Shown piece by piece: positions 1-64,000 of a stretch of DNA of 64,000 nucleotides. This DNA is from a virus (Duplodnaviria > Caudoviricetes): positions 64,001-128,000 of IMG/VR virus record IMGVR_UViG_3300032334_001433, one strand, 5' to 3'. A program made the position numbers and the translations under genes. Numbering within the stretch: position 1 is the stretch's first letter; each line of letters begins with the position of its first letter. The notes beneath the pieces were generated by a model that saw only the letters and a list, made by a program, of their open reading frames with translations, was not told the origin of the DNA and searched no databases.

Positions 1-1
1 A

Positions 2-196
2 TATGCATCTCGACCAGAACAACAATGTACTAATTGTCAGTCAACAAATCACGAATCTATTATTGGTGCTCCGGCACTAGGAGATGCTGTTCGTCTAGGT
101 GTAACTAAACCAGATGGCGGCTTCAAAGAAGTCTTATCTAAAATTCATTCAAATAACTACAAAAGTAACTTAGGAGATAAGTTATCTAGGAGTTAG
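2..196 (+). CDS. 3' end of small zinc-ribbon (FmdB-like) protein, partial
   Basis: Open frame from the window start, YASRPEQQCTNCQ...GAPALGDAVRLGVTKPDGGFKEVLSKIH..., ending TAG at 194-196; CxxC motif. Not in the ORF track. Confidence 0.55.
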   Translation, partial: YASRPEQQCTNCQSTNHESIIGAPALGDAVRLGVTKPDGGFKEVLSKIHSNNYKSNLGDKLSRS

Positions 197-254
197 ACTT
201 ATATTATGAGGGTGGGATAGAAATATCCTAAATATAAACTAACCGAGACTTTGC

Positions 255-1025
255 ATGGCGACTAAACGTTCAAACAATACGACAGCGGCGTATTCTGAAA
301 ACTTATCAACAACTAAAGATCATAAACAAGGAACAAGAACAAATAATACTTTAAAATTGAGATTAGACGATCTCAAAACTTTTGCTCCGTTAACGGATAA
401 TCAAAAGGATTTCTTTAATGCATATAAAAGAGGTGATTATTTTGTAGCATTGCACGGAGTTGCAGGTACAGGTAAAACATTTATTGCATTATATAAAGCA
501 TTAGAAGAAGTACTAGATAAAAGTAATCCTTTTAATAAGATTATTATAGTACGTTCTGCAGTACAATCAAGAGAAATAGGCCATCTGCCTGGAGATGTTT
601 CTGAAAAAATGGAAATCTACCAGCAACCATATCGTCAGATATGCGAAACATTTTTCGGCCGTAAAGACGCTTGGGATAGATTAGAAGAACAAGGTCACAT
701 AGAATTCATTTCAACAAGTTTCATTAGAGGCATGAGTTTCGATGATGCAATCATCATTGTAGATGAAATGCAAAATATGAATTTTGAAGAGATTGATACT
801 GTAATGACTCGCGTAGGATACCGATCTAAAATTATTTGGTGCGGTGATTATAGACAAACCGATTTAAGAAAAGCTGGCGATAAAACAGGAATTTTAAAGT
901 TCTTCGATATTGCGGCAAAGATGCAAGCATTCACTCGTATAGAATTTACTGCAGATGACATTGTTCGTTCATCACTAGTAAAAGACTATATCTTAGCAAA
1001 ACTTGATTACGAGGACAATATATAA
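255..1025 (+). CDS. phoH: PhoH-family ATPase
   Basis: Walker A GVAGTGKT, IIVRSAV, LPG, RGMSFDDAIIIVDEMQN, GDYRQTD and DIVRS motifs. Confidence 0.93.
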   Translation: MATKRSNNTTAAYSENLSTTKDHKQGTRTNNTLKLRLDDLKTFAPLTDNQKDFFNAYKRGDYFVALHGVAGTGKTFIALYKALEEVLDKSNPFNKIIIVRSAVQSREIGHLPGDVSEKMEIYQQPYRQICETFFGRKDAWDRLEEQGHIEFISTSFIRGMSFDDAIIIVDEMQNMNFEEIDTVMTRVGYRSKIIWCGDYRQTDLRKAGDKTGILKFFDIAAKMQAFTRIEFTADDIVRSSLVKDYILAKLDYEDNI

Positions 1026-1070
1026 CGTATTAATTATGTCTCATGCGAATAACAATTATAAGGAGACAAA

Positions 1071-1709
1071 ATGGCTGACAGTTTTGATTTTAATTTTACA
1101 GAGGATCATCTAAGACATCTATTGCCAAAAGTTAAAAATATCTCAGAATGGTATACTGCAATTGTAGAAACACTTCCGCAGTATGATATTTACGACATAG
1201 GTAGAGTTGCGGCATTTATTGCCCAGTGTGCTCATGAATCGGGTGGGTTTACTCTTGTTCAAGAAAACTTGAACTATAGCGCAGATGGTTTGCAGAAAAT
1301 ATTTGGGAAGTATTTTCCAAATCACGAAATTGCTGCTCAATATGCAAGACAACCTGAAAAAATTGCTAATAGAGTGTATGCAAACAGAATGGGTAATGGA
1401 GATGAGGCAAGTGGCGATGGTTGGAAATATAGAGGACGTGGTCTAATTCAACTAACAGGAAAGTCTAATTATACAAAATGCTCAGAAGCATTCTTTGATG
1501 ATCATACTTTGTTAGACAATCCCGATATATTATTACAACCATACTATGCTTTAAATTCTGCATGCTGGTTCTGGAATGCAAATAATTTAAATGAATTAGC
1601 TGATACTCAAGATTTAAAAATGATGACTAAAAAAATTAATGGCGGTTTTATTGGTCTTGAAGATCGTATTGCCCATTACAATCATGCGGTGGACGTATTA
1701 CAAGGATAA
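1071..1709 (+). CDS. Glycoside hydrolase family 19 endolysin/chitinase-like
   Basis: AAFIAQCAHESGGF, ENLNYS, YRGRGLIQLTG and INGG..GLEDR motifs. Confidence 0.9.
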   Translation: MADSFDFNFTEDHLRHLLPKVKNISEWYTAIVETLPQYDIYDIGRVAAFIAQCAHESGGFTLVQENLNYSADGLQKIFGKYFPNHEIAAQYARQPEKIANRVYANRMGNGDEASGDGWKYRGRGLIQLTGKSNYTKCSEAFFDDHTLLDNPDILLQPYYALNSACWFWNANNLNELADTQDLKMMTKKINGGFIGLEDRIAHYNHAVDVLQG

Positions 1710-1712
1710 TTG

Positions 1713-2372
1713 ATGATATTTAATCATGTTAAGGTGAAAGAGTTTGAAAAATTAGAGCAAGTTACCTTACCAAATGGTACAAGGCATTACGTAACACCGA
1801 AGGGCAAAAAATATCCTTCGGTGACTACGGTTCTTGGTGCTCAAAGCAAACAAGGTATTCTCGAGTGGCGTAAAAAAGTCGGCGAAGAAGAAGCAAACCG
1901 GATTTCTCGTGCAGCTACAAGTCGAGGAACTAAATTGCATACGCACGTTGAAAATTATTTGAACAATGTAAATGCAATAGATTCAATGTCAATGTTTCAA
2001 AGAGAATTATTTGACAGTATTCTTAATGATTTACATAGAATTGATAATATTCATTTGCAGGAAGAAAGATTATACTCGGATCATTTGCGAATGGCGGGTA
2101 CAGTTGACTGTATTGGTGAGTTTGATGGCAAATTAGCAGTCATTGACTTCAAAACTGCAGGTCGACAAAAGGAAAAACAGTGGATTCATAGCTATTTTAT
2201 GCAATGCGCGGCATATGCAATCATGTATGAGGAAAGAACCGGCATTCCAATCAACAAATTGGTGGTATTGATAGCAGTAGAAGGGGATTCTCCTCAAGTT
2301 TTCATTGAAAAACGTGATAACTGGGTCGCAGAGCTGCTAAAATGTCGGGATTCTTACGAAAATGGACAATAA
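1713..2372 (+). CDS. Cas4-like PD-(D/E)XK exonuclease of T4-like phages
   Basis: YPSVTTVL, RGTKLH, AGTVDCI, IDFKT and Q..AYA motifs. The ORF track starts at TTG 1710; ATG is at 1713. Confidence 0.8.
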   Translation: MIFNHVKVKEFEKLEQVTLPNGTRHYVTPKGKKYPSVTTVLGAQSKQGILEWRKKVGEEEANRISRAATSRGTKLHTHVENYLNNVNAIDSMSMFQRELFDSILNDLHRIDNIHLQEERLYSDHLRMAGTVDCIGEFDGKLAVIDFKTAGRQKEKQWIHSYFMQCAAYAIMYEERTGIPINKLVVLIAVEGDSPQVFIEKRDNWVAELLKCRDSYENGQ

Positions 2373-2376
2373 AAGC

Positions 2377-2405
2377 TTGACATTTTTCTAAATTTCTGTT
2401 ATAAT
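2377..2405 (+). promoter_or_regulatory. Sigma70-type early/middle promoter
   Basis: TTGACA (2377-2382), 17-nt spacer, extended TGtTATAAT (-10 at 2400-2405). Confidence 0.8.
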
Positions 2406-2406
2406 A

Positions 2407-2414
2407 TATAAAAT
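2407..2414 (+). promoter_or_regulatory. T4-type late promoter
   Basis: TATAAATA directly behind the sigma70 promoter, followed by an AGGAG RBS. Confidence 0.65.
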
Positions 2415-2425
2415 AGGAGAAAAAA

Positions 2426-2722
2426 ATGAAAAAACTACTTTTTCTAGCAATTTTTGCATTCACAGTTTTGGCAAATGCTCAATGGCACCACAGACATTGG
2501 GAGCCAAGGACAGTTATTGTTGAACGCAGTGATTGGGTAGCACCACTAATTATCGGTGGTATTGCCGGCGCAGTAATTGCAAACCAAAATCAACCACAAC
2601 CTGTGGTTGTTCAACAGCAACCAGTAATTGTACAACAACCTCAAACCGTTTGTACTGACTGGAAAGAAATTCAAACACCTGATGGCAAAATTTATCGCGA
2701 AAGAAATTGCTATCAACGATAA
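2426..2722 (+). CDS. Small exported protein with glycine-zipper-like segment
   Basis: AGGAG RBS; signal peptide MKKLLFLAIFAFTVLANA; hydrophobic PLIIGGIAGAVIA; Q/P/V-rich linker; C-terminal Cys pair. Confidence 0.7.
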   Translation: MKKLLFLAIFAFTVLANAQWHHRHWEPRTVIVERSDWVAPLIIGGIAGAVIANQNQPQPVVVQQQPVIVQQPQTVCTDWKEIQTPDGKIYRERNCYQR

Positions 2723-2744
2723 AATTATATACTTATGATCTCGG

Positions 2745-3143
2745 ACACGGCTAGGCTGTGCAATTAGACAAGATCCCGCTTCTTAGTGGGTACGGGAGGG
2801 CAGATCTCCCTAAGTATATTTTTATTGCTGTATGAAGCAAAGAGAAAAGTGTTCTGGACGCGGGTTCGACTCCCGCCAGGTCCACCATAAAGAGTATTGT
2901 TCGCACCAAATAATAGCGAAAAAAATAGTGGCGTAGTTCCGGACTATGGATCATTAGCAGTATTCTTTATAATGGGCCTGCCCTGGTTTCGACAGAGCAA
3001 AGAGTAACAGAGTGGACAGCACATCAGCAACGATGTAAAAAGAAGAAAAACCGTAAACGCAAACGACGAATTGTTCGCATTAGCAGCCTAAACACTGCTT
3101 AGGGTTTCGGTAGGTTTCCTCGTAACAGAATAACCTACCAATA
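2745..3143 (+). ncRNA. ssrA: Circularly permuted (two-piece) tmRNA gene; outer boundaries approximate
   Basis: T-arm GCGGG-TTCGACT-CCCGC (2860-2876), acceptor 3' strand CAGGTCC-A-CCA (2877-2887), 86-nt spacer, then 5' strand GGGCCTG (2974-2980) giving a 7-bp stem with G3.U70. Tag frame GCA AAC GAC GAA TTG TTC GCA TTA GCA GCC TAA (3059-3091) encodes ANDELFALAA. Helix agcag/ctgct encloses the stop codon. Confidence 0.92.
3109..3143 (+). repeat. Hairpin element copy 1 (GGTAGGTT...AACCTACCAATAT)
   Basis: 8-bp stem 3109-3116/3132-3139; near-identical arms recur at 3615-3653. Confidence 0.7.
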
Positions 3144-3165
3144 TGTTTAACAACAGGAGAAAATT

Positions 3166-3603
3166 TTGATTAAAAAACTTGTACTTGTAGCAGCACTCAT
3201 CGGTGCAGCAACTGTAGCACAATCTACAGAAGTTGGTATCAATGGTGGTACTAACATTAGCTCAAGCGAAAATGTTTGGGGCGTAACTATCGGTCGTAAG
3301 ATCGGTTTTGCGGATGTAACCGGTGGCTTTACTCGCAATATTTCATCAGACACATATAGTGTCGGTACTTACAAAACTCTTACAAAAATTGGTCCAGTAT
3401 CAGTTGCAGTAAAAGGAAGTGGTGCATTTGTTGATAACAAAGTTGATCCAGATGGATATGCAGTAATTGTCGGCGCAGGTGCTTCAGTGCCTTTGGCAAA
3501 TAAGCTATCCGCTACTGTAGACTATTCCTATCAAGCAGGCCAAGATGTTATCAAAGCACAAAATGGTAGCAGAATTACTGCAGGTGTAAAACTTAGTTTC
3601 TAA
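3166..3603 (+). CDS. Small outer-membrane beta-barrel protein (Ail/Lom/OmpA-barrel-like)
   Basis: AGGAG RBS with TTG start; signal peptide; alternating hydrophobic beta-strands; C-terminal GVKLSF beta-signal. Confidence 0.7.
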   Translation: MIKKLVLVAALIGAATVAQSTEVGINGGTNISSSENVWGVTIGRKIGFADVTGGFTRNISSDTYSVGTYKTLTKIGPVSVAVKGSGAFVDNKVDPDGYAVIVGAGASVPLANKLSATVDYSYQAGQDVIKAQNGSRITAGVKLSF

Positions 3604-3614
3604 GTTATAGAGGT

Positions 3615-3653
3615 TTGGTAGGTTGACCAGCATAGCAAATAACCTACCAATAT
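3615..3653 (+). repeat. Hairpin element copy 2
   Basis: TTGGTAGGTT (3615-3624) pairs with AACCTACCAA (3641-3650). Confidence 0.7.
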
Positions 3654-3671
3654 TAATTACATATACGAATA

Positions 3672-4202
3672 ATGAAAACTTATACAAAACCATTTCTATT
3701 ATTTCTATCCACACTATTATTGATAACAGTATTTGTTCAAGTAACAACAGAAAAATTAAATAATTTAAGAGAATCAAAGTTTAAGGATAGTGATATAACC
3801 GTCGCCGTAAGGGAACAACAATTAGATTGCCTGGCACATAATATTTACTATGAAGCAGCAACAGAACCATTTGAGGGCAAAGTTGCAGTTGCTCAAGTAA
3901 CACTTAATAGAGCAGCATCTAGCAAATTTCCAAATGATATTTGCAAGGTAGTATATCAACGCAATATTATTTACGATAAAGTAATTTGTCAATTTAGTTG
4001 GTACTGCGAGACTTCTGCAAAAGCAAAACCAATTTATGCCGCAGCATATAAAGAATCATACGAAGTCGCAAAGAAAGTTCTTTTAGAAGGATTTAGATTA
4101 AAGAGTCTAAATGATGCCATGTATTATCATGCCTCATACGTGTCTCCTAATTGGAATAAACAACAAATTGCAAAAATTGGCAACCATATCTTTTACAAAT
4201 AA
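3672..4202 (+). CDS. SleB-like cell wall hydrolase (Hydrolase_2)
   Basis: N-terminal TM/signal; CLAHNIYYEA, GKVAVAQVTLNR, CQFSW, YYHASYVSPNW and IGNHIFY motifs. Confidence 0.9.
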   Translation: MKTYTKPFLLFLSTLLLITVFVQVTTEKLNNLRESKFKDSDITVAVREQQLDCLAHNIYYEAATEPFEGKVAVAQVTLNRAASSKFPNDICKVVYQRNIIYDKVICQFSWYCETSAKAKPIYAAAYKESYEVAKKVLLEGFRLKSLNDAMYYHASYVSPNWNKQQIAKIGNHIFYK

Positions 4203-4205
4203 ATT

Positions 4206-4514
4206 ATGATTAAATTACCTACACTACAAAATGTTATTGAATACTGCAAGACTACACTAACAGTTGCAACTGCAGAAACTATTGCTTGGATTGGTATTGT
4301 ACTAATTCATGCAGCAACAGTACCGACAATGATTTCATTAATGTCTGGTCTATCAGATAAGATGCCCCCTGTAGATTTTGTCCTATTTGTTTGGGCTGGA
4401 TTGTCTCTTCTATTTGCCCGAGCAGTAATTCTCAAAGATATGTTGACTATTGTTACTATCGGAGCAGGATTTATTGTACATTCTTGTTTTCTTGCCCTAA
4501 TACTATTTAAATAA
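4206..4514 (+). CDS. Small three-TM membrane protein
   Basis: 102 aa with three hydrophobic helices; tightly packed between neighbouring genes. Confidence 0.65.
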   Translation: MIKLPTLQNVIEYCKTTLTVATAETIAWIGIVLIHAATVPTMISLMSGLSDKMPPVDFVLFVWAGLSLLFARAVILKDMLTIVTIGAGFIVHSCFLALILFK

Positions 4515-4515
4515 A

Positions 4516-5040
4516 ATGAGTCTAAAAGATCTAACCCATGCAAAACATAAAGAAGCAGAAACGCAACCGTTTATTAAAGCTATCTTTAAAAAATCAGTAA
4601 CAAGAGAAGAATACGCAGATTACTTATTTCAACTTGGTTTTATATACCATGTATTGGAAGAAGATGTCGGAAACAAATTTGGCTTATTTAACGATATGCC
4701 GGAATTGAAACGATCATCGTATATTAGAGATGACATTAATGAGCTTACCACTCCTACAACTTTATATTCGCCTAAAAAATCTACAGTAGATTATGTAAAT
4801 TATTTACTTGGTATAGACAATGCACAAGATGCAATGGCCCATGTATATGTTCGTCATATGGGAGATTTATTTGGTGGCCAGGCTCTTGCAAAACTTGTGC
4901 CTGGTTCTGGAAAAATGTACAAGTTTGAGAATAAAGAAGAATTAATTAGTAAAGTTAGATCTAAACTAGTTATTGAAATGGCAGACGAAGCAAACATTGC
5001 ATTTGACCACAATATTAATATGGTTAAGGAATATAATTAA
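4516..5040 (+). CDS. hemO: Heme oxygenase (HemO/Ho1-like)
   Basis: Proximal His in THAKHKEAE; AHVYVRHMGDLFGGQ distal-helix signature. Confidence 0.9.
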   Translation: MSLKDLTHAKHKEAETQPFIKAIFKKSVTREEYADYLFQLGFIYHVLEEDVGNKFGLFNDMPELKRSSYIRDDINELTTPTTLYSPKKSTVDYVNYLLGIDNAQDAMAHVYVRHMGDLFGGQALAKLVPGSGKMYKFENKEELISKVRSKLVIEMADEANIAFDHNINMVKEYN

Positions 5041-5714
5041 TGTCTATGGTGTGGGATAAGATGATTCCATTATCGGAATCAATTATTGATAGATTCAAAG
5101 AGTGTGATATTTTACCAATAGATAGTAAATATGAACATTCCGATATTGATTTCACTTGGAAAAATTATCTATTCAAATCTAATAAATTTCGTCGAGCACA
5201 TATCGAAATTGTAGATGCCAGAGAATCTAAAAAGATGTGGGTTATGCACATGACAATATTTCCACATCTAAATGATCCTGCACCAATATTTGGTTTTGAT
5301 GTAGTTTGTGGCGCAAATAAGATTACTGGTGCATTCCATGATTTTTCTAAATCTGGCGACAGTGAAATTTATAATTGGTATCAAGATAAAATGTCTTCTA
5401 TAAATTGGAGCAAACCAAGAGAATTGCCAGATTGGGCAAAACGTATTTTTAGTCCAATGATGCTTGCGGCAGGAAATGTTAGTACAGAAGAAGAATTGGA
5501 CAAATTAATTGCTGTTGCTATAGACAATCTAGACTATTACCTTTATAATGTAGGAAATGAAAGCGAAGATAATAGTTATGTTGAGGCATATAACAACTAT
5601 TGTAGCAATCAAAAGTTAAATCATCACACACTAGCAATGATGGTTAATTTAGGTGTAGACGAGACCAATTTTAAAAACTTTATGGATGAAATTTTATTTC
5701 CAGAAATTAAATGA
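5040..5714 (+). CDS. pcyX: Ferredoxin-dependent bilin reductase (PcyX/PcyA-like)
   Basis: FRRAHIE, HMTIFP, PIFGFDVV, GAFHDFS and RELPDWAKRIFSP match the FDBR family; translationally coupled to the heme oxygenase. Confidence 0.8.
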   Translation: MSMVWDKMIPLSESIIDRFKECDILPIDSKYEHSDIDFTWKNYLFKSNKFRRAHIEIVDARESKKMWVMHMTIFPHLNDPAPIFGFDVVCGANKITGAFHDFSKSGDSEIYNWYQDKMSSINWSKPRELPDWAKRIFSPMMLAAGNVSTEEELDKLIAVAIDNLDYYLYNVGNESEDNSYVEAYNNYCSNQKLNHHTLAMMVNLGVDETNFKNFMDEILFPEIK

Positions 5715-5971
5715 ACGAACAAGAAATTTTAACCGATAGTTTAATTATTACAAAAAGATTTAGATCTCCAAACGAGTTTTCTTTGTATATCGAAGAACTT
5801 GTTGCAAAGGAACATATTAGTTATATGGATGCAGTAATTCAGTATTGTAATGAAATTGATATTGATGTTGAATCTGTAGCCAACCTAATTAATAAGTCTT
5901 TAAAAGATAAAATTCAGTATGAAGCCGAAGAACAAAACTATATGAAACCAAGGGGCAAACTGCCACTATGA
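5711..5971 (+). CDS. gp33: gp33-like late-transcription coactivator
   Basis: FSLYIEELV..ISYMDAVIQYC...LINKSLKDKIQYEAEE; sits before gp59. Confidence 0.8.
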   Translation: MNEQEILTDSLIITKRFRSPNEFSLYIEELVAKEHISYMDAVIQYCNEIDIDVESVANLINKSLKDKIQYEAEEQNYMKPRGKLPL

Positions 5972-6579
5972 CAATGGATGAATTTTCAGTTTATAAAATG
6001 TATATTGCATTGAAGTTACATTTTACAACAGACAAATATGATGTAGTTAAACAACGGGGTAAGGTCAAAGCAAGCCGACAAGCTTTCGCAAAAAGAACTG
6101 ATCTTTTCTCTATTAGAAAAATTTCCAAAACTTATTCCGACGAAGAAGTTGCTAATTTTTTAGTCGCAAATTTTGTTTCTGGCGATCGCTGGGGAGGGAT
6201 GTTTGATATTGATGCAGGCGAAAGATATCAACTTTGGAAAAAGAAAATTGAAAGTTTATCTTATAATTTTTCTCAAGACTTAGATGCACTTATTGCAGAA
6301 ATGAAAGATAAAAATTTAAGTTTATCGGAAATCTTTAATGTGCAATCGGGACAACACCCATATATAATTAAAGCGTTTTTAAGAAAAACAATTAGCATTG
6401 AGACCTTGGTTATATTGGAAAAGCTTAACAAGTACGTGGAAGTTTTTGATAAAGAAATAACTGACACTATAGTTTGGCCCGATATATCTAGATTGATTAA
6501 AAAGTATAAACCATTTTTATCTATAGATACGGAAAAATTTAATGGAATCTTTAGACAACGAATTAGAAACGCAGGGTAG
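5968..6579 (+). CDS. gp59: gp59 helicase loader
   Basis: YKMYIALKLHF..KYD; ISIETLVIL; gp33-gp59-gp32 synteny. Confidence 0.85.
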   Translation: MTMDEFSVYKMYIALKLHFTTDKYDVVKQRGKVKASRQAFAKRTDLFSIRKISKTYSDEEVANFLVANFVSGDRWGGMFDIDAGERYQLWKKKIESLSYNFSQDLDALIAEMKDKNLSLSEIFNVQSGQHPYIIKAFLRKTISIETLVILEKLNKYVEVFDKEITDTIVWPDISRLIKKYKPFLSIDTEKFNGIFRQRIRNAG

Positions 6580-6760
6580 GTTTAAAAAACTAGAGGAAGA
6601 TCTTGTTAGAATGCAAGAACTACTAGCTTACCAACAAGAAGCGATAAAGGATACGCAACGATATTTAATTAAAGTTGCGCACGGTCAACAGGAACTTAGC
6701 AAGCGTTTGCTTGCTTGGCCGTATATCAAAGTTCCGACAAAAAAGACGAAAGATGTTTAA
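6542..6760 (+). CDS. Small coiled-coil hypothetical protein
   Basis: 72-aa ORF with heptad pattern; fills the gap in the operon. Confidence 0.55.
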   Translation: MESLDNELETQGRFKKLEEDLVRMQELLAYQQEAIKDTQRYLIKVAHGQQELSKRLLAWPYIKVPTKKTKDV

Positions 6761-6777
6761 TATTTTTATTTTGCAAA

Positions 6778-6966
6778 ATGGACAATTACAGGAAAAAAGA
6801 TAATTACGAGCGTGAAAAGAAGATTCGCCGGGTAGAAAAGGGCAGTCACAAACTTGACAAGCATCGAAAGATTATATATAATATGACACCATCGAGTAAA
6901 GACGATGATGTATTTGATGAATATCTAGATTATGCATACGAAAATCAAAAAATTAAACGACGTTAA
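6778..6966 (+). CDS. Small charged hypothetical protein
   Basis: ATG at 6778 within ORF 6715-6966; K/R/D/E-rich. Confidence 0.45.
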   Translation: MDNYRKKDNYEREKKIRRVEKGSHKLDKHRKIIYNMTPSSKDDDVFDEYLDYAYENQKIKRR

Positions 6967-7005
6967 TACTACGCACATACTACGCCAATACGAAAGGAAA
7001 TTATC

Positions 7006-7929
7006 ATGGCATTCACATCACTAGCAGATCTACGCAAATCTCGCGGCGGCTTCGATTCTTTAATGAAAGAAGTTGAAAAGATTGCAAATCCCCAATCAGA
7101 ATCTAACAGCAAAAACGACGACCGCTACTGGCAACCAGAAGTTGACAAAGCAGGTAATGGTTATGCTGTTATCCGATTCTTAGCGCCACCAAAAGGCGAA
7201 GAACTTCCATGGGTTCGCATTTGGAATCATGGTTTTCAGGGACCTACTGGAAAATGGTATATTGAGAATTCTTTAACAACTCTTGGTAAACAAGATCCTG
7301 TTTCAGAACTTAATACTGAACTATGGAATTCCGGTTCAGAAGCAAATAAAGAAGTTGCTCGAAAACAAAAACGTAAACTAACTTATATCACAAACATTCT
7401 TGTTGTTCAGGATACTAAACATCCAGAGAATGAGGGTAAAGTATTCTTGTATAAGTTTGGTAAGAAAATCTTTGATAAGATTAAAGACGTTGCAGAGCCA
7501 CAATTTGAGGACGAAAAACCACTTAACCCGTTTGATTTCTGGGAAGGTGCAAACTTCAAGTTGAAGATTCGCAATGTAGAAGGATATCGCAATTATGACA
7601 AATCAGAATTCGATACTCCAAGTCCAGTTTCTAATGATGATTCCATCATCGAGGCAATTTGGTCCAAACAACATTCATTGACAGCGTTCTTGGAACCTAA
7701 GAACTTTAAATCATATGATGAGTTGAAAAAGAAACTTACTATGGTTCTTTCTAATGGTGCACCTCCGGTTAAACCTGCAGAAAGTGTTGATTTAGATGAA
7801 GACGCATCATTCACACGACCAGCAGCTCAAGTTACTCGGACACCAGCACCTACTCCTAAACAGGATGTAAATTTTGACGATGACGACGAGTCTTTGTCAT
7901 ATTTCTCAAAGTTGGCGAGTGACGACTAA
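7006..7929 (+). CDS. gp32: gp32 single-stranded DNA-binding protein
   Basis: DDRYWQPEVDKAGNGYAVIRFL, GKWYIENSLTT, FDFWEGANFKLKIR; acidic tail ending SYFSKLASDD. Confidence 0.95.
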   Translation: MAFTSLADLRKSRGGFDSLMKEVEKIANPQSESNSKNDDRYWQPEVDKAGNGYAVIRFLAPPKGEELPWVRIWNHGFQGPTGKWYIENSLTTLGKQDPVSELNTELWNSGSEANKEVARKQKRKLTYITNILVVQDTKHPENEGKVFLYKFGKKIFDKIKDVAEPQFEDEKPLNPFDFWEGANFKLKIRNVEGYRNYDKSEFDTPSPVSNDDSIIEAIWSKQHSLTAFLEPKNFKSYDELKKKLTMVLSNGAPPVKPAESVDLDEDASFTRPAAQVTRTPAPTPKQDVNFDDDDESLSYFSKLASDD

Positions 7930-7942
7930 TAAAGGAAATAAA

Positions 7943-17775: not shown

Positions 17776-17833
17776 AAAGGTATTATTTATAATAAAATGC
17801 ATCTAGAAAAACGAATTCTTAATAAATATTAAA

Positions 17834-18235
17834 ATGGCCACCATTAATAAAGTCGTTAGACGATTTACGGACCTAAATCTGATTTTTAATCCGCATCCGT
17901 ATACAAAAGACATTCTAGTTCTAAAAAACATAGATGCCGTCAAAACGTCTATACAAAATCTGTTATTAACAAAGAATTATGAACGACCATTTCATCCCGA
18001 AATAGGTAGCCAAGTTAGTAATTTATTGTTTGAAAATGCAGGACCTAGTACTACATCTGCATTGCAAAAATCTATAAAAGATACGATTTCAAAGTTTGAA
18101 CCAAGAGCAACTGTAACTAATGTAAATATTGTAGATAATTACGATAGCAATGAAGTTGGTATAGAGATATCTTTTACTATTAATAATGTTTCAGATCCAG
18201 TAACAGTAACAACAACACTTAATAGAGTAAGATAA
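17834..18235 (+). CDS. gp25: gp25 baseplate wedge subunit
   Basis: FTDLNL, NLLLT..YERPFHPEIGS and FEPRA motifs. Confidence 0.92.
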   Translation: MATINKVVRRFTDLNLIFNPHPYTKDILVLKNIDAVKTSIQNLLLTKNYERPFHPEIGSQVSNLLFENAGPSTTSALQKSIKDTISKFEPRATVTNVNIVDNYDSNEVGIEISFTINNVSDPVTVTTTLNRVR

Positions 18236-20100
18236 TGGCAAATTTAAGAATCGCAGAGTTAGATTTTGATACAATAAAAACAAATCTAAAAGAATTTTTA
18301 AAGAACTATACTGCAGATGACGGGGCACCATACTTTACAGATTTTGATTTTGAGGGATCTGGGCTATCAATTTTATTAGATCTATTATCGTACAACACTC
18401 ACTATAATGCATATTTGGCCAGTATGGTTATTAATGATATGTTTTTGGATTCTGCAGTAAAAAGATCGTCTGCAGTATCGATTGCAAAACATTTGGGTTA
18501 TACTCCCGTCTCTGCCCGAGGCGCAAGAGCAATGTTAACATTTGATGTAAGCGCCCCAACAAATTCTCCGAATTTTTTAACTTTAGAAAAATATACTCCG
18601 TTTACCACAACAATTGATAATGCAACATTAACATTTGTCAATCTTAAATCCGTAACAATACAACCAAAAGCTGGAACATATACTTTTACAGATGTTGAAT
18701 TAGTTGAGGGAATACCAATTCAGTATACTTATACGGTTGATGTTCCGGGTCCTGCAGAAAAATATATCATTCCAAATGATGATATTGATACGTCAACAAT
18801 ACAAGTAATTGTTCAAAATTCATTTACAGATACTACACAATCAATTTATACACTTGCAGAAGATACTTTAGATGTAACAGATACTTCTAAAGTTTTCTTT
18901 CTTGAAGAAACTGCAATTGGAAGATATCAAATATACTTTGGCGACGGAGTGGTCGGTAAAAAATTAACTAGAAATAATTTAGTTATTATTAATTATCTAA
19001 TTACTAGCGGAACTGCAGGAAACGTTGCAGGAACGATTGCACAATCTTTTACGTGCGCTACAACTATTGGCGGCGGTTCAGTATTAGGCGCTGTTACTGC
19101 TACTACAAATTCTAGAGGCGGCAAATCAAAAGAAAGTATTGAGAGTATAAAATTTAGGGCTCCAAAATTTTCAGCATCGCAAAATAGAGCAGTTACCGAT
19201 GCAGATTATAAAGCATTAATAGAAAAAGATTTTCCTTTAGTAGAATCTATTGCAGTATGGGGTGGCGAAAATAATGATCCTCCAAAATATGGAAAAGTTA
19301 TTATCTCATTAAAACCATATGATGGATATGTGGTAAATCAAGATACAAGAAATAATATTTCAAAAGTAATATTACAAAGTAAACAAGTATTAGGGATTGC
19401 CCCGGAATTTATTGATCCTGAATATTTTTATGTAAATTTATCAATTAATGTTAAATATGATTCTGCAAAAAGTACTTTATCTGCTACAGAAATTAATAAT
19501 TTCGTTATAACAGAAGTTAATAATTATTTCTATAATAATTTACAACAATTTGATAAAGATTTTGTATTCTCAAAATTATCAAAAAATATTGACAGTATAG
19601 ATGATAATATTATCGGAAATTTAATGACAGTTAAATTGCAAAGAAGAATTGAACCTGTCGCAAATTCTAATAACAACTATATAAGCGACAATGTTATAAC
19701 TTTTAAAAATGGATTAAAACCCGGAACATTAACTAGTACAAATTTTATAGTTTCGTATCAAGGAATTTCTAAAAATGCAACATTAAATGATTTTCCGGAT
19801 GATACGTTTCCTAATAATTTAGGAAAAGGGACAATTAAACTAATGGATGCAGATACTGGCGTAGTTTTAAATGATAACTATGGTAGTATTGATTATGGTA
19901 CGGGCATATTAACAATTTATAATTTACAATATACTGGATATGTTTCCGATCTTATAGACATAAGAATAAATGCAGAAGTACAAGATTCATATCTTGATAT
20001 CAATGTTAGTAGAAATCAAATTTTATTATTAGATGATAGTACATTAAATAGTAATGGTAATAGAGTACCGGGACTTACAGTTAATGTAATTGCAGTATGA
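18235..20100 (+). CDS. gp6: gp6 baseplate wedge subunit
   Basis: ELDFDTIK, TDFDFEGSGL, YFGDGVVGK and QNRAVTDADY motifs. Confidence 0.92.
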   Translation: MANLRIAELDFDTIKTNLKEFLKNYTADDGAPYFTDFDFEGSGLSILLDLLSYNTHYNAYLASMVINDMFLDSAVKRSSAVSIAKHLGYTPVSARGARAMLTFDVSAPTNSPNFLTLEKYTPFTTTIDNATLTFVNLKSVTIQPKAGTYTFTDVELVEGIPIQYTYTVDVPGPAEKYIIPNDDIDTSTIQVIVQNSFTDTTQSIYTLAEDTLDVTDTSKVFFLEETAIGRYQIYFGDGVVGKKLTRNNLVIINYLITSGTAGNVAGTIAQSFTCATTIGGGSVLGAVTATTNSRGGKSKESIESIKFRAPKFSASQNRAVTDADYKALIEKDFPLVESIAVWGGENNDPPKYGKVIISLKPYDGYVVNQDTRNNISKVILQSKQVLGIAPEFIDPEYFYVNLSINVKYDSAKSTLSATEINNFVITEVNNYFYNNLQQFDKDFVFSKLSKNIDSIDDNIIGNLMTVKLQRRIEPVANSNNNYISDNVITFKNGLKPGTLTSTNFIVSYQGISKNATLNDFPDDTFPNNLGKGTIKLMDADTGVVLNDNYGSIDYGTGILTIYNLQYTGYVSDLIDIRINAEVQDSYLDINVSRNQILLLDDSTLNSNGNRVPGLTVNVIAV

Positions 20101-21872
20101 GTAGAATAAAAGAAAAATTATCTTCGATATTTGCAGCACAAATACCCGAGTTTATTCGGGTAGGAGAATCAGTTGCTGAGAATAGACAAGTAATATCTGT
20201 AGATTCTACAAAACATCCTAAGATTGTAAATGTTCGATCTACTTTAGATATTGTTGCAGGGGATAAGTTAATATATCCTGCAATTACAAATACAGTTTTC
20301 GTAACTAAAATATTATCTTCGTCTTCTGTAGAAGTTAGTGATAATATAAATGTAACATTAAGTAATGTTTCTGCAAAATTTGTAAGAACAGATACTACTT
20401 CGAATTTTGTAAAATTTTTAGAAGCATATTACAAATTTTTAGAACAAGATCAGCATCCTCAAGAGTTATTACAAAATTCAAGATTATATGCAGATATTGA
20501 TTATACTATTGATTCATTAATTGAAAACTTTTTTGTAAATTATGGCAATGATTTGCCAAGAAATATCGTTGCAGATAAAAGAACTTTTGTCAAACATTTT
20601 AAAGATATCTATAAAACAAAAGGTACAGAAGAAGCATATAAATTATTATTCAGAGTATTATTTAATACAGGAGCTACATTTAAATATCCTAAAGATGTTA
20701 TATTGAAAGCATCCGATGGTATTTGGATTAAAGATTATACTATTAGAGTAATTGCTAGTTCTACAGGAAATCCTTTTGATTTAATTAATACAAAAATTGT
20801 AGGACAAACATCTGGAGCAACTGCGGTTGTAGAAAACGTATTAAAATTAAGAATAAAAAATACCGATATCTATGAATTATATTTGTCAAAAATTAAAGGT
20901 ACTTTTGTTAAAGAAAATATTGTTTCTAGAAAACTAATTACTGCGCCAAACGTATATTCTACAATACAAGTTACTTCTATTCCTATATTAACTAAAATAG
21001 ATGTTATAGAAGGTGCGGTAGGATACAATGCAAATAGTAATATAATTATATCGGGCGTTTACGCAAAAATTACCGAATTAACTAGTACTGGCAAGATTAA
21101 AAATATAACAATTGTAGAACCTTCAATTTATATTAATACTCCGTTAGTTACATATAATGTTGGCAGTGTTATAAGTTCTGAAATAGATTATCCTGCAACA
21201 TATATTACTGGTAATATTACAATTTCTCAAAATATTGGTACTTTCACTTCGGATAATTCTCATGGATTGATAAAAGGAAAATTTGCAAATATTATTGGAT
21301 ATGGAAATACTTCTAGTTATTTAAATAATTGTGAAAACACAATTTCAATTTCAACAGTTCTTGACGATAAAAGATTTAGATTTGCAATATCTCCAGGATC
21401 AAATAATACAAGTTTATCTGCAATATTAAAATATACAGAAAAAGCAGTTATATCTCCAAAATTAGGAATTGTTAAAGAATCTTCGGGATATTGGTCTACA
21501 AATAGAGGCAAACTGTCTGAACTAAATTATATTCAAGGACCTTCTCCAAATAGTCCAGATAAAAATAAAATATATTATCAACCATATTCTTATGTTGTAC
21601 AAAGCGACGTTACTGTTGATAATTGGAAAAATATTGCATCCGCCACAGTTCATCCTGCAGGAACAGAAGTTTTTGGCGAGATATTAATTAATAATAATAT
21701 ATCAGGCAATCTAGAAACTTCTGGAAATGCGGAAATTTGGGATTATTTTAGTTTGACTACTGATAGTAATCTATACCCATTTTACGCTGATATGACAACA
21801 TATACAAATAGCAGAGTTACTAATTTATCAGTAACTACAGATGCAATATATTCTATACTTGGATATCTGTAA
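20097..21872 (+). CDS. gp7: gp7-like baseplate wedge initiator
   Basis: FVKFLEAYY, KGTEEAYKLLFRVLF, YYQPYSYVVQS and VHPAG; lies between gp6 and gp8. Confidence 0.7.
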   Translation: MSRIKEKLSSIFAAQIPEFIRVGESVAENRQVISVDSTKHPKIVNVRSTLDIVAGDKLIYPAITNTVFVTKILSSSSVEVSDNINVTLSNVSAKFVRTDTTSNFVKFLEAYYKFLEQDQHPQELLQNSRLYADIDYTIDSLIENFFVNYGNDLPRNIVADKRTFVKHFKDIYKTKGTEEAYKLLFRVLFNTGATFKYPKDVILKASDGIWIKDYTIRVIASSTGNPFDLINTKIVGQTSGATAVVENVLKLRIKNTDIYELYLSKIKGTFVKENIVSRKLITAPNVYSTIQVTSIPILTKIDVIEGAVGYNANSNIIISGVYAKITELTSTGKIKNITIVEPSIYINTPLVTYNVGSVISSEIDYPATYITGNITISQNIGTFTSDNSHGLIKGKFANIIGYGNTSSYLNNCENTISISTVLDDKRFRFAISPGSNNTSLSAILKYTEKAVISPKLGIVKESSGYWSTNRGKLSELNYIQGPSPNSPDKNKIYYQPYSYVVQSDVTVDNWKNIASATVHPAGTEVFGEILINNNISGNLETSGNAEIWDYFSLTTDSNLYPFYADMTTYTNSRVTNLSVTTDAIYSILGYL

Positions 21873-21902
21873 TAAATAATAAATTAGATGGAATAAAAAC
21901 TA

Positions 21903-23234
21903 ATGTCTCAAATTATTACAAACAATTTTAAACTATATAATGCGGCAACCTTTGTAGATGGCACTTCTGGCAGCGATACGTTATATCTTTCTGTAGGTAG
22001 ACCTCAAAGATGGGTAAATGAAAATTCTCCGCCAACTCCTACAAATACACAATATCAAGATGTTGTTTATTCTTCAGAAAATATTGCATTAAAACGAATA
22101 GTATCTGCAGATGTAAAACAAGTTGTCAAAAGATATGATTGGTCTCCGGGAGTAGTTTATTCTCAATATGATAATGCAAATAATAATTTATTTAATTCTA
22201 ATTTTTATGTATTAACATTGCCAGAATATAACGTATATAAATGTATTTCAAATAATAATGGAGCCACATCAACAGATAAACCTAGTGGCAAATCAACTTC
22301 AATAGTTACAACTGCGGACGGATATCGTTGGAAATATTTGTATTCTTTAACGGATACAGATTTATTAAAATTTTTAACAAACGATTTTATGGCGGTCAAT
22401 AATAATGCCGATGTGACCGCAACTGCTATTCCTGGAACAATTGATAGTATAGTAATAGAAAATCCGGGAACAGGATATTCAAATTCTATAGTTGGATCTA
22501 CTATAGTTGCATCTATATTGGGCAATGGAACAGGAGCTAGTATAGGGAATGTAAATTCCTCATCAGTTGGGGGATTAAATTTAATACAAATATTAGACAC
22601 GGGAACCAATTATACTTATGCAAATGTTGTTCTATCAAGTACAAATGGTGCGAATGCAGTTACTAGACCGATTATAAGTCCATTGCGTGGCCACGGATAT
22701 GATAATAAAGAAGAATTGGGCGGTTATTATGTAATGATAAATACAAGGTTAGATTATGCAGAAGGCGGAGGAGATTTTCCAATTGTCAATGATTACAGAA
22801 GAATTGCAGTAATAAAAAATCCAGTTTCAAATACAACTAATTCGGTTGCAACAGAATTAACCATGGATGCAACATATACGTTAAAATTAACAAGTGTTAC
22901 CGGAACATTTGTATTAGATGAAATAATAACAGGTTCAAATTCATCAATAACTAATACTAAAGGTTTTATTATATCTGCAAATGCAAATGTAATAACAGGC
23001 AATACAATAATAAAATATATTGTTCCTATTGATTATAAATTAAATCAAAATGCCAGATTTTTATTAGGTGAGACCATAACAGGCAATACATCTTTGGCAA
23101 CTGGTATTGTATCTTCTATAATTTTGCCCGAAGTAAAAGAAAATACAGGCAAAGTATTATACGTTGAAAATCGTAAAAAAATAACAAGAAGTTCTGACCA
23201 AGCAGAAAATATTCACATAGTTATAGAGTTCTAA
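21903..23234 (+). CDS. gp8: gp8 baseplate wedge subunit
   Basis: YNVYKCISNNNG, DGYRWKYLY and YVENRKKITRSSDQAENIHIVIEF motifs. Confidence 0.88.
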   Translation: MSQIITNNFKLYNAATFVDGTSGSDTLYLSVGRPQRWVNENSPPTPTNTQYQDVVYSSENIALKRIVSADVKQVVKRYDWSPGVVYSQYDNANNNLFNSNFYVLTLPEYNVYKCISNNNGATSTDKPSGKSTSIVTTADGYRWKYLYSLTDTDLLKFLTNDFMAVNNNADVTATAIPGTIDSIVIENPGTGYSNSIVGSTIVASILGNGTGASIGNVNSSSVGGLNLIQILDTGTNYTYANVVLSSTNGANAVTRPIISPLRGHGYDNKEELGGYYVMINTRLDYAEGGGDFPIVNDYRRIAVIKNPVSNTTNSVATELTMDATYTLKLTSVTGTFVLDEIITGSNSSITNTKGFIISANANVITGNTIIKYIVPIDYKLNQNARFLLGETITGNTSLATGIVSSIILPEVKENTGKVLYVENRKKITRSSDQAENIHIVIEF

Positions 23235-23248
23235 TTGTAGGATAAAAA

Positions 23249-26200
23249 ATGGATATAAATTTACAAGCCGCACCGTACTATGATGATTTTGATAGTACAA
23301 AGAATTTTTACAGAATACTGTTTAAACCAGGCACACCAGTTCAGGCAAGAGAACTTACTCAATTACAATCTATCCTACAAGATCAGATAAAAAAATTCGC
23401 AAATCACATTTTTGTTGATGGTAGCCGAGCATTAAAAGACAATCCGGTATCTGTTACAATTAATCAAAACGTAAAATCTGTTAAATTGCAACCTAGCGCA
23501 ATTCTTGTAGAGTCTGCAACATATTTAAATAAGTATGTTACTAGTGGATCTAGTACTTTAATAGGTAAAGTTAATTTTGTATATGATGCAGACAATCCTA
23601 ATTTAGGCGACCCGCAAACATTAATTATTAATATTGTTACGCCCAATGACAGTACAAATGAATTCTTGCCAAATGATACTTTATATTTTTATGATACCCA
23701 CGCAGATGCATTTGCGAAGAAAGCAACAACAATAACTGGAACAACTGCTGCAGATGTCACTATTACTGCAGTTGCATCTACGGATTCTTTATCAGATGAG
23801 ATTATAATTTCTTCAAAGACAGGTACAATTGCTTTAGGAGATTATGTTACAGGTGTTACCGGAATTCCTCCAGATTTATACGTAGTAAAAATAATTTCTG
23901 ATACTAGAATACTATTGAATAAGAATTTTGGAGTTACTGATAATTCTGCAAATTTGACATTCATAAGAAAAAATACTTCGCCATCATTAATTTTAGGTAT
24001 TAGTAGTGGCGCATACTATAAGAATGGGTTCTTTATACAAGTCCCCTATCAATCTATTGTAGTACAAAAATATACAGCATTTCCACACAAATCTGTAATT
24101 TTAAAATATCAAGAAACAGTCATTAATTATAATGACGATACTTCATTACTAGATCCTGCATTTGGTAGTTCAAATTATTTAGGACCTGGTGCAGATAGGT
24201 TAAAAATAGAATTAGTAATTGATAGCATTGATCTAGATAGCAATGATAAACCAAATTATGTTGGCAATTATATTGAAATTGCTAGATTTGTAAATGGTAA
24301 GATAGATTTAATTGAATCATCTGTTGATAGTACATATGCTACACTTGGAACAATTCTTGCAGAAAGAACATATGCCGAATCTGGAAATTATATTGTAGAT
24401 CCATTTTCTTTATCTCCGTCGGGGTCAACCTCAGATGCATTAGGAAATAAATTTTACATATCAAAAGGTAGAGCATTTGTTGGCGGGTATGATATTTCAA
24501 CTACGGATAGAACAGAACTAATAGTTCCAAAATCAAAGGAATATGTTACAACTGAAAGTGTGACAATTAATACTCCTGCCGGTCCTTATATTTTAATTGA
24601 TGCTCCAAATTTTGGATTGCCTTCAGAACAAACTCTTTCACAATATAATTGGTTTGAATGTCATTCAACTACCGATAGAAATGCAATGCTTGGAGGAAAC
24701 TATGGTGCAAATTCAACACTTGTAGGATATATTGCTTTTTCGCATATGCAGTATGATAGCGGATATAGAGATTCTGCATCTTTTAAATTCTATTGGGATT
24801 TTTATACACACTGGTCGCAATCAAAACAACCAGGAGATATTCGATCAATAGTTGGTAATAGAAATTGGTTCTCGGATCCTGCAGGAAATAAAGGTAGTAA
24901 TACAAATCCTACATTTTTTGCCAATGTTAGCGTAACTAAAGGATTTGAATCAAATGGAGCTGGCGGAAAACAATTAAAAATATTTGATTCAACAAAAGTT
25001 GGTAGATTAGTGTTTCCAACAGGATCTTCTTATATAAAAGATGTAAGAAGAAACAATACAACTTATACTAAAACATATAGTGGCGTAACTATTGCTGCAG
25101 GTGTAGCTACTATAACAACAAATTCTCCAAATAGATTTGTTGGATATAGTGGAGAATTGTCTTCCTCAATTAAAAGACAATATTATATGTCTATAATTAA
25201 ACAGCCTACAGGTATTGATGGTCAATACATCTATGGTTATGGCAATACCGATCCATGGAAGGTCTCATCCAACGTATTTGTTCCTTTAGAATCTGTAGTG
25301 ATGACACTCGATAGTACAGGAACTTCCCTAACAATTAATTTTGGAAATACATATATTAATTCGAGCATGGATGTAAATGCCACTATTTACAATGATATAT
25401 TAACAAGAAAAACAAAGACTTTAGTATCAAACTATACAAGACAATCAAATATTTGGACTTCGGACCAATCATATTCTTTGTTCAAATCTGACGTATATGC
25501 ACTTAAAGGTGTTTATAAGATAGGTAGTAATACTTTTGCGGGAGATTACAATTCTTCGACAACATATACTACAAATTCTATGGTACAAGATTCTGGTTTA
25601 ATATATCAGGCAAAAGTATCAAGTAGCGGTGCAGCATTAACAGATTCTACAAAATGGACTAAGGTACCCGGAGAGTCCTTATTACTATATACTTTAGATA
25701 ATGGGCAATCTGATTTATTTTATAATCATGGGTCAATAAAATTCATAGGCAATCAATCTAAAGTACCAGGAAAAACTGTTGTAGTATTTGATTATTTTAC
25801 ACATTCTGGTTCGGGATATTTTGATGCAGTATCATATCCTGTAAATATGTATGATAGAATACCAAAATTTAAATCTCCTAAAGATGGAAGAGAATTTGAT
25901 TTGCGAGATTGTTTAGATTATAGATCTCGCAGACAAGATGATACAGGATATTTTAATCCTGGAGTATTTGAAAGCCAACAATTATCTGATATTTTCTTAT
26001 TTGATGATTGGTACAAACCAGTAATAGATACTGCAACGGGCACACAAGCAGATCTTGATTTTTATACAAGCAGAATTGATAGATTATATGTACAGAATAG
26101 AGACGCAAACACATCTGTAAATAGTAAATTCTATCTTGATAAAGGATTGCCTGCAATAAATCCTAAACCAAATCAGGATAAAACAGATAAAAACTTGCAA

Positions 26201-26875
26201 TTAATTGCAACTTTGGTAAATCCTCCATATACTGCAAGTGCAAGTGATGTAAAAATTATCTATAATAGTTCTCCTAGATATACAATGAAGGATATATCTT
26301 TGATAGATAATAAATTGCAGGATTTAGAAAAAAGAGTAAAGAAACAAGGTATTGAGATTTATGCACTAAACAATGCAGTTTTTGATAGAGCAGGAACTTC
26401 GGGAAATGTGCTATTTAAGACAGGAATTTTAATAGAAGATTTTTCTAGTTTAAATGTTGCAGATATTACAAATCCGCATCATACAGTTGCAATAGATACT
26501 GTTAAACATGAATGTCGACCTTCTTTCTCCGCAGATTGGCATAATTTATTCTTTGTATCCGACCCAGATGTAAGTATGAAGGACAATTTTGTTACTATGA
26601 ATTATACTGAGGAAGCATATGTTGATGTTTCGTCCACAACTACTTCAGCAAATACATATTTTAAAGTAAATCCTACAGGAATAGTTACCGATTCGGGAAG
26701 AGGTTCGTCTTTCAATGGTTGGTCTGTTGCAGCGGCCGCGGCAATTGGTTGGTTTGTTGCACCAGAACTGGCAATTGCTGCAGCAGTAGGTGCGGTTGTG
26801 GGAGGAGCAATTGAAGTGGTTACCGGAGTGGTAAATAAAATTGGCGACGCAATTGCGAGTATTTTTCACTGGTAA
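23249..26875 (+). CDS. Large virion structural protein, DUF4815/VrlC-like N-terminal part
   Basis: PYYDDFD..KNFYRILFKPG.PVQARELTQLQSILQ, PGADRLKI and FKTGILIEDFS motifs. Confidence 0.75.
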   Translation: MDINLQAAPYYDDFDSTKNFYRILFKPGTPVQARELTQLQSILQDQIKKFANHIFVDGSRALKDNPVSVTINQNVKSVKLQPSAILVESATYLNKYVTSGSSTLIGKVNFVYDADNPNLGDPQTLIINIVTPNDSTNEFLPNDTLYFYDTHADAFAKKATTITGTTAADVTITAVASTDSLSDEIIISSKTGTIALGDYVTGVTGIPPDLYVVKIISDTRILLNKNFGVTDNSANLTFIRKNTSPSLILGISSGAYYKNGFFIQVPYQSIVVQKYTAFPHKSVILKYQETVINYNDDTSLLDPAFGSSNYLGPGADRLKIELVIDSIDLDSNDKPNYVGNYIEIARFVNGKIDLIESSVDSTYATLGTILAERTYAESGNYIVDPFSLSPSGSTSDALGNKFYISKGRAFVGGYDISTTDRTELIVPKSKEYVTTESVTINTPAGPYILIDAPNFGLPSEQTLSQYNWFECHSTTDRNAMLGGNYGANSTLVGYIAFSHMQYDSGYRDSASFKFYWDFYTHWSQSKQPGDIRSIVGNRNWFSDPAGNKGSNTNPTFFANVSVTKGFESNGAGGKQLKIFDSTKVGRLVFPTGSSYIKDVRRNNTTYTKTYSGVTIAAGVATITTNSPNRFVGYSGELSSSIKRQYYMSIIKQPTGIDGQYIYGYGNTDPWKVSSNVFVPLESVVMTLDSTGTSLTINFGNTYINSSMDVNATIYNDILTRKTKTLVSNYTRQSNIWTSDQSYSLFKSDVYALKGVYKIGSNTFAGDYNSSTTYTTNSMVQDSGLIYQAKVSSSGAALTDSTKWTKVPGESLLLYTLDNGQSDLFYNHGSIKFIGNQSKVPGKTVVVFDYFTHSGSGYFDAVSYPVNMYDRIPKFKSPKDGREFDLRDCLDYRSRRQDDTGYFNPGVFESQQLSDIFLFDDWYKPVIDTATGTQADLDFYTSRIDRLYVQNRDANTSVNSKFYLDKGLPAINPKPNQDKTDKNLQLIATLVNPPYTASASDVKIIYNSSPRYTMKDISLIDNKLQDLEKRVKKQGIEIYALNNAVFDRAGTSGNVLFKTGILIEDFSSLNVADITNPHHTVAIDTVKHECRPSFSADWHNLFFVSDPDVSMKDNFVTMNYTEEAYVDVSSTTTSANTYFKVNPTGIVTDSGRGSSFNGWSVAAAAAIGWFVAPELAIAAAVGAVVGGAIEVVTGVVNKIGDAIASIFHW

Positions 26876-26892
26876 ATAACTAAAGGCAAAAA

Positions 26893-27576
26893 ATGGATAC
26901 TACTCAAATATCAGATTATACTAATATTCTCAATGCGGCAATGTCGCAAACTTCAACGCCGGTACAATTAGATAATTTAAAAATAGACGGTGTAAGACAA
27001 GGTGCTGTGGATTTCTTTGGCAATGTTCTGTATGATTTATATACAAATTTACATGGAAATGCAAATAGTACCTCATTTTTAAATGTTGTAAATAAATTTA
27101 ATGACATTGTCCATGCAGATAATTTAAGAACTCTTGGCATGGATAGTACTGATACTATAAAATATCAAAGTTTAAGTACCTTGAATAAAAAACAAGGGAT
27201 TTATGTAGATTTAACTCAAGTACAAACCGCAACAGGAGTTGTTCCTACTAATATTAATTCTGCAAATGGAATTTTTATAAAATCATTTGAACCAATATTA
27301 TACGAAAAAGTTTTTACTTCAAATAATTATACATCAAATTCTATTTTAGTTACAAATTTTATTAATACTACTTTGAATACAAATAACACGTATTCAAATG
27401 CAGGAGTAACCACTGCATTGCAATACGCAATAAACAATGGTTATACCTCTAATTGGTCTACTTTAAATTCTGCAAGTTTTGATACATCTTCTATTTCTAA
27501 GGAAATACAGAATTCTGCAGAAGTACATGATTCAATTACAAAATCAAAATTTTTAGAAAATAATTTCTTAGCATAA
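26893..27576 (+). CDS. Hypothetical virion protein (N/T/S-rich)
   Basis: 227-aa ORF between DUF4815-like segments. Confidence 0.6.
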   Translation: MDTTQISDYTNILNAAMSQTSTPVQLDNLKIDGVRQGAVDFFGNVLYDLYTNLHGNANSTSFLNVVNKFNDIVHADNLRTLGMDSTDTIKYQSLSTLNKKQGIYVDLTQVQTATGVVPTNINSANGIFIKSFEPILYEKVFTSNNYTSNSILVTNFINTTLNTNNTYSNAGVTTALQYAINNGYTSNWSTLNSASFDTSSISKEIQNSAEVHDSITKSKFLENNFLA

Positions 27577-27588
27577 CGGACAAATATA

Positions 27589-29448
27589 ATGGCACTCTCA
27601 CAATCAATTGTCTTAGATTTTACAATTTCTGGCGTTGCTGCCTATACAAAACTTACGCCATATATTTTTGGAGTAGATTATTCTGGTTTAGTAATTCCAG
27701 AATATACTATTGCTAGAGCAGTTTCTCGAAGCGACGTTACTTCTCAAAGAGCAGGATTGCCCGGTGATCCTTTGATTACTAATAGTGCCGGTTCAGTAAA
27801 TGGAAAAATTATTTTACCAAGATCTGTTGTTGCTGGATATAGTGAAGAAAATTTACCAATCAAATTTTATGCAACTGTAACTACTTCGCGCGGGCAAGGC
27901 GGTGCATCTCTTACAGAAACAAAAGAATATAGTAGAGTTAGCGCAACAATTAATGTAAAATATTCATCAGTAGAAGATACTCAAACAAATACTTCAGCGG
28001 CAACTACTAGAGATAATAAAACTATTTCGGATACAGTTGGTACTGCCGCAATTCCATCTATAGGAACACGAGGGACTATTGGAGGATCCGATTCTCTTAT
28101 TCCTTTAGCACAAACATTTTATGTAGATGCAACTAGATATCCTCAAGGTATTTTTGTAACTTCAGTAGATTTATTTTTTGCAGAAAAAGATCCTTCAGCT
28201 GCAATTTCTATAGAATTAAGAAATGTGGTAAATGGATTACCAGATTCAAGTCAATACATATCTGGTACAGTAGCGTCAATGGTTCCTGCAGATGTAAACA
28301 TACCAACTGATATTATTGGCGGGCCGATTGTTGCTACTAAATTTAATATGACGCATCCTATACATTTGAGTCCAGGAGAATATGCAATTTGTATCCATAG
28401 TACTTCTGAAAAATATAGTTTATACTATGCAAAATTGGGAGAATATGTTTTAGGTACAAATAAAATATTGGATAAAGAGGCGTATTCTGGAAGATTATTT
28501 AAATCGCAAAATACAAATCTTTGGTTAGAAGAAACTAATACCGATATATGTTTTAGAGTAAATAAAGCAGTTTTTGAAACTGGTACACGACAATTTGAAT
28601 TACAAACATTAGATTGCCCTAATGATTTTTATCATAATTTATATCTTGATAGTAGACAATATAATTTTGGAGATTTAACTTCTGTATTCTATGATTTTAA
28701 AGGTAGATATGATGAAGCTGGCAATTTTACTGGATATGGAAGAATTAAAGAACAAACTCCAGTAAGAACTTCTGTACCACTTATAGTTCACAATACTGGC
28801 GATATTAAATTTCAAGTATCTTTTGTAAATACATCAAAAGATATTAGTCCTATATTTGATATGCAAAATAGTTCTATGTATACCTTTAAAAATAACATAG
28901 ATCCATATGATGCAGATACTTCCAATAGTGAAACTTACTCAAATGATGGAGTTGCTAGATCAAAATATATAAGTAAGGTAGTTACTCTTCAACCAGGATT
29001 TGATTCTACAGGATTGGAAGTTAAAGTTGCTGTAAATAGACAAATTGGTACAGACATTGAAGTATTTTGCAGAGTATTAAGTGCATATGATAATGGATCT
29101 AATTCTAAAATTGAGAATAGAACATGGCGCAAAATGCCATTGTTTAATCAAACAGCAAATGTAGATTCTTCTTATAATATTACTTCTGCCAAATCATATG
29201 CAGGTGCAGATGAAAATTCTTATTCTTTAGAAACTTATAAGATATTAGAAGGTGATAGTGCAGCAACAACTGGAACTAATAATTTATCATATACTGCAGT
29301 TGTTTCAAATGGAACAGATAGAACAGATATTTCTCCAACAACATTTAATAATTTTAATAAATTCCAAATAAAAGTAGTTATGTATGCATCTAGTGTTGAT
29401 ACATATATTCCTAAAATAAAAGGTATAATTGCAACTGCGGTAATTTAA
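27589..29448 (+). CDS. Virion structural protein, DUF4815-like C-terminal part
   Basis: PLAQTFYV, GIFVTSVDLFF, LFKSQN..W, SKYISKVVTL and FQIKVVM motifs. Confidence 0.7.
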   Translation: MALSQSIVLDFTISGVAAYTKLTPYIFGVDYSGLVIPEYTIARAVSRSDVTSQRAGLPGDPLITNSAGSVNGKIILPRSVVAGYSEENLPIKFYATVTTSRGQGGASLTETKEYSRVSATINVKYSSVEDTQTNTSAATTRDNKTISDTVGTAAIPSIGTRGTIGGSDSLIPLAQTFYVDATRYPQGIFVTSVDLFFAEKDPSAAISIELRNVVNGLPDSSQYISGTVASMVPADVNIPTDIIGGPIVATKFNMTHPIHLSPGEYAICIHSTSEKYSLYYAKLGEYVLGTNKILDKEAYSGRLFKSQNTNLWLEETNTDICFRVNKAVFETGTRQFELQTLDCPNDFYHNLYLDSRQYNFGDLTSVFYDFKGRYDEAGNFTGYGRIKEQTPVRTSVPLIVHNTGDIKFQVSFVNTSKDISPIFDMQNSSMYTFKNNIDPYDADTSNSETYSNDGVARSKYISKVVTLQPGFDSTGLEVKVAVNRQIGTDIEVFCRVLSAYDNGSNSKIENRTWRKMPLFNQTANVDSSYNITSAKSYAGADENSYSLETYKILEGDSAATTGTNNLSYTAVVSNGTDRTDISPTTFNNFNKFQIKVVMYASSVDTYIPKIKGIIATAVI

Positions 29449-29449
29449 A

Positions 29450-29668
29450 ATGTTTGTACAATTAGAAAACGAAAATAGATTTATTAAAAACCTAAAGAAT
29501 GGTGCGTTAATTAATAACGACATTCAAGGCATAAAAGAATACAAACAAAAAAAAGAAAATTCTGAAAAAATACAGGTAATTTCCGAAGAGATAAATAATA
29601 TGAAAAACGAAATGTCTGAGATAAAGAATCTTTTACAACAATTGGTAAATCAAAATTCTTTGAAATAA
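29450..29668 (+). CDS. Small coiled-coil structural-region protein
   Basis: GALINND followed by a heptad C-terminus EINNMKNEMSEIKNLLQQL. Confidence 0.65.
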   Translation: MFVQLENENRFIKNLKNGALINNDIQGIKEYKQKKENSEKIQVISEEINNMKNEMSEIKNLLQQLVNQNSLK

Positions 29669-29679
29669 GAGAGCAATAA

Positions 29680-32600
29680 ATGGCAACAACGTATACCGTA
29701 AGTAATGTAAATGTAGGTACCTATCCTAATGATGGACAGGGCGAATCTTTACGAAGTGCTTTTACACGGGTTAATAAAAATTTCTCAAATTTGTATCAAT
29801 TAGCATTGCTTGGAGGTAGCAATACCGTAGGCTCCGCAAATATTGCAGTACAAGATGAGGGAACTTATTTAACAAATTCGGTATCCATATTAAATTTTGT
29901 TGGATCGGGTGTTACCGCAAACGCAAATGGTAGCGTTATTACAATTACAATTAATGGCGGGAATGGCGGTGGCGGAGCAAATGTAATTTATTATAGTAAT
30001 GTATACAACAATACAACTATAGCTAGCAATGTAGATTTGGGTGCGTTAAATAGTGCTCTTGCAAATTTAAGCTATGTTAGTTTGGGTGCATTAAATAATG
30101 CCCTTGCAAATTTAAGCTATGTTAGTTTAGGATATTTAAATAATGCTCTTGCAAATTTACAACCAACAAATTTAAGTGGTTTGGGAAATGCACTTGCAAA
30201 TTTAACATATACTGATCTATCAAGATTAGGAAATGCTTTAGCAAATGTTCAACCAGTAAATTTAGATTCTTTAAATAATGCTTTAGCGCGAGTTAATGTC
30301 AATACACTTGGCAACTTTACAAACGTATTTAATACCATTGCAGCAAATGCAGCAAATGTTTCTAAAGTAGGCATTGTATCTGGATTGCCTGCATCCGGAG
30401 CAAATGGTCAATCAGTTTATAATTCTGCAGATGGCGGTTTATATATTTGGCAAGGTAACGCATGGGTAAAACCTGCGGCGGCATTTACACCAACTGCGGC
30501 TTCAATTGCAACAGTTGAAATATGGACCACTACTCCAAAACCAACAACAAACTTAATTAACGGTAGAACAATTCTTTATACTGCAGATAGTAATCTGTAC
30601 ATATATGTAGGCGGTGCTTGGAATAGTTATAATAGTTATATTCAAGGCTCCGGTACTCCTACAGTTGGAGCAAACACAATTAATGCTGCGGCACTTCAGG
30701 CCGGAATTATTACTGCAGATAAAATTGCATCTGGAGCAATTATAGCCGGCAAGATTGCAGCCGGTGCAATTAATGCCTCAGAAATTGCGGCAGGAACAAT
30801 TACTTCTGGAATGATTGCAACAAACTCAATCATAGCAGGCAAGATTGCAGCCGGAGTAATAACTGCTTCAGAAATTGCTACGGGAACAATTACAGCAACT
30901 CAAATTGCTGCAAATACTATTACCGCAGATCAGATTGCTGCACAGGCAGTAACGGCATCAGAAATCGCGGCAAATGCTGTGTATGCTGCTGCTATACAAG
31001 CGTATGCAATTACCGCAGATAAAATTGCAGCAAATGCAGTTACTGCAGTATCAGTTGCGGCAAATTCAATCTATGGTAACTCCATTATGGCGTATACCTT
31101 AACCGGCGATAGGATTCGAGCAAATACAATTACAGGTATGAGTATTGTAGGCAATACTATTTACGGCAATGCTATTATGGCATACACATTGACAGGTGAC
31201 AGAATTATGGCAAATTCTGTTTCAGGTATGGTATTGATAGGCAATACAATATTTGGTAATGCTATTGTTGGCAATTCTATTACCGGTGATCAAATTAGAG
31301 CAAATTCTGTTTCAGGTATGGTATTGATAGGCAATACAATATTTGGTAATGCTATTGTTGGCAATTCTATTACTGGCGATCAAATTAGAGCAAATTCTGT
31401 TTCCGGCATGGTAATTACTGCAAACACGTTATTTGCGAATGCAATTCTAACTAATAGTATCACAGCTGCGCAAATTAAAGCAAATACTATTACGGGCAAT
31501 GAAATTTTAGTTAATTCTATAACTGCTGATAAAATTGATACCAGAGGATTAACAATAAAGGCAGCTGACGGAACAGTATTATTTGGTTCAGGACAACTTT
31601 CAAGTTCAGTAACATTTTTTGATGGAACAAGTAATGTATCAGTTGTTTCTGCATTGTCTCAAAATCCCGTTGTATTCATTGGTACATATGCAACAGCACC
31701 AAGCAGCGGAATAAAAGAAAATAACGTATATAAAAATTCAACAGATGGCAATACTTATGTTTATAAAAGCGGAACATGGACGACATTTGTTACTGGCGGC
31801 ACAGGATCACAAGGACCGGCAGGCCCACAAGGACCAGCTGGCGCAGCAGGAGCAAGTGGTTCACCTGGAGAAAGAGGATATAAAGAATTCATATATGGAG
31901 TCGCCGGATTATCTTCTTGGAATGATACCTATGCAGAAACAGCAATAACAAATGTAGGATTGACAAAAGTAATACTTGATAGAGTTACTTTATATAATTC
32001 AAGTTCTCCAGGATCATTCTCACAATCAAGATTTTGGTCAGGGTCTGCATGGTCTCCGGTATCAGCATATATTAATGGTGGATTATTAGTTAGCGGAACT
32101 ATTGGTGCAGATGCAATTGCAACAAATGCAGTAACTGCAAATAAGATTTTAGCAGGAGCAATTACTGCAGATAAAATTAATGTTGGATCGTTATCTGCAT
32201 TATCTGCAAATATTGGTGTTATTACTACAGGTAAAATACAAGGGGACGTAGTATTCAGTGGTAATATTTACGGAGCCAACGGTACATTTAGTGGCTCATT
32301 AACCGCCGCCGCAATTAATGCGGTAGATACTGTCAATATTACAAATAGTGCGGTTACTTCAGTATTATCTGTAAAACTTAATACTCCTTTTGTATTAAAT
32401 GGTTATGCTGCAGGCGGAGGCTCAATTAATCCTGGAGGAGCTATATTTAAAATAGATGTACTTACTACAGGATGGGTTAAGATTCCAAATCAATCATCGG
32501 TTACTATGTTCTTTACTATGAATAGTTATGGTCAAGATACATGGCAATATTTGTCTCCTTCAATTACTCCAGAAGTACGCAGAGAAACACAATATTATAG

Positions 32601-33126
32601 AATAAGAGCAACTTATGGCGGAAACGGGGCATCTCCTTCTGCTGCCGTAATTGCTAATCCATGGTCGTCATATACTACGCCTGTAGATCAACCATTTAGA
32701 ATAGTAGATAGATTTACTCCTCCAAGTGATGCAATAAAAGTAAATCAAACAACATTAGGGGATGGCGCATCTGGTTCATTGACTGCTCCTGGATGGTATC
32801 AATTTGTTGTTGATATGATTGTATTGCCAGGCCCAGGATCTCTAGATGAGCAATCATTTGTATATGCACACGGAGGAGACATATCAATTGTAGGTACAAC
32901 TGATGCAGTTACTGCAATTTCAAATAACCAATGGACAGATAGATATGGATTATCCGGAGGCGGTCCGTCAACAACATATAATTATAATAATCCAAATGAT
33001 GTTTGGGGGTACGGAGTATTTTTAGTTTCTAATAGACCAATTTATAATGCTTGGTATACAGGTTTCCCTTATTTGTACCATAGATTTAGTTCAGGATCAT
33101 TAACAGTTATTATAGCAAAAAAATAA
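29680..33126 (+). CDS. Tail fibre with gp9/gp10-like baseplate-attachment N-terminus
   Basis: NVGTYPNDGQGESLRSAF; 15-aa helical repeats; ITADKIAAGA-type repeats; collagen triplets; followed by a fibre chaperone. Confidence 0.8.
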   Translation: MATTYTVSNVNVGTYPNDGQGESLRSAFTRVNKNFSNLYQLALLGGSNTVGSANIAVQDEGTYLTNSVSILNFVGSGVTANANGSVITITINGGNGGGGANVIYYSNVYNNTTIASNVDLGALNSALANLSYVSLGALNNALANLSYVSLGYLNNALANLQPTNLSGLGNALANLTYTDLSRLGNALANVQPVNLDSLNNALARVNVNTLGNFTNVFNTIAANAANVSKVGIVSGLPASGANGQSVYNSADGGLYIWQGNAWVKPAAAFTPTAASIATVEIWTTTPKPTTNLINGRTILYTADSNLYIYVGGAWNSYNSYIQGSGTPTVGANTINAAALQAGIITADKIASGAIIAGKIAAGAINASEIAAGTITSGMIATNSIIAGKIAAGVITASEIATGTITATQIAANTITADQIAAQAVTASEIAANAVYAAAIQAYAITADKIAANAVTAVSVAANSIYGNSIMAYTLTGDRIRANTITGMSIVGNTIYGNAIMAYTLTGDRIMANSVSGMVLIGNTIFGNAIVGNSITGDQIRANSVSGMVLIGNTIFGNAIVGNSITGDQIRANSVSGMVITANTLFANAILTNSITAAQIKANTITGNEILVNSITADKIDTRGLTIKAADGTVLFGSGQLSSSVTFFDGTSNVSVVSALSQNPVVFIGTYATAPSSGIKENNVYKNSTDGNTYVYKSGTWTTFVTGGTGSQGPAGPQGPAGAAGASGSPGERGYKEFIYGVAGLSSWNDTYAETAITNVGLTKVILDRVTLYNSSSPGSFSQSRFWSGSAWSPVSAYINGGLLVSGTIGADAIATNAVTANKILAGAITADKINVGSLSALSANIGVITTGKIQGDVVFSGNIYGANGTFSGSLTAAAINAVDTVNITNSAVTSVLSVKLNTPFVLNGYAAGGGSINPGGAIFKIDVLTTGWVKIPNQSSVTMFFTMNSYGQDTWQYLSPSITPEVRRETQYYRIRATYGGNGASPSAAVIANPWSSYTTPVDQPFRIVDRFTPPSDAIKVNQTTLGDGASGSLTAPGWYQFVVDMIVLPGPGSLDEQSFVYAHGGDISIVGTTDAVTAISNNQWTDRYGLSGGGPSTTYNYNNPNDVWGYGVFLVSNRPIYNAWYTGFPYLYHRFSSGSLTVIIAKK
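30037..30324 (+). repeat. Six 15-aa (45-nt) tandem repeats LGxLNNALANLxxxx
   Basis: Visible in both protein and DNA (gcaaatttaagctatgttagttt repeated 45 nt apart). Confidence 0.85.
31209..31412 (+). repeat. 90-bp near-exact tandem duplication (30 aa) in fibre
   Basis: caaattctgtttc at 31211, 31301 and 31391. Confidence 0.9.
31804..31878 (+). repeat. Collagen-like Gly-X-Y segment
   Basis: GSQGPAGPQGPAGAAGASGSPGERG. Confidence 0.85.
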
Positions 33127-33127
33127 A

Positions 33128-33577
33128 ATGGCAAATATTACTTATCACAAATTTGACGAGAATGGTCAATATACGCATTCTTTTTCTTCACCTGAAGAAA
33201 ACTTAGAATTTGAAGATCTTACTAAAATTTATGTAGGAACATTTGATGATAGCAATAAAAATGTAAACGATTATTATCATGATTTTAATACAAATTCTCC
33301 AGTATTAAAACCGGAAAATCCAAATCCTTTAGAATATAAAGAGTTTGATTATGTTACAAAACAATGGAAAATTCTAGAAAATAATATAACTACAGAGTTA
33401 AAATGGCAAGACGTAAGATCCGCTAGAACATTTTTAATAGCAAAAACAGATTGGACTCAATTGCCAGATGTACCACTTGCAACTAAAGAAGCTTGGGCAA
33501 CATATCGTCAGGCACTAAGAGATATTACTTCACAATCAGATCCGTTCAATATAACTTGGCCAACAAAGCCGGAATAA
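33128..33577 (+). CDS. Tail fibre assembly chaperone
   Basis: C-terminal R..R..LIAKTDWTQLPDVP....WATYRQALRDIT....WPTKP. Confidence 0.85.
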   Translation: MANITYHKFDENGQYTHSFSSPEENLEFEDLTKIYVGTFDDSNKNVNDYYHDFNTNSPVLKPENPNPLEYKEFDYVTKQWKILENNITTELKWQDVRSARTFLIAKTDWTQLPDVPLATKEAWATYRQALRDITSQSDPFNITWPTKPE

Positions 33578-33578
33578 A

Positions 33579-33908
33579 ATGGCAGCAACAAAAAATTTAG
33601 TAATAGATCAAGGCGCAACTTTTTCTGCCAATATTCAATATTTGGATAATAGCAAAAATCCGATATCCCTTGCTGGATATGACATAAATAGTCAAATGCG
33701 AAGATCATACTATAGTGCAAATGCAGTTTCATTTACTGCAAATATTACAAATGCATCTACGGGAAATATTAATATAGCATTGGATTCAACACAAACTGCA
33801 AATCTTATTGCAGGAAGATATGTTTATGATGTTGAGGCTAATATAGGTTCTACAGTATTGAGAATCGTTGAAGGCATAATCACAGTAACTCCAGGAGTAA
33901 CAAGATAA
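33579..33908 (+). CDS. Conserved small virion protein (BppU-like beta-sandwich)
   Basis: NLVIDQGATF, AGRYVYDVE and RIVEGIITVTPGVTR motifs. Confidence 0.65.
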   Translation: MAATKNLVIDQGATFSANIQYLDNSKNPISLAGYDINSQMRRSYYSANAVSFTANITNASTGNINIALDSTQTANLIAGRYVYDVEANIGSTVLRIVEGIITVTPGVTR

Positions 33909-34651
33909 TGGCAACAGTAACATCCAGACAAGGTCTTAAAGAATACTGTCTACGTAGACTTGGTTCTCCTGTAATCGAAATAAACGTAGATGACGATCAA
34001 GTTGAAGATCGTTTAGATGATGCGTTTCAATTCTACAGAGAATATCACTATGATGCTGTAGAAAAAGTTTACCTTAAGCACCAAATAACAGCAAACAATA
34101 TTTCAAATCAATACATTGAAGTATCGGATGCAGTTGTTGGGGTTGAGAGAGTATTTCCGTTTATGAATAAATCTACAGGTACAAATATCTTTGATATTAA
34201 GTACCAGATTTTAATTAATGATTTGTATACATTGATGTCTACAGATTTGATCTATTATACAGAAGTAAGACAAGAATTAGAATTAATTAACCAATTGTTA
34301 GTTGGTCAAAAACCAATTCGATTTAACCGTCACATGAATAGATTATTCATTGATATGGATTGGGCAGCTGACGTGGTTCCTGGAACATATGTAATTGTAG
34401 AATGCTGGAGAATATTAGATCCGGATGTATTTACGGATGTTTATAATGATATGTTTCTTAAGAGATATGCAACTGCCCTAATCAAAAGACAATGGGGAGA
34501 TAATATGAAGAAATTCTCAGGTGTACAACTTCCTGGAGGTGTAACACTTAATGGAGAGATAGTGTATCAAGAGGCAGTGGAAGAAATAAGACAAATTGAA
34601 ACAGAAATACAATCTAGATTTGAATTGCCTGTAGATATGTTTGTTGGATAA
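33908..34651 (+). CDS. gp13: gp13 neck protein
   Basis: LKEYCLRRLGSPVIEINVDDDQ and KKFSGVQLPGGVTLNG motifs. Confidence 0.92.
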   Translation: MATVTSRQGLKEYCLRRLGSPVIEINVDDDQVEDRLDDAFQFYREYHYDAVEKVYLKHQITANNISNQYIEVSDAVVGVERVFPFMNKSTGTNIFDIKYQILINDLYTLMSTDLIYYTEVRQELELINQLLVGQKPIRFNRHMNRLFIDMDWAADVVPGTYVIVECWRILDPDVFTDVYNDMFLKRYATALIKRQWGDNMKKFSGVQLPGGVTLNGEIVYQEAVEEIRQIETEIQSRFELPVDMFVG

Positions 34652-34678
34652 TATTCTTATCACCTAGGCTCATAGAAG

Positions 34679-34707
34679 ATAATAACATCGTGTCAATAGA
34701 TTGTCAA
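34679..34707 (-). promoter_or_regulatory. Antisense sigma70-type promoter between gp13 and gp14
   Basis: Minus strand TTGACA (34707-34702), 17 nt, TGtTATTAT (-10 at 34684-34679); a second TTGACA at 34696-34691. Confidence 0.55.
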
Positions 34708-34721
34708 TAGAATAATATAAA

Positions 34722-35471
34722 ATGGCAACCGTAAACCCATACTTTCATTCCGGCGTACCAATGGGTAGGCAATCGGAGCAAAATCTCTATGAGGATTTGG
34801 TAATCGAATGCTTAAAGATTTATGGTTTCGAATTATACTATTTGCCTAGAAAAACGTTTAATGAGGATCGCATTTTAGGCGAAGATCCGTTAAACAATTA
34901 TGAACATGCTTACCCAATTGAGATGTATTTGGAAAATTCTAATGGGTTTGAAGGCCCCGGAGATTTCTTATCTAAATTTGGTGTGCAGACAGTACAAGAT
35001 GCAACATTTATAGTTTCAAGAAAACGTTGGACACAAGTTGCGGGAAATACTGGTAATACTATTCTGCCTAGACCAGCAGAGGGAGATTTAATCTATTTCC
35101 CATTAACACATTCATATTTTGAAATTCGCAAAGTTGAAGGAAGTCAGCCTTTCTATCAGGTTGGTAAGTTATACATATATAAATTATTCTGTGAATTAAT
35201 GCAATTCTCCAGCGAAGTTATTAAAACCGGAGTTTCTGAGATTGATACCTATCCGGATATTATTAATGAAGACGTCCAGAATTTTGAGATAACTCAAGAA
35301 GATGGTAGTGAGTTATTATTTGAATACAACACGGAAAGTCCAATAATTCAAGAATCATATTCTACATTGCACTCGGATGATGGAGCTGCTAGAAATGAGG
35401 ATTTTGATACTAATATTACTGACATATTAGATTTTAGCGAAAAGAATCCTTTTGGAGAGGTTTTTAGATAA
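34722..35471 (+). CDS. gp14: gp14 neck protein
   Basis: ECLKIYG, YPIEMY, LSKFG, RPAEGDLIYFP and NPFGE motifs. Confidence 0.92.
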   Translation: MATVNPYFHSGVPMGRQSEQNLYEDLVIECLKIYGFELYYLPRKTFNEDRILGEDPLNNYEHAYPIEMYLENSNGFEGPGDFLSKFGVQTVQDATFIVSRKRWTQVAGNTGNTILPRPAEGDLIYFPLTHSYFEIRKVEGSQPFYQVGKLYIYKLFCELMQFSSEVIKTGVSEIDTYPDIINEDVQNFEITQEDGSELLFEYNTESPIIQESYSTLHSDDGAARNEDFDTNITDILDFSEKNPFGEVFR

Positions 35472-36223
35472 TGTTAGATCAAAGATTTTATTGGGGAACT
35501 ATACGAAAAGCTATTATTGCTTTTGGTAATATGTTCAATAGTATTACTATTGAGCGCCGAGATGCTGATGGAAACATAGTACAAGTATTAAAGGTGCCTG
35601 TTTCTTATGCCTCAAAACAAAAGGCATTGGCAAGAATTCAACAAAGACCCAATGTCGATGACATGAATGTTCAGGTGATTGTGCCTAGAATGTCTTTTGA
35701 GATGACAACTCTACAATATGATTTCAACAGAAAAATTAGTCCTATTCAACAAAATAGAGCAGTAAATTCTACATCATCTACTTTGGATTCTCAGTACGCG
35801 CCGACTCCGTATAATATTAATGTATCTCTTTTTGTGTATGTAAAAAATCAAGATGATGGTTTGCAGATAATTGAGCAAATACTTCCGTATTTTAATCCAG
35901 ATTATAATCTAACAGTAAAAGCAATTCCTCAGTTAGGGATTAAAAATGATTTACCTATACTTTTAGATAATGTTAGTTTTGAAGATACATATGAAGGTGG
36001 ATTTGAACAACAAAGAACAATTGTTTGGACTTTAAATTTTACAATGAAACTTAATTTTTATGGGCCCGTTAACAAACAAGGAATCATTAAAAAAGTTATT
36101 ACAAATACTTTTAATGATCCAGGATTGACTCAACAACAAACTAAAATCACGGTTGAGCCTTCTCCGTTAACCGCAAAACCCGGCGATGACATTGGGTTTA
36201 CAGATACCTTTGAAAACTTTTAA
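35471..36223 (+). CDS. gp15: gp15 tail sheath stabiliser
   Basis: RKAIIAFGNMFN, PRMSFEM and QIIEQILPYFNP motifs. Confidence 0.92.
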   Translation: MLDQRFYWGTIRKAIIAFGNMFNSITIERRDADGNIVQVLKVPVSYASKQKALARIQQRPNVDDMNVQVIVPRMSFEMTTLQYDFNRKISPIQQNRAVNSTSSTLDSQYAPTPYNINVSLFVYVKNQDDGLQIIEQILPYFNPDYNLTVKAIPQLGIKNDLPILLDNVSFEDTYEGGFEQQRTIVWTLNFTMKLNFYGPVNKQGIIKKVITNTFNDPGLTQQQTKITVEPSPLTAKPGDDIGFTDTFENF

Positions 36224-36654
36224 TGAAAAATATTCCTGAACTTGATAAATTATTTGATTTGCCTTTAACGGAAGCAGAAAAAACACAAGACGTACCGGCA
36301 ATTGTAAATGATTCTACACAAAGAGATTTAGATCAAGATGAAGATTATCAGCTTGCAAGAAATACTTTGCGCGGATTAATTCATAAAAGCGGAGATACAT
36401 TGGATCAAATGATAGAACTTGCAAAAAGTTCTGAGCATCCAAGAACATACGAAGTTGCTGGACAGTTAATTAAAACTGTATCCGACGTTGCAAAAGATTT
36501 ATTAGAATTGCAGAAAAAAGCAAAAGATTTGCAGCCAGGTAAAACTGAAGGACCTAGAAGTGTCACTAATAACAATGTAGTTTTTGCAGGTTCTACTGCG
36601 GAACTAATGAAGATGTTAAAAAATAATAACGACGGCAATACAATTGAGCAGTAA
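36223..36654 (+). CDS. gp16: gp16 terminase small subunit
   Basis: SEHPRTYEVAGQLIK and NNNVVFAGSTAELMKML motifs. Confidence 0.92.
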   Translation: MKNIPELDKLFDLPLTEAEKTQDVPAIVNDSTQRDLDQDEDYQLARNTLRGLIHKSGDTLDQMIELAKSSEHPRTYEVAGQLIKTVSDVAKDLLELQKKAKDLQPGKTEGPRSVTNNNVVFAGSTAELMKMLKNNNDGNTIEQ

Positions 36655-38347
36655 AACAGTATCATATAACGGAAATCCTAATCTTAAACCAATTGGGATT
36701 GTAGAGTCATATACGCATGAGCAGGTAAAAGAACTTATGCGTTGTATGCAGGATCCTGTTTACTTTATAGAAACCTATTGCAAAATTGTTTCATTAGATA
36801 AGGGTCTTATTCCCTTTAAATTATATGATTGCCAAAAGGAAAAAGTTGATGTCATATTAAATAATCGTAAGGTTATTTTAATGGAAGGGCGTCAACAAGG
36901 AAAAACAATTACTTCCGCCGCTTGTATTCTTTGGTATACATTATTTCAAGAAAATAAAACAGTCGCCATCTTAGCAAATAAATCATCAGCTGCTCGAGAA
37001 GTTCTTTCAAGATACGAATTAATGTATGAAATGCTTCCTATGTGGATGCAGCAAGGAGTAAAGACTTTCAATAAGGGCGATATTGAACTTGAAAATGGGT
37101 CCAAAGTATTTACTGCTGCAACCAGCGGCTCTGGTATTCGAGGTAAATCTGTAAACTGGTTGTATATTGACGAAGCAGCAATTATTCCAAATAATGTTGC
37201 AGAAGATTTCTTCACATCTGTGTATCCAACAATTTCCGCAGGTAATACTACAAAGATTCTGTTAACTTCTACTCCGTTAGGATACAATCATTTCTGGAAG
37301 TTTTGGAATGAAGCAGAACAAGGATTGAACGGATTTACTACTCTGTTTATTCCATATAGTAGAATTCCGGGCAGAGACGAAAAATGGGCCGAAGAACAAA
37401 AAGCAATGCTTGGAGAATTAAAATTCAACCAAGAAGTATTGTGCCGATTCCTTGGGTCATCAAATACCCTAATTTCTCCAGATACTATTTCTCAAATGTC
37501 CACAAAACAATTTGTGTTCACTAAGGATGGATTGGATGTATTGGTAGAACCTATCAGGGCAAAGAAAAAAGATGATGGAACTTTTGAGGGCATAAATCAT
37601 ATCTATATGTTGGTGGCGGATACTTCGCGAGGAGTAGGAGGAGATTACTCCGCATTTACAATCTTGGATATTACGCAATATCCCTATTCTGTAGTGGCTA
37701 AATATAGAAGTAATAAGGTTAGTCCATTGATGTTTCCAAACATCATATATAAAGTAGCAAAAGATTATAATAATGCATATTGTTTAGTTGAAATTAATGA
37801 TAATGGGCAACAGGTGGCGGATTCATTGTATATGGATTTAGAATACGAAAACGTATTCTTTGTTGGTCATAATAGCAAATCTGGGCAATATTTGTCTGGC
37901 GGATTCACCCAGGGCGCTGGTCTTGGAATTAGAACCACAAAACAAGTAAAACGTCTTGGATGTACGACATTTAAGAGTTTGGTTGAGGGAAAGAAGTTAT
38001 TAATACACGATCCTGAAATAATTGAGGAAATTTCTACATTTATTGAGGTTAGGGGTACTCATAAAGCGGATGAAGGATACCATGACGATTTGGTTATGTG
38101 TTTGGTTTTGTTTTCTTGGGCAACGAACGAGCCATTCTTTAAAGATTTAACTGATACTAATTTGAGGAAAGTACTATATGAAGATCAGTTTAAACAAATT
38201 GAAGAGAATTTGACTCCATTTGGTATCATAAATACGGGGATTCCAGAAAAGGAAGCGCCTGAAATTATTGGTGACGATGTTTGGTTTTCGCAAGATCCTG
38301 CAAAAGAACTTGAAAAACTTAAAACAAAATGGATGGAAAATGTCTAG
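36644..38347 (+). CDS. gp17: gp17 terminase large subunit
   Basis: YNGNPNLK, RQQGKT, YIDEAA, STPLG, DTSRGVGGDYSA and HDDLVM motifs. Confidence 0.97.
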   Translation: MSSKTVSYNGNPNLKPIGIVESYTHEQVKELMRCMQDPVYFIETYCKIVSLDKGLIPFKLYDCQKEKVDVILNNRKVILMEGRQQGKTITSAACILWYTLFQENKTVAILANKSSAAREVLSRYELMYEMLPMWMQQGVKTFNKGDIELENGSKVFTAATSGSGIRGKSVNWLYIDEAAIIPNNVAEDFFTSVYPTISAGNTTKILLTSTPLGYNHFWKFWNEAEQGLNGFTTLFIPYSRIPGRDEKWAEEQKAMLGELKFNQEVLCRFLGSSNTLISPDTISQMSTKQFVFTKDGLDVLVEPIRAKKKDDGTFEGINHIYMLVADTSRGVGGDYSAFTILDITQYPYSVVAKYRSNKVSPLMFPNIIYKVAKDYNNAYCLVEINDNGQQVADSLYMDLEYENVFFVGHNSKSGQYLSGGFTQGAGLGIRTTKQVKRLGCTTFKSLVEGKKLLIHDPEIIEEISTFIEVRGTHKADEGYHDDLVMCLVLFSWATNEPFFKDLTDTNLRKVLYEDQFKQIEENLTPFGIINTGIPEKEAPEIIGDDVWFSQDPAKELEKLKTKWMENV

Positions 38348-38358
38348 AACGCTATACT

Positions 38359-38366
38359 TATAAATA
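38359..38366 (+). promoter_or_regulatory. T4-type late promoter before gp18
   Basis: TATAAATA. Confidence 0.75.
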
Positions 38367-38416
38367 AATAGTAATCATAGTTATAAAACTATATAAAAAT
38401 CTTTAAGGAGAATAAG

Positions 38417-40144
38417 ATGGCATTTCAGCTTTCACCTGGCGTACTAGTACAAGAAAAGGATTTAACCGCAATAGTCCCTTCTGTTGCTACTTCAGCTGGC
38501 GGTTTTGCTGGCGCCTTCCAATGGGGACCTGTTGGCCTAGTTACCACTGTCGATTCTGAGAATAATTTAGTAAAATATTTCGGCGGACCTAATGATGCGA
38601 CGTATACATCTTTCTATACTGCAGCAAATTTCTTATCTTATGGTAATAATCTAAAACTTGTTCGTGTTGTAAACGAGGGAACAGCTAAAAATGCAATTGC
38701 CAATACAAGTGCAAATGCAATATTGATTAAAAATATTGATGATTATATCAGTACTAGAGCAAATGGCGGAAACGGTGTAGGAGAGTTTGCTGCGAAGTAC
38801 CCTGGAGATATAGGAAATACCTTAAAGGTTTCAATGGTTGATGGAAACACTTGGAATGCTTATAATGGATTTTCTGGAAACGCATGGGCATATCAATCCG
38901 AATTTAATTCTGCTCCTGGAACATCTACAACTACAGCTTCGCTTGGCGGATCAAACGACGAATTGCACGTTGTAATTATTGATGAAGAAGGTGTTCTAAC
39001 TGGTGTAAGAAATACTGTTTTAGAAAAATTTGCATTTGTATCCAAAGGTTCTGATGCTAAGAAAACAGACGGATCTTCAAATTATTATAAAGATGTAATT
39101 AACAATCAATCTGCGTATGTTTGGTCTATGGACCACCCATTAACTTCAGTTGCAAATACTGCAACATGGGGTACAACAGTTATTGGTAAAGCATTCGGAA
39201 ATCTTAGCACAAATGTATCAGTTTCGTTTAGCAAAGGCGTTTCTGACGAAGCAAATATTTCTGCAGGTAACGTAATTGCAGGATTTAATAACTTCTCAAA
39301 TGATGAGTTGTATGATATTAATCTAATTCCTGCAGGTCCTTGGTCAAATACAGCATCAGTTGTTTCTAATCTAGTTGCAATTGCGGAAGATAGAAAAGAT
39401 TGTGTAGTATTTGTATCACCTAGTTTTGAATCTGTTGTAAATGTTTCTCCTTCTACTCAAGCAAGCGGCGTTGTTTCTTGGAGAAATAATACATTAAATA
39501 TTAATTCTAGTTATGCTGTTATGGATTCCGGATGGAAATATCAGTATGATAGATATAACGACAAATATCGTTGGGTGCCATTAAATGGCGACATTGCTGG
39601 TCTATGTGTGAGAACTGATTCTCTAACAGATCCTTGGTTTAGCCCAGGCGGATTCTCTAGAGGTCAAATTAGAAATGTTGTTAAACTAGCATTTAATCCT
39701 TCTAAGACGGATAGGGATACATTATACAAAGCAGGTGTTAATCCTGTAGTATCCTTCCCCGGTCAAGGAACAATTCTATACGGCGACAAAACTATGTTGT
39801 CAAAACCTAGCGCATTTGATAGAATTAATGTTCGTAGATTGTTTATTGTATTGGAAAAAGCAATTGCAACTGCTGCAAAATTCCAATTATTTGAATTTAA
39901 CGATCCGTTTACAAGAGCACAATTTAGAAATCTAATAGAGCCTTTCTTAAGAGATGTTCAAGGTCGACGTGGCATTACGGATTTCAAAGTTGTTTGCGAT
40001 GACACAAACAACACCGGTGATGTAATTGATAGAAATGAATTTAGAGCAGACATATTTGTCAAGCCAGCACGTTCTATTAATTTCATATCATTGACATTTA
40101 TTGCTACAAGATCGGGCATTTCGTTTGAAGAAGTTGGCGCATAA
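38417..40144 (+). CDS. gp18: gp18 tail sheath
   Basis: SPGVLVQEKDLT, WFSPGG..RG and FDRINVRRLF motifs. Confidence 0.96.
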   Translation: MAFQLSPGVLVQEKDLTAIVPSVATSAGGFAGAFQWGPVGLVTTVDSENNLVKYFGGPNDATYTSFYTAANFLSYGNNLKLVRVVNEGTAKNAIANTSANAILIKNIDDYISTRANGGNGVGEFAAKYPGDIGNTLKVSMVDGNTWNAYNGFSGNAWAYQSEFNSAPGTSTTTASLGGSNDELHVVIIDEEGVLTGVRNTVLEKFAFVSKGSDAKKTDGSSNYYKDVINNQSAYVWSMDHPLTSVANTATWGTTVIGKAFGNLSTNVSVSFSKGVSDEANISAGNVIAGFNNFSNDELYDINLIPAGPWSNTASVVSNLVAIAEDRKDCVVFVSPSFESVVNVSPSTQASGVVSWRNNTLNINSSYAVMDSGWKYQYDRYNDKYRWVPLNGDIAGLCVRTDSLTDPWFSPGGFSRGQIRNVVKLAFNPSKTDRDTLYKAGVNPVVSFPGQGTILYGDKTMLSKPSAFDRINVRRLFIVLEKAIATAAKFQLFEFNDPFTRAQFRNLIEPFLRDVQGRRGITDFKVVCDDTNNTGDVIDRNEFRADIFVKPARSINFISLTFIATRSGISFEEVGA

Positions 40145-40159
40145 TAACGGAGAAACCAA

Positions 40160-40720
40160 ATGGCATTAGAAACGATTCCTTTTAATATAGATCAATTTAA
40201 AGCAAGATTGGGCGACGGCGGTGCCCGTCCAAATCAATTTAGAATTGACATACACTTCCCTTCGGTTGCTCAACCTGCAGGTATTCAATCTGATATATCA
40301 AGTTATTTGGTTAATATTGCAGAATTGCCTGGCCAGACAATTGGAGTTACTCCTGTTTATTACAGGGGCCGCGAAATTAAATTGGCCGGAGATAAAGTAT
40401 TTGCGCCGTTTACTTGTACTATTATTAATGACAGTGATTTTACTTTAAGAAATGCTTTAGAAAGATGGATGAATCTTATGGAAAGCAATACTGCAAAGAC
40501 TGGCGAAATGGCACCTTTGTTATATCAACAAACTATTGATGTTGTACAATTGAATAGAAAAGGCGTTGCAATTCGTCAATACAATTTAAGAGATGCATTC
40601 CCAACAGATATTTCTCCAATTGGATTAGATTTTGCGGCTAACGATCAATTATCTACATTCTCTGTGACATTCCAATATCAATCGTTTACCGTACAATCTT
40701 TGACTAGCAGCATTGTATAA
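40160..40720 (+). CDS. gp19: gp19 tail tube
   Basis: GGARPNQF, YRGREIKLAGD and FSVTFQY motifs. Confidence 0.93.
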   Translation: MALETIPFNIDQFKARLGDGGARPNQFRIDIHFPSVAQPAGIQSDISSYLVNIAELPGQTIGVTPVYYRGREIKLAGDKVFAPFTCTIINDSDFTLRNALERWMNLMESNTAKTGEMAPLLYQQTIDVVQLNRKGVAIRQYNLRDAFPTDISPIGLDFAANDQLSTFSVTFQYQSFTVQSLTSSIV

Positions 40721-40740
40721 TTTATTTTTGGATTTAAATA

Positions 40741-42276
40741 ATGGAAATTAATATATTCGGCTATACAATTAGCCGTGATAATGATGTGAGTAAATTGGCA
40801 CGAACACAATCGTTTGTGCCACCTACTACTGAAGATGGAACCGCAACTGTACAAGGCGGCGGTTACTTCGGAACATACTTAGAAATGGATGCAACTGCGA
40901 AATCGGAGGCAGAATTAATTACCCGATATCGCGAAGCATCTATGTATGCTGATTGTTCTACAGCAATTGATGAAATTGTAACCGAGGCAATTGCAGCGGT
41001 TGAGGACGAGGCGGTTGTACAAATTAATTTAGATGCTCTTGATGTTCCTGATAACATTAAGAAGGCAATCGAAGATCAGTTTAGCATAATTGTTAGACTT
41101 CTTGGATTTAACCTAAAAGGATTTGACATATTTCGCAGATGGTATGTAGATGGTAGAATTTATTATCAAAAGATTATTGATGAGAAAAATCCTAAAAAGG
41201 GAATTATTGAGTTAAGACAAATTGACCCACGAAAAATTCGTAAGGTCAGAGAAATTAAAAAAGATAAAGATCAAAAGACGGGCATTGATCTTATTAAATC
41301 TATTGAAGAATTTTTCATCTATAATGAAAAAGGTATAAATTATCAGCCAAATTATCAAACTGCAGCGACAGGTGCAAATCAAGGTCTACGTATATCTTTG
41401 GATTCTGTTAGTTATGTGCCATCTGGGTTGAATGATTCTGAGAAGAATGTTGTTTTAAGTTATTTACATAAAGCAATCAAACCGGTGAATCAGTTAAAGA
41501 TGATGGAAGATGCGTTGGTAATCTATAGATTGTCAAGAGCCCCTGAAAGAAGAATATTTTATATTGATGTTGGTAATTTACCTAAATTAAAAGCTGAGCA
41601 ATATCTTAAGGATATTATGGCTCGCTATCGTAATAAGATTGTTTATGATTCTGCAACAGGCGAAATCAGAGATGATCGTAAATTTATGTCAATGCTTGAG
41701 GATTTTTGGTTACCTAGAAGAGAAGGCGGCCGCGGCACTGAGATTACTACATTGCCGGGCGGAGAAAATCTAGGACAAATTGACGATATTCATTATTTTC
41801 AAAATAAATTATATCAGGCATTAAATGTTCCTTTATCAAGAATGCAACCACAACAGGGTATTTCTTTTGGTAGAGCAACAGAGATTACTAGAGATGAATT
41901 AAAATTTGCAAAATTTGTTGGCAGACTTCGTAAGAAGTTTAGTCAATTATTTCATGATATATTGAAAACGCAGTTAATTTTAACTGGTGTTATTACTGAA
42001 CAAGATTGGGTTGAATTTAAAGAAGTTATCCAATTTAAATTTGCACAAGATCAATATTTTGCTGAAATGAAAGATGCGGAAAATCTTCGTAATAGAATTG
42101 ACGTATTAAATCAGATGCAACCATATGTTGGAACGTATTTTAGTAAGGAATATATAATGAGGAATGTTTTGAGAATGACCATTGAGGAAATTCAAACAAT
42201 GGAAAAACAAATGGCAGCAGAGCCTCCACCTACATTAGGTATGGATGGACAACCTTTAGAACAACCGCAGGGGTAA
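40741..42276 (+). CDS. gp20: gp20 portal
   Basis: RRWYVDGR, YRLSRAPERRIFYIDVGNLP and LEDFWLPRREGGRGTEITTLPGG motifs. Confidence 0.97.
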   Translation: MEINIFGYTISRDNDVSKLARTQSFVPPTTEDGTATVQGGGYFGTYLEMDATAKSEAELITRYREASMYADCSTAIDEIVTEAIAAVEDEAVVQINLDALDVPDNIKKAIEDQFSIIVRLLGFNLKGFDIFRRWYVDGRIYYQKIIDEKNPKKGIIELRQIDPRKIRKVREIKKDKDQKTGIDLIKSIEEFFIYNEKGINYQPNYQTAATGANQGLRISLDSVSYVPSGLNDSEKNVVLSYLHKAIKPVNQLKMMEDALVIYRLSRAPERRIFYIDVGNLPKLKAEQYLKDIMARYRNKIVYDSATGEIRDDRKFMSMLEDFWLPRREGGRGTEITTLPGGENLGQIDDIHYFQNKLYQALNVPLSRMQPQQGISFGRATEITRDELKFAKFVGRLRKKFSQLFHDILKTQLILTGVITEQDWVEFKEVIQFKFAQDQYFAEMKDAENLRNRIDVLNQMQPYVGTYFSKEYIMRNVLRMTIEEIQTMEKQMAAEPPPTLGMDGQPLEQPQG

Positions 42277-42279
42277 ATT

Positions 42280-42450
42280 ATGGATACATCAGAAGTTATT
42301 AGACATATGGTAGACGACATTTTAGCAGACCGTTCAAATGACGCAGTTAACAGATTCAACGATGCTATAGGATTTAAGTTATCTACCGCATTGGATGATA
42401 AAAAACAAGAAATTGCTGCTAGCATAGGCAAGGAAAATGAAGAAGTTTAA
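42280..42450 (+). CDS. gp67-like small prohead core protein (56 aa)
   Basis: Hand-translated MDTSEVIRHMVDDILADRSNDAVNRFNDAIGFKLSTALDDKKQEIAASIGKENEEV*; post-portal position. Below the ORF-track cutoff. Confidence 0.7.
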   Translation: MDTSEVIRHMVDDILADRSNDAVNRFNDAIGFKLSTALDDKKQEIAASIGKENEEV

Positions 42451-43270
42451 TCAATTCAGAGAAGATTCTTTATTAGAAGTCTTAAAGGCTTCTGATCCAA
42501 CGGGTAAATGGATAGACGATTTCGTTCATTCAGACAATCCAAAATTTGCTGGTAAAAGCAAAAAAGAACGTATTCGTATGGCCCTTGGTGCTGCGTACTC
42601 TGCAAAAAGAAATGAAAGTGTAGATGAAGCCATTAATGCTGCACAACAAGCTGCCATTGCTATTGCTAAGAAAAAGAAAAAAGAAAAAGTAGCAGAAGCC
42701 AAAGATGAAGGCGAATATAATTATGAAGGCGCCATGGCAAAAACACAACTACAAACAATTTGTAGAAATGCTGCAGACTTAAGAGACATGCTTGAAGATG
42801 ATGAAAATCTTCCAGAGTGGGTACAAGCAAAAATAACAAAAGCAGAAGATTATATTACAACATCATTGGATTATATGAAATCTTCTGAAGAATTAGGTGA
42901 AGAAGTTGAAGAGTTAGATGAATTATCAAAAACTACCTTAGCCGACTACGCAAAGAAAGCAGCTAGAAGCGCTACAACTAAACGCAAAATAGCAGCAGAT
43001 TTTGAAAATAAAAGCGCGCGCGCAAAAACCCCAGGCATGAAACAGGCAAGTGCTAGATTGTCACAAGACTATAAAGAACAATCTTGGAAAAGACACGACA
43101 ATGTTAATAAGGCGATTGACCGTTTAGCAAAAGAAGATACCGAAGTTGCAGAAGCACGTATGAGTGCTGCTCAAAGATTATGGAATGCAGAAAATAAACA
43201 GCGTGCCAAAAGCGATGCTAGTTTAGCTCGTACGCCAAGTAGTATTCCGAAACCCGAAGAGAAAAAATAA
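42437..43270 (+). CDS. Modular internal head/prohead core protein
   Basis: Short helical modules separated by Glu-rich linkers; lies between portal and protease. Confidence 0.55.
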   Translation: MKKFNQFREDSLLEVLKASDPTGKWIDDFVHSDNPKFAGKSKKERIRMALGAAYSAKRNESVDEAINAAQQAAIAIAKKKKKEKVAEAKDEGEYNYEGAMAKTQLQTICRNAADLRDMLEDDENLPEWVQAKITKAEDYITTSLDYMKSSEELGEEVEELDELSKTTLADYAKKAARSATTKRKIAADFENKSARAKTPGMKQASARLSQDYKEQSWKRHDNVNKAIDRLAKEDTEVAEARMSAAQRLWNAENKQRAKSDASLARTPSSIPKPEEKK

Positions 43271-43279
43271 GAGGACAAA

Positions 43280-43696
43280 ATGGCGGTAACAACCACAATA
43301 CTTAAAAATGTAAGACAACAAGCAGTTGTTAAATTCATTGGTAGCGGAACTGCTAACGTAGATTTGAGAGCAGATCTTACACAGCCTGAAGAAACTTTCT
43401 TAGGTTTTGCTAATACAAATGTTTCAATTAAAACGGTAATGTGGAGTACCACTGATTCAATTTCTTCTCCTATTTTAGTACAAAGAGGAGTTACTGCAGC
43501 TTCTGCATCAAATGTATTAATATTATACGGCGGAGCATCTGATTGGGAATTAGATCAAGGTGCAGGTTTTGTTGATGATGTTAGTGCAAATGCAAATATT
43601 ACAGTTCAATTGCCTGCAACTGGCGGAATGTTATATTTAGTATTAGGTAAAAAAACGGGATATGAAGGTCCTAATTTCCAAACTGCTCCAAATTAA
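43280..43696 (+). CDS. Hypothetical head-region virion protein
   Basis: AGAGGA RBS; beta-rich 138-aa ORF. Confidence 0.6.
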   Translation: MAVTTTILKNVRQQAVVKFIGSGTANVDLRADLTQPEETFLGFANTNVSIKTVMWSTTDSISSPILVQRGVTAASASNVLILYGGASDWELDQGAGFVDDVSANANITVQLPATGGMLYLVLGKKTGYEGPNFQTAPN

Positions 43697-43709
43697 TATA
43701 GGAATTTAA

Positions 43710-44360
43710 ATGAGATTAATTACAGAAGTAGCACAAGACCTGCAATATTTGGTTGAAGATAAAGCAGGCGGCGGAAAAAATGTCTTTATTGAAGGCATTT
43801 TTATGCAAACTGAACAACCAAATCGTAATGGTCGCTTATACAAACGCGACATTATGGAAAAAGAATTAAGTAGATACCAAAAGCTTATTGATGAAAAAAG
43901 ATCATTAGGCGAATTGGGTCACCCTGCAAACCCAACATTAAATTTGGATAAATGCTCTCACCTTATTACTCACTTAAGATTTGAGGGCAATAATGTTATG
44001 GGTAAAGCAAAAATTTTAGAAACACCAATGGGAAACATTGCTCGTAACTTAATCGAGAATGGCGTAAGACTCGGTGTTTCTTCTAGAGGATTAGGTTCAT
44101 TAAAACTTAATAAAGAAGGTGTAAATGAAGTACAAGATGATTTTCATCTTGCAACCGTAGACATTGTTGCTGATCCATCGGCCCATGATGCTTTTGTTCA
44201 AGGCATTTATGAATCTGCTGAATGGATATGCGAAAACGGTCTTTGGAGATCAGTTGATGTCGAAAAAGCACAAAGAACATTAAAGGGCGCATCTAAGGGA
44301 CAGTTAGAATCTGTTAAACTAAAGATGTTTGAAGAGTTTATGTCTAGAATGTCTAGGTAA
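43710..44360 (+). CDS. gp21: gp21 prohead protease
   Basis: IEGIFMQ, NRNGRLY, GELGHP, GVSSRGLGS and DIVADPSA motifs. Confidence 0.96.
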   Translation: MRLITEVAQDLQYLVEDKAGGGKNVFIEGIFMQTEQPNRNGRLYKRDIMEKELSRYQKLIDEKRSLGELGHPANPTLNLDKCSHLITHLRFEGNNVMGKAKILETPMGNIARNLIENGVRLGVSSRGLGSLKLNKEGVNEVQDDFHLATVDIVADPSAHDAFVQGIYESAEWICENGLWRSVDVEKAQRTLKGASKGQLESVKLKMFEEFMSRMSR

Positions 44361-44367
44361 GTAAACT

Positions 44368-44375
44368 TATAAATA
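44368..44375 (+). promoter_or_regulatory. T4-type late promoter before gp22
   Basis: TATAAATA. Confidence 0.75.
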
Positions 44376-44404
44376 ATTTGAAACAATCCATTTAGGAGAC
44401 ACTA

Positions 44405-45532
44405 ATGTCAGTAGAAAGCAAAATCAAACAATTGCTAGAGCAAGTAAATGCTAAAGCTAGCTTAGAAGAAGCAGATGCAATGAGCCCTAGCTCCCCAAAA
44501 GATTCTTCAATCAAAGCAGCAGTTAGCGGCGACGCTTCTATGCCAAGACAAGGCGGATCCCAAGACGCTGGACCCGAAGAAGATCGCGATGAGAAAGAAG
44601 AAAACCAAGGTGCTATTGCAGCTAAAAGTATTAAACAAAATACTTTAACAGCAAACGGCCCTGGCGCTACTCCTAATTTCCAAACAGTTGGCGATGCAGC
44701 TTCCGTAGTTAATCAGCAAAGTTCTGCAGGCAACACCCCTGTTGGTGAAGAGTCTGAAGAGGAAGGCGAAACAATTGCTGAAGAGGAAACATCCGGCATT
44801 ATTGATTTATCCCCAATTTTTGGCGATGATCTATCTGAAGATTTCAAAGCCAAAGCAACATCTATTTTTGAAGCAGCAGTTATTGCTCGCGTAAATTCAG
44901 AAATGGATAAAGTAGCTGCATCGTTGGAAGAAAAATATGCAGCAGATGTTGCAGAATACAAAGATGGCATTGTTGAAAAAATTGATTCATATCTTAACTA
45001 TGTAGTTGAGAACTGGATGAAAGAGAATGAACTAGCTCTAGAAAATGGTCTTCGCACAGAGATTGCAGAAGATTTCATGTCTGGACTAAAGGTACTATTC
45101 AAAGAACACTACGTTGAAGTGCCTGAAGAAAAATACGATGTAATCGGTGAACTACAGGAGAAGGCTGAAGAACTAGCTGCAAAACTAGATGAAGCTATTA
45201 GCCACAGTGTAGAACTTAATAAAGAAGTCACTTCTTTAAAGCGTGCTGCAATTATAGAAGAATTGTCCAAAGATCTAGCTAATACAGAAGCTGCAAAATT
45301 GGGCAAATTGTTAGAAGGTGTTGATTTTGAAAATGAAGATCTTTACAGAGAAAAAGTTTCTGTAATTAAAGAAAATTATTTTCCAAAGAACGTTGTAACA
45401 GAAGGTAAAGTATCTGTTCAATCTCAGCAAACTCTAACAGAAGACAATGATGTTCCTACTGAAATTTCAGAAGGATCTTCTACTGTTTCTGTATATGCGC
45501 AAGCGCTTTCAAGATCAATTAAAAGAGCGTAA
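44405..45532 (+). CDS. gp22: gp22 prohead scaffold
   Basis: LSEDFKAKATSIFEAAV, YLNYVVENWM and KVSVIKENYF motifs. Confidence 0.92.
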   Translation: MSVESKIKQLLEQVNAKASLEEADAMSPSSPKDSSIKAAVSGDASMPRQGGSQDAGPEEDRDEKEENQGAIAAKSIKQNTLTANGPGATPNFQTVGDAASVVNQQSSAGNTPVGEESEEEGETIAEEETSGIIDLSPIFGDDLSEDFKAKATSIFEAAVIARVNSEMDKVAASLEEKYAADVAEYKDGIVEKIDSYLNYVVENWMKENELALENGLRTEIAEDFMSGLKVLFKEHYVEVPEEKYDVIGELQEKAEELAAKLDEAISHSVELNKEVTSLKRAAIIEELSKDLANTEAAKLGKLLEGVDFENEDLYREKVSVIKENYFPKNVVTEGKVSVQSQQTLTEDNDVPTEISEGSSTVSVYAQALSRSIKRA

Positions 45533-45561
45533 TTTTCACGCTACTCATCAAGGAGAAAAAA

Positions 45562-46857
45562 ATGTTTTTATCGGAAAACCTACAACAAAAATGGCAAGCC
45601 ATTCTTGAGCACCCAGATCTTCCAGAGATCAAGGATAGCTACAAGAAGGCTGTTACTTCTGTTCTTTTAGAGAACCAAGAGCGTTCATTACGTGAAGAGC
45701 GTAATGCATTGTTCGAGGCAGCTCCAGGCAACAATATCAGCGCAACTGGCGGTATTGACAAGTATGACCCAATCATGATTGGTTTAGTTCGCCGTGCAAT
45801 GCCTAACTTAATGGCATATGACATTTGCGGTGTTCAGCCAATGACTGGTCCAACAGGCTTGATCTTTGCAATGAGATCTATGTATAGCGGCGAGCGTGCT
45901 AATACTTCAACACGTACAGAAGCATTGTTCAACGAAGCAAATACATCGTTCTCTGGTAACGCAGTTAGCACAACAGGTAATAACCCAGTTTCTGGTACTT
46001 ATACAACTGGTGCAGGTACATCTACAGCAACGGCTGAAGCTCAAGGTACATCTGGCGGTCAAGCATTCAACGAAATGTCTTTCAGCATTGATAAGACAAC
46101 AGTTACTGCTAAGTCACGTGCGTTAAAAGCAGAGTACACAGTTGAATTAGCACAAGACTTGAAAGCAATTCATGGTCTTGACGCTGAAGCAGAATTGTCA
46201 AACATTCTATCCCAAGAATTCATGTTTGAAATTAACCGCGAAGTTGTTCGTACAATCTATGGTGTAGCTAAACCAGGTTCTCCTGCAACAGCGACCGCAG
46301 GTACATTTGACTTAGACGTTGATTCTAACGGACGTTGGTCTGTAGAGCGTTTCAAAGGTCTATTGTTCAACATTGAACGTGATGCTAACCACATTGCACA
46401 AGACACACGTCGTGGCAAAGGTAACTTCATCGTTTGCTCTGCAGACGTTGCAAGTGCATTAGCTATGTCCGGTGTTCTAGACTATGCTCCAGCATTGAGC
46501 ACAGGTCTAAATGTTGACGATACAGGCAATACATTCGCAGGTGTTCTAAATGGACGTTACAGAGTTTATATTGATCCGTATTCTGCAAATCTAGGCGCAT
46601 CAAGCCAATTCTACATGGTTGGTTATAAGGGTTCTTCTCCTTATGATGCAGGTATGTTCTATTGCCCATATGTTCCTCTACAAATGGTTCGCGCAGTTGA
46701 TCCTAACAGCTTCCAGCCAAAGATTGGCTTTAAGACACGTTATGGTCTAATTGCTAACCCATATGTTGTTAACTCAGCAGGCGCAAATGACGCAGATAGC
46801 TTCACAGCTAACCGTAATCAATACTATCGTCGTACGCAAGTATTGAACTTAATGTAA
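45562..46857 (+). CDS. gp23: gp23 major capsid protein
   Basis: LVRRAMPNLMAYDICGVQPMTGPTGLIFAMR, KSRALKAEYTVELAQDLKAIHGLDAE and FQPKIGFKTRYG motifs. Confidence 0.98.
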   Translation: MFLSENLQQKWQAILEHPDLPEIKDSYKKAVTSVLLENQERSLREERNALFEAAPGNNISATGGIDKYDPIMIGLVRRAMPNLMAYDICGVQPMTGPTGLIFAMRSMYSGERANTSTRTEALFNEANTSFSGNAVSTTGNNPVSGTYTTGAGTSTATAEAQGTSGGQAFNEMSFSIDKTTVTAKSRALKAEYTVELAQDLKAIHGLDAEAELSNILSQEFMFEINREVVRTIYGVAKPGSPATATAGTFDLDVDSNGRWSVERFKGLLFNIERDANHIAQDTRRGKGNFIVCSADVASALAMSGVLDYAPALSTGLNVDDTGNTFAGVLNGRYRVYIDPYSANLGASSQFYMVGYKGSSPYDAGMFYCPYVPLQMVRAVDPNSFQPKIGFKTRYGLIANPYVVNSAGANDADSFTANRNQYYRRTQVLNLM

Positions 46858-46924
46858 TCAAAAATTACATTGATAAAGCCGGCATTAAGACCGGCGTATA
46901 TCTACAGTCTACAGGCTGTTCTTT

Positions 46925-46950
46925 AAAAGGGGGGATTTTTCTCCCCTTTT
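46925..46950 (+). terminator. Intrinsic terminator after gp23
   Basis: AAAAGGGGGG-ATTTTT-CTCCCCTTTT. Confidence 0.7.
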
Positions 46951-46956
46951 CTGCCT

Positions 46957-46964
46957 TATAAATA
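46957..46964 (+). promoter_or_regulatory. T4-type late promoter before gp3
   Basis: TATAAATA. Confidence 0.7.
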
Positions 46965-46989
46965 TAAGTATCAGTAGAAGGTGTTTTAA

Positions 46990-47574
46990 ATGTATACTTC
47001 AAATATAAGTGTGTTACAGCAAAATTATGCAAATACTTTGCCAACAACCCACGATTATCTTAGACCAAATGCTTTTAGATTCTCTGTAAAAGATATACCA
47101 AATGTATCGTTTACTTGTCAATCTGCAAACTTGCCGCAGCTAGCTTTGGGGTATGCATCTCAACCGACACCGTTTACCGATATTCCTCGCATTGGAGACA
47201 AATTGCAATTTGGAGATCTTAGTATTAGATTTTTGATCGCAGAAGATATGTCAAATTATATGGAATTATATAAATGGTTAGTTGCATTGGGGTTTCCAAA
47301 AGATTACAACCAATTCAACGCATTCGTTAAAGATAGACCTAGTTCATTTCCATTTAAAGTAACTCCTAAGGGAATTACTGAAGTTTCGGCATACTCGGAT
47401 GCAACTTTATGTATTTTAGACTCGACAAATACGCCTAAAGTAAATATAATGTTTAAGAACATATTCCCTGTGTCCTTAGAAGCTTTGGACTTTGATATTG
47501 CATCTGCAAGTGTTGAATATTTTACCGCGATTGCCTCATTTAAGTATACATTGTTTGAGGTGGAGAAACTTTAA
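46990..47574 (+). CDS. gp3: gp3 tail tube terminator/completion protein
   Basis: YLRPNAFRF, FTCQSANLP, FLIAEDMSNY and FPVSL motifs. Confidence 0.9.
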   Translation: MYTSNISVLQQNYANTLPTTHDYLRPNAFRFSVKDIPNVSFTCQSANLPQLALGYASQPTPFTDIPRIGDKLQFGDLSIRFLIAEDMSNYMELYKWLVALGFPKDYNQFNAFVKDRPSSFPFKVTPKGITEVSAYSDATLCILDSTNTPKVNIMFKNIFPVSLEALDFDIASASVEYFTAIASFKYTLFEVEKL

Positions 47575-47590
47575 TTAATATGGAGATAGT

Positions 47591-48478
47591 ATGGCTAGTA
47601 ATAAAAACCCTTTGAAAAACATTCCGAAAGTACCGGTGCCAAAATTTAATAAACCTGCGGCACCAGCAGAAACCCAACAAGGTCAACTTCAAATTAACAT
47701 TGAAGATCTTCGCAAAGAACGACTTTTTATCGCAACCCCTTGTTATGGTGGCATGCTAACAGAAGCATATTTCCGTTCAATGGTTCGCACATTGACATTC
47801 TTCAATCAGCACCAGATTCCTGTTGCATTTGGAACAATTGCAAACGAGTCTCTTGTTACTCGTGCTCGTAATGTATTGGTTGCATATTTCTTGCAAAGCA
47901 ATTATACTCGTCTATTATTTATTGATGCCGATATTGAATTTCAAGTTGAAGATGTCTTGAAACTTATTGCACATAATAAAGAAGTATGTGTAGGTGCATA
48001 TCCTAAGAAGGGTGTAAATTGGCAACGTATCCGCGATGCAGTTTTATCAAATGGCCAGGCCCCAATGGATGACCGAATGATCGCAGCATCAGGAAGTGAT
48101 TATGCTATCAATTTTAAATTTGTTAATGCAGATATGAAACAGATTGCCATTGAAAGCGGTGTTATTAAATTGCATGATGGCGCTACAGGCTTCATGATGA
48201 TTAAACGCGAAGCAATTGATAAGATGATTGCAGCATATCCGGAACTCAAATATAATAACGATTTGAATACTCCTCCAGATTTGCAAGACTTTTTCTATGC
48301 ATTCTTTGACACAATGATTGATCCTAAAGATCGTCGTTATTTGTCTGAGGATTATACCTTTAGTCGTCGTTGGCAAGATATTGGCGGTGATATTTGGCTT
48401 GATCCTTCAATCTCGCTAAACCACTTCGGTTCTTTCAACTTCCAAGGTAATCCTAATCAAATTATCAAAATTGGTTAA
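47591..48478 (+). CDS. GT-A fold glycosyltransferase
   Basis: FIATPCYGG, ESLVTRARN, LFIDADI (DxD), ATGFMMIKR and YLSEDYTF motifs. Confidence 0.75.
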   Translation: MASNKNPLKNIPKVPVPKFNKPAAPAETQQGQLQINIEDLRKERLFIATPCYGGMLTEAYFRSMVRTLTFFNQHQIPVAFGTIANESLVTRARNVLVAYFLQSNYTRLLFIDADIEFQVEDVLKLIAHNKEVCVGAYPKKGVNWQRIRDAVLSNGQAPMDDRMIAASGSDYAINFKFVNADMKQIAIESGVIKLHDGATGFMMIKREAIDKMIAAYPELKYNNDLNTPPDLQDFFYAFFDTMIDPKDRRYLSEDYTFSRRWQDIGGDIWLDPSISLNHFGSFNFQGNPNQIIKIG

Positions 48479-48481
48479 TCT

Positions 48482-48922
48482 ATGAAATTGTCTGACCTAC
48501 AGTCAATGTGGGCAGATGATTGCAAGATTAATGAAACTAATCTAGGGCAAGAATCTGCTCGCACTCCTTTATTACATTCAAAGTATTTGAATTTTTTATC
48601 ATCTACTCGTCTTAATTTACGAAAAGCCGAGTCTGACTATTTAAACCTCCGACGTAAGAAATATAAGTATTACAGAGGAGAAATGACACAAGCCGAATTA
48701 GCTGCAGAAGAATGGGAACAATGGCAGGGAAACAAACCATTAAAAAATGAAATGGATGAGTTCCTGCAGGTAGATAACGATCTTATTTTATTAGAAGATA
48801 AGGTTGAATATTTTAAAATTGTTCAGTACCAATTGGAGCAAATTATTCGGTCATTGAATAGTAGAACATGGGATATTAAGAACTGTTTAGAATGGACAAA
48901 ATTCACTAACGGTATGATGTAA
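48482..48922 (+). CDS. uvsY: UvsY recombination mediator
   Basis: LHSKYL, KYKYYRG and RTWDIKNCLEW motifs. Confidence 0.88.
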   Translation: MKLSDLQSMWADDCKINETNLGQESARTPLLHSKYLNFLSSTRLNLRKAESDYLNLRRKKYKYYRGEMTQAELAAEEWEQWQGNKPLKNEMDEFLQVDNDLILLEDKVEYFKIVQYQLEQIIRSLNSRTWDIKNCLEWTKFTNGMM

Positions 48923-50406
48923 TGGCCGATATAAAAATAAGAAAAAAGAATGAAGTATATTTGAATATTGATGCTGAGCCTTCAATTGCTCAGGAATTAA
49001 ATAATCATTTTTCCTTCGAAGTACCTGGTGCAAAATTTCACCCTTTGTATAGATCAAAGATGTGGGATGGCCGTGTCAGGCTTTTTTCTATGTTTACTAA
49101 AGAGCTTTATGTTGGCTTAAAAGAGTATGTTGAACATTTTGCAAAAGAACGGGAATATACTGTAGATTTATCTGAGTATGAAAAGACTGCAGATGAGTGT
49201 ACGTTTGAATCGGTAAAAGAATTTTGTAAAAAATTAAACATTGGATCTAAAGGGGAACCTCTTGAAATTAGAGATTACCAAATAGAGGCAGTATATAAAG
49301 CAATAAACGACGGTAGAAGGTTATTACTTTCTCCTACCGGATCTGGTAAATCTTTAATAATCTATTGTATAATTCGTTGGCACTATGAATTTGACAGAAG
49401 GCAATTAATTATTGTACCTACAACATCTTTGGTAGAACAGATGTTTTCAGATTTTCGAGATTATTCTTGTTTAAATGGATGGGATGCTGCATCCCATTGC
49501 CATCGCATTTATGGCGGGCATGAAAAATCTACAGATTGTAATGTTGTTATTAGTACCTGGCAATCTATCTATAAATTACCAAAACAATTTTTTGAAAAAT
49601 TCCAAGTTGTTTTTGGAGACGAAGCTCATCAATTTAAAGCAAAATCTTTAACTGGAATTTTAAATAAATGCCCAGACGCTCCTTATAGAGTAGGGACTAC
49701 TGGTACATTGGATGGTACACAAACGCATAAGTTAGTTCTTGAAGGTATCTTTGGTCCTGTTTATAAAGTCACAACAACTAAGAAACTTATTACAAGCAAA
49801 ACATTATCTGATTTAAAAATCTATAATTTGATATTAGATTATCCGGATGAAATTAAAAAAGCTATGAAGGGTAAAACGTATCAAGAAGAAATGGATTTTC
49901 TTGTTCAATACGAACCAAGAAACAAATTTATTAGAAATTTGACTCTTAAACAAGAAGGTAACAGTCTTGTATTATTTCAGTATGTAGAAAAACATGGCAA
50001 AAATCTATATGAAATGATTAATGCCAAAGCAGAAAATAGAAAAGTATTTTTTGTTTATGGGGGAACAGATACGGAGCAAAGAGAAAAAATTCGAGCATTG
50101 ACAGAACTCGAAAATAATGCTATAATAGTGGCTTCATATGGAACATTCTCTACCGGGATTAACATTAAGAATTTGCATAATATTGTATTTGCATCTCCTT
50201 CTAAATCTCGGATAAGAAATTTGCAATCTATTGGACGTGGTTTGAGAACAACAAAAGACAAAGATAGTTGTAATCTATATGATATAGGCGATGATTTAAC
50301 CTGGAAATCTAAAAAGAATTATACATTACTTCATATGATTGAAAGGATAAAAATATATAATGATGAACATTTTGATTATAAATTAGTGAAAGTTCAATTA
50401 CAATGA
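48922..50406 (+). CDS. uvsW: UvsW DNA helicase
   Basis: RDYQ, SPTGSGKS, GDEAHQFKA, GTTGT and QSIGRGLR motifs. Confidence 0.96.
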   Translation: MADIKIRKKNEVYLNIDAEPSIAQELNNHFSFEVPGAKFHPLYRSKMWDGRVRLFSMFTKELYVGLKEYVEHFAKEREYTVDLSEYEKTADECTFESVKEFCKKLNIGSKGEPLEIRDYQIEAVYKAINDGRRLLLSPTGSGKSLIIYCIIRWHYEFDRRQLIIVPTTSLVEQMFSDFRDYSCLNGWDAASHCHRIYGGHEKSTDCNVVISTWQSIYKLPKQFFEKFQVVFGDEAHQFKAKSLTGILNKCPDAPYRVGTTGTLDGTQTHKLVLEGIFGPVYKVTTTKKLITSKTLSDLKIYNLILDYPDEIKKAMKGKTYQEEMDFLVQYEPRNKFIRNLTLKQEGNSLVLFQYVEKHGKNLYEMINAKAENRKVFFVYGGTDTEQREKIRALTELENNAIIVASYGTFSTGINIKNLHNIVFASPSKSRIRNLQSIGRGLRTTKDKDSCNLYDIGDDLTWKSKKNYTLLHMIERIKIYNDEHFDYKLVKVQLQ

Positions 50407-50822
50407 CCTTAGGTTTTAAAGTATTGAAGTTAAATAGTGGCGAAGATATAGTATGTAAAACAGATGAAGCAATAAATCTGAAAGACAATTTTAGTATTTT
50501 TATAAAAGATCCTTTGGTACTAAATCAAATAAGATCAAATTATGGAAGTGCAATAGTAGAATCATATACATTATCTCCTTGGTTCGCATTAGCTGAGGAA
50601 GAATTTTATGAAATTCCTGTAAGAAATATTGTAACATATGCATCCGCAAAAGAAGAACTCAAAGAAAATTATATTAAATATCTCGATGCTCGTAAAGAAG
50701 CAGAAGAAAACGCAGTTGATGTAACAAATGAATTAAATGATTCAAATTTAGAAAATGAAAGCACAGATGAAGAACACGATTACGGACATAGCAGATTTCG
50801 AAGAAGAAAAACTTTTCATTAA
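50403..50822 (+). CDS. Conserved Sm-like hypothetical protein before gp55
   Basis: KVLKLNSGEDIVC..IKDPL..LSPW pattern; uvsW-x-gp55 synteny. Confidence 0.6.
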   Translation: MTLGFKVLKLNSGEDIVCKTDEAINLKDNFSIFIKDPLVLNQIRSNYGSAIVESYTLSPWFALAEEEFYEIPVRNIVTYASAKEELKENYIKYLDARKEAEENAVDVTNELNDSNLENESTDEEHDYGHSRFRRRKTFH

Positions 50823-51378
50823 GGAAAAGAAACCTTCGGTTACTGCACATTATGTAAATAATAAAGAATTTTTAGATGCATTAATAGCATATAAGGAACA
50901 AGTTGATGCTGCTAAAGAACGAGGCGAAGAACCGCCCGTTGTAACTAGATACATCGGCGAATGTTTTATAAAAATTGCTACACACCTTTCATACAAATCT
51001 AATTTTATTAATTATACCTTTAAAGATGATATGATCTCGGATGGTATTGAAAATTGTCTAACTGCAGTACAAAAATTTGATCCAACTAAATCTTCAAATC
51101 CATTTGCATATTATACTCAAATTATTTACTTTGCTTTTATTCGTAGAATACAAAAGGAAAAGAAACAACAGGCCACTAAGTATAAAATGATTGAGAATAT
51201 GGATATTGATTCTTTAATCTTGCAAGATCATGACAACGGCGAATTCAGCCACCAATTTTTGGATTACTTAAAACGGCAAATGGATAACATTGATATTGAG
51301 AAACGTAACATCACTATCCCGAAAAAGGTTAAAAAAGTTGAAATAGATTCGGATAATCCTCTTGACATGGATGACTGA
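50755..51378 (+). CDS. gp55: gp55 late sigma factor (start may be 50767)
   Basis: HYVNNKEFL, FINYTFKDDMISDGIENC and NPFAYYTQIIYFAFIRRI motifs. Confidence 0.95.
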   Translation: MKAQMKNTITDIADFEEEKLFIKEKKPSVTAHYVNNKEFLDALIAYKEQVDAAKERGEEPPVVTRYIGECFIKIATHLSYKSNFINYTFKDDMISDGIENCLTAVQKFDPTKSSNPFAYYTQIIYFAFIRRIQKEKKQQATKYKMIENMDIDSLILQDHDNGEFSHQFLDYLKRQMDNIDIEKRNITIPKKVKKVEIDSDNPLDMDD

Positions 51379-51391
51379 TTTACTATATAAT
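51362..51391 (+). promoter_or_regulatory. Sigma70-type promoter for queE-folE cluster
   Basis: TTGACA (51362-51367), 18 nt, TATAAT (51386-51391). Confidence 0.7.
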
Positions 51392-51419
51392 ATATGTTAA
51401 TTTAATTATTGGAGTCTTG

Positions 51420-52277
51420 ATGGCAAAACTTAAAGTTGCAGAATTGTTTTATAGTATTCAAGGTGAAGGCCGTTATATGGGCGTACCTAGTGTGTTTCTT
51501 CGCACATTCGGTTGTAACTTTACCTGCAGTGGTTTTGGTATGCCTAAAGGGGAGTTTAGTCATGAAGTTGATTATATCGCGGCTGACGTACATAAGTTTC
51601 TTACCTATAAAGATTTACCTCTTGTTAGTACAGGGTGCGATTCTTACGCTAGCTGGGATCCTCGTTTTAAGCATCTCAGCCCTGTACTTGATACTGATAA
51701 CATTGCCGATTCAATTATGGATATACTTCCGTACAAGAAATGGGAAGACGAACATCTTGTAATTACAGGCGGCGAACCATTGCTTGGATGGCAAAGATCG
51801 TATCCAGATCTTCTAAACAATGAGAAGATGAAATCTTTAAAAGATATTACGTTTGAAACAAATGGTACTCAAACATTGTCATCCGAATTTAGACAGTATC
51901 TTCTTAATTGGTCTCTTGGTCGTAAAGACAGAGGATATAATGCACTAACATTTTCTGTTAGTCCAAAATTAAGTGTCAGTGGAGAAAAATGGGAAGAAGC
52001 AATCTGTCCAGATATTGTTGCATCATATCAAGACGTTGGATATACTTATCTTAAATTTGTAGTTGCAACTGAAGAAGATGCAGAAGAAGCAATGACTGCT
52101 ATTGATCTATATAAATCTGCAGGATTTAAAGGTCCTGTTTATTTGATGCCAGTAGGTGGTGTCGAAAGTGTTTATGCTATGAACAATCGAAAGGTTGCAG
52201 AAATGGCAATGAAGAACGGTCTTCGATATAGCGATCGTTTACAAGTGCCCTTATTTAAAAACGAATGGGGAACATAA
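51420..52277 (+). CDS. queE: 7-carboxy-7-deazaguanine synthase QueE (radical SAM)
   Basis: ELFYSIQGEG, FLRTFGCNFTC, VITGGEP, FETNGT, SVSPKL and RLQV motifs. Confidence 0.92.
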   Translation: MAKLKVAELFYSIQGEGRYMGVPSVFLRTFGCNFTCSGFGMPKGEFSHEVDYIAADVHKFLTYKDLPLVSTGCDSYASWDPRFKHLSPVLDTDNIADSIMDILPYKKWEDEHLVITGGEPLLGWQRSYPDLLNNEKMKSLKDITFETNGTQTLSSEFRQYLLNWSLGRKDRGYNALTFSVSPKLSVSGEKWEEAICPDIVASYQDVGYTYLKFVVATEEDAEEAMTAIDLYKSAGFKGPVYLMPVGGVESVYAMNNRKVAEMAMKNGLRYSDRLQVPLFKNEWGT

Positions 52278-52341
52278 ATAATAATGTTACACAAAGGTAA
52301 CAAAATTTTCAATCATCATATCCGTGTAAGGAAGGATTCAA

Positions 52342-53031
52342 ATGTCATATAACAAGACAAAAACAGACCCAGAATTGGGGCAAAAAGTTCATCAGCATTT
52401 AGTTGCAATGGGAGTCGAGACTCCTACCCGATTAGATCCTACTACCCGATTAGATCTTGATCGTAAAACAAAGATTGAAATAATCGAGTCTCACTTTTCG
52501 GAAATTATGCGAGTGTTGGGCCTTGATTTAGAAGATGATAGTTTAATTGAAACACCAAAGCGTGTTGCTAAGATGTATGTTAACGAAATCTTTTGGGGGT
52601 TGGATTATGACGCATTTCCAAAATGTACTACAGTTAACAATAAGATGAAATACAACGAAATGGTTGTTGAACGCAATGTCAATGTCCAAAGTAATTGCGA
52701 ACATCATTTTGTAGTCATTGATGGATTGGCAACAGTTGCGTATGTTCCAAAGGATAAAGTTCTTGGACTAAGTAAAATTAATCGTATTGTAGAATACTTC
52801 AGTAAGCGTCCTCAGATTCAAGAACGTCTAACAGAACAAATTTATTATGCGTTGCAGTTTATTTTGGAAACAGATAATGTTGCAGTTATGATTGATGCTC
52901 AGCATTATTGTGTTAAGAGCCGAGGCGTAGAAGATACAGGCAGTTCTACCGTTACAAGTAAGCTAGGTGGAGGATTTAAAACAGATCCCTCTCTTAGAAA
53001 TGAATTCTTAAGCATCGCCCGTTCAAAATGA
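52342..53031 (+). CDS. folE: GTP cyclohydrolase I
   Basis: [34 protein letters not shown] and HYCVKSRG motifs. Confidence 0.96.
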
Positions 53032-53537
53032 CTATAAACGTAATGGTTGATTTGGAGACAATGTCAACAAGATCAAATGCGGCAATTTGTTCCATTGGTG
53101 CAGTAAAATTTGAAGGGGATAAAATACTGGATACGTTTTACTGCACTATTGATATAAAGTCATGCAAAGAAGCAGGCCTGCATATTGCCAAGGATACTGT
53201 TGAATGGTGGTCAAAGCAAAACAAAGAAGCATTCCGAGAGTTAACAAAAAACAACATCTCACTACAAGAAGCACTAGACAAATTCGAAATTTGGTTTGGT
53301 CCAAAGAGTCTTCCTTTGTGGGGCAATGGTGCAGTATTTGATAATACTATTCTTGGAAATGCTTATTTCAATACAGGCAGAAAACCACCATGGCATCCAT
53401 GGGATGACCGATGCTATAGAACTGTTAAAGCATTATTTAAATGGATTCCTGCTGATGAACGGCAAGGAACATATCACAATGCATTGGATGACGCAATGCA
53501 TCAAACAAAACACTTAATTAAAATCTTGGGTAATTGA
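53028..53537 (+). CDS. DEDDh 3'-5' exonuclease
   Basis: [19 protein letters not shown] and HNALDDA motifs. Confidence 0.85.
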
Positions 53538-53538
53538 T

Positions 53539-54906
53539 ATGAATATTTACAACAGGAGAATTGCTTTTTGTATTAGCGATCAGCATTTAATTCCATATGG
53601 TGGCATCGGACAATTTGCAAAATCCTTTGTAGAGACTTGTTCTGTTATTGGAATAAAAATTGATATTATATTGGATAAACCTGCATCCAATAAAGACTTT
53701 AGTGCATACCTTCAATCTAGAGGGGCTAATATTATTGTACCTAAAGAGCCACTTAGTTATAGTAAGCATGCTAAAACTTTTATGTTTGAGGATTCTTATA
53801 ACTTTGAAAAGATGATTAATTTTAGAGAATGCTTTATGTCTGCTCTAAATGATAATCTATATGATGTAGTTATTTGTAACACCGTAGAATCATTTCCCGC
53901 AATCTATTCATTGTCTATTCAAGATTCAGTACAAATTGTATACTATACTCATCACGAGAATCTTGTCTTTATGGATGAAAATACTCAGAAAAGTAAATTC
54001 TCAAATTCATTCAATGAATTTTTTATTAAATTGATGGATGTAAAAGGCATTTATATTGGTACACAAACACGTAGAAATGTTGCTGAGATTAAATTATCTG
54101 GTAAAGATGCATACTATACGCCAATACAAATGACAGAAAAAGATTTGCTTTCTCCTCATACAAAGCCAAGAGAAGGTGTACTATGGATTGGTCGTTGGGA
54201 ACCAAGAAAGAACCCTGAAGAATTTGTTCGCATGATTGCAGAAACAAAATTGCCTGCAAAAATTATTACAAATGATACTGGTGCGAAAAAATTTGAAGCA
54301 GCATTAAAAGAAATTAATGCAAAATTTGAAATTCGTTCAGAAATCTATGGTCAAGAAAAAGTTGATTTTATAACATCTGCCCGGGTTGCATATAACCCTG
54401 CAATACGAGAAAGCTTTGGTTTAGCATTTTATGAATGTATTGGGCATATGCCAACGGTTGCACTTAAAGGAATGTCTTGGTTAGAAAACTTTAATGGTAC
54501 GGATTTCTTTAGTGTAGATAAAAAAGATGTAAGTAGCACTATATTAAAATTATATGAACAATACAAAAGTCCATTTGATTGGTACAATACTGGCGCATTG
54601 GAGCGAGTTGTAAATATGGATTTAAGTGGTATTGCAGAATGGTTTAATTTATTTGATTTGTTTAAACCAACACAATCCAATTCTAGTAAAGCAAAAATTA
54701 ATGAATATGAAACGACGCAGTATAAAAAATACATAAACGATCTAAATAGGAAAGATTTATCTATTGATGATATCCGTTCTGTATTGACAAACAAGCACAA
54801 ATATAATATAATTTACACAGACAATCACACCTATCTATCAAAAGATAAAAATTTTGTTCCTGATGAACAAAATTCCTCAAGCACTTTAGAAAGTTTATTC
54901 AAATGA
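53539..54906 (+). CDS. GT-B (GT4-like) glycosyltransferase
   Basis: PYGGIGQF, LWIGRWEPRKN and ESFGLAFYE (E-x7-E) motifs. Confidence 0.78.
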   Translation: MNIYNRRIAFCISDQHLIPYGGIGQFAKSFVETCSVIGIKIDIILDKPASNKDFSAYLQSRGANIIVPKEPLSYSKHAKTFMFEDSYNFEKMINFRECFMSALNDNLYDVVICNTVESFPAIYSLSIQDSVQIVYYTHHENLVFMDENTQKSKFSNSFNEFFIKLMDVKGIYIGTQTRRNVAEIKLSGKDAYYTPIQMTEKDLLSPHTKPREGVLWIGRWEPRKNPEEFVRMIAETKLPAKIITNDTGAKKFEAALKEINAKFEIRSEIYGQEKVDFITSARVAYNPAIRESFGLAFYECIGHMPTVALKGMSWLENFNGTDFFSVDKKDVSSTILKLYEQYKSPFDWYNTGALERVVNMDLSGIAEWFNLFDLFKPTQSNSSKAKINEYETTQYKKYINDLNRKDLSIDDIRSVLTNKHKYNIIYTDNHTYLSKDKNFVPDEQNSSSTLESLFK

Positions 54907-56189
54907 GCAGACAAATGGAATATGTAATTTCTGGACCGGCGTACTTGCGTCTTGGTGCAGAACAATGTAATGATCCTGAAGTATTACAGATGATTAATGA
55001 CCTTATTGGTAAGACTGTTCATAATATGAATAATCATCAGTTCTCATTATTGTACAATGGGTTTACTGAAAAACAATTTGGTAAACGTCTACAAAAATTT
55101 AGACCGGCAATTAAAAATATCCATGCTGATTCTGGTGGTCTGCAGATTATTACTCGAGGTATTCAGAATTCCCCTGAGGTCCGTAATGGGGTTTATGAGA
55201 ATCAAGCATCGCATGCTGATATTGGAATGTCCTTTGATGAAATTCCGGTAATTATTACTAATGCAAGTGGTAAATCTGCAAAGCTTGATACTAAAGGTAG
55301 ATATTTTGATCGAGATAACTTTGCAAGTTATGCAAAGCAAACAGGACAAAATATTAAAGCACAGATTGAAAAATTTATTGAAATGAAAAGTGATTGCCGA
55401 CCCTTCGCAATCATTCAAGGTGCTTGTCACGAAACTTATGCAGAGTGGGCAAATATTTTGCTTGAAGAAATTACCGCACCATATCATGATCGTATTGGTG
55501 GCGTATCAATGGCATCTGCTGCATTAGGTACTGGTCAACTTGAAGATGTTAAACGAGCATTTTATGTTAAGGTAATGCCTTTTAAGAAACCATTTCATCT
55601 GCACATTCTAGGAGTTGGTGCTCTGCGTCGAATGCTTCCTTATATGGTGTTTAGTCAGACTGGAATGTATGAGAACATTGAAATCTCTTATGATTCTACA
55701 ACACATTCTATGTCATTGGATAATGGATTGTTTTATTTCTCATATAGTAAGAAAACACGACATGGGTATGGCGGGTCATCTGTAAAAATGGGTAGAGAAT
55801 ATTCAAATATCTATAGAACAGTTGTAGATGAAATCAATAGTGTTTGTGGTACAGAATATACCCCAGAAGAATATCATAAATTGATGAATATTGCAGTAGG
55901 CAAATATCTTGAGAATGGTGGCAAATTCATTGACATTATGAAAGCACGTCTATGTTTTATATTGACAAATGTTCATAATTTTACATTGGATGTCACAACT
56001 TTGTTAGAATCTAAAGATGAATTACTTAAATTCTGCAGAGATAAAGGTTGCGAAAATGAATATGCAACATTGTTTGAAGTTAAAGATATTGGCGACTTTT
56101 CTCATTGGGAAAAGCACGTTGGTAAATATATGGAATCAGAATCTGTGGGCCATCAGCCTAGGATGTCTTTAGAAGATTTATTTGCATAA
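54903..56189 (+). CDS. dpdA: TGT-fold guanine transglycosylase (DpdA-like)
   Basis: DSGGLQ, FDEIP, IIQG, LHILGVG and SYDS motifs; located in the folE/queD/queE cluster. Confidence 0.8.
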   Translation: MSRQMEYVISGPAYLRLGAEQCNDPEVLQMINDLIGKTVHNMNNHQFSLLYNGFTEKQFGKRLQKFRPAIKNIHADSGGLQIITRGIQNSPEVRNGVYENQASHADIGMSFDEIPVIITNASGKSAKLDTKGRYFDRDNFASYAKQTGQNIKAQIEKFIEMKSDCRPFAIIQGACHETYAEWANILLEEITAPYHDRIGGVSMASAALGTGQLEDVKRAFYVKVMPFKKPFHLHILGVGALRRMLPYMVFSQTGMYENIEISYDSTTHSMSLDNGLFYFSYSKKTRHGYGGSSVKMGREYSNIYRTVVDEINSVCGTEYTPEEYHKLMNIAVGKYLENGGKFIDIMKARLCFILTNVHNFTLDVTTLLESKDELLKFCRDKGCENEYATLFEVKDIGDFSHWEKHVGKYMESESVGHQPRMSLEDLFA

Positions 56190-56199
56190 GGATTATATT

Positions 56200-56625
56200 A
56201 TGTCTATAATTAAAAAGAGTAGTTTTATTTGGGTTACCTTTCAAAAAGAAGGTATTCATCGTTATCCTGCAGCGGCAACTGACGTTAAGTTAGCTACACG
56301 CAGATTTGGTATACCTGAAGAACATTGGCTGGATGTTAGTTTTCTTGCGGATCCGCATCGGCACATTTTCCACTTTCGTGTCGAAATGGAAGTATTTCAT
56401 GATGACAGAGACGTAGAATTTATCCAAGCAAAAAGAATCATGGAGCGTTGGTATAATGATGGTACCCTGCAACTAGATTATAAATCATGTGAGATGATGG
56501 CAAATGATCTATATGATAAATTGATCGCAAAATGGCCAGGTAGGGATTATGTAGTTGAAGTATCCGAAGATGGTGAAAACGGATGCAGAATTCATTTTGA
56601 ATATATTAAAGATATAGATGTCTAA
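56200..56625 (+). CDS. dpdL: QueD paralog (T-fold), DpdL-like putative CDG decarboxylase
   Basis: LADPHRHIF (LxxxHRHxF), DRDVEFI, SCEMMA and VEVSEDGENG motifs; AAGGA RBS before ATG 56200. Confidence 0.65.
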   Translation: MSIIKKSSFIWVTFQKEGIHRYPAAATDVKLATRRFGIPEEHWLDVSFLADPHRHIFHFRVEMEVFHDDRDVEFIQAKRIMERWYNDGTLQLDYKSCEMMANDLYDKLIAKWPGRDYVVEVSEDGENGCRIHFEYIKDIDV

Positions 56626-57691
56626 AATTTTTATTGTAGATTTAGAATCGGTAGATACGCGATACACAGGACAATGGAAACGATATGTACCCAAATTACT
56701 TAAAAAGGAATGTCATGACATCGAAGTTATATGTGGGCCTGCTGATATTCCTAGTGCCACTACTCCTGGCGCCTTTCTTAATTTTGGTGGCACTAATATC
56801 TATAAGTCTGCACAAGTTGAGCAAATGGGCCGTTTATTTGTTAGTGGATCCGTTAATGCTAATGATCATTTTTTATTTACTGACGCTTGGCATCCTGGCA
56901 TTATTAACTTAAAATATATGAGTGAATTGTTGCAGATCCCTGTAACGATTCACGCACTATGGCATGCCGGCAGTTATGACCCTCAAGATTTTTTAGGTCG
57001 CCTTATCGGAGATGCTCAGTGGGTTAGACACGCCGAGCAAAGTTTCTTTCACGCTATTGACCATAACTATTTTGCTACAAATTTTCATATTGATTTGTTT
57101 GCTGATACATTTAGCGAAACAGTAGATGATGAGTGGAAATTAACTATGATTGAGCAAGGTAAGATTGTTCGTTCAGGTTGGCCAATGGAATATATGGTTG
57201 ATACATTAGATAATTATAATACTACAAAACAAGATATTATTTTATTCCCGCATCGTATTGCTCCTGAGAAACAAGTTGAAATTTTTAGAGATCTTGCAAA
57301 GCAATTGCCTCAATATGAATTTATTGTTTGTCAAGATAAACAATTGACTAAACATGAATATCATGAGTTATTGGGTAGAGCTAAAATTGTGTTCAGTGCT
57401 AACTTGCAGGAAACACTAGGCATTAGTTGCTACGAAGGCGCATTAGTTGATGCTATTCCTATGGTGCCAAATCGTTTGTCTTATAGTGAAATGTATAATG
57501 ATATATTCAAATATCCAAGTGAGTGGACAGAATCATTTGAAGCATACGAATTACATCGACAAGATTTATGCTACAAAATTATTCAATACATGAATAATCA
57601 CGATCAATATAAGTATCAAGTTCGTAAACAAGCATCAGACTTAACGGAAAAATTCTTTTCTGCTAATGTATTGACATCAATGTTTAAGTAA
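56618..57691 (+). CDS. Second GT-B glycosyltransferase
   Basis: FPHRIAPEKQ and ETLGISCYE (E-x7-E) motifs. Confidence 0.75.
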   Translation: MSKIFIVDLESVDTRYTGQWKRYVPKLLKKECHDIEVICGPADIPSATTPGAFLNFGGTNIYKSAQVEQMGRLFVSGSVNANDHFLFTDAWHPGIINLKYMSELLQIPVTIHALWHAGSYDPQDFLGRLIGDAQWVRHAEQSFFHAIDHNYFATNFHIDLFADTFSETVDDEWKLTMIEQGKIVRSGWPMEYMVDTLDNYNTTKQDIILFPHRIAPEKQVEIFRDLAKQLPQYEFIVCQDKQLTKHEYHELLGRAKIVFSANLQETLGISCYEGALVDAIPMVPNRLSYSEMYNDIFKYPSEWTESFEAYELHRQDLCYKIIQYMNNHDQYKYQVRKQASDLTEKFFSANVLTSMFK

Positions 57692-57699
57692 TATATAAT
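57671..57699 (+). promoter_or_regulatory. Sigma70-type promoter for queD
   Basis: TTGACA (57671-57676), 17 nt, TATAAT (57694-57699). Confidence 0.8.
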
Positions 57700-57705
57700 A
57701 CATCA

Positions 57706-64000: not shown

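Follow-up and report, generated by a model that had tools for sequence, protein, structure and literature searches.

Does this T4-like phage carry a tmRNA gene of its own in circularly permuted order and, if so, of which subtype, to what effect and of what descent? The window analysed here (64,000 nucleotides) represents bases 64,001-128,000 of a complete viral record, which comprises 202,665 bp, has direct terminal repeats and is rated 100% complete. A first-pass annotation had proposed a phage-encoded, circularly permuted tmRNA, and this proposal is upheld by ARAGORN and by the Rfam models RF04321 and RF01850. For the window and the full-length genome alike, ARAGORN detects a single tmRNA gene, labelled permuted, with the tag ANDELFALAA. 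The absence of a second half nearby, which had been noted before, thus extends to the entire phage. The RF04321 model (tmRNA_permuted) is matched with 129.5 bits at 2826-3091 (model positions 1-213, curated cut-off 47 bits). The RF01850 model (beta_tmRNA) is matched with 118.8 bits at 2774-3149 in a full-length fit (model positions 1-331, curated cut-off 84 bits). The Rfam E-values, 5e-25 and 1.5e-35, are far beyond chance. On the phage genome, the alpha model RF01849 reached 38.9 bits, under its cut-off of 50, and the cyano model RF01851 reached 40.8 bits, under its cut-off of 70, with the tRNA domain alone aligned. Since the beta model is passed over its full length and the other two are not, the gene is of the betaproteobacterial structural type, in agreement with the earlier reading of its tag as beta-like rather than alpha- or cyano-like.

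In the gene, the 3' tRNA-like half comes first and the 5' half second, the order that defines membership of RF04321. The acceptor stem, CCA end, G3·U70 pair, P2 pairings and tag frame that the first-pass annotation had listed were all recovered at the same positions. The locus and its immediate neighbours are made up as follows.

2377..2405, + strand: candidate early promoter, TTGACA-17-TATAAT with an upstream TG (consensus scan, 12/12 matches; putative function)
2426..2722, + strand: orf98, small ORF directly upstream of the tmRNA (ORF list)
2826..2887, + strand: acceptor piece (RF04321 and RF01850 alignments, ARAGORN 3' tRNA domain, P2 covariation)
2826-2831 with 3016-3021, + strand: P2 outer helix, tgctgt/acagca (sequence, Rfam)
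2850-2856 with 2993-2999, + strand: P2 inner helix, tgttctg/cagagca (sequence, Rfam)
2860-2876, + strand: T arm, GCGGG-UUCGACU-CCCGC (sequence, Rfam, ARAGORN)
2877-2883, + strand: acceptor 3' strand CAGGUCC, which pairs with GGGCCUG at 2974-2980
2884, then 2885-2887, + strand: discriminator A73 (A2884), followed by CCA (sequence, Rfam, ARAGORN)
2888..2973, + strand: intervening spacer of 86 nt, predicted to be removed from the precursor
2974..3149, + strand: coding piece (the Rfam alignment ends at 3149; ARAGORN 5' tRNA domain and tag; covariation)
2974-2980, + strand: acceptor 5' strand GGGCCUG, with G2976·U2881 as G3·U70, the alanine identity pair
2981-2992, + strand: D-loop analogue CCCUGGUUUCGA, which co-varies with the T-loop
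3022-3035, + strand: post-P2 hairpin (Rfam alignment, covariation)
3059..3091, + strand: tag ORF, ANDELFALAA and stop (ARAGORN)
3109-3116 with 3132-3139, + strand: post-tag hairpin (Rfam alignment, covariation)
3166..3603, + strand: orf145, small secreted beta-barrel of the YfaZ/opacity type (Pfam YfaZ, 23.6 bits, cut-off 23)

The tag frame reads GCA AAC GAC GAA TTG TTC GCA TTA GCA GCC TAA. As required of a tmRNA, it opens with an alanine resume codon, encodes a hydrophobic C-terminal degron and closes with a stop codon. According to the Rfam alignment, the terminal 9-bp hairpin of RF01850 is deleted in the window's gene, and the middle P2 segment is flagged as non-canonical. As this terminal hairpin is absent, and no terminator-like site occurs on the + strand between the promoter at 2377..2405 and position 3700, the boundary of the coding piece at 3149 is a provisional one. 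The fit to RF01850 is higher in some relatives, with 155.6 bits for L061 and 152.6 bits for L047.

On the evidence of sequence comparison, the helices, the tag and the tRNA-like core are under purifying selection. Among 81 unique cores, all cells of the inner P2 helix (100%) are paired, and two of its positions show four pair types each; in the outer P2 helix, 95% are paired. Compensatory changes occur in P2. When the registers were shifted by 1-3 columns as a control, only 21-68% were paired. The post-P2 hairpin, which was tested by per-sequence folding, its loop lengths being unequal for column-wise comparison, is preserved through variants such as CAUC/GAUG, CGGU/ACCG and CGGC/GCCG. Two relatives, L147 and L148, have flanking genes with 87-93% nucleotide identity to the window, but from the pre-tag to the post-tag segment the identity is 98.6-100%, with the tag itself at 100%. 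The changes in the T-stem and the hairpin between the window and L147 are compensatory doubles. In L151, with flanks of 61-73% identity, the tag carries two substitutions, both synonymous. The region after the tag, through the ribosome-binding site of orf145, is 96-100% conserved.

The D-loop segment and the T-loop change together. Among the matches listed, a D-loop segment ending in GG occurs with the T-loop UUCGACU in 105 of 108 contigs, and one ending in AG with the T-loop UGCGAAU in 70 of 71. Such covariation would be expected if the two halves, on separate mature RNAs, share one tRNA-like fold. It is support rather than proof, since each class may derive from a single event. Each of the two alleles of the tRNA-like domain (UUCGACU/GG and UGCGAAU/AG) is represented by at least 120 viral contigs. 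A G instead of a U at T-loop position 55 is unusual for such a domain. The window and L147 (L147:3690-3870) are near-identical outside 2860-3036, and differ in T arm, spacer, D-loop and hairpin. Since the differences are confined to this block, they suggest that co-occurring phages recombine their tRNA-like cores, each swapped as a unit. The spikes in depth, 10- to 300-fold, at the conserved segments are consistent with such exchange.

With respect to the tag, many relatives (L012, L013, L031, L048 and others of L004-L123) have seemingly conserved versions that are much longer, with 23-32 residues, such as ANADTFDFSAMSFTGNTVSGKSKVALAA, ANASTFEYFTVEGFTADNGLVAA and AKANTFEYFQVPVTLATANDAEFAIAA. 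These look like an N-terminal extension (AxAxTFxF/Y...) placed before a canonical end of the ANDxxFALAA type. In L123, the long-tag sequence apparently comes straight after the inner P2 strand, with outer P2 strand and hairpin both missing.

The spacer behaves quite differently from the segments that flank it. Its identity to the L147 spacer is 55%, with indels, whereas the flanks are 87-100% identical. Across the family, the spacers are hypervariable and unrelated in sequence, with lengths from 4 to 491 nt, and yet the spacer ends are joined by a stem in 74 of the 76 unique cases, where shuffled sequences would give 16.5. The window's own spacer (2888-2973) has a minimum free energy of -22.5 kcal/mol (z = -3.7), and the ORF list contains no start-to-stop ORF inside it. 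The spacer of L050 (65% GC) is just 4 nt long. In L151, of which the tag is also ANDELFALAA, the spacer extends over 138 nt (L151:3670-3807) and contains a 41-codon ORF, with its own Shine-Dalgarno sequence, that encodes a small hydrophobic protein.

The genes on either side of the tmRNA probably share its transcript. The promoter consensus is that of sigma-70, and the site could drive orf98, the tmRNA precursor and orf145. A conserved A/T-rich element is present immediately 5' of P2. Orf98 has no Pfam or PHROG match, but it is conserved (92.6% nucleotide identity in L147/L148, 78% amino acid identity in L028). Orf145, of the outer-membrane type with a signal peptide, adjoins the 3' side of the tmRNA in about 12 relatives and may be co-transcribed with it; its 33 homologues found are all metagenomic.

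The carrier is a T4-type phage, as judged from baseplate, portal, scaffold and major head protein genes in the window, together with gp32, gp59 and the gp33 late-transcription coactivator. The locus was found again in freshwater and riverine metagenomes from several studies. The genome encodes 26 tRNA genes for nearly all amino acids, mostly in one cluster outside the window (ARAGORN, genome 150709-170898). No integrase was found in it. A search with PF01668 across the complete phage genome gave no SmpB match, so that the lack of smpB reported for the window holds for the phage as a whole. In the window, a heme oxygenase gene (4516-5040) abuts a gene for a ferredoxin-dependent bilin reductase (5040-5714), and the pair is kept in L147/L148, in a phage without psbA/psbD. 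This pair and the similarity of gp32 raised the idea of a cyanophage and its host, which was rejected: neither psbA nor psbD was found in the genome, the cyanophage ACG-2014f lacks a permuted tmRNA, and the tmRNAs of cyanophages are of the cyano type.

In our view, the locus is very likely an ssrA gene in circularly permuted order, functional and of the beta subtype, that belongs to a lytic freshwater T4-like myovirus. One precursor would be transcribed, probably in an early operon that comprises the 2377-2405 promoter, orf98, the tmRNA and orf145, and the A/T-rich element 5' of P2 could serve as a second start site. In the precursor, the tRNA-like halves would pair across the stem-closed spacer, bringing the CCA end beside G2974. 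Host RNase P would cut 5' of G2974, and host 3'-end processing would shorten the acceptor piece as far as the CCA at 2887, which is encoded in the gene. With the 86-nt spacer discarded, acceptor stem and P2 helices would keep the two RNAs in one complex. Host AlaRS could then charge the two-piece complex via G3·U70 and A73, and the charged complex would enter stalled ribosomes together with host SmpB and EF-Tu. Translation would restart on the tag frame, so that ANDELFALAA is appended, and the ALAA end of the tag would direct the products to ClpXP-type proteases of the host. The phage would probably benefit in that ribosomes stay free as host mRNA and stable RNAs decay in infection, which is consistent with the presence of its own 26 tRNA genes. 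Since the phage has no SmpB, its tmRNA would have to depend on host factors. The general steps applied here to the window's gene are established tmRNA biology (summarised in PMC11915505 and PMC9004378), and it is by analogy with them that we infer transcription, two-piece processing, charging, host-SmpB dependence and phage benefit. Contigs from RNA libraries in public runs matched only the conserved mature-piece regions, with mismatches, and then continued into unlike sequence. They derive from relatives and are therefore uninformative about transcription, processing sites and spacer removal of the window's gene.

Alternatively, the RNA might be a decoy or competitor, which titrates host SmpB or blocks host trans-translation and does not itself tag proteins. 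The lack of SmpB in the phage genome would fit this role, and a phage molecule that consists of a tRNA-like domain only reportedly inhibits tmRNA; the RNA of mycobacteriophage DS6A, of this kind, has been proposed to act as such an inhibitor (PMC4131195, PMC11915505). However, the tag frame, the resume context and the post-tag hairpin are the best-conserved parts of the locus, and the substitutions in the tag are synonymous. A pure decoy would have no need of a conserved tag region, which counts against this alternative and makes it quite improbable.

Still less probable is a recently captured host gene, or the remnant of an attachment site, that is of no use to the phage. It is true that tmRNA genes are frequent integration targets and that fragments of them are found in prophages (PMC9004378). 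The gene in the window, however, is complete, resides in a T4-like virus in which no integrase was found, and occupies a conserved slot in many related phages, under purifying selection. Moreover, the exact 3' half, sought among 185,579 species genomes, was present in no permuted gene and in just 11 one-piece tmRNAs, all unrelated, from MAGs of Bacteroidota, Verrucomicrobiota and Geobacteraceae. It follows that the phage family is not a recent capture from a sequenced species.

The permuted order itself recurs widely. The relatives L147 and L148, each from another lake sample, are syntenic with the window throughout and have the permuted gene and the tag in the same form, and the more distant L151, from a third other sample, shares the permuted order and the tag. 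The exact 32-nt 3' half is present in at least 120 IMG/VR contigs, and the second allele in at least 120 more. Among the matches listed, ARAGORN labels the gene as permuted in nearly all contigs in which it is not cut by the contig end. In run X3, from another study, a variant occurs whose spacer is missing 70 nt. An assembly or chimera artefact that turned a one-piece gene into permuted order, for which the first-pass annotation had allowed, has next to no likelihood and is effectively excluded: the assembly graph does break at the conserved tmRNA segments, where depth rises as described, but this happens because many relatives share them, and a unitig of run X1 matches 2863-3026 exactly and bridges CCA, spacer and 5' half, the order is identical in the three samples just mentioned, and the architecture recurs in at least 240 viral contigs as well as in several finished genomes of cultured phages.

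The functional two-piece tmRNA that we favour has precedents. Phage tmRNAs have long been on record (PMC4131195, PMC7162821). Buchholz et al. (2022) described the two-piece tmRNA of the Methylophilales (OM43) phage Melnitz; among 18,146 public phage genomes, 53 unique two-piece tmRNAs are reported, 50 of them from marine or aquatic samples, and Mendera, Moby, YB07 and several cyanophages are given as permuted (PMC9004378). The tmRNA of the Stenotrophomonas phage Marzo has been likened to the 'Betaproteobacter-class' (PMC8928761). As permuted phage tmRNAs and their beta class had both been published, the first-pass annotation overrated the novelty of the find. Two-piece phage tmRNAs, including the beta subtype, are already on record, and the window's gene is a new example.

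According to the major capsid protein, the nearest cultured relatives, which have two-piece tmRNAs on record (PMC9004378), are Melnitz (67% identity) and the Pelagibacter phages Mosig (66%) and HTVC008M (62.5%); T4-like cyanophages have about 60-64% identity. Melnitz and Mosig likewise have a permuted tmRNA between a PD-(D/E)XK exonuclease gene and the gp33/gp59/gp32 genes. In both, however, it is of the alpha subtype. Melnitz scores 106.7 bits on RF01849 and 25 on the beta model, opposite to the window's gene, and Mosig scores 67.6 bits on RF01849 and 50.7 on the beta model. On the 3' side of the Melnitz tmRNA lies a glutamine riboswitch, whereas Rfam finds none in the window. Finally, Melnitz, Mosig and HTVC008M are marine, and the window's phage is from freshwater.

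The Stenotrophomonas and Xanthomonas phages Mendera, Moby, YB07, Marzo, JGB6 and QDWS359 all have tmRNA genes that ARAGORN calls permuted, like the one in the window. Mendera (92.1 bits) and the Xanthomonas phage JGB6 (94.7 bits) are above the RF01850 cut-off, and QDWS359 is above cut-off on RF04321 only (108.7 bits). Over 66 nt, the genes of these phages are about 80-84% identical to the window's gene. Mendera and its kin are also T4-like and have many tRNA genes, as the window's phage does. In contrast, their tags (VAANDDSYTVRIAA, VTANDSYFEVALAA, ANDSVYAQAIAA) differ from ANDELFALAA, the tmRNA of Mendera lies amid tRNA genes, outside the exonuclease-gp33 slot, and the phages are high-GC phages of Xanthomonadales. 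Permuted tmRNAs also occur in T4-like cyanophages, which belong to the same Kyanoviridae-like virus group as the window's phage. Those of S-SSM7 (109.4 bits on RF01851) and S-CRM01 (74.3 bits) belong to the cyano subtype, with long tags in cyanobacterial style. In several GenBank phage records (ON331942.1, OQ436456.1, MN098328.1 and others), the beta-type tmRNA is unannotated, entered as tRNA-OTHER, or overlapped by a CDS, namely an opposite-strand 'hypothetical protein'. A spurious minus-strand ORF of similar kind runs across 2751-2954 of the window.

The two-piece tmRNA of Betaproteobacteria was reportedly described by Sharkady and Williams in 2004. The bacterial genes of RF01850 have much in common with the window's gene, including permutation point, tRNA-like domain, P2 layout, post-P2 hairpin, a tag of the ANDxxFALAA type and the post-tag hairpin. 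The window's gene differs in being virus-borne without SmpB, in addition to the missing terminal hairpin and the non-canonical middle P2 segment. With respect to its origin, the first-pass annotation had offered capture from such a host or independent permutation in phages. Descent from the beta lineage appears to fit better than independent permutation within phages, since the gene fits RF01850 from end to end but neither the alpha nor the cyano model. What is new here is the presence of the beta subtype in the exonuclease-gp33 slot, which in Melnitz and Mosig is held by the alpha subtype. The shared slot may be either an insertion hot spot or a site of cassette exchange.

A more far-reaching reading, which we regard as unlikely, is that the 'betaproteobacterial' two-piece tmRNA is largely a phage-borne lineage. 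It is suggested by the spread of the gene over freshwater viral contigs, several hundred or more in number and from more than one phage type, and over phages of Xanthomonadales, and by the conserved 3' half that has no permuted bacterial counterpart among the 185,579 species genomes. Xanthomonadales hosts probably have a one-piece tmRNA. If this reading were true, alpha, beta and other cassettes would be swapped into a fixed slot when a phage changes its host, and the tRNA-like core would be recombined among co-infecting phages. In its strongest form, the bacterial beta lineage itself would have originated from a phage gene.

The window's phage adds another well-supported case of a large phage with RNAs for the maintenance of translation, here a tmRNA and 26 tRNA genes. 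In public phage records, the permuted tmRNA is often overlooked or hidden by a spurious CDS on the opposite strand. The large and diverse viral family provides natural covariation data on the two-piece fold, including the contact between D-loop and T-loop. All three permuted tmRNA subtypes are carried by one clade of T4-like aquatic phages. Since alpha and beta types are found in one and the same slot, the tmRNA subtype may mark the host class of uncultured phages.
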